A stretch of 64,000 nt of DNA. Source: Bacteroidales bacterium. Its GTDB lineage: Bacteria > Bacteroidota > Bacteroidia > Bacteroidales > UBA4417. The notes below the pieces were generated by a model that was not told the DNA's origin, ran no database searches, and saw nothing but the letters and a program-made list of their open reading frames with translations. This document shows positions 1 through 64,000 of this stretch, piece by piece. The DNA lies in assembly GCA_038204995.1 (NCBI GenBank), contig JBBRCH010000006.1, forward strand, positions 1,324 to 65,323, in the 5' to 3' direction. Position 1 is the first letter of the stretch; every line of letters starts with the position of its first letter. The position numbers and the translations under genes are program-made.

Positions 1-208
1 CAATTGCAAATAAAAGTTGTTGTGCAAAAAGGATATCCTGAGGTACTGCATGATGAAAATGCCACATCAAAGCATCGCAATCATCCAATTGATCAATAAT
101 ATCACTTTGATAACAATCAACAATTTTATATGGAATACCTTTTTGTTCAAAGTATTCTTTCCAGAGTTCACTAAACGAATTTTTTCTATTATGCAAGGCA
201 ATTTTCAT
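1..208 (-). CDS. ATP-grasp domain protein, N-terminal fragment (gene runs off the window start); paralog of 1999..3033
   Basis: Absent from the ORF track because the window edge truncates it. Reverse complement from the ATG at 208..206 reads MKIALHNRKNSFSELWKEYFEQKGIPYKIVDCYQSDIIDQLDDCDALMWHFHHAVPQDILFAQQLLFAI. This is about 70% identical to the first 69 aa of the 344-aa ORF at 1999..3033. The + strand ORF 17..286 is its shadow. Confidence 0.65.
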   Translation of the reverse strand, partial: MKIALHNRKNSFSELWKEYFEQKGIPYKIVDCYQSDIIDQLDDCDALMWHFHHAVPQDILFAQQLLFAI

Positions 209-466
209 AGCAATGGATTATTAATTTCGTATCAGCTCAATTTGTACAAAATTGAGCAATTTTTTCGATCTTATCCCGTGACTTAGTTACTTATATATTT
301 GAATATTACCTGTTAAAACAAACTAAATCTATATATCTATAAGTTTTATAGATTTATATTAACATATTGAAAACAACAATTATTACACATTTAAGTTCTG
401 AGTTAACTTATCTCGTTTTGAAATATTTTGGTTAAAATGATCATATTTTGCAAATGATTTGCTATA

Positions 467-1645
467 CTACTTAATGTCAATAAATTGCTTCAATTCAGCT
501 CCATATTTTAAATAATTCAAATTCGTTGTGCCAATTCTATTTCCTTCTTCAGCTATCTTTTTCAATTGATCCTTTAAGGGTAAAAATTCTCTAAGTTTCT
601 GAATATATGATTCAACTGTATATTCGTCAGCAAGTATAGCAGATATTCCATCGGTAAAATAATATTTCATCTCTCCAAGTTTGGTTGATATAATAGGTTT
701 TCGAGCCGCACTGTACTCCCCTACTTTATGGTGAAAACCTGCAATATCCTGAACGACATTTCTCATTGGGGCTATGAGTAATTCTGATTCCAGATAAATT
801 TTTATCAGATCATTATGAGGGACGTTAGTTTTCAAAACAATATCATTGCTAAACTGACTCTGAGCAATTTTATTCATTAATGTCCGATATGACTCCCCGT
901 TTTTATCACCAACTCCAATAGCCAGCAACAATTCTCCATGATAAAAATTCAATTCCCTTATGCTATTATAAAGATCAATTATAAATTCAATAACTGACAA
1001 ATATCCTATTGAACCACAATACATCAGGTATTGGCCTTGTGTTACATCTTCGACAAAGTCGAATTCTTCAAAATCACATATTGCAGGTATTTTTATAATT
1101 GGAAGAGTCTTGTTTTTTGCAAGAACCCGATTTTTCAAAAATTCACTTATTACAATGATACTATCACAGAAAAAAAAACTATAATTATCAATTAATTTTG
1201 CATTTAAATTAGAAAATGTGTTTTTTCTGCCTGAAATTGATGATACAAGCTCAACATAATGAATTATAATTTTAAAATTAAGTATTTTGGACAGCAACCG
1301 GTAATATAATAGCTCGCTAAAAGTTACTCCGGTTACGATTGCAGTATGAATGCTTTTGCGTTTCTTAACTAAGAGTATTAATTCCCCTAAATATCCTGAT
1401 ATTCTATTCAGATTTCGAACAATAAAATTATCAGGACGATTTATTAACATTGAGGTTGAAACATACGGGATTCCCTGATATCTATTAATTCTACTGGTCA
1501 ATTCAGTTTTGTACAAACTGTGTTTACTAATAATAAGAGGGTTACAGCCAGCAAGTTTTAAGCCCTTGAAGGTTAATTTGATCCGTTGAATTACAGCATT
1601 ATTTCCTATGGGGAATCCCGAAGTTCCTAAATGGATAATATACAT
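467..1645 (-). CDS. glycosyltransferase, GT-B fold (family 4-like)
   Basis: 392-aa ORF. The N-terminal MYIIHLGTSGFPIGNNA loop and the C-terminal FHHKVGEYSAARKPIISTKLGE segment resemble 'glycosyl transferases group 1'. It lies inside the polysaccharide locus. Confidence 0.7.
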   Translation of the reverse strand: MYIIHLGTSGFPIGNNAVIQRIKLTFKGLKLAGCNPLIISKHSLYKTELTSRINRYQGIPYVSTSMLINRPDNFIVRNLNRISGYLGELILLVKKRKSIHTAIVTGVTFSELLYYRLLSKILNFKIIIHYVELVSSISGRKNTFSNLNAKLIDNYSFFFCDSIIVISEFLKNRVLAKNKTLPIIKIPAICDFEEFDFVEDVTQGQYLMYCGSIGYLSVIEFIIDLYNSIRELNFYHGELLLAIGVGDKNGESYRTLMNKIAQSQFSNDIVLKTNVPHNDLIKIYLESELLIAPMRNVVQDIAGFHHKVGEYSAARKPIISTKLGEMKYYFTDGISAILADEYTVESYIQKLREFLPLKDQLKKIAEEGNRIGTTNLNYLKYGAELKQFIDIK

Positions 1646-1998
1646 GTGTATTGGGGACTGGATAACTATTAATTACACTAATTGCAGACTAAATTATTTC
1701 ACAGAGAGGCTAATCATTATAAATTTGCTGCAATTCAATTACTTAATTTAATTTGACCTTATTCTTGATTTTATAACATTTTCCAAACTATTTCCAAACT
1801 CAAACCTCATGCTATTTTCAATTCTTTAAGAGTGAACCAGAATAAAAAAAATTTAGATTTAAAAACTGAGGTATTAATTCAAACTATGAAATTATCGCCT
1901 GAATATCATTAGATTCCTACTATCGATAATTTACAAATCTATAATCGTCAGGTAATTATAGCCGATTTACTCCTGAATAAATCTTTACTATTGTCCGA

Positions 1999-3033
1999 TC
2001 AGTGGCCTGGTAGTTCTTTTTGTTTTACTTGGCGTACGATCTGGTCAACCATCCAATTACAAAAATTAAATTCTCCCTCATAAAAATTCAAGTCACTATC
2101 CCAATATCCCGGGCAGGATTTATATGGATAGATTGAGGTACCATAGCTAATCTCGACAATCAGCGGGATCCCATTATCATAAACAAAATCAAAGGCAACA
2201 ATTTGAAGTTGAAGCTTATTTGCAACATCAAATGATATCTTCAAGGTTGTCTCATCAATTAACTCTTTGCCGTAAAGGGCCATATGACTGCCTGAAGCCC
2301 TGAAATCTTTTTTGCGTACTAATCGTTTAGCGCCAAAAGCTTTGTTGTCAACAACAACTATTCTGGTATCAGATGTGTTATTGGGTATGAAGTTTTGAAA
2401 ATAAATATACCCCTTTTGATCAACAGAGAATTTTTCAAATTCAGTTCGGTATGCTAACCTGACTATTCCTTTTATTACATCGAGCAATTTAGTGTCTCCG
2501 ATTTTATATTTCCTGTAAGTTTCTTTCAAACTTATCCATGCGTTATATTGTTTGAATCCTGATCCGAATGCTTGTCTTACAAGTTGGATGGCTTCTTTTC
2601 GCGAATTTACTAATTTTACATTCTGCGAACTAGCACCAACCCTGAGTTTAAACACTTTTGGAAACTCAGTTTCATTTATCCATTTTAAAGCATCCGATTT
2701 AAAATAAAACACATAGGAAGGAACCATTTGGGAACCTTTCGCTTCCATTAAATATTTCTGTCCAACTTTATCATCAAAATGCCAAATAGTATTAAAGTCA
2801 GGAAAAACAATTTTATCAGCTGCTTCTAATGAATACATTAATTGTTTGGCAAAGAGAATGTCTTTTGGAATCGCGTGATGAAAATGCCACATCAAAGCAT
2901 CACAATCTTCTAGTTGAGCAATGATGTCACTTTGATAACAATCGACAATTTTAACCGGAATACCATTCTTTTCACAATATTTTATCCATTCTTCACTATA
3001 AGAATTGTCTCTTTTATGTATAGCAATTTTCAT
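1999..3033 (-). CDS. ATP-grasp domain protein (RimK-like ligase fold)
   Basis: 344 aa. It has a pre-ATP-grasp N-domain, then FPKVFKLRVGASSQNVKLV and FQNFIPNNTSDTRIVVVDNKAFGAKRLVRKKDFRASGSH, which match the RimK/ATP-grasp nucleotide-binding pattern. Confidence 0.7.
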   Translation of the reverse strand: MKIAIHKRDNSYSEEWIKYCEKNGIPVKIVDCYQSDIIAQLEDCDALMWHFHHAIPKDILFAKQLMYSLEAADKIVFPDFNTIWHFDDKVGQKYLMEAKGSQMVPSYVFYFKSDALKWINETEFPKVFKLRVGASSQNVKLVNSRKEAIQLVRQAFGSGFKQYNAWISLKETYRKYKIGDTKLLDVIKGIVRLAYRTEFEKFSVDQKGYIYFQNFIPNNTSDTRIVVVDNKAFGAKRLVRKKDFRASGSHMALYGKELIDETTLKISFDVANKLQLQIVAFDFVYDNGIPLIVEISYGTSIYPYKSCPGYWDSDLNFYEGEFNFCNWMVDQIVRQVKQKELPGH

Positions 3034-3222
3034 ATCATTTTCATATCAGGCACTATGAACTGAAATTCAGGAATTGTAAGTTTTATGCATATTAAAACAG
3101 AAAAAACGGTAACTCAAAATAACTCCTTCGTTCTGAAATTGGATCGTTAATAATTCAGGTTCCATTCAGCAATAATTATTACAGCATTTTATTAATATTC
3201 AATAGTAAAATCACTGATTTCT

Positions 3223-4383
3223 TCACTTGGTCTTTATATAATTTTCTATAATTGCTAGAGAAACATCCTGAAGAGATTCGCATCTCGAAAAATTTAAAAT
3301 TGCTTTCAATTGGTTTCGTCTGATAAAGTATTGTTCTAATTTTAATTTACGAATGACTGACCTTAAAAAATTATACTTTAGTACATATGAGGTGCTAAAG
3401 TTCGACAATACATATTTCTTTTGAGTATCTATAAAGGTATCAAATTCTCTTTGCAAAAGTTCAGGATCCGCTATAATTTCATTAATATCCTTTATCGAAT
3501 TGTCAAATTCAAGTCTGTTATTTTCATCAAATAATTCAACTTTCAATTGCCCTTTACATTGCTTGTAAGGAATTAATGACCATGAAACTTCTATACGCTT
3601 ATTAATTTGAATATTTAGTAATACTCCTTCATACCATCCTTCAAAATCGGTGGTGCTATCAAATAAAAAATTTCCCAATCCATAGAATATTGGCACTCCC
3701 TTAAAGATTTCATATCCACTAATACTATGCGAATGGTGTCCGATAATAATAGTAGCACCTTGTTCCGCATAAAAACGATATAGATCAACTATTCTTGGGC
3801 TTGGGTATTTGAAGTATTCTATTCCTCCATGAATTACAAGAATAACTATATCTGCTTCTTTTTTTGCTCTCTGAATTGATCTAAGGTTAGCAATTATATT
3901 TAATGGATTAGCGCCTCCATGAGATCCATTTGCATTTGACCATTCATTCTCAGCAATATTTACTATACCAACGGTTAATTGTTCAAATTTTTTATAATAT
4001 ATCTCTGATGCCTCTTCCATTGTCAATCCGGCTCCGACTGTCGAAATTTTATGGTCTCTGCATAAATCAAGTGTATCTGATAATCCTTTATCCCCATAAT
4101 CATAGATATGATTGTTTGCTAATGTTACCAGACCTACTTTTAAAAAATCCAGGACACCTATGGTTTGCGGTGTCGATTTTAGGTGTGGTCCGGTTTTAGT
4201 AATCTGATGTTCAGACCCGGCATGAGTAAGAGAAGATTCAAGATTTACAATATTTAAATCTGAATTATTGAATAATCCGTATATTTTTTCATCAAACAGT
4301 GATTCCGGATTATTAATAGCTATCGATTCTATTCTTCGTCCTAAAAACAGATCTCCGGCAATATTAATATTTATAGAATCCAT
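3223..4383 (-). CDS. CapA family protein (PGA_cap metallophosphatase-like, poly-gamma-glutamate capsule protein homolog)
   Basis: 386 aa. IAGDLFLGRR, VNLESSLT, LANNHIYDYGDKGLSDTL, VGAG and VIHGGIEY follow the CapA/YwtB calcineurin-like layout. Confidence 0.75.
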   Translation of the reverse strand: MDSININIAGDLFLGRRIESIAINNPESLFDEKIYGLFNNSDLNIVNLESSLTHAGSEHQITKTGPHLKSTPQTIGVLDFLKVGLVTLANNHIYDYGDKGLSDTLDLCRDHKISTVGAGLTMEEASEIYYKKFEQLTVGIVNIAENEWSNANGSHGGANPLNIIANLRSIQRAKKEADIVILVIHGGIEYFKYPSPRIVDLYRFYAEQGATIIIGHHSHSISGYEIFKGVPIFYGLGNFLFDSTTDFEGWYEGVLLNIQINKRIEVSWSLIPYKQCKGQLKVELFDENNRLEFDNSIKDINEIIADPELLQREFDTFIDTQKKYVLSNFSTSYVLKYNFLRSVIRKLKLEQYFIRRNQLKAILNFSRCESLQDVSLAIIENYIKTK

Positions 4384-4688
4384 TTCTGTTTATTAAATTT
4401 TAGTAATTGAAATTATTGACTTTAAATATGTATTTCTCAAAGTTATAAATAAAATTGCATTTGATGCAGCTTAATTTTTCTATTGAAAGTAAACAGTAAT
4501 ATGAGTGGATCATTCTTAACAGGTTTCTGGAAGTCTGCTTTTCCAATTAATCATTAATGAATGTTTTAATTAATCGTCTAAACAATCAACTTTGTAACCA
4601 AAATTTTGAAGTACTATTGATATCATTTGTCTCCAGGTAAAGCTATAGAAAACTAAAACCATTCTGATCAACATCCATTTGACTTATT

Positions 4689-5996
4689 TTAATTTTGGAT
4701 CGCATTTTTAAAATTCTCTCTTACTGCTTGGCTGTTGTAATTATTTATTGCAAACTCTTTCGCCAGGCTGCCTAATGACATTCTTAAATCCTGATTTTCA
4801 TATAGGTTATAAATTGCCCGTTCGAGTTTATCCGTAGAATTTTCCGGGACCACATATGCCCACTTATATTTTAAAGCATGCTTTGTAACAGCGGTTTCCG
4901 AACTGGAGTATACAAGAATAGGTGTTCCCGAAACCATATATTCACTTGCTTTCGTGGGCATTGAATATTTAAGAAAAGAGATTGCTCTATCATCAAAATC
5001 ATTCGGTAAAACCAATAGATCTGCCGCTGAAAAAACATCAGGCAGCTGATTGTATGAACATGGGCTTCGCAGTATGACAAAGTCAAACTTTACCAATTCT
5101 TTCAATACAACATTATCTGTAGTTGCTTGGATGAGAAACTTGATCTTCAATCCCCTAACTATCAGAGCCTTTATAGCGATAGCAATCTCCAGAAGGCAAT
5201 TTTGGAGACCTGTCCCAATTCTACCTGCATATAGAATTTCGAAAGGTTCCTTACGTGAATAATCTTTCCTGATGCCTGGTGACCAACTTTTAACATCAAT
5301 TGGATTGTGAAAAGGCATGAATTTTCTACCGTATCTTAAAAAGTATTCATCACTCATTGACTCGCTGATGCTCATTAAAACTGCCGATTTTTTAAATAAT
5401 TGCCTTAATTCCCTGTTGATGTAATATCGCCAATATAAACGAAAAATGCCTTTTTGGTCGTTGGTAATAGTTGTCGGCCAATCATCCATTATATGTATTA
5501 CAAGAGGTTTATTAAGATCATCATACAACTTTTTTATAAAGCGAATAAGTTCAAGAGATGCGAGTTGAGTATAAATGATATCAGGTGAAAATTCATTAAT
5601 CCATTCTAAGAATTCTTTACTGGCTTTAAATTTACGTCTCCGATGGATTTGCCCTGTATAAAAAAGCAATTTATCTTTAATCTTTTCCGCCATACTTTCT
5701 GATTGTCTGGAAGGAATGGCATACTCGCCATGGTTCCCTGATACCTGAATAACTCCAGACTTTGTGCCTTCTTTGGAAAGTTTCAGATTAAAAGGGAATT
5801 CACGAGCAATTTCAAGAGCACCAAGTTGATATATATTTTCACATACAGAAAAATCAGGATTGCTAATGTTATTAGCAGCGACAGCAATGCACTTTTTATC
5901 CCAACCAGTGAAGAGATTGGTCATCGTAATGCCGGCACCTGACCTTTTATCAAAGTATTGTCCGATAATTAACACTTTAACGTTATTGGGTTGCAT
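4689..5996 (-). CDS. glycosyltransferase (GT-B, family 4-like)
   Basis: 435 aa. The N-terminus VKVLIIGQYFDKRSGAGIT and the C-terminal PTKASEYMVSGTPILVYSS donor-binding-like motif fit the family. Capsule-locus context supports the call. Confidence 0.65.
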   Translation of the reverse strand: MQPNNVKVLIIGQYFDKRSGAGITMTNLFTGWDKKCIAVAANNISNPDFSVCENIYQLGALEIAREFPFNLKLSKEGTKSGVIQVSGNHGEYAIPSRQSESMAEKIKDKLLFYTGQIHRRRKFKASKEFLEWINEFSPDIIYTQLASLELIRFIKKLYDDLNKPLVIHIMDDWPTTITNDQKGIFRLYWRYYINRELRQLFKKSAVLMSISESMSDEYFLRYGRKFMPFHNPIDVKSWSPGIRKDYSRKEPFEILYAGRIGTGLQNCLLEIAIAIKALIVRGLKIKFLIQATTDNVVLKELVKFDFVILRSPCSYNQLPDVFSAADLLVLPNDFDDRAISFLKYSMPTKASEYMVSGTPILVYSSSETAVTKHALKYKWAYVVPENSTDKLERAIYNLYENQDLRMSLGSLAKEFAINNYNSQAVRENFKNAIQN

Positions 5997-6278
5997 TATT
6001 CGCTTATACTTTTTAATCGTAATTATTGAATAAAGACTAACAGTGGCAAGAGAATTATAAAGGCCTCTGCTTTAATCAAATAAAATCATAAAGAAAAGTC
6101 AATTCTGAAATGTTAAATATTATTCCTTCAATGTAAAATTATTCTATTAAGAAAATGATTCCTGGTGTGAATAAATTTAATACTCTACCTCTCATATGCT
6201 TCTGATTTCGAAAACAGCTTTCTTTAAAGTATTCAGGAATTTCTTCAATTGGTTTAACAACGAAATAAAACTGTATGA

Positions 6279-7547
6279 CTATCTCATTTTGAAATATTCT
6301 CTTAAAGAGCCTTCAGGAAAATTGCGTATTTCTTCAGAGTAACAAATCCCTATTGATATCCAAACCAGGACATAATTGAGAGAAAAAACTGTAACAGGGT
6401 TTGGGTATAGATTCAATACCCATAAAAGGATCCAAATTCCAGCGGCTTTTGAAAGCAGATTTTTTGAATAAAACAATGCTTTTATTATAGCTGGGATTGC
6501 AATTAGCATTAATAATCCAAGACTAATAATCCCACCTTTTAATATGATTGTAAGGTAATCAGTTTCAATACCAAATTTATAATCCTCATTACCTCCACCA
6601 CCTAGATCAAAACCTCCTGGACAATAATACTTACCATTAATACCTTTGCCGATTATCCAATCCTGAGTTTCCATATCATTGTAGAAGTAAATCTCAACCC
6701 CTGTACGGGTATCGTCATCGGCTCTTTCAGTGATTAAACTAAATAACCCGGATTTATTAGCATTGTATAAATTGAATAAAAACATAAATACAAATGGTAA
6801 TAATATAAGGGGGAAAAATCTATTTAGTAGTTTACCTTTATTTTCAATGAAGTACAAAATTGCTGAAATCATAAGAATTGTTCCCGACATAAACATCAAT
6901 CCACGTCGGGCTCTTATAACAGCTAACCCGAATGTTAGAAGCATGATGAATAATGACCATAGATTGCGTTTGCTTGAGTGATAAACAAAAGTTAGCAATA
7001 TGAAACCGCAGGTTATACTTAAGTTTTTTGAAAAGTACTCAATTTTTGCCTGACTATAATCATTTCTTCCAATTTGTAACAGGTCGCCAAAATTTAAGAA
7101 AACAAAAAACAGATAAATAGCACTGAGTAGTACAATAACATTGAATATAATCTTTAAAGATTTAATATTTTTCGGGAATAACAATACTAAAGGCACGAAA
7201 TATAAAAAAAGCCCTTGAGAAGCATCAAAAATCATTTGTTCTATGAATTCTTTCTCAAAAAGAAATCCTCTACCAATTACAGTAACAATCCAAATACAAT
7301 AAATAGTAAATACAACTCTTAAATATTTATCTTCGATATTTGAACTGATAAGAAAGACAGCTGCCGGAATGAATATTAATACTCCTAATAACTGAGCATA
7401 TGTTATTAAACTGCTTGTAACAACGCCGGTGACAATAAGTGAATATGCAGCTGAATATATACTAAATCCTATCCAAAAATATTGAAAATTCTTAATGTTT
7501 TGTATATTAAGACTATCAACAAATGACTTTTTGGTATTATCTTGCAT
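6279..7547 (-). CDS. wzy: O-antigen/EPS polymerase-like integral membrane protein (Wzy / O-antigen ligase family)
   Basis: 422 aa with about 10 hydrophobic segments. It has one large hydrophilic loop (ERADDDTRTGVEIYFYNDMETQDWIIGKGINGKYY) near the C-terminal third. It sits between glycosyltransferases and the flippase. Confidence 0.55.
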   Translation of the reverse strand: MQDNTKKSFVDSLNIQNIKNFQYFWIGFSIYSAAYSLIVTGVVTSSLITYAQLLGVLIFIPAAVFLISSNIEDKYLRVVFTIYCIWIVTVIGRGFLFEKEFIEQMIFDASQGLFLYFVPLVLLFPKNIKSLKIIFNVIVLLSAIYLFFVFLNFGDLLQIGRNDYSQAKIEYFSKNLSITCGFILLTFVYHSSKRNLWSLFIMLLTFGLAVIRARRGLMFMSGTILMISAILYFIENKGKLLNRFFPLILLPFVFMFLFNLYNANKSGLFSLITERADDDTRTGVEIYFYNDMETQDWIIGKGINGKYYCPGGFDLGGGGNEDYKFGIETDYLTIILKGGIISLGLLMLIAIPAIIKALFYSKNLLSKAAGIWILLWVLNLYPNPVTVFSLNYVLVWISIGICYSEEIRNFPEGSLREYFKMR

Positions 7548-7704
7548 TTTAGAATTACAGGCTAAGTTTAATTATATCTTAATATTTGTATGTATTATTT
7601 AACTTTTTGTATATATTTTATTATTATATGCCAGAAAAAAAAATAGAATTTTGGCAAACTCTTTAAGCAATTTTGAAAAAGCAATAAAGAGAAGGCATTT
7701 ATTG

Positions 7705-8901
7705 CTATTGTAAGGTTGAATCCACTTGGTCTGTTACAAGGATATTTGAAACAATAGATCTGAAACTTTTTTCAAAAGTATTGAGTGTGAAATTACTATG
7801 AGCAAACTCAAAAACTTTTTTACTGAATATTTCCAACTCATTCACATTTATTTGGATTAATTCAGTCAATTTCAGATCAACGTATTCAATTTTAAAATCG
7901 TCAAGAAAAATAGCATTTTCCCCTAAACGGTTAAAACCTGCATTTCGCATGACAATCGGAATAAGTCCATGAAGCATGCCGGTTAAAACCGAAGTAGCAC
8001 AACCTTCAGAACAAGATAGGAGTATAATATAGGTACATTCTTCTGTTAATTTCTGGAACAAATCCGAATTAATATTAACATGCCCGTATGCAAAAATATT
8101 TTCTTTCTCAGGAATGCTCAATATGTTCATATCTTCACTGGTCATTCCACATATATGAAGTTCAATATCTGTTCTTTGACTAAAAACGTCCAGTAAAATA
8201 TCCAGCCCTTTGTGTATTACCCCACTAGACCCTAACCATAAAAACTTATTTCCCGACTTTAAATGGTTCTTATTATTATATTTAAAATTACGATTAATTA
8301 TTCCTGTCGGGAATATGGTATATGGGTTATCGTATTGGTCTTTGAGTGGTTCCGTTTCACTCAATGTTAACACATGAGTATACTTTTTCTCCAAATGTTC
8401 AGGTTTATAAAACATACCACTGCGTTTGAGAGAGACATTTTTTTTATGTCTGGCATAAAAATAATCAACTCTTTTTTTCTCCTCCTGATATGAAAACACA
8501 GGATGATGCTCCGTCATGTATAATATTGATATTGCCTCGGGTTGTAATTCTGTAATTTGATAAAATGCTTCTCCGAATCCGAATATTACATGGTATTTTG
8601 CATCTGAGATTAGTTCTATCGCCTTAGTATCATTGCAATTAATCAAATCGATACAATATCCCAATTCAGAAAATACTTTTACAATTTTAAATATTTCAAA
8701 ATATATGGTCCTGCGTATGTTGATCTCAACGTTTGTAAAATAGCCTTTCTCAAGATAACAGATAAGAACTTTTGGTTGAGAATTCAAACCATCGTAATTA
8801 ATATTTCTAACAAATAAAGGATTATGAGCTCGCTGAACATAAAAATAATCCTTTATTTTATTCCAAATTTTATTTTTTATCTCCAAGGTTGAGTAGACCA
8901 T
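7705..8901 (-). CDS. glycosyltransferase (GT-B fold)
   Basis: 398 aa. FLWLGSSGVIHKGLDILL and LLSCSEGCATSVLTGMLHGLIPIV resemble the GT1/GT4 C-terminal domain. Confidence 0.6.
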   Translation of the reverse strand: MVYSTLEIKNKIWNKIKDYFYVQRAHNPLFVRNINYDGLNSQPKVLICYLEKGYFTNVEINIRRTIYFEIFKIVKVFSELGYCIDLINCNDTKAIELISDAKYHVIFGFGEAFYQITELQPEAISILYMTEHHPVFSYQEEKKRVDYFYARHKKNVSLKRSGMFYKPEHLEKKYTHVLTLSETEPLKDQYDNPYTIFPTGIINRNFKYNNKNHLKSGNKFLWLGSSGVIHKGLDILLDVFSQRTDIELHICGMTSEDMNILSIPEKENIFAYGHVNINSDLFQKLTEECTYIILLSCSEGCATSVLTGMLHGLIPIVMRNAGFNRLGENAIFLDDFKIEYVDLKLTELIQINVNELEIFSKKVFEFAHSNFTLNTFEKSFRSIVSNILVTDQVDSTLQ

Positions 8902-8930
8902 TTAAGTAGAACATTTAACAAGTATTGAAT

Positions 8931-10310
8931 TTATTTAACCCAGATACCTCTTTTATTTCTAATAATTATTTGATGATATTGAATCGGAGCTATGATGTAG
9001 GTATTAAAATTAGCAATAATTGCTGCAATAAATAATGAATAAACGCCCATATGAAAATATTTTAACAATATGAGAGTAACAAGTATATACAAAAATGGAC
9101 TTATAACACTTGCCCAGAATTGGATTCGCAACGCACTTATTCCATTTAGAAAACTCACATATTTCCCTCCAAAAACAGAGGTATTAAAAAACAAAAAACC
9201 ACACAAGGATAAAATGAAATCTATATGCACTTTCCCTTCACCAAGCCAGAGTCGATAAACTGTGCCTGAAGAAACCAACATAATTAACCCAATAACTACC
9301 ATTATTATATTCAGCTGATTGTATCTTTTAATGGCATTTTTGATCCATTGAATATCATTTTTAAGAAATGCCTCAGTTGATGCAGACCAAAACGGTGTTA
9401 GAAAAATAGTAAACACCATAATCATAACACCAAAGTATCTGTATACAATCTGATATGATGTTACTTCTGCAACTCCGAAGTTTTGGGCAATTATTATATT
9501 GGCACTCTGAAATTGCAAAATATTTGCAAATTGAATGATAAAAAATGTCAAACCTAAATTGAAAAGGCTTTTTGAGTAGGAAAAATCGACTTTTGAAAAT
9601 TTTGGTCTATATTGCTTATAAACGCCGTTATAGAGTAATAAGTTAGCTAAAAAAAGAACTAACAGTGGAGAAAGGCAGAATGCTAGCGCCAGTTTTATCA
9701 ATGATCCTTCGGTAGTTTTCACCAGAAGAACTACTATTGCTAATGAAAGAATCTGCCCGGTAACTGATATCAATGAAGATCGCGCTGGCTGTTGATTTGC
9801 AGTGTTTACTGTAGTAATTATATTAAATACAAAATTCAAACAAAAGTATGAGAAAACAATTATAGCCAGAATTGTAACTTCTCTTTCCATACTTCCCGAC
9901 ACATTCAGTATTTTAGACCAATCAAGAAAAAAGTTGACACCCATAAAAAGCAGCCAGACACCAAAAAAAATAATTGCTAGTAAGGCATATGTCGTGCTAA
10001 CATAAATCTGCGCAAGCGAATGGTTGCCATTTGCTTTTGCTTCGGCAAACTTATTACGCAACCCTTGGGTAAGGCCAATATCAAAAAAGACAAACCACCC
10101 TATAATAGAACTTAGGGTTAACCAAATACCATACCGTGTTGTATTAACATAGTTGATAGTTAACGGAACCAGAATCAAACTTATAGCAATGCTTAATCCT
10201 TTAATCAGGAAAGAAAAGAGGATATTTTTCTTTGCCTTAACACTTCTCTCCTGACCTTTTGAAAAAAGGCCAATAATGGATGTATAAATTTTAGATTCCG
10301 AGAAAATCAT
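8931..10310 (-). CDS. wzx: polysaccharide flippase (Wzx, MOP/PST family)
   Basis: 459 aa and polytopic (12 or more hydrophobic segments). The N-terminus KAKKNILFSFLIKGLSIAISLILVPLTINYV is typical of O-unit flippases. It lies 40 nt downstream of wzc in the transcription direction. Confidence 0.7.
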   Translation of the reverse strand: MIFSESKIYTSIIGLFSKGQERSVKAKKNILFSFLIKGLSIAISLILVPLTINYVNTTRYGIWLTLSSIIGWFVFFDIGLTQGLRNKFAEAKANGNHSLAQIYVSTTYALLAIIFFGVWLLFMGVNFFLDWSKILNVSGSMEREVTILAIIVFSYFCLNFVFNIITTVNTANQQPARSSLISVTGQILSLAIVVLLVKTTEGSLIKLALAFCLSPLLVLFLANLLLYNGVYKQYRPKFSKVDFSYSKSLFNLGLTFFIIQFANILQFQSANIIIAQNFGVAEVTSYQIVYRYFGVMIMVFTIFLTPFWSASTEAFLKNDIQWIKNAIKRYNQLNIIMVVIGLIMLVSSGTVYRLWLGEGKVHIDFILSLCGFLFFNTSVFGGKYVSFLNGISALRIQFWASVISPFLYILVTLILLKYFHMGVYSLFIAAIIANFNTYIIAPIQYHQIIIRNKRGIWVK

Positions 10311-10350
10311 TTAATTAAAATAATAAATTATTAGTATTAGGACAGCTCCT

Positions 10351-12708
10351 TTATTTCCTCGTTTTATAATAGCCAAAACCGTATCCATACTGATCACGAT
10401 TTATTCTATTATCATTCAAAACAATGCAAACCTTACTCGCATTTTTCTGCTTGAGATCCCTCATTACAATTGAAAATACATTCTTTTTGGAATAGTTATA
10501 TCTAACAATTATCAATTTCAGATCAGCATTTTCCATTATTAAAAATCCATCGGTGACCTGGGCTAAGGGCGGAGTGTCCATAATAATATAATCATATCTT
10601 TCCTTCAATTTGTTTATTATTTCAGTTGTCTCTTCAAGTGCGAGTAATTCGGCAGGATTGGATGGAACATCACCAGATCTTATGTAATCGAGTTTCTCAT
10701 GAGGCGACTTACTAATAATCTCATCTAAACTGACCTTTTTATTAAGCAATGTACTTAATCCATTATGTTGATCTTCCTGGCTATTGAAATAATTAGATTT
10801 TTTTCTTAAGTCAAAATCCAGTAATATTGTCTTTCTGCCTAGTTGGGCATAACTCATTGCCAAATTCAAAGCACTAAATGATTTACCTTCTCCCTGAATG
10901 CTGGAAGTAACCATAATTACTTTATGATGTCCTGCATCCTTTATAAAAAAATCAATATTTGTTCTGAGTGCACGGTATGACTCTGCAATAACTGATAAAG
11001 GAAATTCAAAAACCACATTATTGGTCTTTTTATAATTGTGCATTATCTTTCCTAATACCGGAAACTCCGATAACCTTTCAATGGTTTCCTGCGTTTCTAT
11101 CTTATTGTTCAGGGCATTTTTGAGCAAAAGAAATCCAAATGGCAACCCCATTCCCAATAAAAATGCCAAAATATAATTCTTTTGCTTGTTGGGGGAAACT
11201 GCCCCTGTAACGATTGCATTTTCAAGAATAACATCGTCAGGTAAGTTAGAGGCTTTAGTAATTTTCGCTTCAGCTCGTTTCTCCAATAAATAATTATATA
11301 TAGCATCGTTTAAACGATATTTACGTTCAATACCCCCAAGTTGCCTTTCTGTTTTAGGAATATTACTTATTTGTGCTTCTGTCTTTGAAATTCTTTTGTT
11401 TAATTCATCTAAAGATATTTCCGTAGTTTGCCTGAGAGTAGATATGTTTTCCGTAATCGTCCTTTTTGTGTTCTCAATTTGGATATCCAGTTTTTTAATT
11501 AATGGATTTTTTTCCTGATTGTTTGCTATCAGATTCGACCTTTGTGCCTGTGCAGTAATGAGACCGGTCATAAGGTTAGTTAAAATCTGATCCGGAATCC
11601 CCATTGATGCAGGATTTACCATATTTGAAAAATCGTCATGCTTTGAGATGTAATCAGCAACATAATCATAATAGCGTTTTCGTGAAACTAACTCGGCCCT
11701 TTGATTTTGTAGATTCATATATTGCTGAGAAATACCACTCGATTGCTGTGTTACATCTAAAAGCTGATTCGATGATCTGAAACGCTGCAAATTATCTTCA
11801 GTCATACTCAAAGAATCAGAAATCTCGCTTAATTGTTTTTCGATATAATCAATAGTAATACTGGCAATATGATTTTTTCTGTTAAGATTCTGCTGAGAAT
11901 AAACGTCCATGAGTTCGTTCACCAAATCTTTACCCTTATTAACCGATTCGGAGAATAAACTTATTTCAATCACCGTAGCTTTTTTATCGACAACATTAAA
12001 ATCAAAACTATTTTTAAATCTACTCGTTAAGGAATTGTTTTCCGAAAACTGAAAACTATACAAAGAATATTCTTCTTCATTCATTATTCTGGTACTATCT
12101 AACTCTATGATAAAGGCAAAATCTTGCGTCTGAATTAATTTCCCTACCTTTCCAAAGGAATCTATTGACCATTTATCTTTCTGGTTTCTCACTACGTTTG
12201 CATTGAAATCAAAGAAAATCACATCCTCGCCTGAAGATTTCAATTGGAAACCTCCTCCTTTTAGAAATGTAATAAAAATCTGCACATTCAATGGCTGAAC
12301 ATGATTCTGGGAGAATAAAACTTTGAAAGGTGCATTTTTATATGCATCTGTATACTGGTATTTCTCTTTCCTGAAATAGCTTACGGTTAAGTCAAGATTT
12401 TTAACTGTCTGTTGAATAACAGGAATTGATTTCAACACCCAGAGTTCATTCTGAAAATTTTGATTTTCACCAAATAAATTACTATTTAAATAATCATTCA
12501 TATTCCCTCTGTTTTTATTCTCATCTTCTTTAATTAATATTGAAGAAGATATTTTATAGATAGGAATTGAAAAATAATTTTTTAGAAATGCTAAGCCAAA
12601 AGCAATTATTAAAGTGACTATAAATATTTTATAATTTCTCAATAAAAGTTCTGTGATCTTTTTAAGATCATTATCTTCTTGAATATTAATATTTTGCATC
12701 TGTGACAT
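10351..12708 (-). CDS. wzc: polysaccharide co-polymerase / BY-tyrosine kinase (Wzc, GumC-like)
   Basis: 785 aa. It has an N-terminal Wzz-type TM segment plus a long coiled-coil region and a second TM segment. The C-terminal kinase has Walker A VTSSIQGEGKS, Walker B IIMDTPP and the Tyr-rich tail DQYGYGFGYYKTRK. Confidence 0.85.
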   Translation of the reverse strand: MSQMQNINIQEDNDLKKITELLLRNYKIFIVTLIIAFGLAFLKNYFSIPIYKISSSILIKEDENKNRGNMNDYLNSNLFGENQNFQNELWVLKSIPVIQQTVKNLDLTVSYFRKEKYQYTDAYKNAPFKVLFSQNHVQPLNVQIFITFLKGGGFQLKSSGEDVIFFDFNANVVRNQKDKWSIDSFGKVGKLIQTQDFAFIIELDSTRIMNEEEYSLYSFQFSENNSLTSRFKNSFDFNVVDKKATVIEISLFSESVNKGKDLVNELMDVYSQQNLNRKNHIASITIDYIEKQLSEISDSLSMTEDNLQRFRSSNQLLDVTQQSSGISQQYMNLQNQRAELVSRKRYYDYVADYISKHDDFSNMVNPASMGIPDQILTNLMTGLITAQAQRSNLIANNQEKNPLIKKLDIQIENTKRTITENISTLRQTTEISLDELNKRISKTEAQISNIPKTERQLGGIERKYRLNDAIYNYLLEKRAEAKITKASNLPDDVILENAIVTGAVSPNKQKNYILAFLLGMGLPFGFLLLKNALNNKIETQETIERLSEFPVLGKIMHNYKKTNNVVFEFPLSVIAESYRALRTNIDFFIKDAGHHKVIMVTSSIQGEGKSFSALNLAMSYAQLGRKTILLDFDLRKKSNYFNSQEDQHNGLSTLLNKKVSLDEIISKSPHEKLDYIRSGDVPSNPAELLALEETTEIINKLKERYDYIIMDTPPLAQVTDGFLIMENADLKLIIVRYNYSKKNVFSIVMRDLKQKNASKVCIVLNDNRINRDQYGYGFGYYKTRK

Positions 12709-12736
12709 GAGACAATGTTTTTATAGAATCGTTAAA

Positions 12737-13522
12737 TCACTTAATAATAACGGTATAGACCAATAAGGCAGTAGAAATTGAACTTAAGATTACAGCAAAT
12801 GGGAATTCTTTAATTCCCCAAACACGTTTTTTGAGAGGTTTTATATAAATCATATCATTTGGTCTGAGGTAATAATAATTTGACTCAAGTATTTCCGGTT
12901 TTGTAAGGTCTAACATAATTATCGAATTTTTTCCATTTTCATTCCTTGCTAACGTAACTTCTTTTCTGTTGCTATATATGGTCATATCTCCAGCTAATCC
13001 AAGTGCATCATAAATACTTAGCTTTTCTTGAGCATAGGCAAAATGTCCTGGATTCCGGACTTCCCCTAATACGGAAATATAACGGTTCACTAATTTAACA
13101 GAAACATTTGGTTGACTTAGAATGTTTTTAAGAGAATCCTTCAACATTTCGCTAACCTGTTTTAGCGTTTTATCTTTCACCATTACATTGCCAATTATAG
13201 GTAGTAACAAATAACCGTCCTTGTTGATTGTATATGATGCCAATGATGCACCATAAGGCTGAATACCGCCAACATTGCCAATCTGCTGACTACTGGAATT
13301 CGAAAACACATTTGCAGCTGTTTCATCCAGGCTTGTTATCTGAATATACAATTCATCATTTGGTTTTAACTTGTAATCAGATATTTCCGCTTCTTTAAAG
13401 ATTTTATTTGAACTTTCATTCAACTGCATATATTCTATGTCGCGTTGAGTAACACAACTTGATAACAGGAGAATAGCCATTCCTGTAAGTATCAAATTGA
13501 TATTTTTTATCAATTTATTCAT
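12737..13522 (-). CDS. wza: polysaccharide export outer-membrane lipoprotein (Wza; Poly_export + SLBB)
   Basis: 261 aa. It has a lipoprotein signal ending LLLSSC, then YKLKPNDELYIQITS and ISVLGEVRNPGHF motifs. It is the first gene of the locus. Confidence 0.85.
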   Translation of the reverse strand: MNKLIKNINLILTGMAILLLSSCVTQRDIEYMQLNESSNKIFKEAEISDYKLKPNDELYIQITSLDETAANVFSNSSSQQIGNVGGIQPYGASLASYTINKDGYLLLPIIGNVMVKDKTLKQVSEMLKDSLKNILSQPNVSVKLVNRYISVLGEVRNPGHFAYAQEKLSIYDALGLAGDMTIYSNRKEVTLARNENGKNSIIMLDLTKPEILESNYYYLRPNDMIYIKPLKKRVWGIKEFPFAVILSSISTALLVYTVIIK

Positions 13523-14267
13523 TTTACTGTTTTTTTTTAGAATTAGTAACTAAATTATAATTCACAAGGTTATTTTAAGATTCCATACTTTTTCATCCTT
13601 TTGAATGTATATTTCTATGAAATCATAAACCATATTATTTTCGTAGTTAATAGAAAAGGAGTACTTATTCAGGATTATTAATTGGAATGGAAGTTAAAAA
13701 TACAATATTTTAAATAAAAATATGAGTCAAAAAAAAATATAATAAACTTAATTGGTTTTACAGCTTCGCCCTTTCAGTCACATCCATGGATATGCTGTAA
13801 AAAATAAATTAATTCATATACTTATAATGCATTAATATGTGAAAAGTAATATAACTCTAATTACTGTTTTTCTCTTTTCACAAACACATTTCTCCGTTTA
13901 TTGTATTTAGATTTTTAACAATCAACTGAAGTTGGTTGAATTCGGAATTCGCAAAATTTAAACATTACTATTTACCCAACTCTAAACAAACAATATTCTA
14001 AAAAAAAGAGGTCTGCCAGTTTTGATTATTGGATGTGAAATTCGGTTAAAAATGTGAATTATTATTTTTCATACGATCAGTTACTTACCATTCTCCTGTT
14101 CTCAATTCTATGCATTAACAACATTTAGCCAAGTTTTCTAGTCCTGAAATTATAAATTAGTTGAATGAATATTTAGACATGATTTCTCGGGTAGAAAGTG
14201 ACATCATGTTAGAACGCATTTTAATAGATTTTGAATTATTCATGCGGCTTTATCTTAGCAATAAATG

Positions 14268-14307
14268 TACCATAGTCTGTAATTGTATGTATAACAGTAC
14301 TATGGTA
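14268..14307. other. imperfect inverted repeat / stem-loop in the ORF-free gap
   Basis: TACCATAGTCTGT (14268..14280) pairs with ACAGTACTATGGTA (14294..14307). This gives 13 bp with one bulged T and a 13-nt loop. Confidence 0.4.
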
Positions 14308-14976
14308 GTAATTCCCACTTATGAACATTTTTTATTTTGGTACACTTGTCCTGTATTTGTAATAACCAACAAATTTTCCCAGTAACGTACTAATTGTTCC
14401 AAAATTGGCAATTTTCCGATAAAGGTAATATTTATTTATTCCTGCTATAAAAGAATCAGTCAAATCAGCATATTTAGGTTTCAGGTGCAAGATTTTGATA
14501 CTATTCATAGTAATAGCAGTTATTTTGAGTTTATTTCGAAAGTATTTCCTATATCTTATTCGCCGATTTGAAAAGCATCTTACAAAAAACATCGATTTGT
14601 ATTTATCAAAAAAAAAGAAAACTAAATCATTTGACTATCAAAACTTTAATAATGTTATATTTCAGTTAATTGATTTAAAGATGAACTTCCGCAAACATTT
14701 AATATTATAGTTAAATATTAAACCAGAGTAGGATCAGGCAATAAGATCTGTATTAAATTTAATAAAATACGATTAAAAAAAAGCCTTTTAATTGCTTGAA
14801 ATAATCAATACAGGTTAACAAACAGTTGGCATGTATAAATTGTTTAAGACTACTTATACCATATTAAATATTTGAAACTTTTGTTAATAACAATATGACT
14901 GAACTGCTACTTATTTATTATTATTAATTAATTTCGCAAGCCTAAAAGTTTTATTTCAACTAATTTCAGAATAATA

Positions 14977-15624
14977 ATGAAACTCGATAAAATCTTTGGT
15001 TTTCTGGTTCCTAAAGACCGCAAGTTTTTCCCTCTTTTTAATGAGGCTGCTGATAATCTGGTTCTGGCCTCTGAACTGCTTATAAAACTGATCAGAGAAT
15101 CTGATCTGGATAAAAGGCAGGATTATATGAAAGCAATTAAAGATGCTGAGCACGTTGGAGACGATATTACACGAAAACTAATGGATGAACTAAACGGAAC
15201 TTTCATTACACCTTTCGATAGGGAAGATATTCATGAGCTGGTAAGTAAAATGGATGGTGTTGTGGATTATATCAATGCTGCATCAAAAAGAATCCAATTT
15301 TATAAAATATCCGTCTTCCCCGAAGAATTTGTATCGATTGCCGATCTTTTACATTCTGCAAATAAAGAGATTCAACTGGTTCTGAGAAGCGTTAAAAACG
15401 TAAATGACTTTAAGGATTATGCAGCATCTTGTCAGAAAATAAGTGATATGGAAAGCGAGGTTGATGATATTTACCAGAGTTACTTGGCAAATCTGTTCGA
15501 ACATGAAGTCAATGCAATCGACCTGATTAAAAAACGTGATATTCTGACAGCGCTGGAAAAAGCAATTGACAGATGTGATGACGTTGCTGATGTGTTTTCA
15601 ACCTTAGCAGTAAAAATGGGATAG
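14977..15624 (+). CDS. DUF47 family protein (PhoU-like partner of PiT transporters)
   Basis: 215 aa. MKLDKIFGFLVPKDRKFFPLF and FITPFDREDIHELV are characteristic of TIGR00153/DUF47. It lies directly upstream of a PiT gene. Confidence 0.85.
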   Translation: MKLDKIFGFLVPKDRKFFPLFNEAADNLVLASELLIKLIRESDLDKRQDYMKAIKDAEHVGDDITRKLMDELNGTFITPFDREDIHELVSKMDGVVDYINAASKRIQFYKISVFPEEFVSIADLLHSANKEIQLVLRSVKNVNDFKDYAASCQKISDMESEVDDIYQSYLANLFEHEVNAIDLIKKRDILTALEKAIDRCDDVADVFSTLAVKMG

Positions 15625-15693
15625 TTTATAGATATTAAATCTGAATTGCACCAACTAAATAAACTGAAATCTTAATGGATTAATCTGCAAAAG

Positions 15694-16740
15694 ATGAACT
15701 TCACCTTGTTAATAGTTATCATAACTCTTGCCTTTTTATTCGATTTCATAAATGGTTTTCACGATGCTGCAAATTCGATTGCAACCATTGTATCAACAAA
15801 GGTATTAACGCCTTTTCAAGCAGTATTATGGGCTGCCTTCTTTAATTTTCTGGCTTATGCTATCTTTGAACTGAAAATAGCTGATACTATTGCAAAAGTA
15901 GTTGATACCAATATAATTACGCTTCATGTTATACTTGCAGGGATTATTGCTGCAATCATCTGGAATCTGCTTACCTGGTACCTCGGTATACCATCGAGTT
16001 CGTCACATACTCTTGTAGGCGGTTTTGCAGGAGCAGCAATAGCTCATGCAGGATGGGGTGTTGTTCATACGGATAAAATAATAAAGATTGCTTCGTTTAT
16101 TTTTCTGGCACCAATACTCGGAATGATAATCTCGTATTTTATATCAATATTTTTATTAAATATTTTAAGAAACGGCAACCCTCATATTCTTGAAAAATAC
16201 TTCAAACAACTGCAATTGTTATCCTCCGCACTCTTTAGTCTTGGGCATGGGGGGAATGACGCACAGAAAGTTATGGGAATTATTGCAGCTACTTTAATGG
16301 TATACTTTCATGGCGTTGATCCTTCAGCAATTCCTTCCTGGGCACATATAACACTTAACGAAGCAGGAAAAATACATGCCATCCCGCATTGGGTTGTATT
16401 TGGGTGTTATACGGCTATAGGAGTCGGGACTCTTTCAGGTGGCTGGAGAATTGTGAAAACTATGGGTACAAAAATCACGAAACTAACTCCCTTTGAAGGG
16501 GTAGCTGCAGAAACTGCCGGCGCTTTGCTTTTATTCGGTACTGATGCTTTTGGCATCCCTGTAAGCACTACTCATACAATTACCGGAGCAATAATGGGAA
16601 CAGGCTTAACTAAACGTGTAACTGCTGTCAGGTGGGGAGTTACAATTAACTTATTGTATGCATGGATTCTGACTATCCCGGTTTCAATGATAATTGCCGC
16701 ACTTGTGTATTATCTTTTTGTTTGGATGGGATACAACTAG
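15694..16740 (+). CDS. inorganic phosphate transporter, PiT family
   Basis: 348 aa and polytopic. It carries the duplicated PHO4 signatures GFHDAANSIAT and GHGGNDAQK. Confidence 0.9.
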   Translation: MNFTLLIVIITLAFLFDFINGFHDAANSIATIVSTKVLTPFQAVLWAAFFNFLAYAIFELKIADTIAKVVDTNIITLHVILAGIIAAIIWNLLTWYLGIPSSSSHTLVGGFAGAAIAHAGWGVVHTDKIIKIASFIFLAPILGMIISYFISIFLLNILRNGNPHILEKYFKQLQLLSSALFSLGHGGNDAQKVMGIIAATLMVYFHGVDPSAIPSWAHITLNEAGKIHAIPHWVVFGCYTAIGVGTLSGGWRIVKTMGTKITKLTPFEGVAAETAGALLLFGTDAFGIPVSTTHTITGAIMGTGLTKRVTAVRWGVTINLLYAWILTIPVSMIIAALVYYLFVWMGYN

Positions 16741-16766
16741 AAAAGAAGCCTTCTAAATATTAATTT

Positions 16767-17459
16767 TCAATGATCTTCTTTTGCATTGAATGATCTCTCG
16801 CCAAAAATGCCTGAACCGATTCTGATAATCGTACTTCCTTCTTCAATCGCTATCGGATAATCATCTGTCATACCCATTGATATTTCACAAAAATCAGGTT
16901 GCCGGCTAAAATACATTGATTTTAATAAATCATAATAAGCGTGCAAGGTCTTAAATTCTGAACTGATTTGCTTTCTATCATCAGTAAACGTTGCCATACC
17001 CATTATACCTTTAACACTTATACTTTTAAGTCCCTGAAATAAATTATTATCAAGCATCTCTTTTGCTTCAATAATCGAAAAACCATATTTTGCTTCTTCG
17101 CTGGCAATATGAAACTGAAGTAAACAGGGTATGATCCGGTTGCACTTTATGGCTTCCTTGTTGATTTCCATTAATAATCTGAAACTATCAACACTTTGAA
17201 TCATACTTATATAAGGCGAAATTAATTTGATTTTATTGGTCTGCAGATGCCCAATAAAGTGCCATTCAATTTGTGTCGGTAAAATCTTATATTTTGCATA
17301 CAGTTCCTGAGCCTTGTTTTCACCAAATGCTTTGTGTCCACTCTGGCTAAAGAGTTCTTCAATTTCCGAGGCTGGTTTTGTTTTTGATACAGCAACGATT
17401 TTCACATTTTGAGGTATTTCGGCTCTAAGTGCACCAAATCTTTTTACACTATTCATCAT
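16767..17459 (-). CDS. yggS: YggS family pyridoxal-phosphate-binding protein
   Basis: 230 aa. KIVAVSKTKP (PLP lysine), WHFIGHLQTNK and ISMGMTDDY match the family. Confidence 0.85.
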   Translation of the reverse strand: MMNSVKRFGALRAEIPQNVKIVAVSKTKPASEIEELFSQSGHKAFGENKAQELYAKYKILPTQIEWHFIGHLQTNKIKLISPYISMIQSVDSFRLLMEINKEAIKCNRIIPCLLQFHIASEEAKYGFSIIEAKEMLDNNLFQGLKSISVKGIMGMATFTDDRKQISSEFKTLHAYYDLLKSMYFSRQPDFCEISMGMTDDYPIAIEEGSTIIRIGSGIFGERSFNAKEDH

Positions 17460-18046
17460 TTACAATTTTATTTAACAAACCTACACAAGATCGGGAAGAT
17501 TTGCAATAGTTAATGCCTTTCAAGACTGTATATTCAAATATTTTTTTTTGGAAAATAAATAGTTAAAAAGAAATGAAATCTAATACCAATGTGAATTTTA
17601 TAACAGGCCAAAGGCCGTTTTAAAATTCTACAGTGGTAAATACCGATCAGAAATTCGTTTAGTTGTCCCGATGTTCATCGGCATGGGCTATTGTGAATTT
17701 CATATCGCTATAAAGTGCTGATTGCAATTGAACAAATTAACCTTATAAATTAATTATTTGCTTCATATCCTGTTAGCTGATTTTAGCTTATCAGGGATCA
17801 GGATTGTTCAACTACACAAAAAATTACATTTATTTGATTTATTTATATTACCTTTTAATAAATAATGGATTAATATGTGGATAGTAGAACAAATAAAAGT
17901 AGGTTTGACTGAAAGCCCTTATTTTGATAAGAGGTTACTCTGGATGATTTCCCCCTAAGGATGATTCTTAAAACAAAGTATAAGTCATTGATTACATATC
18001 ACTTGAAAAGGATTAAATCATATTTCGGATCGGCAATATAGAATAC

Positions 18047-20863
18047 ATGAAGATTTTTAACACTGAGGTTAAGGTTAATAGATTCAGACAAAAAAAGATG
18101 AGTCTGATAAGGATATTATATTTTTATCCTATAGTATTCTTCTTAATCGGTCTCAGTACAATAATTGCTTATTATACCTGGCTACAGATTTATAAATATA
18201 ACAAACAAGTTGAAAAATTAAAAACAGAATTTCCTGAAAAACAGCGCGCTGAATTAAAATCAAAAATTTTATTATTACAGGATTATATTTTTTGGGTCAG
18301 ATCACACCCTGAAGAGTATACAACTGAACTCATAAGCAGAAGAATTAACACGATTGAAAGTTTGTTGAGAAATTATGACTCAAGCAAAGTTATTAAAAAT
18401 GAAACTTTAGCCGATGTATTCAGAGATACCCTTGATGAATTAAACAAAAGATCAGTTCTGAAAATTATCATCCTGAATAATAAACGGAATGTTTTGTATC
18501 CAAAATTTCCGTTCCAGCAGAAAAAAAATAAAGAAGCAGTCACGATGCTGAGTGGATTTAATCTTAAAAATTACTCCGAGACTGATTCTCTGATCAGCAG
18601 ATCATATAAAAATAAGCTATCGCCAGGTTCTTACCTGTTGATCAAAAACTGTAGTGTCGATAGCCTGGTAATTGGTTGTATTTATCAAACAGACCAAAAA
18701 ACTGAGATTATCCAGGAAGTGATCTTAGATAGCTTAAGCAAAATTCAATACAACAACAATGAGTATGTTATAATTAATACATTTAGTGGTTTTGCTTTAC
18801 TTTCGAGAGGAAAAAGGCAGATTCCTCCACTTAATATCAACAACAATAAAGAGACAAACTGGAAAAATATTTTTGTAAAAGAACTTGAATTTGCAAAAAA
18901 GCGCGAAGGTGGGTATTACACTTATTTTTGGCGGAACCAGCCTGATGTCGACAGAAGTGAGAAAACATCTTATTTTTCAGGAATTAATGATTGGAAATGG
19001 ATTATCGGCACTGGTTTCTTTACCAATGATGTTGATCCTATTATTAAAAATCTTAATGCTGAATTGAAGGCTGATATTTTAAACAACTTAATTCGTTTTT
19101 TTGTATTTCTTATTATTCTTAGTTTGTTGGCGTATTTAACCATGAGATATATAGCTGTAAAAGCAAAGTCAAACATTTTCCTTTTTATCCATTTTTTCAA
19201 ACGAGCTGCCCAGGGCGTGCAAATAATTGATACAAATAAACTTGCTTTTGCCGAGTTTGACTCATTGGCACTGGCAGCTAACCAGATGATTCATGAGAGA
19301 GAACGCATTAAATCAGTATTATCTGCTGAAAAATCGCGCCTCAGATATATGATTGATGCTATTCCCGACCTTATTTTCTTTAAAGATACGAATAGTAAAT
19401 TCCAGGGCTGTAACAAGGCATTTGAGAAATACATCAATAAAAAGTCAGAAGATATAATTGGATTATCTGAAAATGATCTTTTCAAAAAGTCAGAAGCATC
19501 TGATTTTTTGAAATCTGATAAACGAATTATTAAAACGTTAGAACCTGAACGTACTAGCAATTGGATTGAGTATCCCAATGGTCAAAGATGTCTCTTTTAC
19601 ACCTTAAAAACTCCATATTTCGATTCGGATAATAACTTATTGGGAATGATTGGTATTAGCCGCGATATCACTGAAATGGAGGAAACCCGCCAGCGTTTGA
19701 TAATGGCAAAAGAAAAAGCAGAAGAATCGGACAGGTTGAAAACTGCTTTTCTTGCAAATATGAGTCATGAAATCAGGACACCTATGAATGCTATAATCGG
19801 GTTTTCCGATTTGTTGTCTGAGGATGATCTGACTGAAGAGGATAAAATTGATTTCATATCAAAAATTAAAAATTCAGGACAATCGTTAATGTCATTAATC
19901 AATGATATCATTGACATTGCAAAAATAGAAGCCGGGCAACTGATAATATCCGAATCAGAGTGTGACATCAACCATATGCTTGCAGATCTGCATAGCACAT
20001 TCGAAGAGTCTAAAAATGCATCAGGCAAAAAGAGTCTGGGATTAAACCTCATTGTGCCAGATTCTGGTAGCAATTTATTTGTGATGACTGATCCTATGAG
20101 GTTACAACAAATACTTACGAACCTGATAGGCAATGCCTTAAAATTTACTGAATTTGGAAATATTGAATTTGGTTATACTTGCCTGAATGACACACTCTCC
20201 TTTTTCGTAAAAGACAGCGGAATTGGGATATTGCGGAGTAAACAGAAGCTATTATTTCAAAGGTTCAGCCAACTTGATCCAACTACAACCCGCAAGTATG
20301 GCGGAACTGGCCTTGGTTTGGCTATTTCCAAAAACTTAGTTGACTTGTTAGGCGGCACAATTGGAATGGAATCAAATCCAGGAAAAGGCTCAATTTTTTA
20401 TTTTACCATTCCTTATAAGCCTGCAATTAAGAAACCTTTAATAAACATCAAAACCGATGTGCACAATATTAACTGGAAGGGGAAGACTATCTTGATTGCC
20501 GAAGATATTTTACAGAATTTTATGCTAATGGAAGCTCTTCTAAGACGGAGTGAAGTCAGGTTGCTACATGCCCTGAATGGGCAAATCGCAATTGATATTG
20601 TAAAATCGGAACCTGATATTGATCTCATACTGATGGATATCCAGCTGCCAATTAAAACAGGGTATGAAGCGCTAAAAGAAATAATGGAGATAAGACCCGA
20701 TATACCTGTGATGAGTTATACAGCCTTTGCTTTACCTCATGAGCGCGAAAAAAGTCTTTCGGCCGGGTTTGTTGATTTTATTCCTAAACCTATTAAATCT
20801 GAAAACCTGATTCCTATGCTCGACAAATATCTTCATAACCAGGTTGAAATAAAGATAAAGTGA
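18047..20863 (+). CDS. hybrid sensor histidine kinase/response regulator (TM - Cache-like periplasmic domain - TM - PAS - HisKA - HATPase - REC)
   Basis: 938 aa. It has the Cache-like GGYYTYFWRNQ...WKWIIGTGFF, a PAS region, the H-box SHEIRTPMNAI, N/G boxes NLIGNALKFT, DSGIGI and GGTGLGLAIS, and a receiver with LILMDIQLP. Confidence 0.85.
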   Translation: MKIFNTEVKVNRFRQKKMSLIRILYFYPIVFFLIGLSTIIAYYTWLQIYKYNKQVEKLKTEFPEKQRAELKSKILLLQDYIFWVRSHPEEYTTELISRRINTIESLLRNYDSSKVIKNETLADVFRDTLDELNKRSVLKIIILNNKRNVLYPKFPFQQKKNKEAVTMLSGFNLKNYSETDSLISRSYKNKLSPGSYLLIKNCSVDSLVIGCIYQTDQKTEIIQEVILDSLSKIQYNNNEYVIINTFSGFALLSRGKRQIPPLNINNNKETNWKNIFVKELEFAKKREGGYYTYFWRNQPDVDRSEKTSYFSGINDWKWIIGTGFFTNDVDPIIKNLNAELKADILNNLIRFFVFLIILSLLAYLTMRYIAVKAKSNIFLFIHFFKRAAQGVQIIDTNKLAFAEFDSLALAANQMIHERERIKSVLSAEKSRLRYMIDAIPDLIFFKDTNSKFQGCNKAFEKYINKKSEDIIGLSENDLFKKSEASDFLKSDKRIIKTLEPERTSNWIEYPNGQRCLFYTLKTPYFDSDNNLLGMIGISRDITEMEETRQRLIMAKEKAEESDRLKTAFLANMSHEIRTPMNAIIGFSDLLSEDDLTEEDKIDFISKIKNSGQSLMSLINDIIDIAKIEAGQLIISESECDINHMLADLHSTFEESKNASGKKSLGLNLIVPDSGSNLFVMTDPMRLQQILTNLIGNALKFTEFGNIEFGYTCLNDTLSFFVKDSGIGILRSKQKLLFQRFSQLDPTTTRKYGGTGLGLAISKNLVDLLGGTIGMESNPGKGSIFYFTIPYKPAIKKPLINIKTDVHNINWKGKTILIAEDILQNFMLMEALLRRSEVRLLHALNGQIAIDIVKSEPDIDLILMDIQLPIKTGYEALKEIMEIRPDIPVMSYTAFALPHEREKSLSAGFVDFIPKPIKSENLIPMLDKYLHNQVEIKIK

Positions 20864-20871
20864 TCAGAATG

Positions 20872-22122
20872 TTATTCGAGAAGATGCACTACCAGTCCAC
20901 TTCGTAGTTTCGGCTCGAACCAGGTGGTTTTGGGAGGCATTATATTACCGGAATCTGCAATATCAATCAATTGTTTCATAGATACAGGATACAAGGCAAA
21001 AGCTGCCTTCATTTCACCTCTGTCTACGCGTCTCTTCAACTCTTCAAGTCCGCGAATACCTCCCACAAAATCGACCCTTGTATCGGTTCTGAGGTCTTTA
21101 ATATCCAGGATGTTATCAAGAACCATAGCCGAGAGAATGGTAACATCAAGAATTCCAATCGGATCTGAATCATCATATGTTCCGGGAAGTGCAGTTAGTG
21201 AATACCAGTTACTATCAAGATACATTGCAAAATTGTGCAGAATAGTGGGGCTATATTTATCAACGCCTTTATTTTCAACAACGAAAACTTTTCTAAGTTC
21301 GTTTAAAAATTCTTCAGCTGTAAGTTTATTTAAATCCTTCACAACACGATTATAATCAATAATTTTCAGTTGGTTGTCGGGAAAAAGTACCGACATAAAA
21401 AAATTATATTCTTCGGTACCATTATGGTTCGGATTATTCTTACGTTTTTCCTTACCAACAAGGGCAGCGGCTGCCGTTCGATGATGCCCGTCTGCAACAT
21501 AAAGGTTTGGTATCTCGTATTTGAAAATCTCAATAATTCTACCAATAATCGCTTTGTCTTCTATAATCCAGAAATGATGGCCAAATCCATCATCAGCAAT
21601 AAAATCATATATCGGTTTGTTATGAGTTACTAAGTTAGTAACAATAGTATCAATGCCTTTATTTGCGGGATAAGAGAAAAATACAGGCTCCACGTTAGCG
21701 TTGGTAATTCGCACATGAATCATTCTATCTTCTTCTTTGTCTTTGCGGGTCAGCTCGTGTTTTTTGATTTTGTTATTAAAATAATCTTCAATACTGGTAC
21801 AACCAACAATACCATATTGCGTGCGCCCATTCATCGTTTGGGCATAAATGTATAGGTTAGGTTCTGAATCCTGGATCAGCCATCCATTCCGCCTGAAGGT
21901 TGCGAAATTTTCAATTACTTTATCATAAACTTCCTGTCCGTGAACATCAACCCCTACAGGGAGGTCTATTTCCGCTTTGGTAACCCTGAGCAGCGAGTAT
22001 GGGTTACCTTTCGCTTCGATACGTGCCTCATCAGTGTTCAACACATCATATGGTCTGGAGGCTAATTGTTTAACAATCTCCACCGGAGGGCGCAGGCCCT
22101 TAAATGCTTTAAGTATTGCCAT
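20872..22122 (-). CDS. DUF1015 domain-containing protein
   Basis: 416 aa. The N-terminus MAILKAFKGLRPPVEIVKQLASRPYDVL and the motif ADGHHR are typical of DUF1015. Confidence 0.85.
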   Translation of the reverse strand: MAILKAFKGLRPPVEIVKQLASRPYDVLNTDEARIEAKGNPYSLLRVTKAEIDLPVGVDVHGQEVYDKVIENFATFRRNGWLIQDSEPNLYIYAQTMNGRTQYGIVGCTSIEDYFNNKIKKHELTRKDKEEDRMIHVRITNANVEPVFFSYPANKGIDTIVTNLVTHNKPIYDFIADDGFGHHFWIIEDKAIIGRIIEIFKYEIPNLYVADGHHRTAAAALVGKEKRKNNPNHNGTEEYNFFMSVLFPDNQLKIIDYNRVVKDLNKLTAEEFLNELRKVFVVENKGVDKYSPTILHNFAMYLDSNWYSLTALPGTYDDSDPIGILDVTILSAMVLDNILDIKDLRTDTRVDFVGGIRGLEELKRRVDRGEMKAAFALYPVSMKQLIDIADSGNIMPPKTTWFEPKLRSGLVVHLLE

Positions 22123-22273
22123 TGATTCAATTTATTGTTATGTAAAAACCAAACAAAATTGTAATATACAAAATAATGCAATTGCTAAGAATGAAACAAC
22201 AGAAAATCAAAAAAAAACCACAATGAATCTAAAGTCATTGAATTAATTAAAAATTAAAATAATAATTTTGATG

Positions 22274-22684
22274 TCAATCATCATCACTGTCAACAATGCC
22301 GGCTGATCTTTGAAGAGATCCTATTAGTGCGCCAAGCATTTTAGTCATTTCCATCAATTGGCTACGCGACTCGTCAAGTTCATCGTTGGTAATAAATGTT
22401 TGCCTTGATGCCATCGAAGAGTGCACAACACATTCACGCACTGAGCTTTTAGCCATTTTAAGATAATGAATAAATTGAGCTTTGTTACGGGCCGATCCTT
22501 CAGCAATATGCAAAGCAATAGCTTGTGCTGAGTTGTAAAAATGTGATGCCAAAGAGATTGAACCTGTTTCCGGGAAAGAATTTACTTTTTTATATACCCA
22601 ATCTATATAATCAAGAGCTTTCAGGTAAATTCGTAAATCCTCGAAACGAAAGAATGTAGCAGTTTTGTCGAGTTCAGTTTCCAT
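22274..22684 (-). CDS. four-helix-bundle protein (23S rRNA intervening-sequence protein family, TIGR02436-like)
   Basis: 136 aa. FEDLRIYLKALDY, NSAQAIALHIAEGSARN and KMAKSSVRECV follow the family pattern. It has an acidic tail, VDSDDD. Confidence 0.75.
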   Translation of the reverse strand: METELDKTATFFRFEDLRIYLKALDYIDWVYKKVNSFPETGSISLASHFYNSAQAIALHIAEGSARNKAQFIHYLKMAKSSVRECVVHSSMASRQTFITNDELDESRSQLMEMTKMLGALIGSLQRSAGIVDSDDD

Positions 22685-22920
22685 TAATATTCGGTTTTTG
22701 GTTTTGAGATATATTATTATGAAAATATAGCTAACAACTTCTAAAATTTTCAGCTAATATACAAAGATAAAAACACGAAAACAAGAAAGTTGTTTGACAG
22801 ACAAATTCTTTTTCCAATTTGTTCAGCTACAGAGTTAAAAATTTTCGAAATCTATCGAATTAATTACAATCAATAAGCCTTCTTATTCACAATAAGGAAC
22901 AATACAATTTACTGTGATTT

Positions 22921-23844
22921 CTACTTATTTACCTGAAAAGTCCTATCGTTCCTGGTGAAAAAATTCACTATCTGCCTTGCTGCTGCCAAACCTGCATTGT
23001 TGTTAGCCTCGGAAGTCTGAGCACCCATTTTTTTGGGTGTAAAGTAAAACCTGCCAGAAAATTTTTCAATAATTAATCCTTTGCAATCAGGTTCAACATC
23101 CGAAACATATTTAAAGTCAGGCCTTTCAGCAAAAATTTGCAGTAAACCTTCTTCATCAATAACCTCTTTACGTGCCGTATTAATTAGCGTTGCACCTTTT
23201 GGCATCAGTGAAAGCAGGCTATAGTTAATTGATTTTTTGGTTTGTAAGTTAGCTGGCATGTGCACCGAAACATACTGACATGTTTTATAGAGATCGTGCA
23301 CATTATCCAAATAATATATTCCTTCTGCTTCAATAGTTTTTTTATCGACAAACGGATCGAAAGCATATATTTCCATTCCGAAGCCCTTAGCGATTGCAGC
23401 CACTGCTTTTCCAACATACCCGAAGGCGTGTAATCCAAGTTTTTTCCCTTTTAGTTCAGAACCAGAGGATCCATTGAAATTATTTCGGGCCGCATAGACC
23501 ATCATACCAATGGCTAATTCGGCAACTGCATTTGAATTCTGGCCAGGAGTATTCATTGCAACAACGCCCTCGGATGTTGCAGTTGCAAGATCTATATTAT
23601 CATATCCTGCACCTGCCCTGACAACAATTTTCAACTTTTTGGCTACTTCAAGAACATTTTTATCAATAATATCACTCCTGATAATTATTGCATCGGCATC
23701 AACAACTGCAGCCAGCAGTTCCGCCTTTTGAGAATAATTTTCGAGCAATGCCAATTCAAAGCCGGCATCTTCAATTATTTTTTTTATTCCTTCTACCGCT
23801 GCCTTAGCAAATGGTTTTTCGGTAGCAACCAGTACTTTTTTCAT
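22921..23844 (-). CDS. serA: D-3-phosphoglycerate dehydrogenase-type 2-hydroxyacid dehydrogenase (short form)
   Basis: 307 aa. It has the NAD-binding loop GLHAFGYVGKAV and a D-isomer-specific dehydrogenase layout. It lies 39 nt downstream of serC. Confidence 0.7.
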   Translation of the reverse strand: MKKVLVATEKPFAKAAVEGIKKIIEDAGFELALLENYSQKAELLAAVVDADAIIIRSDIIDKNVLEVAKKLKIVVRAGAGYDNIDLATATSEGVVAMNTPGQNSNAVAELAIGMMVYAARNNFNGSSGSELKGKKLGLHAFGYVGKAVAAIAKGFGMEIYAFDPFVDKKTIEAEGIYYLDNVHDLYKTCQYVSVHMPANLQTKKSINYSLLSLMPKGATLINTARKEVIDEEGLLQIFAERPDFKYVSDVEPDCKGLIIEKFSGRFYFTPKKMGAQTSEANNNAGLAAARQIVNFFTRNDRTFQVNK

Positions 23845-23883
23845 TATGACCAGATTAGAATTAATAATTTACTTAATACAGGA

Positions 23884-24954
23884 TCAGCTATTGGATTTTT
23901 CAAATTCGTTCATACAATCAATGAGGGCCTGTACACTTTCAATGGGCAATGCATTATACGTCGATGCTCTGAAACCTCCAACTGACCTGTGCCCTTTAAT
24001 GCCAATCATACCTCGCGTTTTAGCAAATTCCATGAAGGCATCTTCCTTATCTTTATATTGATCTTTCAACACGAAACATATGTTCATAAGTGAACGGGAT
24101 TTTTTTTCTGCTGTTCCTTCAAATATTTTACTTTTATCGATAGCATCATAAAGAAGATTTGCTTTTGCCAGGTCCATTTCTTCCATTTTCTCAACACCCC
24201 CCATTTCTTTAACCCATTTAAGAGTTTCCTTTAGCGTAAATATGCTGACGCATGGAGGGGTGTTAAACATTGAACCTTCCTTAATGTGTATCCTGTAGTC
24301 AAGCATCGAAGGAATTGCCCTATCAACCTTACCAAGTATATCTTCACGGATGATCACAAATGTAACCCCCGCAGGTCCGGCATTCTTTTGAGCGCCACCA
24401 TAAATCATTGCATATTTTGATACATCAACAGGGCGGCTCAGAATATCACTCGACATATCAGCGATTAATGGAACAGGACAATCGAAATCTTCCCTGAATT
24501 CGGTGCCATAAATAGTATTGTTAGTGGTAATGTGAAAATAATCCACGTCAGTCGGAATTTCCCAGCCAGATGGAATGTAATTGAAGTTTTTATCAGCTGA
24601 TGAGCCAATAACTGTGACTTCACCAAACAATTTAGCTTCTTTAATGGCTTTCTTTGCCCATACACCTGTTTCGAGGTAGGCAGCTTTTTTATTCATAAGA
24701 TTGAACGGAACCATACAGAATTGCAGACTTGCTCCTCCTCCAAGAAACAGAACCTGGTATCCTTCAGGGATATGGAGTACCTCCTTAAACAAAGCAACAG
24801 CTTCATCCATTACGGCCTGAAAATCTTTGCTCCGATGTGAAATCTCAAGCAATGACATACCAATACCATTTAAATCCAGTATAGCCTTAGCAGTATTTTC
24901 AATTGCAATCCTCGGGAGGATTGACGGACCGGCATTAAAATTGTGTTTTTTCAT
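23884..24954 (-). CDS. serC: phosphoserine aminotransferase
   Basis: 356 aa. The N-terminus [14 protein letters not shown] and [21 protein letters not shown] match SerC. Confidence 0.9.
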
Positions 24955-25408
24955 TTCTCAGATTTTTGATATTAATAAGTTGGTTTACTGCATCTTAAAT
25001 TTGACAATTCAGCATTGGGGGAACACAGAAGTTTTTGTTAATAAATTCACACAAAGCTATAAAATGTTTTCAAGGTCAGCCCAAAAAATGTGAATTAATT
25101 TGTAGCTTTTTTGAATATAATTTTATGTAAAATTTAGTACCCGTTTTTATTTTTCAAATCTACCGTAAACACAACATCTTACTTTTGCTGTATTTCAAGG
25201 TAGATAGTTTAATATAAATATGGAACCTTTTCAAGATTTTATGCCGCTTTTTACACACCCATTATTGCCTGATAATCTATTACGCCTGATGTTTTGTTTT
25301 TCAAACAGTCGTAAATTATAAATATTAATGTGAATAAAACAATTACTCGGTTTTCATTTACGAATAGCTAATTAAAACTCAACATTATATTAACCAGATA
25401 TTTACTAT

Positions 25409-26311
25409 CTACATTTTTTTCATTTGGACTTTATTTGCAACATCAATATCCTCAACCAGTACCCAGTACCCATCCCTGAAAATAAAGCCATCGTATATAT
25501 CTCCAGCCGGAACATAATAGTTTCTGAAGCCCTCCATTGAAGGATCCATTGGTACCAAACGATCCATTACAATCAGCCAGGCCTTCTCCTTTTTTATTTT
25601 TTTTCGTTTTTCGATCCTGATTGTCTGGTAATCATAACGCAGCAACATATTTGCTTTTTCAGCATACTCCAATACAACCCGTGAACGAATTCCTTTTTCA
25701 GTTTTAAATACAGGCATTCCTAATACAACATTTCCATTATCATCAATATAAAGAATATCTATAAGTTTTCGGTTTGAATTAGATGTATACCCATCCCATC
25801 CAAGTAGAGTATAGGCCATTTTTTTTCCGATTTTAACCTGAATAAGTTGATAATAAAGTGCGCCGTACCACTCTTGCGTTGTCAGCTGTTTAGTCGTAAA
25901 ATCGGCAGGATTGCTGTAGGTTGACACTAATGGAATTAAGACAGGATTCTCACGCAAGAGTTGTATAAACCCAAAGTATTTGTTTGTGCCATCCGAAAAT
26001 GGTATATTCCATGTAAAGATTCGTATTTCTCCATCTTCAGACGCAACTCTGGTGATTCCATTAACAGAATCAAAAGGAAATGCAATTGATTGCGCGGATT
26101 CAAGAGCAGACTGGAACTTTCTAAAAAAAACATTGTTATTCAGTACTCGGGCTGAATCCGCTTTTTGTTGCCATACCAGGGAACTCAGTAAGTTAAGCGA
26201 ATCCTGTATTGCTGAACCATTATAAAATGGTTGGGCTGAAATGCTTTTTGTCAGTAACAACAGAGTAAGTAAAGAATATAGTTTATTAATTCTCATCGAT
26301 CGAGGCTTCAA
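25409..26311 (-). CDS. secreted hypothetical protein
   Basis: 300 aa. The track start at 26311 is TTG. An ATG at 26296 gives MRINKLYSLLTLLLLTKSISAQ, a clean signal peptide. I recognised no family motif. Confidence 0.5.
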   Translation of the reverse strand: MKPRSMRINKLYSLLTLLLLTKSISAQPFYNGSAIQDSLNLLSSLVWQQKADSARVLNNNVFFRKFQSALESAQSIAFPFDSVNGITRVASEDGEIRIFTWNIPFSDGTNKYFGFIQLLRENPVLIPLVSTYSNPADFTTKQLTTQEWYGALYYQLIQVKIGKKMAYTLLGWDGYTSNSNRKLIDILYIDDNGNVVLGMPVFKTEKGIRSRVVLEYAEKANMLLRYDYQTIRIEKRKKIKKEKAWLIVMDRLVPMDPSMEGFRNYYVPAGDIYDGFIFRDGYWVLVEDIDVANKVQMKKM

Positions 26312-26398
26312 TAATTATTGTGTAAATTACAAAAGTAGAGTATTTAAAGGTAATTTTGCCAAGGAAATTTAGGACTAAACAATTGTTATTTTATTTAT

Positions 26399-27472
26399 AT
26401 GAACCTGAAGTCATCACTGGATATACGTATAAAAGCGTTTGTTGAACTTGGCAAAGTAATGGGAACTGCTGTAGAATTTTCTACCGATACACGGTCAGAA
26501 TTCAATGATCAGTATCCTGAATTATATAATTCGTTAAAGGCAGCTAACCAGTATAATCCATGGTTTACTCCTGATAACATTGCATTTGCTTTAAAGGCAT
26601 GGGAATCAGCATTGAATGAAGAATCTGTTATAAAATGGATCGATGACTACAGACCTGGAATAGAGAACGTTGAACCGAAGAAAGTTGCAGTAATAATGGC
26701 GGGGAATATTCCACTGGTAGGCTTTCATGATTTTATGTGCACTTTACTGACAGGTCATAGTTTAATCGCAAAACTGTCGTCGGATGATAAGGTTTTACTT
26801 CCTGCATTTGCGGAAGTTTTGTGTAAGATAGAACCTTCATTTAAAGAAAAAATTCAATTTACTGAAGGAACTATTAAGGAGTTTGATGCAATTATTGCTA
26901 CCGGAAGTAATAATACAGCACGGTATTTTGAATACTATTTTTCAAAATATCCGCATATTATCCGTAAAAACCGGAATGGAGTGGCTGTATTGACAGGTGA
27001 CGAAAGTGATGCGGCGTTGAGAAGTCTTGGAACAGATATATGCACCTATTTTGGATTGGGCTGCCGGAATGTAACTAAAGTATTTTTGCCTGAAGGATTT
27101 GATCCTAAGAAACTGTTTGCTTCAATCGAGCCCTACAATAAGGGTCTGGATGATCATTTTAAATATATGAACAATCATAGCTACCACAGTTCTATATACC
27201 TTTTAAAAAAGATTCCGCACTTAGATAACGGTGTTTTTATTTTAACAGAATCTGATCAATACTCATCTCCTATTCCGGTTCTCTATTACGAGTTTTATGA
27301 CAATATGGAAAGTTTGAAGGAAAAACTGGAAAGGAACGACGATTTAATCCAATGTATTGCTAATAATGCATTTACAGACACTAAAACTGTAGCTCTGGGA
27401 TCTACCCAGAGTCCGGGATTAGCTGATTATGCCGATGGAGTCGATACCATAAAGTTTCTACTTAGCATATAA
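26399..27472 (+). CDS. acyl-CoA reductase (LuxC-like) family protein
   Basis: 357 aa. NPWFTPDNIAFAL and VIMAGNIPLVGFHDF resemble the Bacteroidota LuxC-like acyl-CoA reductase family. This assignment is from memory only. Confidence 0.55.
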   Translation: MNLKSSLDIRIKAFVELGKVMGTAVEFSTDTRSEFNDQYPELYNSLKAANQYNPWFTPDNIAFALKAWESALNEESVIKWIDDYRPGIENVEPKKVAVIMAGNIPLVGFHDFMCTLLTGHSLIAKLSSDDKVLLPAFAEVLCKIEPSFKEKIQFTEGTIKEFDAIIATGSNNTARYFEYYFSKYPHIIRKNRNGVAVLTGDESDAALRSLGTDICTYFGLGCRNVTKVFLPEGFDPKKLFASIEPYNKGLDDHFKYMNNHSYHSSIYLLKKIPHLDNGVFILTESDQYSSPIPVLYYEFYDNMESLKEKLERNDDLIQCIANNAFTDTKTVALGSTQSPGLADYADGVDTIKFLLSI

Positions 27473-27551
27473 TTGGATCAGTAAAAAAACATGCAAACAA
27501 ATTATTGTTAAATAAAAAGAAAGGAATATTTGTTTGTGAGCAAAAAATGTA

Positions 27552-27559
27552 TAATTTTG
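27552..27559 (+). promoter_or_regulatory. candidate Bacteroidota -7 promoter box (TAnnTTTG) for rpmE2
   Basis: TAATTTTG lies 29 nt upstream of the rpmE2 ATG. TTTG-containing sequence sits about 20 nt further upstream. Confidence 0.35.
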
Positions 27560-27587
27560 CAGCCCTGAAATTTAAGCTTAGAGCATC

Positions 27588-27860
27588 ATGAGAAAAGACA
27601 TTCACCCAAAGGATTATCGCCTTGTAGTTTTTAAAGATATATCGAACGACTTTACCTTTATTACACGTTCGACTGTAAATACCAAAGAAACCATTACATG
27701 GGAAGATGGAAAAGAATATCCACTTGTTAAACTGGAAATATCAAATACTTCGCATCCTTTTTATACCGGAAAGATCAAGCTGGTAGATACTACCGGACGC
27801 GTTGATAAATTCCGTCAGAAAATGGAGAAATCTGCTCAAATTAAGAGTAAGGCTAAATAG
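27588..27860 (+). CDS. rpmE2: 50S ribosomal protein L31, type B
   Basis: 90 aa. It reads [17 protein letters not shown]...SHPFYTGK and has no CxxC zinc motif. Confidence 0.9.
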
Positions 27861-27892
27861 TATTTTCCATCATTTTGAAAAAAAGAAATTGA

Positions 27893-27921
27893 AGGCTATC
27901 CCTGTGGATAGCTTTTTTTTT
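27893..27921 (+). terminator. intrinsic terminator after rpmE2
   Basis: GCTATCC (27895..27901) pairs with GGATAGC (27906..27912) across a 4-nt loop. A T9 run follows. Confidence 0.75.
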
Positions 27922-28018
27922 GCCTTCAGAGTTAAATTATTAACAGAAGTCCCTTTTTGTGTTGTATGATAAGCATATGCTTGTATCTTTAAAGTCAGTT
28001 TTCAGATAACAAAGTTTT

Positions 28019-29206
28019 ATGCTTAATTTCATACTTTTTGATGATAATAGCCGGATTTCGTTGCGACCGCTTACGTTTTTCAGGCCGGTAAGTGAAATAC
28101 GTATAGGAATTCTTACTATTAGGGAGAAGTGGGAAGTGCATTTGCAGCAAACTGTTTCTTACCTGACAGAAATATATTTACAGCAAAAATTTCCCTTAAA
28201 AGTAGGCACCGACAACTTTATTATTAACGGATCAATTTTACCGAACCATGAATTAGTAACCGAAATTCTGTCTCTCGGGGATGATACCTCTTTAAACAAG
28301 GATGATACTGTAATTGCTATTCATCTTAAAGCTGAAAACTTAAATCATTTCAGACAAGGAATTACACCTGATTTGAAAAGCCTGGAAACAAAAACTCCTT
28401 TTGTTAAAATAAACAACACCTGGGATATCTTCGGCTGCAACAAAAAATCCATTCTTGACGACTACAGACTCTTAACATACAACCGGGAATCAGCTAAAGT
28501 TTCGTCAACGAACCAGGTTTTAGGGACTGATTTATTTATTGAAAAAGGCGCTAAAATTGAATGTTCAACCTTAAATACATTATCAGGCCCTATTTATATA
28601 GGTAAGCAGGCTGAAGTGATGCAAGGATGTCATATTGAAGGTCCATTTGCCTTGTGCGAACATTCCATGTTAAAGATGGGGACGCTCATTTACAAAGGTT
28701 CCACAATAGGACCGTGGTGTAAAGCAGGTGGAGAAATCAGTAACAGCGTGATCTTCGGATATTCCAGCAAGGCTCATGATGGTTTTCTGGGCGATTCGGT
28801 AATTGCCGAATGGTGCAATCTTGGTGCAGGTACTACTTCAAGCAACCTCAAAAACAACTACAAAACTATAAAACAATGGAGTTATAGCGAAAGTAAATTT
28901 GTAAACACAGGGCTGCAGTTTTGTGGTCTCGTGATGGGCGATCATTGCAAAACAGGGATTGGTTCAATGTTTAACTCTGGAACAACAGCCGGAGTTTGTT
29001 CTAATATTTTCGGTTCCGGTTATCAGCGGAATTTCATCCCCTCTTTTATTTGGGGAGGAACTTCAGGTTTCAGAATGCACAAACTAAACGAAGCTATGGA
29101 TACAGCCAAGGCGGTGTATGCCAGACGAAGCCTTTCGTTCGGTAAAGTTGAAGAAGACATTTTTAAGACCGTATTTGAATTATCAGGCGAAAACCGGTTG
29201 TTATAA
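28019..29206 (+). CDS. putative sugar-phosphate nucleotidyltransferase with left-handed beta-helix C-domain (alternative GlmU-like family)
   Basis: 395 aa. The N-terminus reads LFDDNSRISLRPLTFFRPVSEIRIGILTI. The C-terminal half has hexapeptide-repeat character (IGPWCKAGGEISNSVIFGYSSKAHDGFLGDSVIAEWCNLGAGT). Confidence 0.6.
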   Translation: MLNFILFDDNSRISLRPLTFFRPVSEIRIGILTIREKWEVHLQQTVSYLTEIYLQQKFPLKVGTDNFIINGSILPNHELVTEILSLGDDTSLNKDDTVIAIHLKAENLNHFRQGITPDLKSLETKTPFVKINNTWDIFGCNKKSILDDYRLLTYNRESAKVSSTNQVLGTDLFIEKGAKIECSTLNTLSGPIYIGKQAEVMQGCHIEGPFALCEHSMLKMGTLIYKGSTIGPWCKAGGEISNSVIFGYSSKAHDGFLGDSVIAEWCNLGAGTTSSNLKNNYKTIKQWSYSESKFVNTGLQFCGLVMGDHCKTGIGSMFNSGTTAGVCSNIFGSGYQRNFIPSFIWGGTSGFRMHKLNEAMDTAKAVYARRSLSFGKVEEDIFKTVFELSGENRLL

Positions 29207-29462
29207 GAGAACTGAAATTACACTTTTGCTCTCTTAAAGGAAAAAGTTTTGCAATATTCTATCATACGCTAAAACAAGAGTGATATACTTATTTGCTGTT
29301 AATTAATCTGTTATCAGAATTTTTAAAAACATTGATTTTTTCAGGGAAATAGTCAAAGTACCGGACATTAACTTAAGTTGTTCAGTTCATTCTGAACCTG
29401 ATCAAATAAAATTTCCAAAAGACAGAATGATGAACATACTTTGAAGAGTCTTGTTAATTCAG

Positions 29463-29477
29463 TGGCATGGTTATTGC
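29463..29477 (+). promoter_or_regulatory. sigma-54 type -24/-12 promoter candidate upstream of lon
   Basis: TGGCATGGTTATTGC differs from the consensus TGGCACG-N4-TTGC at one position and has exact spacing. It ends 57 nt upstream of the lon ATG. Confidence 0.4.
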
Positions 29478-29534
29478 CTTGTTACTGATGATCTAAAAAC
29501 AGGTGTTATTCATGCCAAACTGTCATAATTATCT

Positions 29535-31970
29535 ATGGACAACAATATAAACATAGCCGACTTGCATCTTTCAAATGTAATGGAGGATGAAACTGAATTT
29601 ATTCCTTTGCTGACGGCTGAGGATGAAGAAATAATTAATGCTGAGGATGTGCCTCCGATATTACCTATATTACCATTACGCAACACTGTATTATTTCCTG
29701 GTGTAGTGATACCAATTACTGTTGGCCGGGATAAATCAATACGCCTGATAAAGGAATTTTATAAAGGTGAGCGCATAATCGGGGTAGTTTCACAAAAGGA
29801 TGGGGATATAGAAGATCCCGGTTATGATGATCTGAACAGAATAGGTACCGTTGCATATATAATTAAAATACTGCAATTGCCTGATGGCAATACAACTGCG
29901 ATTATACAAGGCAAGAAACGTTTTGAATTAGGGAAACTGTTACAATCGGAACCTTATTTTAAAGCTGAGGTGCAGAGTATTGATCTGAAGGTATTTGTCG
30001 CTAAAAAGGACAAAAGTTTTGAAGCTCTGATTGCGTCGATTAAAGATCTCGCTATACAGATCATTAATCAATCGCCAAATCTTCCTAGTGAAGCAGCCTT
30101 TGCAATTAAAAACATCGAAAGCCCCGTTTTCCTGGTAAATTTTGTTGCATCCAACCTGAATGTTGAAATCAGTGAGAAACAAAATTTATTAGGAATCCTT
30201 GATCTTGAAGAACGTGCCGGCAGGGTGCTTGGGCTTCTGACCAAGGAACTGCAGATGCTTGATCTCAAAAATCAGATCCAGAACAAAGTAAAGGTCGATA
30301 TGGACAAACAGCAGCGTGATTACTTATTAAATCAGCAGCTGAAACAAATACAGGATGAGTTAGGGAATAATCCTAATGAGCAACAAATCAATGAAATAAA
30401 AGCCAAAGCCTATTCCAGAAAATGGCCTGAAGCAGCATTCAAGGTATTTGAAAAGGAAATCGCTAAGCTTCAGCGCATGAATCCCATGGCTATGGAGTTT
30501 GGCATGCAGGTAAACTATCTCGAAGTAATGGTCGACTTACCCTGGGATACTTTTTCTGAGGATAATTTTGATTTGCACCATGCTCAAAAGATCCTGGATA
30601 AAGACCATTATGGCATGGAGAAAATCAAAGAACGCATTATCGAATACCTTGCCGTTCTTAAACTAAAAGGTGATATGAAATCACCTATCCTTTGCCTTGT
30701 TGGCCCCCCGGGTGTAGGAAAAACATCTTTGGGTAAATCAATATCGAGAGCTATCGGGCGTAACTATATCCGGATGTCTTTGGGAGGATTGCATGATGAA
30801 GCCGAAATCAGGGGACATCGCCGGACATATATAGGTGCTATGCCTGGCAGGATTTTACAAAGTATTCGCAAAGCCAAATCATCGAACCCGGTATTCGTGC
30901 TTGATGAAATTGATAAAGTATCGGGTATGACTATTAATGGAGATCCTTCGGCTGCATTACTCGAAGTTCTTGATCCCGAACAGAATATTTCATTTTATGA
31001 TAATTTCCTGGAGGTAGAGTACGACTTATCGAAAGTGATGTTCATAGCCACCGCGAACTCCTTGAATAACGTACATCCCGCATTGCGCGACAGGATGGAG
31101 ATTATTGACCTTAGCGGATACCTGATTGAAGAAAAGATAGAGATTGCTCGCAGGCATTTAGTTCCGAAGCAGCTTAAAGAACATGGTATTGACAAGAAGA
31201 AAATAGTTTTCAGCAAACCTGTTCTTCAGCAAATGATTGAAAACTATACCAGAGAATCAGGAGTTCGATTGCTTGAAAAAACTATAGCGAAAGTAATACG
31301 CAACCGTGCACGTTTCATTGCAATGAATGAAGATATTCCTTCAACAATTACCAATACTGAACTGGAGAAAATTCTCGGGCCTGCACCTTTTAATTATGAA
31401 AAAAGTTATGCAGGAAAAACACCCGGAGTTGCAACTGGCCTGGCTTGGACTGCCGTTGGCGGAGAAATTTTATTTGTTGAAGTGAGCTTAAGCCCAGGTA
31501 AAGGTAATCTTACAGTCACCGGAAACCTTGGTGATGTTATGAAAGAATCAGCTTCACTGGCCTATGAATACCTTAAGTCGCATGCATCGCAGCTGAAACT
31601 TGAGAATGATATTTTCGAAAAATGGAATGTTCACATTCATGTTCCTGAAGGTGCAACGCCAAAAGATGGGCCATCGGCTGGAATAACCATGTTTACCGCT
31701 TTAGCTTCAGCTTATACCAAGCAACCTGTGAATGATAAATTAGCCATGTCAGGTGAAATAACCTTAAGGGGACGAATTCTGCCGGTTGGCGGGGTTAAAG
31801 AAAAAATTCTTGCGGCAAAAAGAGCCAAGATCACCGATATCATACTTTCAGAGGACAACAGGCGTGATATTTCCGAAATAAAATCAGATTATATAAAAGG
31901 TCTGAATTTCCATTATCTTACTGATATGATGGATGTGCTGGACCTTGCCCTGGTTAAGAAAAAGAAATAA
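29535..31970 (+). CDS. lon: ATP-dependent Lon protease (endopeptidase La)
   Basis: 811 aa. It has a LON N-domain, Walker A GPPGVGKTS, Walker B VFVLDEIDK and the catalytic PKDGPSAG serine motif. Confidence 0.95.
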   Translation: MDNNINIADLHLSNVMEDETEFIPLLTAEDEEIINAEDVPPILPILPLRNTVLFPGVVIPITVGRDKSIRLIKEFYKGERIIGVVSQKDGDIEDPGYDDLNRIGTVAYIIKILQLPDGNTTAIIQGKKRFELGKLLQSEPYFKAEVQSIDLKVFVAKKDKSFEALIASIKDLAIQIINQSPNLPSEAAFAIKNIESPVFLVNFVASNLNVEISEKQNLLGILDLEERAGRVLGLLTKELQMLDLKNQIQNKVKVDMDKQQRDYLLNQQLKQIQDELGNNPNEQQINEIKAKAYSRKWPEAAFKVFEKEIAKLQRMNPMAMEFGMQVNYLEVMVDLPWDTFSEDNFDLHHAQKILDKDHYGMEKIKERIIEYLAVLKLKGDMKSPILCLVGPPGVGKTSLGKSISRAIGRNYIRMSLGGLHDEAEIRGHRRTYIGAMPGRILQSIRKAKSSNPVFVLDEIDKVSGMTINGDPSAALLEVLDPEQNISFYDNFLEVEYDLSKVMFIATANSLNNVHPALRDRMEIIDLSGYLIEEKIEIARRHLVPKQLKEHGIDKKKIVFSKPVLQQMIENYTRESGVRLLEKTIAKVIRNRARFIAMNEDIPSTITNTELEKILGPAPFNYEKSYAGKTPGVATGLAWTAVGGEILFVEVSLSPGKGNLTVTGNLGDVMKESASLAYEYLKSHASQLKLENDIFEKWNVHIHVPEGATPKDGPSAGITMFTALASAYTKQPVNDKLAMSGEITLRGRILPVGGVKEKILAAKRAKITDIILSEDNRRDISEIKSDYIKGLNFHYLTDMMDVLDLALVKKKK

Positions 31971-31990
31971 GTAAGACCATATAATGTATA

Positions 31991-32014
31991 AAAACCGGAA
32001 TTGTTCCGGTTTTT
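31991..32014. terminator. bidirectional hairpin terminator between convergent lon and the M1 peptidase gene
   Basis: AAAACCGGAA-ttg-TTCCGGTTTT is a 10-bp perfect stem. It has an A-run 5' and a T-run 3'. Confidence 0.7.
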
Positions 32015-32047
32015 CCCTTTTATGCAAATGTGAATTTTATATCGGTA

Positions 32048-34066
32048 TTATTGGGTTTTTATAACTTTTAACGTCTCCGAATGGAATGGCGTGCGAAAAA
32101 CGACAAAATAGGTTCCGGCCTTCAATCCTGCTTCATTTAATTCAAACGCTTTATCACCGGGAGAAAAATATTTCTCAATAATGGTTCTGAGTTTGATTCC
32201 TGTATTGTTGTATAAATCAACTGTTAAAAAAGACGGTTTATTGAGTTTGTAAGTGATCAGAGTAAGATTACTAAAAGGATTTGGAGAAGCTTTGGGTGAG
32301 AATCCTGATTCGGCACGGGGCATTTCATCAAGTCCTACAATAGTTGTTCCCTCTTTTAACAGAATGTCATTATTCGGATCAAATGTAAGCAGTTCAGGCT
32401 CTTTTTCGAATTCAAAATCAAAATTTTGTCCGTTAAAGCTATTGAACACTCTTACAATAGTATCAGTCCCATCCCTGAAATTTATTTTCAGTTCGATCGG
32501 CATCTGGAAATAAGGCAGGAACGGTTGCTCTTCCTGCTTTGCTATAAACAGAACTGACCATTTTCCATTGGTCCCGGGATAAATCCCATAAACATTCTGG
32601 TAATTAGGATGATCCGGTTTATATATCCATTGATCGAAAAACCAATCCAGGTCCTGCCCTGATTCTGTCTCTATTTTGTTTTTAAAATCTTCGATCGTTG
32701 CAGATTGATATTTAAAATCTATAGTATCCGTTGCATACGCTTTTAAAGCAGGGAAGTAAACACTATCGCCAAGTGTATACCGGAGCATATGCAGAACGCA
32801 ACTTCCTTTCATATAAGTGATTGCATAATTAAATAATATGTTCAGAGAAGGCGTCGTTACAGCCCAGGCAGGATTTGAAATGGCCCAGTGCGGGTTTTGG
32901 GACAAATAATAATTTGCATTCCCCTGCATTTCATTTTTATATGCCTGATATCCATAATGTTTTTCAGTCCAGTGTGCCTCACTCCATGTAGCAAATCCCT
33001 CATTAAGAAATATATCAGCCCAGGTAGCACAGGTTATCATATCGCCAAACCACTGATGCGCATATTCATGCGCAATAAGGGATTCGTCCCAGCAATTTGG
33101 ACAAAGGCTGGTTAATGACTGATTTTCCATGCCGCCCCATGCAAATTCGCTGTTCAGAGTCGCAAAACCATTTTTCTCGAAAGGTTCGTCACCAAACTCC
33201 TCAGAATAATAAGTTGTCATATTACCGATGATGCTTTCAATGTATGAAAGCTTCGATAGTGATTCTCCATCATTAAAATAGAATCGGATCGGTATAATTT
33301 CCGAAGTATAAGGATTGGTCCATTGCAGAATATCCAGATTATAATTTATGCGTGCTGTAAGTACAGTAAGATAAGTCGCTACAGGATCGCGGCTAATCCA
33401 GTGGTATTGGATTGTATTTCCATCAATAATAGAGTCCTGAAGTCGCCCATTTGATCCTAGCCTGGCATTGACGGGTACTTTTGCAGTGATGTCAGTTGTT
33501 GCTTTATCACTTGGTTTATCGTAACAAGGAAACCATTTTCGAGCACCTTCAGGTTCACAATCAGTGAATGCAAAGCCACCGGATGCATAAAATGCTCCAT
33601 CAGAAATATTCGCATGTTTATAGAAAATATGAACTTCAGCCTCTTCATCCGGATTGTAACTACGGTCAAGCTGAACCGTAAGCTTATTATTGGAATAAGT
33701 ATATGAAACACCATTTAACCGCACTGAATCAATGGATAAGGAAGCATTATCAGCATCAAGCACAATTTCATTCAAAGTACTATCGATCCGGAAAAGGATT
33801 TTCACATCGGCAACGAAATTATTCGGATATGGGCTCGTCATACAATTCACCAGGTCAACATTTATCGTATAGTTTAGAACATCGAATGCATGTCTGGGTG
33901 AATTAGCCGACCTGAATGAGCGGTCAAGCAGCTGACTGTTCTGCATTTTACGGTGCGAACACATTTCAGCTCCTTTGCTGGTTGAGTATTGCTGTGCATT
34001 TAACCATGTAGACGCAGCAAGAATTAGTGCAAAAGGAAAAAATACTTTTTTCATAATCTTGATCAA
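32048..34066 (-). CDS. M1 family metallopeptidase with T9SS C-terminal sorting domain
   Basis: 672 aa. It has a signal peptide, the GGMEN exopeptidase motif, HEYAHQWFGD...NEGFATW (HExxH-18-E), and the C-terminal PNPFSNLTLITYKL...GTYFVVFRT...LKVIKTQ. Confidence 0.85.
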   Translation of the reverse strand: MIKIMKKVFFPFALILAASTWLNAQQYSTSKGAEMCSHRKMQNSQLLDRSFRSANSPRHAFDVLNYTINVDLVNCMTSPYPNNFVADVKILFRIDSTLNEIVLDADNASLSIDSVRLNGVSYTYSNNKLTVQLDRSYNPDEEAEVHIFYKHANISDGAFYASGGFAFTDCEPEGARKWFPCYDKPSDKATTDITAKVPVNARLGSNGRLQDSIIDGNTIQYHWISRDPVATYLTVLTARINYNLDILQWTNPYTSEIIPIRFYFNDGESLSKLSYIESIIGNMTTYYSEEFGDEPFEKNGFATLNSEFAWGGMENQSLTSLCPNCWDESLIAHEYAHQWFGDMITCATWADIFLNEGFATWSEAHWTEKHYGYQAYKNEMQGNANYYLSQNPHWAISNPAWAVTTPSLNILFNYAITYMKGSCVLHMLRYTLGDSVYFPALKAYATDTIDFKYQSATIEDFKNKIETESGQDLDWFFDQWIYKPDHPNYQNVYGIYPGTNGKWSVLFIAKQEEQPFLPYFQMPIELKINFRDGTDTIVRVFNSFNGQNFDFEFEKEPELLTFDPNNDILLKEGTTIVGLDEMPRAESGFSPKASPNPFSNLTLITYKLNKPSFLTVDLYNNTGIKLRTIIEKYFSPGDKAFELNEAGLKAGTYFVVFRTPFHSETLKVIKTQ

Positions 34067-34173
34067 TAATTTGATTTAAGGCAAAAGTAGTTTTTAAAGT
34101 CATATATTTAAGCATGAATAAAGAATTGTATCAGTCAAACTCTTAATTTTGATGATTCATTTTTTAAAGTCTG

Positions 34174-35817
34174 ATGAGGTTCCTTCTCTTGTTTTGTTCA
34201 TTTATTATCCTGTTCGGCATTCTTCCCGGATGCAAATCTGAACGTTTTAAAAAGGATGGAAGAGTTGTATTTCTGTATAACGAATCAGCCGGAATAACCT
34301 CTCTTGATCCTGCTTTTGCACGAGACCAGGCCAATATTTGGGCAGTTAACCAGCTATTTAACGGCTTAGTACAACTTGACAGCAATCTCAAAATACAACC
34401 CTGTATAGCCAGTCACTGGGAAATATCAACAGATGGATTAACTTATACTTTCCATCTCAGAAAGGATGTTTTTTTTCATCCGGATAATGTATTTATTGAT
34501 GGAAAAGGAAGAAAGGTTGTTGCGGAAGATTTTGAATATAGTTTAAACCGGATATGTGATGACAAACTGGCATCGCCGGGTGCATGGGTTTTTGAGCAGG
34601 TGAGAAATGAGAAAAATAAAAAAGCATTTCTTGCTCCAAATGATAGCACATTGATTATCAGCTTGAAATCTCCTTTTCCACCCTTCCTGGGTTTACTGAG
34701 CATGCAATATTGTTCTGTAGTACCACATGAGGCCATTGAAAGATATGGAACTGATTTCAGGCAGCACCCGGTAGGGACCGGACCTTTTAAATTTGGTATG
34801 TGGAAAGAAGGAGTCAAACTTGTAATGTTGAAGAATGAAAATTATTTTGAAACGGGTAAAACCGGTCCCCTGCCCTACCTGGATGCAGTAGCTGTGACAT
34901 TTATAGTTGATAAGCAATCAGCATTTCTCGAATTCATGAAAGGCAATCTCGATTTCATATCAGGTATTGATGCGAGCTATAAAGATGAATTATTAACTAA
35001 TAAGGGAGAACTGCGGGCCAAATATGTTTCAGAAATAAATATGACCAAACATCCATATCTGAACACAGAATACCTGGGTATACTTATCGACACCAACTTT
35101 AAGGCTGCAGCCCAAAGCCCTTTGAAGCTGAAATTGATTCGACAAGCCATTAACTATGGATTCGACAGGGTTAAAATGATGCGTTATCTCAGGAACAATA
35201 TTGGTATTGCCGGCACGGCCGGTTTTGTACCTGCAGGCATACCATGGTTTGACCAGAAACAGGTCAACGGGTATTATTACAATCCGACAAAAGCCAGGCA
35301 ACTAATGAGTATTGCAGGATTTACGGGCGGACAGGGACTTCCGCCAATTACGCTGACAACAAATGCATCCTATATTGATCTGTGCAAATTCATTCAAAGC
35401 CAGCTGGGCGAAATTGGAATAAGTATTAAAATTGATGTTACTCCACCTGCTACGTTACGGGAAATGATCGCTCAATCGAAAGTAAATTTTTTCAGAGGTT
35501 CGTGGATAGCAGATTATCCTGATGCTGAAAATTACCTTTCGCTTTTTTACAGTCCGAACTTTTGCCCTGCGGGGCCTAATTATACTCATTTTTCGTCTCC
35601 TGATTTCGACAATCTTTATAAAGACTGTAACCTCGAAAGCATTGATTCACTGCGCGGGCAAAAATATATGCAAATGGATCGGTTATTAATGCAGGATGCG
35701 CCGGTTGTGGTTTTATACTACGATGAGGTACTGCGTTTCAGCCATAAGAATATCTCAGGATTAGGCTCAAATTCTTTGAATCTCCTTAATTTGAAAAATG
35801 TAAAGAAAAGACTATGA
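34174..35817 (+). CDS. ABC-type substrate-binding lipoprotein, family 5 (peptide/nickel-like), orphan
   Basis: 547 aa. The lipobox is ILPGC. LDPAFARDQANIWAVNQLFNGLV and HPVGTGPFKF are typical of SBP_bac_5. No permease or ATPase gene is adjacent. Confidence 0.8.
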   Translation: MRFLLLFCSFIILFGILPGCKSERFKKDGRVVFLYNESAGITSLDPAFARDQANIWAVNQLFNGLVQLDSNLKIQPCIASHWEISTDGLTYTFHLRKDVFFHPDNVFIDGKGRKVVAEDFEYSLNRICDDKLASPGAWVFEQVRNEKNKKAFLAPNDSTLIISLKSPFPPFLGLLSMQYCSVVPHEAIERYGTDFRQHPVGTGPFKFGMWKEGVKLVMLKNENYFETGKTGPLPYLDAVAVTFIVDKQSAFLEFMKGNLDFISGIDASYKDELLTNKGELRAKYVSEINMTKHPYLNTEYLGILIDTNFKAAAQSPLKLKLIRQAINYGFDRVKMMRYLRNNIGIAGTAGFVPAGIPWFDQKQVNGYYYNPTKARQLMSIAGFTGGQGLPPITLTTNASYIDLCKFIQSQLGEIGISIKIDVTPPATLREMIAQSKVNFFRGSWIADYPDAENYLSLFYSPNFCPAGPNYTHFSSPDFDNLYKDCNLESIDSLRGQKYMQMDRLLMQDAPVVVLYYDEVLRFSHKNISGLGSNSLNLLNLKNVKKRL

Positions 35818-36332
35818 AATTTAATGACTTAAATAAGATCAGACCACAGGATATCAGTCAGAATCCTTTCTGCCTGATTGACGATGATTGGTTTCTGCTT
35901 TCAGCTGGCACTCCTGATGCTTTTAACACTATGACTGCGAGTTGGGGCGGCGTTGGTATATTGTGGAATAAACCGGTCGTATTTTGTTTCGTAAGGCCTC
36001 AGCGTTACACCTATAAATTCATGGAATCGAATGAAATCTTTACAATGAGCTTTTTTGATGAAAGTCATCGTGATGCGCTGATTTTATGCGGGAAAGTTTC
36101 AGGCAGGCAAACTGACAAGATGAAATCCACTGGTCTTAATCCGTTTGAATCGCCTTTAGGTTCCGTTTTTTACGAACAGTCAAAGTTAATGCTTGAATGC
36201 AGGAAACTTTACTTTTCAGATATTGATCCCGGGCATTTTTTGGTTCAGGGAATCAGTTCAAATTATCCCAAACAGGACTATCACCGGATGTACATCGGAG
36301 AGATCACTTCCTGCTTCAATGATTTTAAGTAA
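35814..36332 (+). CDS. flavin reductase-like (FMN-binding split-barrel) protein
   Basis: 172 aa. FNTMTASWGGVGILWNKPVVFCFVRPQRYT matches the family. Its start overlaps the preceding stop as ATGA. Confidence 0.7.
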   Translation: MKFNDLNKIRPQDISQNPFCLIDDDWFLLSAGTPDAFNTMTASWGGVGILWNKPVVFCFVRPQRYTYKFMESNEIFTMSFFDESHRDALILCGKVSGRQTDKMKSTGLNPFESPLGSVFYEQSKLMLECRKLYFSDIDPGHFLVQGISSNYPKQDYHRMYIGEITSCFNDFK

Positions 36333-36678
36333 ACGATGGTTTAAGAGGTGTGTCAATCCCGGATTTAGTTGTTTCGAATATTCCTTGCAGGTGTCACGAT
36401 AATGTGTATTTAAGGTAACAAAAGGTCAACATTTGATTTTAAATTTAAAGTTGAAACATACATATGCCTGGTTTTCAGATTAATTGAAGAAAAAGTACAT
36501 AAGTGAAACAGGAAGCCATAATTATGCAATCGTAAGCAATCTGACTTTCCCGTAAACTGAAACCTTTCTTCCTATTAAAAAAAAAATAAGCACAGTATAA
36601 AAAAATGAGTATTTTAGCTCGTTACAAAGAACCAGGACCAAATTACTGGCCCAATGATAAGTTAACAATAGAATATCA

Positions 36679-37224
36679 TTGAAAACAATCCAACGTATAC
36701 GCGAAAAATTTGCCAGGTTGTATCTGCTTAAGCAACTGCATGAAATGAACAGGAAGCAGAAACAGATCAGTCTTGTCAACGCACGAAATATTGCATTGTT
36801 GTATTATCTGCCGGATGAAGCAACATATAAAACAATGGAAACAATAGTTAGCAGGCTTAGTAATAAAAACCTAAAGATCAGGGTGATATGCTATACTGAC
36901 CTGAAGATTATTCCCTATTATTTTGTCCCTAAAATATCACAGGATATTTTTTCAATTAAAGATGTTAACTGGAGATTCCAGCCTCAAAAGCCGTTTATTA
37001 AAGAATTTATAAATACAGAATACGACATACTCATTGACCTTAGCCTGGGCGACCATCTGCCTTTACTTTATTGTGCCGCATTATCTAAAGCAGGACTTAA
37101 AGCAGGAAGGTTTCAGGAAGATCATCAATTGTTTTATGATCTTTTAATACATGCAGGACCCGATGAAACCATTGATTCATTTGCAGAACAGGTAATTCAT
37201 TATTTAAGCAGGATAAATAACTAA
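36679..37224 (+). CDS. hypothetical protein conserved upstream of dapA (DUF6913-like by memory)
   Basis: 181-aa ORF with a TTG start. An alternative ATG lies at 36745. It ends 4 nt before dapA. I recognised no catalytic motif. Confidence 0.45.
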   Translation: MKTIQRIREKFARLYLLKQLHEMNRKQKQISLVNARNIALLYYLPDEATYKTMETIVSRLSNKNLKIRVICYTDLKIIPYYFVPKISQDIFSIKDVNWRFQPQKPFIKEFINTEYDILIDLSLGDHLPLLYCAALSKAGLKAGRFQEDHQLFYDLLIHAGPDETIDSFAEQVIHYLSRINN

Positions 37225-37228
37225 ACTT

Positions 37229-38128
37229 ATGAACGGTAAATTCAGAGGCACCGGAGTTGCAATGATTACTCCCTTCCATAAACAAGGAACTATTGACTTC
37301 ACAGCCCTGGAGAGGCTTATCGAACATTTGATTTCAGGAGGAGTGAATTATCTAGTCGTTCAGGGTACCACTGCGGAAACAGCCACCCTTAACAGGGAAG
37401 AAAAAAATGCTCTTGCTGAATTCGTTGTTGATATTGTTAATAAAAGGGTACCGCTTGTAATCGGTATTGGGGGAAATAGCACGCAGGAAGTCATCAACAC
37501 CATCAGGCTGAAATCATTGGAAGGATATGATGCAATACTTTCAGTAACACCTTATTATAATAAGCCGCAACAAAGAGGTATTTATTTGCATTATAAAAAT
37601 ATTGCAACAGTAAGCCCGTTGCCTATAATAATGTATAACGTACCAAGCCGCACTTCGGTAAACATGAAACCTGAAATCACGCTGCAACTTGCTACTGAAT
37701 TCGATAATATTATCGGTGTAAAGGAAGCCTCGGGCAGTATGGAACAAATAATGGATATTATCCACAATAAACCAAAAGATTTCCTTGTAATTTCGGGCGA
37801 CGACCTGCTTACGCTTCCTTTGCTGGGTATGGGTGCTGATGGAGTTATTTCTGTGGTGGCTAATGCTTTTCCTAAGTTGATTTCGGAAATGGTAACACTT
37901 GGATTAAAAGGAGAAATGAAAAAAGCCCGTGAAATTCATTATAAACTGTCTGATTTTACAAGTTCTGTATTTTTAGATGGAAACCCTTCGGGTATTAAAG
38001 CCGCTTTGGAAATAAAGGAAATAATATCCAATAATCTTCGGTTGCCATTGGTTAAGATTGAAAAGGCGCATTATAATCAGCTCACAGCTCTGATGGCAGA
38101 ACTGGAACCTGTAAAACCAGAAAAATAA
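37229..38128 (+). CDS. dapA: 4-hydroxy-tetrahydrodipicolinate synthase
   Basis: 299 aa. It has GTGVAMITPF, VQGTTAETATL, YNVPSRT and the Schiff-base lysine context IIGVKEASG. Confidence 0.9.
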   Translation: MNGKFRGTGVAMITPFHKQGTIDFTALERLIEHLISGGVNYLVVQGTTAETATLNREEKNALAEFVVDIVNKRVPLVIGIGGNSTQEVINTIRLKSLEGYDAILSVTPYYNKPQQRGIYLHYKNIATVSPLPIIMYNVPSRTSVNMKPEITLQLATEFDNIIGVKEASGSMEQIMDIIHNKPKDFLVISGDDLLTLPLLGMGADGVISVVANAFPKLISEMVTLGLKGEMKKAREIHYKLSDFTSSVFLDGNPSGIKAALEIKEIISNNLRLPLVKIEKAHYNQLTALMAELEPVKPEK

Positions 38129-38142
38129 CACTTGATTTTTAA

Positions 38143-40452
38143 ATGAAAAAAATTATTCTGCTTATCTGCTTAATATCAGCATTCAGATCAGTTTCGGCAC
38201 AATCCCAAACACTGCAAAAAGATCATGCAAACCAGGAACTCCAAAGGCGTGGAGAGGTTTACTTCAGTTTTAAATTTACTGATCCTGCTCAACTAAAGTC
38301 ATTAACTCAGAAAATTTCTATCAGCAGTATAGAAGGAAATACTGTATTTGCTTATGCAAATCAGAAAGAGTTTGTTGATTTTGTTACCTACAATTATGAT
38401 TTTGAGGTCCTCACTGCCCCATCCGAACTGTATTCGGTTCAAATGACCGACGATCCTAAACAGGTGCTGACCTGGAATTATTACCCTACTTACACTGCAT
38501 ATGAGTCGCTCATGCAGCAATTTGTGACCGATCATCCTGAAATATGTAAGCTCACCACAATTACAACACTTGCAAGCGGGCGCAAAATTCTGGCGTTAAG
38601 GATATCGGATAATATAAATATTCAGGAAAATGAACCTGAATTCCTGTATACATCAAGTATACACGGTGATGAAACAACCGGATATATCTTAATGCTTCAT
38701 CTTGCTGATTATCTCTTAAACGGATATGGAACTGATGACCGGATTACCAATATGATAAATAACTTTGATATTGTTATTTGTCCACTCGCTAATCCTGACG
38801 GAACATATCATGGCGGTAACAATTCAGTAAATGGCGCTACGCGTGGCAATGCCAACAATATTGATCTGAACCGCAATTACCCTGACCCAAAACACGGACC
38901 ACATCCTGATGGAAATGCCTGGCAGCCTGAGACTGTTGCATTTATGAACTTTGCCGGATTTAACACTTTTACCATGGGAGCAAATTTTCATGGAGGTGCC
39001 GAAGTAGTTAACTATCCGTGGGATACATGGTCGAAATTAACTGCTGATGATGCCTGGTGGGTTTATGTCAGCCGCGAGTATGCTGATACGGTTCATGCAA
39101 ATGCACCCCCGACCTATATGGATGATCTTATGAACGGAATAACCAACGGATATGCTTGGTACGAAATTTCCGGCGGCAGGCAGGATTACATGAATTATTT
39201 CAGGAATTGCCGTGAAGTAACAATCGAAATATCAAATACTAAAATATTACCTGAAAGTCAGCTAATTACACACTGGAATTACAACTATCGATCCTTTTTG
39301 AATTACATTGAAGAGGCTGGTTATGGTTTACATGGTCTCGTTACTGACTCCATGAGTGGTGCACCGCTGAATGCGAAAATTTTCATTTCAGGATTCGATA
39401 AAGACAGCTCACATGTTTATACTGATCCACAGGTTGGCGACTATCACAGGCTTCTGAAGGCAGGTATCTATAATGTTACCTACTCTGCAAACGGGTATTC
39501 ACCAAAGACTTATTCAGTGCAGGTTATCGATAAACAGACCACTGTGCTTAACGTACAACTTTATGATGGGCGACTTGAAACCAATTATACAGCAGATACC
39601 AGTATAGTAGCGGTAGATCAGTCTGTTCATTTTATTGATCAGTCGGCGGGATATCCGCAAACCTGGACGTGGACCTTTGAAGGAGGTGTTCCAGCTACTT
39701 CATCAGAGGCAAATCCGGTAATAACTTATTCACAACCAGGTGTTTATGCTGTAAAACTTGTTGTTACCCGAACCGGTTCAATAGACTCACTGATCAGAAA
39801 TGATTTTATCGAAGTGAAACCCTGGTATATCATGGGTAATAAAACCTATACAATTTGTGATGCTCATTTCTTTGATACAGGTGGACCTGCCTTTCAATAT
39901 TCGGAAAATGAAAATAGCGTCATCACTTTCTATCCAAATGAGTCAACAAAAAAACTGACTGCTCTGTTCAATAATCTGCAAATTGAAAATGGTGGAACTG
40001 ATTGTATAAATGACAGATTATTAATTTTTGACGGCATCTCTACCAATGAGAATTTAATTGCATCAATTTGCGGGAATAATCTTCCTCAGAAAATAATGGC
40101 TACCAATGCTAACGGAGCATTGACATTTCAATTTATTTCTAACGCAACCATCTCCGCTTCAGGGTGGGATATCACACTAAGTTGTGATTCGAACGTTGGA
40201 ATAATCGAAAACAGGCAGGCTGATATTCGTATTTATCCAAATCCCGTTCTTAACGGAAGTGCATGTATTGAATCAGATAATCTGATACAAATGCTTATGG
40301 TGAGAGATATTACCGGTAAAGTCGTTGCTTCAGCAACCCCTTTGAGCAAAAAATATTTCATCAGGAGCAACTGGCCATCAGGAATTTACCTGGTTCAGAT
40401 GCAGATTAAAGGTAAATGGATAAGTAAAAGAATACAGGTAATAAACAAATAA
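38143..40452 (+). CDS. M14 zinc carboxypeptidase - PKD - CUB-like - T9SS C-terminal sorting domain protein
   Basis: 769 aa. It has a signal peptide and the M14 motifs SSIHGDETTG, NPDG and FHGG. A carboxypeptidase-regulatory-like beta domain follows. Next come a PKD-like segment (VHFIDQS...YSQPGVYAVKLVV) and a Cys-bounded CUB-like segment. The tail is IYPNPV...GIYLVQMQ...IQVINK. Confidence 0.85.
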   Translation: MKKIILLICLISAFRSVSAQSQTLQKDHANQELQRRGEVYFSFKFTDPAQLKSLTQKISISSIEGNTVFAYANQKEFVDFVTYNYDFEVLTAPSELYSVQMTDDPKQVLTWNYYPTYTAYESLMQQFVTDHPEICKLTTITTLASGRKILALRISDNINIQENEPEFLYTSSIHGDETTGYILMLHLADYLLNGYGTDDRITNMINNFDIVICPLANPDGTYHGGNNSVNGATRGNANNIDLNRNYPDPKHGPHPDGNAWQPETVAFMNFAGFNTFTMGANFHGGAEVVNYPWDTWSKLTADDAWWVYVSREYADTVHANAPPTYMDDLMNGITNGYAWYEISGGRQDYMNYFRNCREVTIEISNTKILPESQLITHWNYNYRSFLNYIEEAGYGLHGLVTDSMSGAPLNAKIFISGFDKDSSHVYTDPQVGDYHRLLKAGIYNVTYSANGYSPKTYSVQVIDKQTTVLNVQLYDGRLETNYTADTSIVAVDQSVHFIDQSAGYPQTWTWTFEGGVPATSSEANPVITYSQPGVYAVKLVVTRTGSIDSLIRNDFIEVKPWYIMGNKTYTICDAHFFDTGGPAFQYSENENSVITFYPNESTKKLTALFNNLQIENGGTDCINDRLLIFDGISTNENLIASICGNNLPQKIMATNANGALTFQFISNATISASGWDITLSCDSNVGIIENRQADIRIYPNPVLNGSACIESDNLIQMLMVRDITGKVVASATPLSKKYFIRSNWPSGIYLVQMQIKGKWISKRIQVINK

Positions 40453-40471
40453 AATATTAAGGAGTAAAAGT

Positions 40472-40506
40472 AAAATGCCCGTAGTTTTATTTACGGGCAC
40501 TTTTTT
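40472..40506. terminator. bidirectional intrinsic terminator between the M14 peptidase and the TonB-dependent receptor
   Basis: TGCCCGTA (40476..40483) pairs with TACGGGCA (40492..40499). AAAA precedes the stem and T6 follows it. The terminator slightly overlaps the receptor stop codon. Confidence 0.75.
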
Positions 40507-42979
40507 ATTCATCATTCAAATTATTCTTTTTACTGAAATCTATCGGCACAATAAGTTTGACGCTGATATTGCGTCCCATATTGTATACACCGGTTCTGCC
40601 TGTAACATTATTTACTGCTTCATATTTTAAGCGGCTTAAGTGGCTCTGATAGGCAATATCTGTAATATTGTCAGCATTTAAGTAGAACGAAAGAACTTTT
40701 CTGTTTTTTATGATTATATCTGTTCCCAAACCAAAATTAAGAAGAGTGTAACCCGGAGTTTCGGTTTCAGTGCCGAATGCAGAATAGAATCTATTTTGAG
40801 TAAAATAATTGTCCAATCCTATTTTAAAATAGGCATTTGCTAAATTCCGACCTAGCTTTTTTGATGCAGCTCTGAGTTCGGAAGTAAATTTCGGGGCGGG
40901 CGTGAAGGGCAGATACTTTGTTGAGTCAGGCTGTCCTTTTTGGGTTGATTGAACATAAGAAAAAGTATTTTCAAAATGTAACCAGTCCAGAGGGTGCGGA
41001 TGAATATCAACTGAAAATTCGCCCCCTACCAAATTGGCATGACCTGAAATAAATTTAAACGTACTGTAGCCTTCATTCAACGAATCGCCACCAAAAACGC
41101 TTTCAAGTTTGCTTGAAAAAATAAAATTATTAATTCTGTTACTGAATAAATCAGCTTCTGCTGAGACGTGCTTTAGATTCAACCCAATGGCATAATCAAA
41201 CTGCATACTGCTTTCAGCTTTCAAATTCGGATCGCCGATTTCGTAACGGATAGTTCCATCATGAACCCCGTTTGATCCTGCTTCGCCAATACTGGGAGCG
41301 CGAAATCCACGCGATAAATTAAGTTTTGTAAAAACGTTTTCAGAAAACTGGTAGGTTGCACCCATGCTGCCTGAAATTCCCGAATAGGATGAATTGAATG
41401 CAGTGAACTGATGGTATGAATCCGGATAGTTATCATCTACCTTAACTCCAAAGGAATTGAGATATAAATCTTTTGCATGCTCGGTTCGCGAATCATATCG
41501 TAATCCTCCACTCACATCCAATTTTCCCAATGATTTTTTTGCTATGGCAAAAACGCCTATATCGAATAGATTGTATTCAGGAACTAAAAATTCAGTTCCC
41601 TTATTCTGTGAAATCTGTTTCATACCATTCACTCCAACTGAGATATTCAGATTGTTCTTTTCCGGAAGAATATACCGAAAATCATAATTAATTGTATTCA
41701 ACAGGAAATATAATCCATAATGATTTTCATTCAATATATCTCCATATTCCTGCCTTTGGTTTTGTTGCCAGCCTATCGTTGATTTTAAACTGCCGTTTCC
41801 GATTATAAAACTGTTATTCAAAACAGCCTTGTAATGGTGAACTTTCTGATAGGGAGTTACAGGAATATATGATTTAAGGTCTTTGCCGCTTGCTATAACT
41901 GCGCTTTCGGTAGAATCATTAACTGCAAAAAGTTTGACAAATTTCCCTGTCATACTGTCACGCTCTCCTTCTATAATTCCAGGTGTTAAATTGTAAGAAC
42001 TGAAATGCAAATGGGAATAACCCCATGATTTATTCAGGCCGGCTATTCCGTTCAATGAGTTTTCCTTGTATCCTGAATTGAATACATACCCATCATACCT
42101 ATTGCTGTATGAATGTGCAATTTTATTACTGTATCGTACATTCCAGATGATTCCTTTCTTGTTGCCGGCCAGGTTAGCCGAATAGCCGATTAAGCCATTG
42201 TTTGTTTGATAATCTGCCAAAATGTTACCCATAATTTCCCCATCGGGTAAAGTCGGCGCTGTTATCAGGTTAATCACTCCCGCCATGGCATCCGAACCAT
42301 ACGTTAAACTTGCAGGGCCTTTTAATATTTCAACTTTGTCAATCGAATATTCATCAACTTCAATACCATGCTCATCGCCCCATTGCTGTCCTTCCTGGCG
42401 TATCCCATCATTCACAGTTACAACCCGGTTATAGCCCAAACCGCGAATAACCGGCTTTGAAATTCCTGAGCCGGTTGTGATTTGTGAAATTCCAGGTTTC
42501 CTGGCAAGTGCATCAATTATATTTGATGACGAGTTTTGTAAAAGCTGAATAGGAGGAATCACCGCTATAGGTGTTGGAGTACGATTTTTTTCCGATGCTT
42601 TTGATAAGCCTGTTACTACTACTTCGTTTAATTCAGTGACGGATTCTTCCATTTCAAAATCCTTTACTGAGGTTATCGAAAGGTCAATTTTCTCTGATAT
42701 TAATTTGTAGCCGATACATTGCACCTGCACCAATAGTATAGTTTGCGGCAGATTTTCGATCTTGTAGGTGCCATCCGCGTTACTGATTGTTCCGGTTTTC
42801 AGATCAGGTATATAAATACTCACTCCCGGAAATGACTCGCCTGTTTTCTTGTCAGTTATTCTTCCTGACAAAGTCTTTTTGCCTGTTATTGGATCGTTTT
42901 CAGAAAATACTTTGCAAGTAAGTAAAGCTAAAATCAAGATCAATAAAAAGAATATTTTATTCATTTCTTTCAAATTCAA
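40505..42979 (-). CDS. TonB-dependent receptor with N-terminal CarboxypepD_reg domain
   Basis: 824 aa. It has a signal peptide, LSGRITDKKTGESFPGVSIYI, a plug domain (IEILKGPASLTYGSDAMAGVINLI) and a C-terminal beta-barrel ending in an aromatic-rich strand. Confidence 0.9.
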   Translation of the reverse strand: MNLKEMNKIFFLLILILALLTCKVFSENDPITGKKTLSGRITDKKTGESFPGVSIYIPDLKTGTISNADGTYKIENLPQTILLVQVQCIGYKLISEKIDLSITSVKDFEMEESVTELNEVVVTGLSKASEKNRTPTPIAVIPPIQLLQNSSSNIIDALARKPGISQITTGSGISKPVIRGLGYNRVVTVNDGIRQEGQQWGDEHGIEVDEYSIDKVEILKGPASLTYGSDAMAGVINLITAPTLPDGEIMGNILADYQTNNGLIGYSANLAGNKKGIIWNVRYSNKIAHSYSNRYDGYVFNSGYKENSLNGIAGLNKSWGYSHLHFSSYNLTPGIIEGERDSMTGKFVKLFAVNDSTESAVIASGKDLKSYIPVTPYQKVHHYKAVLNNSFIIGNGSLKSTIGWQQNQRQEYGDILNENHYGLYFLLNTINYDFRYILPEKNNLNISVGVNGMKQISQNKGTEFLVPEYNLFDIGVFAIAKKSLGKLDVSGGLRYDSRTEHAKDLYLNSFGVKVDDNYPDSYHQFTAFNSSYSGISGSMGATYQFSENVFTKLNLSRGFRAPSIGEAGSNGVHDGTIRYEIGDPNLKAESSMQFDYAIGLNLKHVSAEADLFSNRINNFIFSSKLESVFGGDSLNEGYSTFKFISGHANLVGGEFSVDIHPHPLDWLHFENTFSYVQSTQKGQPDSTKYLPFTPAPKFTSELRAASKKLGRNLANAYFKIGLDNYFTQNRFYSAFGTETETPGYTLLNFGLGTDIIIKNRKVLSFYLNADNITDIAYQSHLSRLKYEAVNNVTGRTGVYNMGRNISVKLIVPIDFSKKNNLNDE

Positions 42980-43204
42980 TGTTAGGTAATTAGCTGTCTG
43001 GCAGAGGATTTAAATTTCCTATCCAATAATATAAACCAGTTTAATCAGGGAGAAATAATTGCCTGATGTTTTTTCAGTATAGTAAAACAGCTTAAGAAAT
43101 TGGGAAATTCTGCAGACTGAAAACAATTTATTGATTCCTTTCAAACAGTCACATTGGAAAGAGAATCACCAGATAGAATTGTTATTAACAGTCAGGGTTA
43201 TTTA

Positions 43205-43534
43205 TCACGACTGAGGCGGTGCGCGCAAATTATTATATTTGAAAGCAATATTTTGAAACTGATCTTCTTGTTTCTTGCTAAATATGAAAGTTTCGGACTT
43301 TAATACAGGAATGTAAACTAAAGCCTGAGTTTCACTGACAACATTAAATTCAAAAACACATACAGGACATTCTTCTTTCAGGCTGCATAACTGCGTACCC
43401 GGCAATGTTTTATTCTTACCAAAGTGTGTCTGATGTCCTAAAATATGATGTGCAACCTGCAAAAGGTTGGGGACAAGATAAACCAGCAATACCAATACGG
43501 AAGAAAAGGCTATTTGCCTTTTAAAGTGTAACAT
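43205..43534 (-). CDS. small membrane-anchored His/Cys-rich protein (hypothetical)
   Basis: 109 aa with one N-terminal TM segment. It carries the motifs HHILGHQTH, ECPVCVFEF and a C-terminal RAPPQS. It lies 225 nt upstream of the TonB-dependent receptor on the same strand. Confidence 0.5.
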   Translation of the reverse strand: MLHFKRQIAFSSVLVLLVYLVPNLLQVAHHILGHQTHFGKNKTLPGTQLCSLKEECPVCVFEFNVVSETQALVYIPVLKSETFIFSKKQEDQFQNIAFKYNNLRAPPQS

Positions 43535-43678
43535 GCAGACTGTTTTCCGGTTATCAAGAAAAATAAATTTTATACTTATACAGTATGATACAAACGAACC
43601 TGTATATAGTTTTGTTCGATACTATATTTGTGGAAATTAAATCAGACAAAAATGATAGAGGAAGTATGAGGAGAGGAA

Positions 43679-44071
43679 TTATTTCACAATCAGTTTTCGT
43701 GTAAATATTTCCTTTTCGGCAACGCATTGAACGAAATAGATTCCAGGTTCAATAAGCTTACTCCGGAAATCAACTGAAATAATATTATTTCCCTGTTCGA
43801 CAGGATATTCCTGGCTAAAAACCTGTTTACCAATATTATTAAAAATTGAAATCACAGCTAAGCTTTTCCTGCTGCTTTTAAAAGCCACTTTGAGCATATC
43901 TATAACCGGATTAGGGTAAACCGAGATATTTTCAATAAAATCATCAGCTAAATAAACAGAAGATGCCTGCTGATTTCTTAACTGCAGGTTGTCATTTCCA
44001 TTTCTGGAAGTCTGCGACATGGCAGCAAATGCAGTTAAAAGTATGATTGAGAGTAGAAATATTTTTTTCAT
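43679..44071 (-). CDS. small T9SS C-terminal-sorting-domain protein
   Basis: 130 aa. It has a signal peptide, a linker of about 30 aa, then VYPNPVIDMLKVAF...GIYFVQCVAEKEIFTRKLIVK. Confidence 0.7.
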   Translation of the reverse strand: MKKIFLLSIILLTAFAAMSQTSRNGNDNLQLRNQQASSVYLADDFIENISVYPNPVIDMLKVAFKSSRKSLAVISIFNNIGKQVFSQEYPVEQGNNIISVDFRSKLIEPGIYFVQCVAEKEIFTRKLIVK

Positions 44072-44220
44072 GGTATTTTCTTTAGTTCAACATATTCAAA
44101 AAGCGAGCCAGACCATAATATAATCTTCCCTTATTAATTAATAATAACAAATGAGAAAAGTAATAGTTTTTCAGAAACTTTTTTTCAACATGATCACATT
44201 TACCATACTTTCAACGCTAA

Positions 44221-46440
44221 TTATCCTCTGAACCTTATAAAATCGGTAATCAGCTGTATTTCTGTATTATCAACACCATTTGACATTAAAAAGTTTTTAT
44301 CGAATTCCAGGATATCGGTAAATTGCTTCAGGCTTATGTCTCCATTAGTAAGCGCTGCTATATAATATTCCATAGCTTTAGGCTTGTTGCCGATACACAA
44401 CTCAACATGACCCGCATTGATGAAATCGCTGGCGGTGGGCATATCGGCAAGCAGGAACTGAAGATAATTAGATGCCAGATCAAGTTTCCGAAGTACAAAG
44501 CAGCACCAGGCAATGGGTCTTAGAACTTTTTTGTTATCGGGCGACAGAATTTCAACCTTAAAATAATGCGCGAGGGCAGTTTCGTATTCCTGAAGATCGA
44601 GATAACAATTCCCCAGCATTGTTTGTATGTAAACATCGTCAGGCGCAAGAGCTGCTGCTTCGAGGCTCCACTTTAATGCTGAATTGTTGTCACCCAGTTT
44701 CCGGTAGCAAAAAATTATCTTTTTAAGGCTCCAAAGGCGGTTACTATCAATTAACTCAGCTCTTTTGTAGAATTCAAGCGCGGAATTAAAATTTCCCATC
44801 ATCTGGTAGCAATAGGCAAGTTTTTCGTAGACAGCCTGATCAGGTTCGGTTTTCTGAGCAAGAGCCAGAAAAAGGCCTGAAGCTGCACTATAGTGCAATT
44901 TAAGAAATAGAAACTCAGCCGAATTTCGAAGAATCGTTGTATTATCAGGAAGCTTTTCAATCAGCCAATTCGATGAGATATCCCATTCCATGTTGAAAAT
45001 ATCTCTAAAATCATTGCGAAAAGGATGTAGTTTGAAAAACCGGTAAAGGTCCTGAATGTATTGGGTAAAAATAAAATTATCCTTACCCGGTTTATTCAAT
45101 ATATCATCTTCCTGTGCTAGTTCGCGCATGCTGTCAGCTTCCATATTGAACAGATTGATAACATTGCTGCCCTGTTCGCCAGGCAGATGGTTAATATTAA
45201 AGCAGAATGAATATTTATCTGAATTACACATATAAAATGAATCCTCAAGGCCTGAAAGAAAATCCCATTTCCCTTTGATATCGTCTCCTATGGCGTTCTG
45301 AGCAGTTTCATTTACTTTGTAAAACGGACGAAACCAATTGGATATCTCTCTGAAAAAGTCAAAATTCTTTAGCATTGCAAAAGTGCCCATAAAAAGATCA
45401 AGGCCTTCCATCTGCATTTCCGACATTTTCTCAATTTTATTCAGTAAATCCGGACTATCTTCGAAAATCTGCTCCCAATCAGGATTCTTATCTTCGATGA
45501 ATTCATTGTTGATAATATTTTCTATATCTAATTTTTCGCGGATCTTTGATTCAAATTTTTGTACATCAGGAAGAATTTCTTCACGGAATTTGCGGGTAAC
45601 ACTTTCTGTTTCAAGGGCTTTAAGAATTTGAATCAATAAATTATTGAGGTCAGAGGTAAATACTTCATTATCTGCATTGTTCAACAATTGCTTGCTTATC
45701 TCGGGATAGAGCTCAATCCGCTTATTGTAAATAAATACTGCCACAATGAGGCCTGTGAATGCACGCTGCCATACTTGTGGCTGCCTTTCTTCATAAAATT
45801 CAAACAGAACATTAAATTTTTCTTTGTCAAAACAATTGATCAGGCTTAAAGTAACAGCACTCACAGCCATACATTTCTCATACCAGGGTAAACTGGCTGA
45901 TTCGCGGATTGCCTTGATAAGCAGGAGGTCTGTTTCTGTATACTTGTCAGTTAACCACATTAACTGGAACAACTTTGGCGAAATGGCAGGAAGGGAACTA
46001 TTTTCCGAAGATTGTGATGACAACTCATTGTCATTCAATAATTTAGCAAACTCAAGTTCGAAAGAATAATTATCAATTTTCAGTGTAGCTTCTTGCTTGG
46101 CATTTTCTTTTTCTAATTCGATACGCGACTTTAACTGGTAAATATGCATACCGGTTTGAGCAAGTGCAAGTTGCCGGACTTTATCAGCCAGTTCAAGTAA
46201 CGAAACTTTCAATTTCCCGTATATGGTATTTCGCTGAGGATCGGGAACACCCCTAAAATTATATTCCAGAAGCATACGGTATGTTTGGTTAATATCTTCA
46301 TACTGCATAGTAAAATCAGCATTATGCATACCTTGCATCAATATACCAAGTTGATTTAATGCTTCCTTTAACCTGTTAGCAAAAACCAGGTTACATAATT
46401 CTAAGAATGTGGTTTCTATGTCTTTTAAGGATGCGGCCAT
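44221..46440 (-). CDS. large tetratricopeptide-repeat protein with unassigned N-terminal two-thirds
   Basis: 739 aa. TPR-like repeats occupy the last ~220 aa (AVYEKLAYCYQMMGNFNSALEFYKRAELID..., TMLGNCYLDLQEYETALAHYFKVEIL...). I recognised no motif in residues 1 to ~500. Confidence 0.65.
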   Translation of the reverse strand: MAASLKDIETTFLELCNLVFANRLKEALNQLGILMQGMHNADFTMQYEDINQTYRMLLEYNFRGVPDPQRNTIYGKLKVSLLELADKVRQLALAQTGMHIYQLKSRIELEKENAKQEATLKIDNYSFELEFAKLLNDNELSSQSSENSSLPAISPKLFQLMWLTDKYTETDLLLIKAIRESASLPWYEKCMAVSAVTLSLINCFDKEKFNVLFEFYEERQPQVWQRAFTGLIVAVFIYNKRIELYPEISKQLLNNADNEVFTSDLNNLLIQILKALETESVTRKFREEILPDVQKFESKIREKLDIENIINNEFIEDKNPDWEQIFEDSPDLLNKIEKMSEMQMEGLDLFMGTFAMLKNFDFFREISNWFRPFYKVNETAQNAIGDDIKGKWDFLSGLEDSFYMCNSDKYSFCFNINHLPGEQGSNVINLFNMEADSMRELAQEDDILNKPGKDNFIFTQYIQDLYRFFKLHPFRNDFRDIFNMEWDISSNWLIEKLPDNTTILRNSAEFLFLKLHYSAASGLFLALAQKTEPDQAVYEKLAYCYQMMGNFNSALEFYKRAELIDSNRLWSLKKIIFCYRKLGDNNSALKWSLEAAALAPDDVYIQTMLGNCYLDLQEYETALAHYFKVEILSPDNKKVLRPIAWCCFVLRKLDLASNYLQFLLADMPTASDFINAGHVELCIGNKPKAMEYYIAALTNGDISLKQFTDILEFDKNFLMSNGVDNTEIQLITDFIRFRG

Positions 46441-46556
46441 ATAAATTACTTTTAATGAGGAGAACTACTATTTTCTTGGTCAGCCCTAAACTGGTAGGCA
46501 GGAAATCCATTATCCTCCAATCTGATAAGCTACAAAAAGCAATCCAAGTTTTCAGT

Positions 46557-48614
<2,058 letters not shown>

Positions 48615-48647
48615 TTAATCCTTATTCCGGACAAATTTCAAAAATGG

Positions 48648-50183
48648 TTATTTTCTTTGTTTCTTAACAGCAGTATTGCAATACATATATATGGTTTCGT
48701 TCCGGTTCACCGGGTTTAACCTATGCATAATATTATCAATAAAGCCAGGATAAAAAGTCATTTCATATTCCAGCATTGGAATCTCTTTTTTCATGGAATC
48801 AACTCTGGATTGAAGGTTTTCATCGCTGTAAAACAATACAAATGAGGCATCAGCAATCCGGCAAGGGATTGAATCGGCCATATAGGACCTTACTCCTTCA
48901 TTCGATTTGTAGAGCGCCTGCATCCATTGTCCGGAATAATACCGTGGAAGCATCTGGGCACTGCTTCTGTTGGAGTCCTCGGCAACAATTACTCTTATTA
49001 GTTTATATTTAGCAAGATAGGCCATAGCCTCTACCCTTGATTTTTTTGAATATGCAGTGGTAACAGGTATCAGCAACACAAGGTTCATTATCCAAAAGAA
49101 AATCCAGGTTCGCGAAAGCGCTTTATGATGATTTTGCCAATACCTGGAAACAGCGACAAATGAATTCCAGCCAATGACACCTCCTATTATGATAAAGGGA
49201 ATTATTGGGAAAATAAACCTTTCCTGTTTATTCGGGAATAAAGAATGAAAGACAAGGAAGAGAAATGCAGGTAAAAAAATGAGCAGTTGCTTTCGCCAGA
49301 CGCGAAAAAAGCCAAAAAGTAGCATTAACGATACTGGCGGAATAAAAATGCCTGCAAGTAATAATAAATAATTGTACCACGGTCCTGTAATATAATCATA
49401 AGCTACCTGGATGTTATATTTTACATATTCGATAAATTCGGCAAAAGGATACCCCCAAATGTAATAATCGACCCAACCCTGTAATAAAAAAATTGAAAAA
49501 AGTGTACTAATCCCCAGCAGTAAAGCAGGTATCCATTTACGCAGGATCAGGAGGACAAGACCTGCCCCGCCAACAAATACAATAAGTTGGAACCTCACTG
49601 AAACACTTAATCCAAGAATGAATCCGGCAAGAATATACAACAAAAGGGGATGCTTTTTCTGATCAGCTATAATCATGAACCATATTCCGGCTAATATGAA
49701 AGGAATACTGAAGGTCTCAACCAGGTTTCGGACACTCAGCATGGGTAAAAACCAAATTGAAGCCATCAGCAGACCTGCCAGGGCAGCATCTCTTTTTGAC
49801 GAGAGTTTTTCAGTGATCCGGAATGTGAGCCAAACTGACAATATTGAAACTATAGCATGTAATAGCCTAACAATAAACATCTTAGACTGAGGATTAATAA
49901 AACCAACTGTGTTGAAAATTTTAAAGAGCATATAATGTAATCCCATATAAAACAGGCTATGACCATCAGGAACCAAATCCTGCCCGGGAACCTGTGCATG
50001 ACCGGGAATTATTACTCCATCAACCCATGCCTGTGCAGCCTCGATAACCAGGAAATGATCGTCGTGCATGCCAAATCCACGTGAAAAAACAGCTGCTGCA
50101 AACCGGGTTACAACAGCAACCAGCATAACCACAGTCAATGGTTTTTCGCTCCATAATTTATGTATATACCTGACAATTTGCAT
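48648..50183 (-). CDS. GT-C fold membrane glycosyltransferase (Alg9/PIG-B, GT22-like mannosyltransferase family)
   Basis: 511 aa with about 10 TM segments. The first-loop acidic motif GFGMHDDHFLVIEAAQAW resembles the hPDE-hFQ-xE motif of GT22 enzymes. Confidence 0.6.
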   Translation of the reverse strand: MQIVRYIHKLWSEKPLTVVMLVAVVTRFAAAVFSRGFGMHDDHFLVIEAAQAWVDGVIIPGHAQVPGQDLVPDGHSLFYMGLHYMLFKIFNTVGFINPQSKMFIVRLLHAIVSILSVWLTFRITEKLSSKRDAALAGLLMASIWFLPMLSVRNLVETFSIPFILAGIWFMIIADQKKHPLLLYILAGFILGLSVSVRFQLIVFVGGAGLVLLILRKWIPALLLGISTLFSIFLLQGWVDYYIWGYPFAEFIEYVKYNIQVAYDYITGPWYNYLLLLAGIFIPPVSLMLLFGFFRVWRKQLLIFLPAFLFLVFHSLFPNKQERFIFPIIPFIIIGGVIGWNSFVAVSRYWQNHHKALSRTWIFFWIMNLVLLIPVTTAYSKKSRVEAMAYLAKYKLIRVIVAEDSNRSSAQMLPRYYSGQWMQALYKSNEGVRSYMADSIPCRIADASFVLFYSDENLQSRVDSMKKEIPMLEYEMTFYPGFIDNIMHRLNPVNRNETIYMYCNTAVKKQRK

Positions 50184-50491
50184 ACTATTACTGATTAAAT
50201 TAAAAGAAAGTAATACGTAAAATTAGGCAAATAGGTGATTGTTTGTTTGCTTTAGAAATGTGAATTTTGAATTTATGTTGCACAGTAGATCACTGATACA
50301 CTCTTTCGTGGAATGCTGAAAAAGCCAACGAGATATAAATCAATAAATTGCAACTTGGGCGGTTAGATGGTTACATACCCGGAGCGCAATAATTATCAAC
50401 AACCCGGCTATTATTTCTTAAACAGGATTTTTTTTTATTTAAAGAATTCATTCCCGTTTAGTTCCAAAATACTAAATTTCAAGGGCTCAGA

Positions 50492-52585
50492 ATGAATAAT
50501 CTTGTCTACTTTCGCAATAAATTAACAATACCAATACCAATGAAAAAAACAATCATTTCATTATCCTTACTTTTGATGGCTTCAGCAGTCATATTTGCGC
50601 AGCAGAGTATGACTCCCAACCGCTACACTCCGGAACTGCTTTGGAAACTTGGCAGGGTTAGCGACGTGCAGGTTTCACCTGACAGCAGATCAATTTTATA
50701 TGGTGTAAGCTGGTATAATCTTGATGAAAATAAAGGCAACCGCGATCTGTATTCAATTCCGGTTTCAGGTGGCAATACTGCTAAAGTCATTTCTTTCAAA
50801 GGAAATGAAGGAAATGGGGTCTTCAGGCCTGACGGCAAAAAAATTGCTTTCCTTTCTTCGGAATCAGGATCTATGCAGATTTGGGAAGCAAATCCCGATG
50901 GGTCCTCTCCTACCCGTGTCAGTAATTCTGATAGCGATATTTCAGGTTTCAGCTATTCACCCAATATGAAGTATATACTTTACACACAGCGGGTTAAACT
51001 TGATAAAACTGCCAATGACATGTATCCGGACCTGCCAAAATGCAATGCCAGAATCGAAGATGACCTGATGTACCGACATTGGGACAGCTGGTCCGATTTC
51101 AGTTACAGTCACATTTTTGTTGCCTCCTATGAGGATGGGAAAGTGGATAAAGGCAGAGATATAATGGAAAAACAACGTTACGAATCACCCATGGCTCCCT
51201 GGGGTGGAATGGAACAAATATGCTGGAGTCCCCAGAGCGATAAAATTGCTTATAGCTGCAAAAAACTTACCGGAGTTGAATATACCCTGAGTACTAATTC
51301 AGAAATTTATATTTACGACTTAAAGGCAGGGATTGAAACAAATGTTTCGGATGGTTTGGCTGGATATGATCAGGATCCGGTGTTTTCGCCGGATGGCAAA
51401 AAAATGGTCTGGAGAAGTATGGCCCGAAACGGATTTGAAGCCGATAAGGACAGAATTATGATCTATGATTTTACCAGTGGTAAATATGCTGATTATTCCG
51501 AAAAGTTCGACCAGAGTGCAAATGGCTTTGCCTGGTCAGCTGATTCAAAATCATTGTATTTCCTGAGTTCTATCCATGGTACTGTGCAAATTTTTTCATT
51601 GAATCTTGGTACCAGGGAAATAAAACAAATCAGCAATGGAACATGGGATTATTTATCCATAAGCATTGCGGGAAAAGATATTATTACATCGAAGCAATCG
51701 ATGTTAATGCCAACTGAAATATTTAAAATCGACGTTTCAGGAAAAGAAACTCAACTTACTTACACTAACAGAGAAATACTTAAAGATATAAGTTCAGCAA
51801 AGGTTGAAGAACGCTGGATGACAACTACTGACAATAAAAAGATGTTGGTCTGGGTAATTTATCCACCGAATTTTGATCCGAACAGGAAATATCCGGCCTT
51901 GCTTTTCTGTGAAGGCGGTCCACAAAATATGGTTAGCCAGTTTTTCTCGTACCGCTGGAATTTCCAGATTATGGCTGCCAGCGACTATATTATTGTTGCG
52001 CCTAACCGCAGGGGGTTACCAGGTTTCGGGCAGGAATGGAACGATCAGATCAGTGGCGATTACGGCGGACAAAACATGAAAGATTACCTGACAGCGATTG
52101 ATGAAATGGCTAAGGAACCCTTTGTAGATAAAGATAAATTAGGTGCTGTCGGAGCCAGTTATGGCGGATTTTCAGTACTTTGGCTCGCCGGGCATCACGA
52201 AAAAAGATTCAAAGTATTTATATCTCATTGCGGTATGTTTAACCTTGAAGATCAATATCTTACTACTGAGGAAATGTGGTTTGTTAATTGGGATTTAGGC
52301 GGTCCCTATTGGGAAAAAGGAAATCCTAAAGTTGATCATTCTTATGCTAATTCGCCGCACAAATTTGTTGACAAATGGGATACCCCAATCATGATTATTG
52401 AAGGAGAAAATGATTTCAGGATTCCATATACGCAAGGTATGGCTGCTTATAATGCTGCCAAACTAAGGGGAATTCCGGCAAGATACCTGCATTTTCCTGA
52501 CGAAAGCCATTGGGTATTGCAGCCTCAAAACAGTGTATTATGGCAGAGAGAATTTTTCCGCTGGCTTGATCAATACCTGAAATAA
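50492..52585 (+). CDS. S9 family serine peptidase (beta-propeller + alpha/beta hydrolase)
   Basis: 697-aa ORF. The likely true start is the ATG at 50540, which gives the signal peptide MKKTIISLSLLLMASAVIFAQ. It has WD40-like PD40 repeats (FSPDGKK twice), the nucleophile GASYGG, and a catalytic Asp/His region (EGENDFRIP, DESHW). Confidence 0.85.
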   Translation: MNNLVYFRNKLTIPIPMKKTIISLSLLLMASAVIFAQQSMTPNRYTPELLWKLGRVSDVQVSPDSRSILYGVSWYNLDENKGNRDLYSIPVSGGNTAKVISFKGNEGNGVFRPDGKKIAFLSSESGSMQIWEANPDGSSPTRVSNSDSDISGFSYSPNMKYILYTQRVKLDKTANDMYPDLPKCNARIEDDLMYRHWDSWSDFSYSHIFVASYEDGKVDKGRDIMEKQRYESPMAPWGGMEQICWSPQSDKIAYSCKKLTGVEYTLSTNSEIYIYDLKAGIETNVSDGLAGYDQDPVFSPDGKKMVWRSMARNGFEADKDRIMIYDFTSGKYADYSEKFDQSANGFAWSADSKSLYFLSSIHGTVQIFSLNLGTREIKQISNGTWDYLSISIAGKDIITSKQSMLMPTEIFKIDVSGKETQLTYTNREILKDISSAKVEERWMTTTDNKKMLVWVIYPPNFDPNRKYPALLFCEGGPQNMVSQFFSYRWNFQIMAASDYIIVAPNRRGLPGFGQEWNDQISGDYGGQNMKDYLTAIDEMAKEPFVDKDKLGAVGASYGGFSVLWLAGHHEKRFKVFISHCGMFNLEDQYLTTEEMWFVNWDLGGPYWEKGNPKVDHSYANSPHKFVDKWDTPIMIIEGENDFRIPYTQGMAAYNAAKLRGIPARYLHFPDESHWVLQPQNSVLWQREFFRWLDQYLK

Positions 52586-52621
52586 TTTTAATAATTTTCG
52601 TAAACAGTATTCCGCCATTGC

Positions 52622-52662
52622 ATAACCAACTATTTACTACCCGATAATAAATAGTTGGTTAT
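52622..52662. other. 15-bp perfect inverted repeat spanning the miaA stop codon (possible bidirectional terminator)
   Basis: ATAACCAACTATTTA (52622..52636) pairs with TAAATAGTTGGTTAT (52648..52662) across an 11-nt loop. No clear U-tract is present on either strand. Confidence 0.45.
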
Positions 52663-53541
52663 TTCATTAAGTTCTGATGGCTCGAACCAGGCATACTCAT
52701 CGGTTCGGTTAAACCAGGTTAATTGACGTTTGGCATATCGCCTGGTATTTGTTTTAATGTTCTCAATAGCCTGTTCCAGATTGATTTTTGAATCCAGGAA
52801 ATCAAATATCTCCTTGTAACCTACCGTGTTGAGAGCATTCAGATGGCGGAATGGCAATAAGTTCTGAACCTCTTCAACAAGGCCTTTTTCAACCATTTGA
52901 TCTACCCTGAATCCGATACGGTTGAATAGTTGTGGCCGCGGCAGGTTTAACCCGACTTTTATAATCCGGAAACCGCGATTTTTATTACTGTTCAACCTTT
53001 GTTCCGAGAACTTCTTTCCAGTAGTATGGCATACCTCGAGGGCACGGAGCAAACGATTCGGATTATTGATATCAACTTTCGCATAATATTCAGGATCAAT
53101 ATGGAAAAGCATTTCCTGTAATTTTACTATGCCTTCATCAAGGTAAATTCCTTTCAGGAAACTACGTAGTTCAGGTTCAGGATCAGGAAAATTATCAATA
53201 CCCTTGCATACTGCATCGATATATAAGCCGGAACCTCCGACCATTATCACAACATCATGCTTCCCGAACAATTTTTCCAGAAGTTGCATGACCTCATTCT
53301 CAAATTTCGAAACATTATAATAATCGTGAATGGAGAGTTGCCCTATAAAATGATGTTTTACCTCGTTCAACTGTTGTTGATCGGGTTTGGCCGTCCCTAT
53401 GGACATCTCACTGAAAAACTGCCTTGAATCAGCGGAGATAATTTCGGAATTCCAATATTTTGAAAGTTTGATTGCAGCATCAGTCTTTCCAACTGCTGTA
53501 GGACCTGCAATTACTATTAGGGTTTTCCTGGAATTTAACAA
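52630..53541 (-). CDS. miaA: tRNA dimethylallyltransferase
   Basis: 303 aa. It has the P-loop AGPTAVGKT, plus IISADSRQ and RRYAKRQLTWF. The start codon in the track is TTG. Confidence 0.9.
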   Translation of the reverse strand: MLNSRKTLIVIAGPTAVGKTDAAIKLSKYWNSEIISADSRQFFSEMSIGTAKPDQQQLNEVKHHFIGQLSIHDYYNVSKFENEVMQLLEKLFGKHDVVIMVGGSGLYIDAVCKGIDNFPDPEPELRSFLKGIYLDEGIVKLQEMLFHIDPEYYAKVDINNPNRLLRALEVCHTTGKKFSEQRLNSNKNRGFRIIKVGLNLPRPQLFNRIGFRVDQMVEKGLVEEVQNLLPFRHLNALNTVGYKEIFDFLDSKINLEQAIENIKTNTRRYAKRQLTWFNRTDEYAWFEPSELNEITNYLLSGSK

Positions 53542-53587
53542 TCTATTGAATACTCAATAATTATTTAGAAGTTGACAACCATATGAC

Positions 53588-53618
53588 ATTCAATTCAATT
53601 CAATTCAATGCAATGCAA
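53588..53618. repeat. pentanucleotide microsatellite (ATTCA)x4 (ATGCA)x2
   Basis: It reads attcaattcaattcaattcaatgcaatgcaa, in the 84-nt gap upstream of miaA. Confidence 0.8.
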
Positions 53619-53625
53619 CACCACC

Positions 53626-54213
53626 TCACCATTCCGGTTCAGTGGTATAATTTTCATCTATTTCTTCCTCAAGTTCACCGTCTTTAATCATCTTATTCAA
53701 TTCGCCAAGCATAGCATCTTCGTCAGGATCATCTAAAAAGGATAGAAAATTAGGTGTAGCTGTTGGTGTAAGGGTGCCTTCCTTTTTTACACATACCGGA
53801 TACACTTTTTTGGGATCTGCATCCACAATTTTCATCAGTTCAATAAAAAAGGTTCTTGGATTCAGGAAATTATATTCAAAAAGCATGCGTTGATGCGGAT
53901 CCTCAATTACCTCCCTGATTTTAACCTCTTGCATAATCATAACAGGGATTGGTATTTTTACAGGCTTATCTTCGTCTTCATCAAATAAGTCGGTATCCGG
54001 TACTTTAAGCCCCATATCAATAAGGGTGATTTCTTTTTGTTTGTTCCAACGGGGATCACATATGAAGAATGAAGCCAGTTCATTGCCTTCAATATCTGCT
54101 GATTGCAGGATGATATTGTGAAAATCCTTAAAAGTCTGCCCCGGCTTGATTTCAATATCGCGCAGAAAATCATCCTGTTCCTCAAATAAAAGCCTGAAAC
54201 GGTATGCTTGCAT
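53626..54213 (-). CDS. hypothetical protein, possibly pRiA4b ORF-3-like (MM3350-like) fold
   Basis: 195 aa. The N-terminus YRFRLLFEEQDDFLRDIEIKPGQTFKDFHNIILQSADIEGNELASFFI follows the Y-x-F/L..R.I.V...TF.DLH..I pattern of that family. The C-terminus is acidic. The family call is weak. Confidence 0.4.
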   Translation of the reverse strand: MQAYRFRLLFEEQDDFLRDIEIKPGQTFKDFHNIILQSADIEGNELASFFICDPRWNKQKEITLIDMGLKVPDTDLFDEDEDKPVKIPIPVMIMQEVKIREVIEDPHQRMLFEYNFLNPRTFFIELMKIVDADPKKVYPVCVKKEGTLTPTATPNFLSFLDDPDEDAMLGELNKMIKDGELEEEIDENYTTEPEW

Positions 54214-54275
54214 AATAAATGTATTGTATGTTATGGTAGTGTAAAGTTAAGAACTTATTTGTGATTTCCCCTGAT

Positions 54276-55730
54276 TTATATAAGATTTTCCCCTGAATTT
54301 GCAACATGTTGGTTCACAACTGTCAAACCCAGTTTAGCTCCTTCTTCCAGCATCAGTTGGTACGCTTCCCGATAATTATTATGAATCAGTCCTTCAAGAA
54401 TTGCTTCCCGGATGGCAGTCTTTATTGTCCCGACCTGCTTACCGGGATTAATTCCGAAAACATTCATAATTATCTCACCTGAAACTGGAGGTTGCCAGTT
54501 ACGCAAATTATCCTTCACTTCAATTTCTTTGAGTTTAGCCCTGACGAGTTCAAAGTTTGCCAGGTACTTTTGAACCTTAACCTCGTTTTTAGATGTAATA
54601 TCTGCTTCGCAAAGAGTCATCAAATCGTCAATATCATCGCCGGCATCTATCAGCAGGCGCCTTATGGCTGAATCGGTTACTACATCCTCTGCCAGCACAA
54701 TCGGCCGTAGATGAAGCATAACCATTTTCTGAACATATTTCATTTTTTCGTTCAACGGAAGCCGAAGGTGACTGAAAACTGAAGGTATCATCTTCATACC
54801 TTTAAACTCGTGTGCATGAAATGTCCAACCTGCAACCGGATCGAAACGGCGTGTCAAGGGTTTGGCAATATCGTGGAGTAAAGCCGCCCAGCGCAACCAA
54901 AGATTATCGGTTTTGGGTGCAATCCTGTCCAGTACTTCGAGCGTATGTTTAAAATTATCCTTATGTCCTTTGCCATCCACAAATTCAGCGCCCTTAAGAG
55001 CAGTAAATACAGGGAAAATAATTTCAAGTAAGCCGGTTTTGTCCAGCAGGTAAAAACCTATGGATGGTTTTTCTGTCATCACTATCTTATTTAACTCTTC
55101 GCTGATGCGTTCCATGGAAATAATATGGATTCGCGATGAATTTTTTTTAATAGAATCAAGTGTTTCGGGAAGAATTTTAAAATTAAGCTGTGCTGCAAAA
55201 CGGATGGCTCTCATCATTCGAAGCGGATCATCAGCAAATGTAATATCAGGATCAAGCGGAGTTCTGATAATTTTGTCAGTTAAATCCCCTACTCCATTAA
55301 AAGGATCGATTAGTTGTCCGTAATCAGTCGGCTGAAGACTGATAGCAAGTGCATTTATTGTAAAATCACGTCGATTCTGATCGTCTTTGATGGTTCCCGG
55401 TGCAACCTTTGGGTTTCGCGAATCGTTGCTGTAGGATTCCTTCCTTGCACCTACAAATTCAACCTGCCAGTCGCGATACAGAAACATGGCTGTACCGAAA
55501 GTTTTAAAAACATTAACTTTTTTCACTTTGAGTAATCCGGCCACTTTATTTGCAAGTTCAATACCATCACCTGAAGTAACGATATCCAAATCCTTACTTT
55601 GCCGGTTAAGTAAAAGATCACGCACAAATCCTCCAATTATATAAGCATCAGTGTTTAACGCTGCTGAAGCTTCCGCAATCTTTTTAAAGACAGAGCCCTC
55701 CAGACTTTTATCCAATACTTTTTTACTCAT
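54276..55730 (-). CDS. tRNA nucleotidyltransferase / poly(A) polymerase family protein with HD domain (CCA-adding enzyme-like)
   Basis: 484 aa. It has [27 protein letters not shown] and the HD motif ALLHDIAKP. Confidence 0.85.
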
Positions 55731-56096
55731 AGAGATGAAGTAGTAACCTTTTTAATTTAATACAATTCAGAAGTTGCAAAATTAATCAAATCAGCGTGAA
55801 TACAAAGATTCGACTTGACTCAAACCACATGAGTTTTCACTTAAACAGCTTTAATCGGATAACAGAAACAAAAAAAATAAATGTATTAATAGAAATAGCT
55901 GATTTCGGCAGCAGAAAAGTAAATCAATATTTCAAATTTCAATGAATTTCCTGGTTACTTCGATTATAAACATTCTTTAAAAATGTTATAAATTCCTATT
56001 ATTATGTTTTTCAATGCGTTGAATAAATATTATACTTATGATGTACTTATTTTTCAAATTGAGATCTATTTATAATTGTGCATTATCAGCAAAAAA

Positions 56097-56104
56097 TAAA
56101 TTTG
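56097..56104 (+). promoter_or_regulatory. candidate -7 promoter box (TAnnTTTG) for the dehydrogenase/HD/hydro-lyase operon
   Basis: TAAATTTG lies 87 nt upstream of the ATG at 56191. Confidence 0.35.
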
Positions 56105-56190
56105 CGGAAAGCTCTTGTTATTCAGCAATGAAATTATAATTTTGTCGCTTATTGTTTATCAAATAACAAGCAAAAAAAACATTAAATATT

Positions 56191-57387
56191 ATGGTAAAAA
56201 GAACCATTGTAGCAATGCCAGGCGATGGTATTGGCAAAGTAGTACTTGATCAATGTATCCGCGTCCTCAATGCTGCCGGATTTAAAGCTGAATATATTAC
56301 TGGCGACATTGGATGGGAATTCTGGTGTAAAGAAGGAAATCCTCTGCCTGACCGTACTATTAAACTTCTGGAAGAGCATAAAATAGGACTATTCGGGGCT
56401 ATCACTTCCAAACCAAAAGACAAGACGGCTGCTGAACTTGCTCCTGAATTGCAGGGAAAGGGGTTTACATATTACAGCCCTATAGTAACTATGCGCCAGC
56501 ATTTTGACCTGGATATCTGCATGCGCCCTTGTAAAACGCTGAAAGGAAATCCATTGAACTTTATTCGTCGAGGAAAAGACGGAATTGATGAGCCGGAGGT
56601 AGATGTTATGATATTCCGACAGAATACAGAAGGTTTGTATGGTGGGGTAGAATGGACAAATCCTTCGGACCAGGTTTACGATGCATTGATGACTCATCCA
56701 AAATTCAAAAAGAACTTTGGCTGGTGTCCTCGTCAGGAATTGGCCGTTTCAACACGCATTTTTACAAAAAAATATGTTACCCGGATTGTGAAGGCAGCCT
56801 TTGAATATGCCAAACAACGAGGCTTCAGCAAAATCACTGTTTGCGAGAAACCAAATGTTATCCGCGAAACCTCCGGCATGATGCTGAAAGTTGCCCAGGA
56901 AATGAGCAAAGCCGAATACCCCGAAATATGGGTTGAGGACGTAAATATTGATGCTATGACCATGTGGCTCACCAAAAATCCGGAAAACTACAATGTTATT
57001 GTTGCCGGAAACATGTTTGGTGATATTGTTTCGGATGCTTTTGCCGGATTGATCGGTGGATTAGGATTTGCTACATCTGCACAGTTCAATCCCGAAACCG
57101 GAGTCAGCGTTTTTGAACCTACGCATGGTTCAGCGCCTAAATATGCCGGTTATGCTGAATCGATAGTAAACCCAATTGCGATGATACTTTCAGGGGTAAT
57201 GATGCTCGAACATCTTGGCGAAATGGAAATGGCTTCCCGCATCAGGAAAGCAATTGCCGATGTGGTTGCCGAAGGAAAAATCAGAGCATATGATATGCTG
57301 AAAATGAAAGGTTCACCTGATGTTATCAAACAGGGAGCTGCTTCAACAAAGCAAATGGCAGATGCAATAATCGCGAAATTAAAATAA
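56191..57387 (+). CDS. isocitrate/isopropylmalate dehydrogenase family protein (beta-decarboxylating dehydrogenase, IDH-like)
   Basis: 398 aa. It has IVAMPGDGIGKVV, SPIVTMRQHFDLDICMRPCK, FRQNTEGLYGG, NMFGDIVSDAFAGLIGGLG and EPTHGSAP. Confidence 0.8.
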   Translation: MVKRTIVAMPGDGIGKVVLDQCIRVLNAAGFKAEYITGDIGWEFWCKEGNPLPDRTIKLLEEHKIGLFGAITSKPKDKTAAELAPELQGKGFTYYSPIVTMRQHFDLDICMRPCKTLKGNPLNFIRRGKDGIDEPEVDVMIFRQNTEGLYGGVEWTNPSDQVYDALMTHPKFKKNFGWCPRQELAVSTRIFTKKYVTRIVKAAFEYAKQRGFSKITVCEKPNVIRETSGMMLKVAQEMSKAEYPEIWVEDVNIDAMTMWLTKNPENYNVIVAGNMFGDIVSDAFAGLIGGLGFATSAQFNPETGVSVFEPTHGSAPKYAGYAESIVNPIAMILSGVMMLEHLGEMEMASRIRKAIADVVAEGKIRAYDMLKMKGSPDVIKQGAASTKQMADAIIAKLK

Positions 57388-57441
57388 TTGCTCAATCAGG
57401 CAGGGCTACTTCCCAGCGGCTCTCTTTAAAACAGCTGTTGT

Positions 57442-58008
57442 ATGAAAATTGAAACAAAATATTACGAACAGGCTCGTGAACTCTGGCCGGAACTTGATTG
57501 GATAACAGATAACGATTTGAAGGAAAAAACGACTCTCACCTGGGCTTTAGCCCTGCAAAGGAGCATTTTAACACCGGATGACCTAAATACAATACCGTTC
57601 ACCTTACTTTGTGGTCCGGATCTTAAAGTAACATTCATGGATCATAAGCGTTGTGTTGTTCATGTAGCCCTTGATGCCGGTAAAAAGATGAATGAATTCT
57701 TCAGGAATGATCTGCCGGTAAATATGGATGTTCTTATTGCAGGTGCAATACTTGCCGATGTTGGGAAATTACTTGAATACGAAATAAAAGACGGGAAATC
57801 AGTCCAGGGAAGTTATGGTAAATACCTCAGGCACCCTTTTTCAGGCGTGTCGCTGGCTGAACAATGTGGAGTTCCGGCACCGGTATGTCACATTATCGCA
57901 ACACACGCAGGAGAAGGCGATATGGTAAAGCGATCTACAGAAGCCTATATTGTGCATCATGCAGATTTTATGACATTTGAGCCCTTTCGGGAGAGACTGA
58001 AATTGTAA
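57442..58008 (+). CDS. HD-superfamily domain protein with a non-canonical AD in place of the HD dyad
   Basis: 188 aa. The first His lies in CVVHVALDAG. The expected HD position, 32-33 residues later, reads AGAILADVGK (codon GCC). The later HPFSG, THAG and IVHHADF elements are retained. Confidence 0.6.
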   Translation: MKIETKYYEQARELWPELDWITDNDLKEKTTLTWALALQRSILTPDDLNTIPFTLLCGPDLKVTFMDHKRCVVHVALDAGKKMNEFFRNDLPVNMDVLIAGAILADVGKLLEYEIKDGKSVQGSYGKYLRHPFSGVSLAEQCGVPAPVCHIIATHAGEGDMVKRSTEAYIVHHADFMTFEPFRERLKL

Positions 58009-58069
58009 GACCTCACTCCATGTACCCCTCTGCCTGGGTAGAGGGGATTTTAATCCAAAAATATTATCC

Positions 58070-59869
58070 ATGACAATTATTGAAAAGATTATAGCAAATC
58101 ACAGCAGTCAGGCATTGGTAAAACCTGGTGATATAGTAGATGTATTTATTGATGCACGCGCAGCACGCGATTTTGGTGGTGCCAATGTTGTCGAAAACAT
58201 CCTTAACAATGGACTCAGTGTTCATGATGCCACACGTACTTTCTTTACTTTCGACTGCAATCCGGGTGGATCAGACCAGAAATATGCTGCCAACCAGCAT
58301 TTCTGCAGACTTTTTGCCCGCCAGAATGATATAAAAGTATATGATATTGATGCCGGTGTCGGAACCCACCTCGCCATTGATAAAGGACTCGCATATCCCG
58401 GAAGTACTTTCGTTTCCACTGATTCGCATGCTAACATCATGGGGGCAATCGGTTCTTTCGGACAAGGTATGGGTGATCAGGATATAGCAGCTGCCTGGGC
58501 AAAAGGTTCTGTTTGGTTCAAAGTACCTGAATCAGTAAAACTAATACTCAAGGGAAAACGTCCGGCAAATGTAAAAGCTAAAGATATTGTACTGAACCTT
58601 CTGTCAATCTATGGCGCCAATAAATTACTTGGCTATTCCGTTGAAATTGAAGGAGATGCAGTCGAAGGATTTTCGCTCGACGAACGAATAACCATAGCAT
58701 CGATGGGCACGGAAATGGGCGCAATCATAATACTTTTCAGTCCAAACGAAAGATTGCTTGATGAATTGCAGGCACGCACCGGAAAACGGGTTGAAACTAT
58801 AAAAGCCTCAATTGGTGCTAAATATACTTTCGTGCACGAAATCGACATTGAGAAGTTTGTGCCCATGGTTGCCAATCCTGGTCATCCACATGACGATGTT
58901 TCTGTGGATAGTGTAAAAAACACGAAAATTGACTCGGCTTTCTTGGGAAGTTGTACTAACGGGCGTATGGAGGACCTTCGCGAAGCTGCCAGCCTGCTTA
59001 AAGGCCGTAAAATAGCTCCCGGCGTGGTGTTTAAAATTGTACCGACCACGGATGCTATCTGGCGGGAAGCGCTGGATGAGGGACTGATTCAGATTTTTAA
59101 AGATGCAGGAGCACTGGTATCGAATGCAGGTTGTGCAGGTTGTGCTGCTGGACAGGTCGGACAAAATGGCCCTGAAGAAGTAACAATAAGCACCGGTAAC
59201 CGTAATTTCTCCGGTAAACAAGGCAAAGGTGCTATGTATTTGGCATCACCGGGCGTAGTAACTGCTTCTGCCATAGCCGGCTATATTACTACTCCGGATG
59301 ATATTCCCGATACAGCGGCAGTTTTTTCAAAGCCAGGCCTCAAAAAACATGAAGTAGTTGTTCGTGAGAAAACAGAAAAGCCTGAAATCATTGAAGGCCG
59401 GGCATGGGTAATATATCAGGATGACATTGATACGGACATGATATTTCATAACCGTTATCTGACCATAACCAACATTAAAGAGATGGGCCAATATACTTTC
59501 GATAACCTGAAAGGATACGAGGATTTCGCAAAAAAAGCCCAGGCCGGTGATATTGTATTCACCACCAAGAATTTCGGGGCAGGAAGTTCACGACAGCAGG
59601 CTGTTGATTGTTTCCAGTCGCTCGGAGTAACTGCCATTGTTGCCGAATCATTCGGAGCGATCTATGAGCGAAATGCCATCAATGCAGCACTTCCAATTTT
59701 AACCTATTCTTCCGGGCAGCTTGAAGAGCTTAATCTACAGCCGTTTGATCAGGTGAGGGTAAATTTCAGCACAGGAGAAATAACTAATATCACCAGGAAT
59801 ATATCTCTGAATATCAATAAGTTTTATGATGCTCAGATGCAGATTTATAGAAACGGAGGATTACTTTAA
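58070..59869 (+). CDS. fused large+small subunit aconitase-family hydro-lyase (LeuC-LeuD / homoaconitase / aconitase type)
   Basis: 599 aa. The large-subunit part has DSHANIMG, LGSCTNGR and NAGCAGCAAG (Fe-S ligand region). The C-terminal ~170 aa is a swivel/small-subunit part with KNFGAGSSRQQAV. Confidence 0.8.
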   Translation: MTIIEKIIANHSSQALVKPGDIVDVFIDARAARDFGGANVVENILNNGLSVHDATRTFFTFDCNPGGSDQKYAANQHFCRLFARQNDIKVYDIDAGVGTHLAIDKGLAYPGSTFVSTDSHANIMGAIGSFGQGMGDQDIAAAWAKGSVWFKVPESVKLILKGKRPANVKAKDIVLNLLSIYGANKLLGYSVEIEGDAVEGFSLDERITIASMGTEMGAIIILFSPNERLLDELQARTGKRVETIKASIGAKYTFVHEIDIEKFVPMVANPGHPHDDVSVDSVKNTKIDSAFLGSCTNGRMEDLREAASLLKGRKIAPGVVFKIVPTTDAIWREALDEGLIQIFKDAGALVSNAGCAGCAAGQVGQNGPEEVTISTGNRNFSGKQGKGAMYLASPGVVTASAIAGYITTPDDIPDTAAVFSKPGLKKHEVVVREKTEKPEIIEGRAWVIYQDDIDTDMIFHNRYLTITNIKEMGQYTFDNLKGYEDFAKKAQAGDIVFTTKNFGAGSSRQQAVDCFQSLGVTAIVAESFGAIYERNAINAALPILTYSSGQLEELNLQPFDQVRVNFSTGEITNITRNISLNINKFYDAQMQIYRNGGLL

Positions 59870-59880
59870 TTTTCAGAGGC

Positions 59881-59922
59881 AAAACTATAAGCCCGGCGGA
59901 GATCCGCCGGGCTTATAGTTTT
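59881..59922. terminator. strong bidirectional intrinsic terminator
   Basis: AAAACTATAAGCCCGGCGG (59881..59899) pairs with CCGCCGGGCTTATAGTTTT (59904..59922). The stem is 19 bp and perfect, with loop AGAT. The A/T runs are part of the arms. Confidence 0.85.
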
Positions 59923-59946
59923 GTTCAACTCAATGATTTTAAGCTT

Positions 59947-60309
59947 TCAAAATTCTTTTATTTCGGTTCTTGCCTTGAAGGATGTATAATAAAAGAGCGC
60001 TCCTGGAACAATAAATGGTAAACCATAGATCAGTGCTATTTCAATCTTACCTGATCCACCCATAAACATCAGGTATATGGCCATAATTGCTCCACCTGAG
60101 ATCATTACAAGGCTTCCCTTTACTGAATTGTAAACAGCCCAGATATACCCTGAAACCGAAAAAATCATCATGATCAGTATTGGAATTACCCTGGCTTTGC
60201 CATCAATAAGTTCAGTGCCAGCTATGGTAATCAGAAAAAGACTAAAAAACGCCGACGCCTGGAAGCCAAGTATTATAGCTGCATAGCGCAGTATTTTTAA
60301 AGTTTTCAT
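59947..60309 (-). CDS. small integral membrane protein (hypothetical)
   Basis: 120 aa with four hydrophobic segments. I recognised no motif. Confidence 0.5.
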   Translation of the reverse strand: MKTLKILRYAAIILGFQASAFFSLFLITIAGTELIDGKARVIPILIMMIFSVSGYIWAVYNSVKGSLVMISGGAIMAIYLMFMGGSGKIEIALIYGLPFIVPGALFYYTSFKARTEIKEF

Positions 60310-60332
60310 GTTACTTTAACAAATTAAATTTC

Positions 60333-60938
60333 TTATTTTGCACCAAACTCAGTCTTTACATTTAGATAGCCAGGATAGGTTATAGGGAAACCATTTACTG
60401 AAATCGTAGGCTTCATCTGAAGGGTAAACCGGGTTGGTTTATTTCCTGCACCGGCAAGGTTCATCCCAAAATTGATTATGGCATCGGCACTTTTGCCAGA
60501 AAGAGCCTGTTTCAGGTCTACATGCATCTGCATCGGAATGATAGCCGAACCATTATTTGCCGGTATGTTTACTTGTTTATCAAGAATGCCGTGAGTCATT
60601 TCCACATCATCTATCAGGAGTATCCAATCTATCCTGGTCATTCCTGCTGCAGATGAATTTGGATTTCTGGCTTCAATATTAAGTGTGAAATCGAGAGGGA
60701 ATTGCTGTGAGGCAACCGCATTTGCCAGTTTGGCAGCATCCAACATAGTCAGATCTGATACCTTTTTCACATTCTGTACATTTATTCCGGCAAGATTTAA
60801 GTGCTGCACCGACTCGAGCCTGAAATCACATTTTGTGAGGTTACTTACCTGAGAAACCTGCTGTAAAACATCACAGGAAGTAAAAAACGCTATGGAGCAT
60901 ACCAGGGCTATCAGAGATATTCTTTTTTTAGTCATCAT
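60333..60938 (-). CDS. lipoprotein, LEA type-2 / NDR1-HIN1-like domain (tentative)
   Basis: 201 aa. The lipobox is FFTSC. The beta-rich body with FPLDFTLNIEARNPN...IDWILLIDDVEM resembles LEA_2 domains. Confidence 0.45.
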   Translation of the reverse strand: MMTKKRISLIALVCSIAFFTSCDVLQQVSQVSNLTKCDFRLESVQHLNLAGINVQNVKKVSDLTMLDAAKLANAVASQQFPLDFTLNIEARNPNSSAAGMTRIDWILLIDDVEMTHGILDKQVNIPANNGSAIIPMQMHVDLKQALSGKSADAIINFGMNLAGAGNKPTRFTLQMKPTISVNGFPITYPGYLNVKTEFGAK

Positions 60939-61048
60939 TTTGGATTATTAGATTGAATACCTGGTCAAACAAAAACCATTCCATTCTCTTTATTTAGAAT
61001 TGCTTCAAATTGCAATGTCAATAATCAATGTTAAATAAAATTACCGAC

Positions 61049-61068
61049 ATTTGAGCAATTAAATACTT
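61049..61068 (+). promoter_or_regulatory. shared 20-bp motif, copy 1 (promoter/operator candidate of the first Rrf2 gene)
   Basis: ATTTGAGCAATTAAATACTT ends 10 nt before the ATG at 61079. It matches the copy at 61556..61575 in 17 of 20 positions. Its 5' end overlaps a near -7 box, GACATTTG. Confidence 0.45.
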
Positions 61069-61078
61069 GTTTAACACA

Positions 61079-61480
61079 ATGGCGAAAATAGTTTCTTATT
61101 CCGAAGCCGCTTCCATAGGTATGCATGGCATGGTGCTTGTTGCCCGTGCCCGTGAAACCATAAATGTACAGAAAATAGCTGACATAACAGGTTCCTCGCG
61201 CCATCATGTTGCCAAAGTTATGCAACGGCTTGTAAAAGAAGGCTTTTTAGCTTCAAACCGCGGCCCGTCCGGTGGTTTTAAATTAAATATGGAACCGGGT
61301 AATATTACATTATTACAAATATACGAAGCAATCGAAGGGAAGGTTAAAGTTATAAGTTGCCCTCACGAAAAACAGGTGTGCCCTTTTGAAAAATGTATTA
61401 TGGGTACAGTTGTTTCAACGATGACACAGACCTTCCGTGATCATTTGTCATCCAATACTCTTTTGGACCTGATAGCATAA
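61079..61480 (+). CDS. Rrf2 family transcriptional regulator (Fe-S cluster type)
   Basis: The track ORF starts at TTG 61067. The ATG at 61079 gives MAKIVSYSEAASIGMHGMVLVA, the usual Rrf2 N-terminus. It has a winged HTH (IADITGSSRHHVAKVMQRLVKEGFLASNRGPSGGF) and the Cys triad C-x6-CPF-x2-C. Confidence 0.85.
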   Translation: MAKIVSYSEAASIGMHGMVLVARARETINVQKIADITGSSRHHVAKVMQRLVKEGFLASNRGPSGGFKLNMEPGNITLLQIYEAIEGKVKVISCPHEKQVCPFEKCIMGTVVSTMTQTFRDHLSSNTLLDLIA

Positions 61481-61555
61481 AAAAGTCTGCTAAAACCGGT
61501 TCAAGAGTTCTGATTTTTTTATCAATACTTCAATTCATTTCTTATAATTTTATAT

Positions 61556-61575
61556 ATTTGCGCATTCAAATACTT
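61556..61575 (+). promoter_or_regulatory. shared 20-bp motif, copy 2 (promoter/operator candidate of the second Rrf2 gene)
   Basis: ATTTGCGCATTCAAATACTT overlaps an exact TAnnTTTG box (TATATTTG, 61553..61560). It ends 15 nt before the TTG at 61591. Confidence 0.45.
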
Positions 61576-61590
61576 AAATTCCTATATAGC

Positions 61591-62010
61591 TTGAGCCGAC
61601 TTGTACATATTTCTGAAGCTTCTTCCCTGGCTATACACAGCATGGCTCTGATTGCTTCTTCCGAAGTTAGTCTTAATGTAAAAAAAATAGCAGAAATTCT
61701 TCATGTTTCACGACATCACCTTGCTAAAATTTTGCAGGTACTGGCTAAAAACGAGTACCTTGAATCGAACCGTACTCCAGGTGGCGGTTTTATTTGTAAA
61801 AAGCAGGCCGATCAGATAAGTATTCCCGAAATATATCAATTGATTGAAGACGATTTGGATTGCGTGTTTTGTGGTATCAACGAAAACCGATGTCCTTTTA
61901 TCACTTGCATTTTCGGTGGAAAGCCGGACAAACTTACCAAGGAATTTGTTGAATATTTGAACCATACAAAAATTTCAGACCTGAAAACGAAAGACATTAC
62001 ATATGCTTAG
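61591..62010 (+). CDS. Rrf2 family transcriptional regulator, second tandem paralog
   Basis: The track ORF starts at TTG 61558. The in-frame TTG at 61591 aligns with paralog 1 ((M)SRLVHISEASSLAIHSMALIA). The HTH is IAEILHVSRHHLAKILQVLAKNEYLESNRTPGGGF. The Cys pattern is C-x2-C-x6-CPF-x2-C. Start choice is uncertain. Confidence 0.8.
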   Translation: MSRLVHISEASSLAIHSMALIASSEVSLNVKKIAEILHVSRHHLAKILQVLAKNEYLESNRTPGGGFICKKQADQISIPEIYQLIEDDLDCVFCGINENRCPFITCIFGGKPDKLTKEFVEYLNHTKISDLKTKDITYA

Positions 62011-62941
62011 AAAAATCATTCAGATTGACGAAGAGAAATGCAACGGATGCGGATTATGTATACCTAACTGCCATGAAGGAGCACTGCAGATAATAGATGG
62101 TAAAGCTCGCTTAATCAGTGACTTGTTTTGTGACGGACTAGGTGCATGTTTGGGTCATTGCCCTGAAGGAGCCATCGAAATTATTGAGCGTGAAGCAGAG
62201 CCATATAATGAAACTGTTGTTATGAAAACTATCGTAAGACAAGGGCGAAATACCATACTGGCTCATCTCGAACATCTGCGCGATCATAATGAGCACGAAT
62301 TCCTGAAAGAAGCCGTAGCATATATCAAAACGAATAATATAGACCTTAGTCCGGAAGCCGGAAAAAAACCGTCAGTGGAATCCAAAGTAAATTTTCCAAC
62401 TATGAAAGAAGCCTTGAACCATGTAAAACCTGAGCATGAAAGTGCATGTGGATGCGGAAGTTCCAAAACCATCGATTTTAAAATCGATATAGACAAAGTG
62501 AATGCTGCAGCAGCTGTTTCAGCAGTATCCGCTCAAACAAGTGAAGTTTACAATGCTCCATCAGAACTTCGGCAGTGGCCTGTTCAACTCCACCTGGTTA
62601 ATCCTATGGCATCCTATTTTCAAAAAGCGGATGTTGTTTTAGCTGCGGATTGTGTGGCTTTTGCTATGGGCGATTTTCATGAAAGTTTGCTTAAAAACAA
62701 ATCACTGGCAATTGCCTGCCCGAAACTTGATACCAATAAGGAAGTTTATATAGACAAGCTTTCAACCATGATCTCAGATGCAAAAATAAACACTCTTACA
62801 GTTCCGATTATGGAAGTTCCCTGTTGTGGCGGGTTGATCCAGATGGCCAAAATGGCTGTTCAGCAATCAGGACGAAATATACCGATCAAGAAAATAGTTG
62901 TTGGTATAAAAGGTGATATTCTGAACGAGGAATGGGTGTAG
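62003..62941 (+). CDS. 4Fe-4S dicluster ferredoxin-domain protein with Cys-rich C-terminal domain of unassigned function
   Basis: 312 aa. CNGCGLCIPNC and CDGLGACLGHCP are two ferredoxin-type cluster motifs. Further Cys motifs are ACGCGSS, AADCVAF, ACPKLD and MEVPCCGGL. Its start overlaps the upstream stop by 8 nt. Confidence 0.75.
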   Translation: MLRKIIQIDEEKCNGCGLCIPNCHEGALQIIDGKARLISDLFCDGLGACLGHCPEGAIEIIEREAEPYNETVVMKTIVRQGRNTILAHLEHLRDHNEHEFLKEAVAYIKTNNIDLSPEAGKKPSVESKVNFPTMKEALNHVKPEHESACGCGSSKTIDFKIDIDKVNAAAAVSAVSAQTSEVYNAPSELRQWPVQLHLVNPMASYFQKADVVLAADCVAFAMGDFHESLLKNKSLAIACPKLDTNKEVYIDKLSTMISDAKINTLTVPIMEVPCCGGLIQMAKMAVQQSGRNIPIKKIVVGIKGDILNEEWV

Positions 62942-63003
62942 ATCATTTGCAACCCTTTCAATTACTGTTACTCATTTCCACTAACTTTTAACCCATCCGA
63001 AAA

Positions 63004-63333
63004 ATGGAAAACGAAAAAATTAAACACAGCACTCCTTTTGTTTTCTCAGATTCAATCAGCTACCAGGTTGACGGTATCGTGAGCAAAAAAATTATCCAGA
63101 AGGAAAAAGGGAACATTACATTATTTGCATTTGATGCCGGTCAGAAACTAAGTGAGCATACAGCACCTTTTGATGCTTTGGCGCAGGTTATGCAGGGAAA
63201 TGCTGAAATAGTTATTGGTGGTACGCCCAACCTGATCAAGGCCGGGCAAAGCATTGTTATGCCTGCTAATATTCCGCATGCTGTAAATGCAAATGAGCGC
63301 TTCATTATGCTCTTAACCATGATCAGGGAATAA
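63004..63333 (+). CDS. cupin domain protein
   Basis: 109 aa. SEHTAPFDALAQVMQGNAEIVIGG...MPANIPHAV has the cupin_2 two-motif layout. Confidence 0.7.
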   Translation: MENEKIKHSTPFVFSDSISYQVDGIVSKKIIQKEKGNITLFAFDAGQKLSEHTAPFDALAQVMQGNAEIVIGGTPNLIKAGQSIVMPANIPHAVNANERFIMLLTMIRE

Positions 63334-63345
63334 TCCAGACTTATA

Positions 63346-63702
63346 ATGTTTCTTACTAAAAAACGTCGTGAAAGAGAAGCAATCATTGTTCAGACAATGA
63401 TAAAAATGTATTGTACGGCAACTCACAAGAGCAAAGGAATTTTATGCGATGAATGCCTGGCGCTTTCAGTTTATGCAGAGAAACGACTGCTCAGATGCAT
63501 GTACGGAGATTTGAAACCCGTGTGCAAGCATTGCCCTGTCCATTGTTATTCGCCGCACATGCGCGAACAAATGAAGCTGGTAATGCACTGGGCAGGACCA
63601 AGAATGATCTTTAGAAAGCCGGTTTTTGCTGTAATGCATTTGATTGATCATTTAACTGCTTCAAAAGCTGAAGATAAATCTTTCCGAAAACCGAATAAAT
63701 AG
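63346..63702 (+). CDS. nitrous-oxide-stimulated-promoter family protein (YgbA-like)
   Basis: 118 aa. It has KRREREAIIVQTMIKMYC, LCDECLALSVYAEKRLLRCMYGDLKPVCKHCPVHCYSPHMRE and VMHWAGPRM. This matches my memory of the YgbA_NO family pattern. Confidence 0.8.
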   Translation: MFLTKKRREREAIIVQTMIKMYCTATHKSKGILCDECLALSVYAEKRLLRCMYGDLKPVCKHCPVHCYSPHMREQMKLVMHWAGPRMIFRKPVFAVMHLIDHLTASKAEDKSFRKPNK

Positions 63703-63747
63703 AAATGAAAACATTTTAAGTATACTTAGTAACACTTATTTTTTACA

Positions 63748-63767
63748 GTGCCTCCGGGCGCATTTTT
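63748..63767 (+). terminator. intrinsic terminator after the ygbA-like gene
   Basis: GTGCC (63748..63752) pairs with GGCGC (63757..63761), including one G-U pair, across loop TCCG. The sequence A-TTTTT follows. Confidence 0.5.
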
Positions 63768-63845
63768 AATGCCTGATTTCTCCGGTACAAATCAATCAAA
63801 TTAATACCTTTGTAGCGGAATATCATTATATTATACCTTATTTTT

Positions 63846-64000
63846 ATGACAACTTCTACCTCTTCTGATCCGGCTACATCTGCCAATGTAATTGATATGT
63901 TTACAGTGGCAAACGAATTCTGCATTTTTACTGAAAAAGCTGAAAAATATGACCCGGACGAGGTGATACATTATTACTCCAAAATCTGTCCCTTGTTATA
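63846..64000 (+). CDS. hypothetical protein, N-terminal fragment (DUF5063-like by memory); continues beyond the window end
   Basis: The ATG at 63846 gives MTTSTSSDPATSANVIDMFTVANEFCIFTEKAEKYDPDEVIHYYSKICPLL. The open frame reaches the window edge. A TAnnTTTG box (TACCTTTG, 63805..63812) lies upstream. Confidence 0.45.
   Translation, partial: MTTSTSSDPATSANVIDMFTVANEFCIFTEKAEKYDPDEVIHYYSKICPLL

Follow-up and report, generated by a model that had tools for sequence, protein, structure and literature searches.

A locus of five genes in an uncultured anaerobic Bacteroidota bacterium probably constitutes a stress-inducible operon that would act against nitric oxide (NO) or nitrite, i.e. against nitrosative stress, and that would be controlled by two paralogous Rrf2 repressors. 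We hold this reading, which is based on comparative sequence analysis, with moderate confidence. The putative effectors, namely a FrdX-like ferredoxin, a small cupin and a YgbA-family protein, are each tied to NO defence in other bacteria. The stretch of DNA that was analysed (64 kb, hereafter the window) carries the five open reading frames at 61079-63702, all on the + strand, together with a terminator-like hairpin:

61079-61480, + strand: Rrf2a, a-type Rrf2 regulator, 133 aa
61591-62010, + strand: Rrf2b, b-type Rrf2 regulator, 139 aa, TTG start
62003-62941, + strand: FrdX-like Fe-S protein, 312 aa
63004-63333, + strand: small, single-domain cupin, 109 aa
63346-63702, + strand: YgbA-family Cys-rich protein, 118 aa
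63748..63771, + strand: weak terminator-like hairpin (GUGCC-UCCG-GGCGC followed by a U-run; hairpin part 63748-63761)

The intergenic distances are, in gene order, 110, -8, 62 and 12 nt, which agrees with the initial annotation's description of five co-directional genes separated by at most 110 nt. The 8-nt overlap that it reported between the second regulator gene and the gene for the 312-aa protein was likewise recovered (ATGCTTAG, with the ATG at 62003 and the TAG ending at 62010). The same 139-aa Rrf2b product is called in two relatives (loci L001 and L002), and an alternative, longer TTG start at 61558 is disfavoured because it would include a conserved promoter element (see below). The genes for Rrf2b, the Fe-S protein, the cupin and YgbA are packed like one transcription unit. 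There is no convincing terminator in the region between Rrf2a and Rrf2b, and a search of positions 58000-64000 against Rfam (E <= 0.1) returned no RNA family. A terminator had been placed at 63748..63767; a hairpin and a T-run are present there, but the hairpin spans only 63748-63761 and is weak (z = -1.4, with a stem of 5 bp), and shuffled sequence has sites of this kind at least as often. Directly downstream of the operon, DUF5063-FeoAB is found in L001 and L002, and a DUF5063 gene starts at 63846 in the window.

The family assignments that had been proposed for the encoded proteins (Rrf2, Fer4, Cupin_2 and YgbA_NO) all scored above the respective model cutoffs. Both regulators belong to the Rrf2 family, with scores of 99.5 (Rrf2a) and 71.2 bits (Rrf2b) for the Pfam model (PF02082, cutoff 30) and of 90.7 and 76.0 bits for TIGR00738 (cutoff 73.3), and neither exceeds the threshold of any named subfamily. 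With the NsrR equivalog NF008240 (cutoff 182), Rrf2a scored 45.4 bits and Rrf2b 37.6; none of the IscR, RirA, CymR and HypR equivalogs, whose cutoffs are 180-275, gave more than 46 bits, and the Xanthomonas SUF regulator model reached 58 against a cutoff of 110. Judged by NCBIfam score, Rrf2a and Rrf2b are thus not NsrR orthologues. The JGI pipelines label the cluster of Rrf2a 'nitric oxide-sensitive transcriptional repressor'. In a phylogenetic tree the Bacteroidota regulators form a separate Rrf2 clade with the subclades a (which includes Rrf2a) and b, and with a signature that consists of an N-terminal ISEAxSxAxHS and a C-x6-C-x4-C spacing. The two paralogs can be aligned without gaps at 38% identity and have the recognition-helix motif SRHHxAK in common.

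The cluster-ligand pattern C-x6-CPF-x2-C, which the initial annotation had noticed in both regulators, is indeed present in both. In Rrf2a its cysteines (C94, C101 and C106) align, together with E9, with the [4Fe-4S] ligands C93, C99, C105 and D8 of S. coelicolor NsrR (5n07), and these four residues are the predicted Fe-S ligands. The match of the carboxylate ligand is less certain than that of the cysteines, since a MAFFT alignment puts E9 one helical turn away. Within the alignment of b-type regulators the residues I7, S8, E9, A10, H16, C94, C101 and C106 are invariant.

Both regulator genes are preceded by the same element, TATTTG-N6-CAAATA, the left arm of which is a Bacteroidetes -7 box:

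61047..61069, + strand: element A, promoter-like element and candidate operator 5' of Rrf2a, sequence ACATTTGAGCAATTAAATACTTG
61554..61581, + strand: element B, promoter-like element and candidate operator 5' of Rrf2b, ATATTTGCGCATTCAAATACTTA followed by a degenerate third half-site AAATTC

Element B is a 33-nt direct repeat of element A, which is how the element was first spotted. In element A, an inverted repeat ATTTG-N6-TAAAT overlaps the Bacteroidetes-type -7 box, positions 61049-61066 match ATTTGNGYAWTYAAATAC exactly, and the position weight matrix (PWM) score is 29.7 bits; in element B, TATATTTG fits the TAnnTTTG -7 box, the exact pattern match lies at 61556-61573 and the PWM score is 34.0 bits. 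The window thus holds two exact copies, whereas 0.48 matches would be expected in 64 kb even with two mismatches allowed. Exact copies were found in eight genome loci, two of which lie outside the set that defined the pattern, and solely 5' of Rrf2 or Fe-S genes. A scan of 499 kb of independently fetched metagenome loci (PWM, at least 20 bits) returned 100 matches, of which 76 are located directly 5' of b-type genes (at a distance of 15-55 nt) and 24 directly 5' of a-type genes, and none elsewhere; at 24 bits there were 95 matches on the + strand and one on the - strand. The block of element A also precedes the a-type genes of L001-L003. Where no regulator gene intervenes (L003, L016, L021 and L022), the element stands directly 5' of the Fe-S gene, and in L021 a weaker match precedes nrfH. 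The half-site cores of the element (GyAT...ATrC, in TATTTG-CGyATT-CAAATAC) resemble those of the NsrR motif gATGyAT-N5-ATrCATc (PMC1274295), with the cores 4 nt apart as against 5 in NsrR. Since the left arm is a -7 box, part of the conservation is simply that of a promoter; with this in mind, we infer that elements A and B may serve as operators.

The 312-aa protein, whose family comprises 1,890 clusters at 50% identity, can be divided as follows:

residues 1-65: dicluster ferredoxin domain
residues 70-121: helical linker
residues ~123-149: disordered
residues 150-312: Cys-rich AF_0155 alpha/beta domain

The Fer4 and dicluster models match residues 4-59 above their cutoffs. Of the two ferredoxin-type motifs that had been claimed, the first is complete (C13, C16, C19 and C23), but the second is not: it reads C43-x5-C49-x3-C53-P and thus has three cysteines, one short, next to an invariant D44, a form that is kept throughout the family. 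The second site could hold a [3Fe-4S] cluster, or a cluster ligated in part by an Asp or by a remote Cys. For the C-terminal domain, which the initial annotation had been unable to assign, precomputed Pfam data give PF27217 ('AF_0155'), both in an identical protein (P0001) and in each of the 120 homologues listed. The family-conserved residues C151, C274 and C275 lie in the motifs ACGCGSS and MEVPCCGGL that the initial annotation had pointed out; the full set of conserved residues comprises C13, C16, C19, C23, C43, D44, C49, C53, C151, D216, C217, H226, C239, C274 and C275. PF27217 is an uncharacterised family. Membership of a well-studied family without any relation to stress had been named as an outcome that would speak against a stress module, and the 312-aa protein shows no such membership. 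AF2 modelling gave a pLDDT of 86 for the whole chain and of 90.6 for the C-terminal domain, and a Foldseek comparison of the full model and of the domain model with the PDB gave no match at E <= 1e-3; the top matches, to beta-carbonic anhydrases and small GTPases, had TM scores of 0.35-0.4 and were not taken as homology. A profile search of the PDB sequences with the C-terminal domain found no relative. One homologue carries the NCBI name 'ATP-binding protein', which had prompted the idea that the domain is a remnant of a MinD-like ATPase with a ferredoxin insert; this idea was dropped, as no P-loop and no ParA/MinD model was matched.

Clues to the function of the Fe-S protein come from its genomic neighbours. 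An exact look-up of the protein of the window on contigs gave no match, and the loci of close homologues were used instead. The complete five-gene order recurs in L001, L002 and 13 metagenome loci of the same clade, so that the co-conservation on which the initial annotation had made its proposal depend does exist; a Lentimicrobiaceae genome (L003) has four of the five genes, and the Rrf2a-Rrf2b-FeS core is conserved far more widely than the full order. Of 71 metagenome loci with a b-type Rrf2 gene, 67 have the Fe-S gene next in line, and the a-type and b-type genes stand in tandem in 32 of the 53 that are informative. In a survey of 80 species representatives from many phyla, the gene immediately upstream encodes an Rrf2 protein in 20 of 69 loci and an HcpR-like Crp/Fnr protein in 16 (some of them divergent); in other loci an HxlR or TetR regulator precedes the Fe-S gene, or no regulator adjoins it. 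The downstream content varies as well (Hcp, DUF438-hemerythrin, cupin, YgbA or none of these). Hcp of classes I and III is encoded near the Fe-S gene in 22 of the 80 species, and downstream of it in 19 of the 71 loci whose sequence extends far enough in that direction; NrfHA is found in four species loci and a DUF438-hemerythrin-PAS gene also occurs among the neighbours. These neighbours lend comparative support to the nitrosative/redox-stress module that had been proposed. Because the family adjoins hcp, cupin, nrfHA and hemerythrin genes and has an Rrf2 or HcpR-like regulator upstream, it fits, by gene position and description, the published FrdX ferredoxin of NO-induced frdX-hcp operons (CDR20291_2075 in C. 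difficile, DVU2544 in D. vulgaris). The adjacency to hcp and to an HcpR-type Crp/Fnr gene that marks FrdX is a property of the family and not of the window, in which Hcp, HcpR-like Crp, NrfA, NrfH and the DUF438 protein gave no tblastn match over the full 64 kb. In C. difficile, NO raises the expression of frdX-hcp 150-220-fold, and knockdown of frdX makes the cells sensitive to NO (PMC12915319); in D. gigas hcp, frdx, nrfA and a cupin gene are induced by GSNO through HcpR1 (PMC4534486).

The cupin scores 30.7 bits for Cupin_2 (PF07883, cutoff 27.2), its nearest solved relatives (3rns, E = 4e-24; 1yhf, E = 1e-18) are structural-genomics proteins of unknown function, and members of its family stand 3' of the Fe-S gene in many metagenome loci as well as in 12 of the 71 loci from the species survey. 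The last gene was correctly placed in the YgbA 'NO-stimulated promoter' family, as it reaches 128.7 bits for YgbA_NO (PF11756, cutoff 25) and 118.5 for NCBIfam NF007714 (cutoff 88); no solved relative of it was found. Its place in the operon is the same in L001-L003 and 13 metagenome loci. The linkage of Rrf2 and YgbA fits known biology, as had been argued, in that ygbA is repressed by NsrR in Salmonella, with a 32-fold rise in an nsrR mutant (PMC2884951).

The following mechanism would account for these associations. As long as their Fe-S clusters are intact (ligated, as in NsrR, by three cysteines and an N-terminal carboxylate), the Rrf2 proteins would occupy the -7 box and the start site and exclude RNA polymerase; harm to, or a change of, the cluster by NO or another oxidant would release the repressors and render both promoters active. 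Rrf2a and Rrf2b, having the same DNA-reading helix, would probably share the operator, either as homodimers of differing sensitivity or as a heterodimer. The Fe-S protein would then donate low-potential electrons, the most plausible acceptor being an Hcp whose gene lies elsewhere in the genome (hcp, hcpR and nrfA being absent from the window, the proposed acceptor is not seen), and the cupin and YgbA would be accessory proteins of unknown chemistry. Two bolder readings, which we consider possible but doubtful, go further. In the first, Rrf2a and Rrf2b would make up a conserved two-component sensor, either as a heterodimer whose two cluster sites are not equivalent or as two homodimers that compete for one operator. 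In the second, the Fe-S protein, which is translationally coupled to Rrf2b, would be the dedicated donor that supplies Hcp of classes I and III with electrons. The donor of class I Hcp was still called unknown, with no genes in synteny with hcp, in a 2023 structural paper; the candidate could combine a ferredoxin domain, one site of which has three cysteines, with the structurally unmatched AF_0155 domain and its four to five invariant cysteines.

Members of the Rrf2 family can also be sensors of Fe-S status, of iron, of cysteine or of redox state, which counts against the NO reading. The pair might respond to iron or to Fe-S supply, like IscR and RirA, in which case the operon would serve Fe-S maintenance or iron economy: the IscR, SUF-regulator and RirA models score about like that of NsrR, the effectors are Cys-rich and probably Fe-S proteins, and DUF5063-FeoAB adjoins the operon in L001 and L002. 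Yet no isc, suf or iron-uptake gene lies within the operon in about 160 loci, whose recurring partners are instead hcp, nrfHA, hemerythrin and HcpR-type regulators, and the element is confined to Rrf2 and Fe-S-gene promoters (apart from the weaker nrfH match) and was not found at feoAB in L001 or L002, which makes this explanation improbable. Nor do we give much credit to the regulators being RsrR-type redox or oxygen sensors with the Fe-S protein as their reset reductase, rather than a partner of Hcp, in analogy to Rsx/RseC, which keeps SoxR reduced. RsrR (6hsd, E = 1.5e-8) is the nearest solved relative of Rrf2a, E9 and H16 are invariant in the clade, the ferredoxin domain has weak RnfB/RsxB matches, and the genes for Rrf2b and the Fe-S protein are nearly always adjacent and often overlap. 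Against this, all three NsrR-type Cys ligands are present where RsrR uses two, and the varied or absent regulators of the Fe-S family, together with its vicinity to hcp in 22 species, make the protein fit an effector better than a sensor-specific accessory.

The boundaries of the functional unit might also be narrower than those of the operon. If the unit were Rrf2(a)-Rrf2b-Fe-S protein alone, the cupin and YgbA would be passengers that are co-transcribed in this lineage, as the variable downstream content and the scarcity of YgbA beside the Fe-S gene (4 of 82 genome loci, rarely outside the window's own clade) could suggest. This is improbable in view of the cupin genes that directly follow the Fe-S gene in several phyla and that also occur alongside hcp (L063, L070, L144, L146, L155 and L156), of a cupin being an HcpR1 target in D. 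gigas, and of YgbA being NO-regulated in enterobacteria and overlapping the Fe-S gene in L060.

To our knowledge, the Crp-family HcpR is the sole NO-responsive regulator of hcp described in Bacteroidota. The initial annotation knew of no description of the doubled regulator, the Fe-S protein and the cupin as a unit; as frdX, cupin and hcp have already been described together for HcpR regulons, only the control by an Rrf2 pair and the Bacteroidota version appear to be undescribed. A literature search on heterodimeric or tandem Rrf2 paralogs gave incidental matches only and no such arrangement. A second circuit of this kind, based on Rrf2 and on a defined operator, would broaden the view of how anaerobes survive nitrite and NO in sediments, digesters and guts, and the conserved a-b pair offers a concrete case for asking whether Rrf2 proteins act as heteromers or sense at two thresholds. 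As the Fe-S protein repeatedly occurs in synteny with Hcp of classes I and III, it is a testable candidate for the missing Hcp reductase, and YgbA and the small cupin, both long-standing unknowns, are now placed in a defined operon in which their roles can be dissected.

Among known systems, the closest in gene content is the HcpR regulon with frdX-hcp, known from Desulfovibrio and Clostridia (Rodionov 2004/2005; D. gigas 2015; C. difficile 2026). Like the loci of the Fe-S family, it has a ferredoxin-like gene next to hcp, with nrfHA, cupin and hemerythrin-like genes and a dedicated NO-responsive regulator. That regulator is a Crp/Fnr activator, whereas the window and its clade have an Rrf2 pair, so that control is probably by repression, and the operon of the window lacks hcp and includes YgbA. 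NsrR, the [4Fe-4S] NO-sensing Rrf2 repressor of enterobacteria, Bacillus and Streptomyces, is matched in the Rrf2 fold, in the three cysteines and, less certainly, the N-terminal carboxylate that align with the ScNsrR ligands, and may be matched in autoregulation, in an operator formed by an A/T-rich inverted repeat with GyAT/ATrC half-sites over the promoter, and in a regulon with ygbA and, in relatives, hcp; Rrf2a and Rrf2b differ from it as tandem paralogs of a distinct clade with another operator-arm spacing and with scores of 45 and 38 bits against 182. The [2Fe-2S] redox sensor RsrR of Streptomyces venezuelae shares the conserved Glu and His of the first helix, but its ligands are two cysteines, Glu8 and His12, whereas Rrf2a and Rrf2b have three cysteines, another Glu-His spacing and unrelated target genes. 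The Hcp-Hcr system of E. coli (class II) likewise has the gene for a redox partner beside hcp under a common NO-responsive regulator; Hcr, however, is a flavin/[2Fe-2S] NADH oxidoreductase that pairs with class II Hcp, whereas the Fe-S protein has neither a flavin nor an NAD domain and its family, with its AF_0155 domain, goes together with Hcp of classes I and III.

The region 61079-63702, singled out in the initial annotation as a candidate five-gene module for nitrosative or redox stress, holds five co-directional genes whose successive intergenic distances are 110, -8, 62 and 12 nt.

Genes and flanking element of the candidate stress operon
61079-61480, + strand: Rrf2a, a-type Rrf2 regulator, ORF of 133 aa
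61591-62010, + strand: Rrf2b, b-type Rrf2 regulator, ORF of 139 aa with a TTG start
62003-62941, + strand: Fe-S protein (FrdX-like), ORF of 312 aa
63004-63333, + strand: cupin, ORF of 109 aa
63346-63702, + strand: YgbA homologue, ORF of 118 aa
63748-63771: weak hairpin with a U-run, downstream of the YgbA gene

Because these ORFs, the overlap between the second regulator and the Fe-S gene (ATGCTTAG) and the family calls (Rrf2 twice, Fer4 dicluster models, Cupin_2 and YgbA_NO, all above the curated Pfam and NCBIfam cutoffs) were all borne out, the earlier observation is confirmed in its main lines. The terminator placed downstream is indeed a hairpin with a U-run, but a weak one, and of the two ferredoxin-type motifs that had been claimed the first is complete, whereas the second has three Cys instead of four. 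The C-terminal domain, said to defy assignment, does have one in Pfam (PF27217, AF_0155).

Divergent from Rrf2a (59947-60938, - strand) lie genes for a 120-aa membrane protein (DUF7670) and for a lipoprotein-like protein of 201 aa with a weak LEA_2 match, the latter gene ending at 60938. This pair, which has no evident connection with the five-gene operon, takes the same position in two close relatives with the same five-gene order (L001, L002), and the lipoprotein-like gene is also found in a Lentimicrobiaceae locus (L003). The upstream stretch 56191-59869 is ordinary metabolism: it encodes a 398-aa member of the isocitrate/isopropylmalate dehydrogenase family and a 599-aa aconitase-family protein whose large and small domains are fused in a single chain. 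On the other side, a DUF5063 gene begins directly after the operon (63846-64000); in L001 (8115-12303) DUF5063 precedes feoAB, a peptidase_M50B gene and the gene of a small FeoB-associated protein, and an iron-uptake cluster thus adjoins the Fe-S-rich stress operon in relatives of the window. A second cupin gene (101 aa) that stands right after ygbA in L002 (7780-8085) and L003 (9659-9964) is absent from the window, where the operon stops after ygbA.

The Fer4 models and PF27217 are found on the identical protein and on 120 listed homologues of the Fe-S protein (84-90% identical). A whole-library HMMER search with query residues 170-312 recovered 1,890 representative clusters at E <= 1e-3, and most of their proteins are 250-320 aa long with the AF_0155-region domain at the C-terminus. 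In an alignment of 50 diverse members the conserved residues form a complete CxxCxxCxxxC motif (C13, C16, C19, C23) and a three-Cys motif with an invariant Asp (C43, D44, G45, G47, C49, C53, P54), and further include C151 within a GCPG motif, D216, C217, H226, C239 (ACPKLD) and C274 and C275 (VPCC). Confident AlphaFold2 models (pLDDT 86 for the whole protein, 90.6 for the C-domain) display a ferredoxin domain joined through a helical linker and a disordered stretch to an alpha/beta domain; for the C-domain no significant relative was found with Foldseek against the PDB or with a profile search of PDB sequences. On the basis of the conserved Cys/Asp motifs and the domain layout, the N-terminal domain is predicted to bind probably two clusters, one with an unusual ligand set, and the C-domain probably a further metal or Fe-S site.

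Scanning one genome per GTDB species for the Fe-S gene yielded 80 loci, from Bacteroidota, Ignavibacteriota, Chlorobiota, Planctomycetota, Verrucomicrobiota, Acidobacteriota, Omnitrophota, Spirochaetota, Syntrophia and Clostridia as well as several archaea, and the three genes on either side were clustered and annotated. An Rrf2 gene lies directly upstream in 20 of the 69 loci with enough upstream sequence and a Crp/Fnr gene, mostly divergent, lies upstream in 16 of these 69. A Prismane/Hcp gene is nearby in 22 loci, where hcp mostly follows the Fe-S gene; the same cupin lies downstream in 12/71, nrfHA is found in 4, YgbA in 4 and a DUF438-hemerythrin-PAS gene in 3, with at least one of these partners present in 51 of the 80 loci. 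The adjoining Hcps belong to class I (Cx2Cx8Cx5C, ~550 aa) or to the short class III (~430 aa). Outside Bacteroidota other regulators occur beside the Fe-S gene as well, i.e. HxlR (divergent, in archaea; L036, L058) and TetR (L070, L078), and the Fe-S effector seems to have been put under different sensors repeatedly. A 435-aa DUF438-hemerythrin-PAS_10 protein, encoded directly after hcp or the Fe-S gene in L004, L012, L051, L103 and L107-L137, might act in the same stress response as a di-iron sensor or in repair.

The two regulators of the window are 38% identical over 131 ungapped residues. When all Rrf2 proteins encoded beside the Fe-S gene are placed in one tree, those of Bacteroidota form a clade with the N-terminal signature ISEAxSxAxHS and the recognition helix S-(R/K)-(H/N)-H-x-A-K, which divides into an a-type (CP-x5-CPF-x-KC) and a b-type (CG-x6-CPF-xx-C); those of other phyla are ordinary Rrf2 proteins with GATAC...GTATC palindromes upstream. 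The [4Fe-4S] ligands of S. coelicolor NsrR (C93, C99, C105 and D8) align with the three Cys and E9 of Rrf2a, whose best overall match among solved structures is the redox sensor RsrR. No NCBIfam equivalog threshold is reached by either regulator: the NsrR model scores 45 for Rrf2a and 38 for Rrf2b (threshold 182), the IscR model 45 and 46 (threshold 208). Judged by sequence, both are NsrR-like in build and not NsrR orthologues.

Among species representatives, L004 (Bacteroidales UBA5197; Fe-S protein 62% identical) is the only one with the a-b tandem besides L001 and L002, which are near relatives, and because of this scarcity metagenome contigs were scanned with the b-type Rrf2 alignment. The Fe-S gene is immediately 3' of Rrf2b in 67 of 71 non-duplicate loci, the rest being truncated, and an a-type gene lies at most 600 nt upstream in 32 of the 53 loci with at least 700 nt of upstream sequence. 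Given this frequency, and since the tandem-bearing loci cover Rrf2b identities from 81% to ~48%, the tandem is an old arrangement that has been kept. The gene blocks encountered are a-b-FeS-cupin-YgbA (13 loci, all of the window's 76-81% clade), a-b-FeS-Hcp-DUF438 (with or without cupin), b-FeS-Hcp-cupin, b-FeS-cupin and, in one case, a-b-FeS-YgbA-cupin-DUF438. The five-gene form in the window is a variant specific to its clade: cupin and YgbA stand where Hcp and hemerythrin stand elsewhere.

The regions upstream of Rrf2a and Rrf2b have a 33-nt direct repeat in common and contain the promoter/operator-like sites A (61047-61069) and B (61554-61581), respectively. The core pattern ATTTGNGYAWTYAAATAC has two exact copies in the window and three matches in 64 kb at <=2 mismatches, against 0.48 expected. 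In eight genome loci, two of which (L004, L014) lie outside the set that defined the pattern, exact copies are located only upstream of Rrf2 and Fe-S genes. The sole other match in the window, ATTTGCATAAGCAAATAC (38344-38361, - strand, two mismatches), falls within a long ORF or at its border and can be explained by chance. A PWM made from seven sites finds copies directly upstream of the Fe-S gene, with no intervening regulator, in L003, L016, L021 and L022, in the last case though no Rrf2 gene adjoins. Across the metagenome loci, which were fetched independently, the matches with 20 bits or more number 100, and every one is immediately 5' of Rrf2b (76) or Rrf2a (24); those with 24 bits or more fall on the + strand in 95 cases and on the - strand in one. 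A weaker copy precedes nrfH in L021 (6652; 16.8 bits) and nrfHA is near the Fe-S gene in three further species (L015, L044, L050), which hints that some lineages have nitrite ammonification genes in this regulon as well.

The logo of the element (tATATTTG-CGyATT-CAAATACC-TAAATAC) reveals an inverted repeat, TATTTG-N6-CAAATA. The left arm of this repeat is the Bacteroidetes -7 box, which has the consensus TAnnTTTG; a bound dimer would span the -7 box and the start site. A third half-site (AAATAC), outside the PWM and 8 nt downstream of the right arm (consensus +22 to +27), is nearly invariant, with T at +25 in 84/85 sites (L083-L162 and L001-L039); in the window it is degenerate at site B (AAATTC, 61576-61581) and absent at site A. 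It could indicate that more than one dimer binds, or act as a start-site signal. In its inner half-sites, GyAT and ATrC, the element resembles the NsrR motif gATGyAT-N5-ATrCATc (PMC1274295), but its spacer is shorter by one base. Its position, symmetry and co-occurrence lead us to infer that the element is an Rrf2 operator.

We consider it reasonably probable, as a general picture drawn from sequence, that the operon is derepressed by NO or redox stress. The holo-Rrf2 proteins would keep both promoters repressed until NO or a related oxidant alters their clusters, and release of the repressors would lead to synthesis of Rrf2a, Rrf2b and the three effectors. The Fe-S protein would pass electrons on to an enzyme that reduces NO or hydroxylamine, for which an Hcp encoded beyond the window is the most plausible candidate; this specific electron-donor role we propose with less confidence. 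Cupin and YgbA would take part in the same response. Because the a- and b-types have the DNA-reading helix in common and differ in the surroundings of the Cys loop, they probably act at one operator with two sensitivities or as a heterodimer.

The location of FeoAB downstream in relatives, together with the comparable IscR-like scores, would also suit a regulator pair that senses iron or Fe-S supply, but isc, suf and iron-uptake genes are absent inside the operon in ~160 loci and the operator is not found at feoAB (no PWM match of at least 14 bits in the DUF5063-feoAB region of L001 or L002). A reading of the regulators as RsrR-type redox sensors, whose reset reductase would be the Fe-S protein, is disfavoured by the occurrence of the Fe-S family with unrelated regulators too, and with hcp. 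That cupin and YgbA are passengers is countered by the recurrence of the cupin across phyla and by published work in which both families are NO-regulated.

In the searched literature we found no description of a Bacteroidota-specific Rrf2 clade regulating this FrdX-like module, of a frequent, conserved a-b Rrf2 tandem whose single common putative operator is merged with the -7 box, or of the Hcp-less cupin-YgbA variant; the frdX-hcp-cupin-nrfHA association and the control of ygbA and hcp by NsrR are already known. The name frdX was given to a hypothetical ferredoxin co-expressed with hcp under HcpR (PMC545781, PMC1274295), and our label 'FrdX-like' reflects architecture and gene position. In D. 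gigas, GSNO induces hcp, frdx, nrfA, a polyferredoxin and a cupin gene via HcpR1 (PMC4534486), and in C. difficile NO induces frdX-hcp 150-220-fold, while knockdown of frdX renders the cells NO-sensitive (PMC12915319). The neighbourhoods of the window's Fe-S family agree with that picture. The locus gives a concrete way into the question whether Rrf2 sensors can work in pairs and, equally, into that of the class I and III Hcp reductase: the electron donor of class I Hcp was described in 2023 as unknown and hcp as mostly without syntenic partners (PMC10210160), and the synteny of the Fe-S gene and hcp, seeded here from the ferredoxin side, argues for a dedicated Hcp partner in many lineages.
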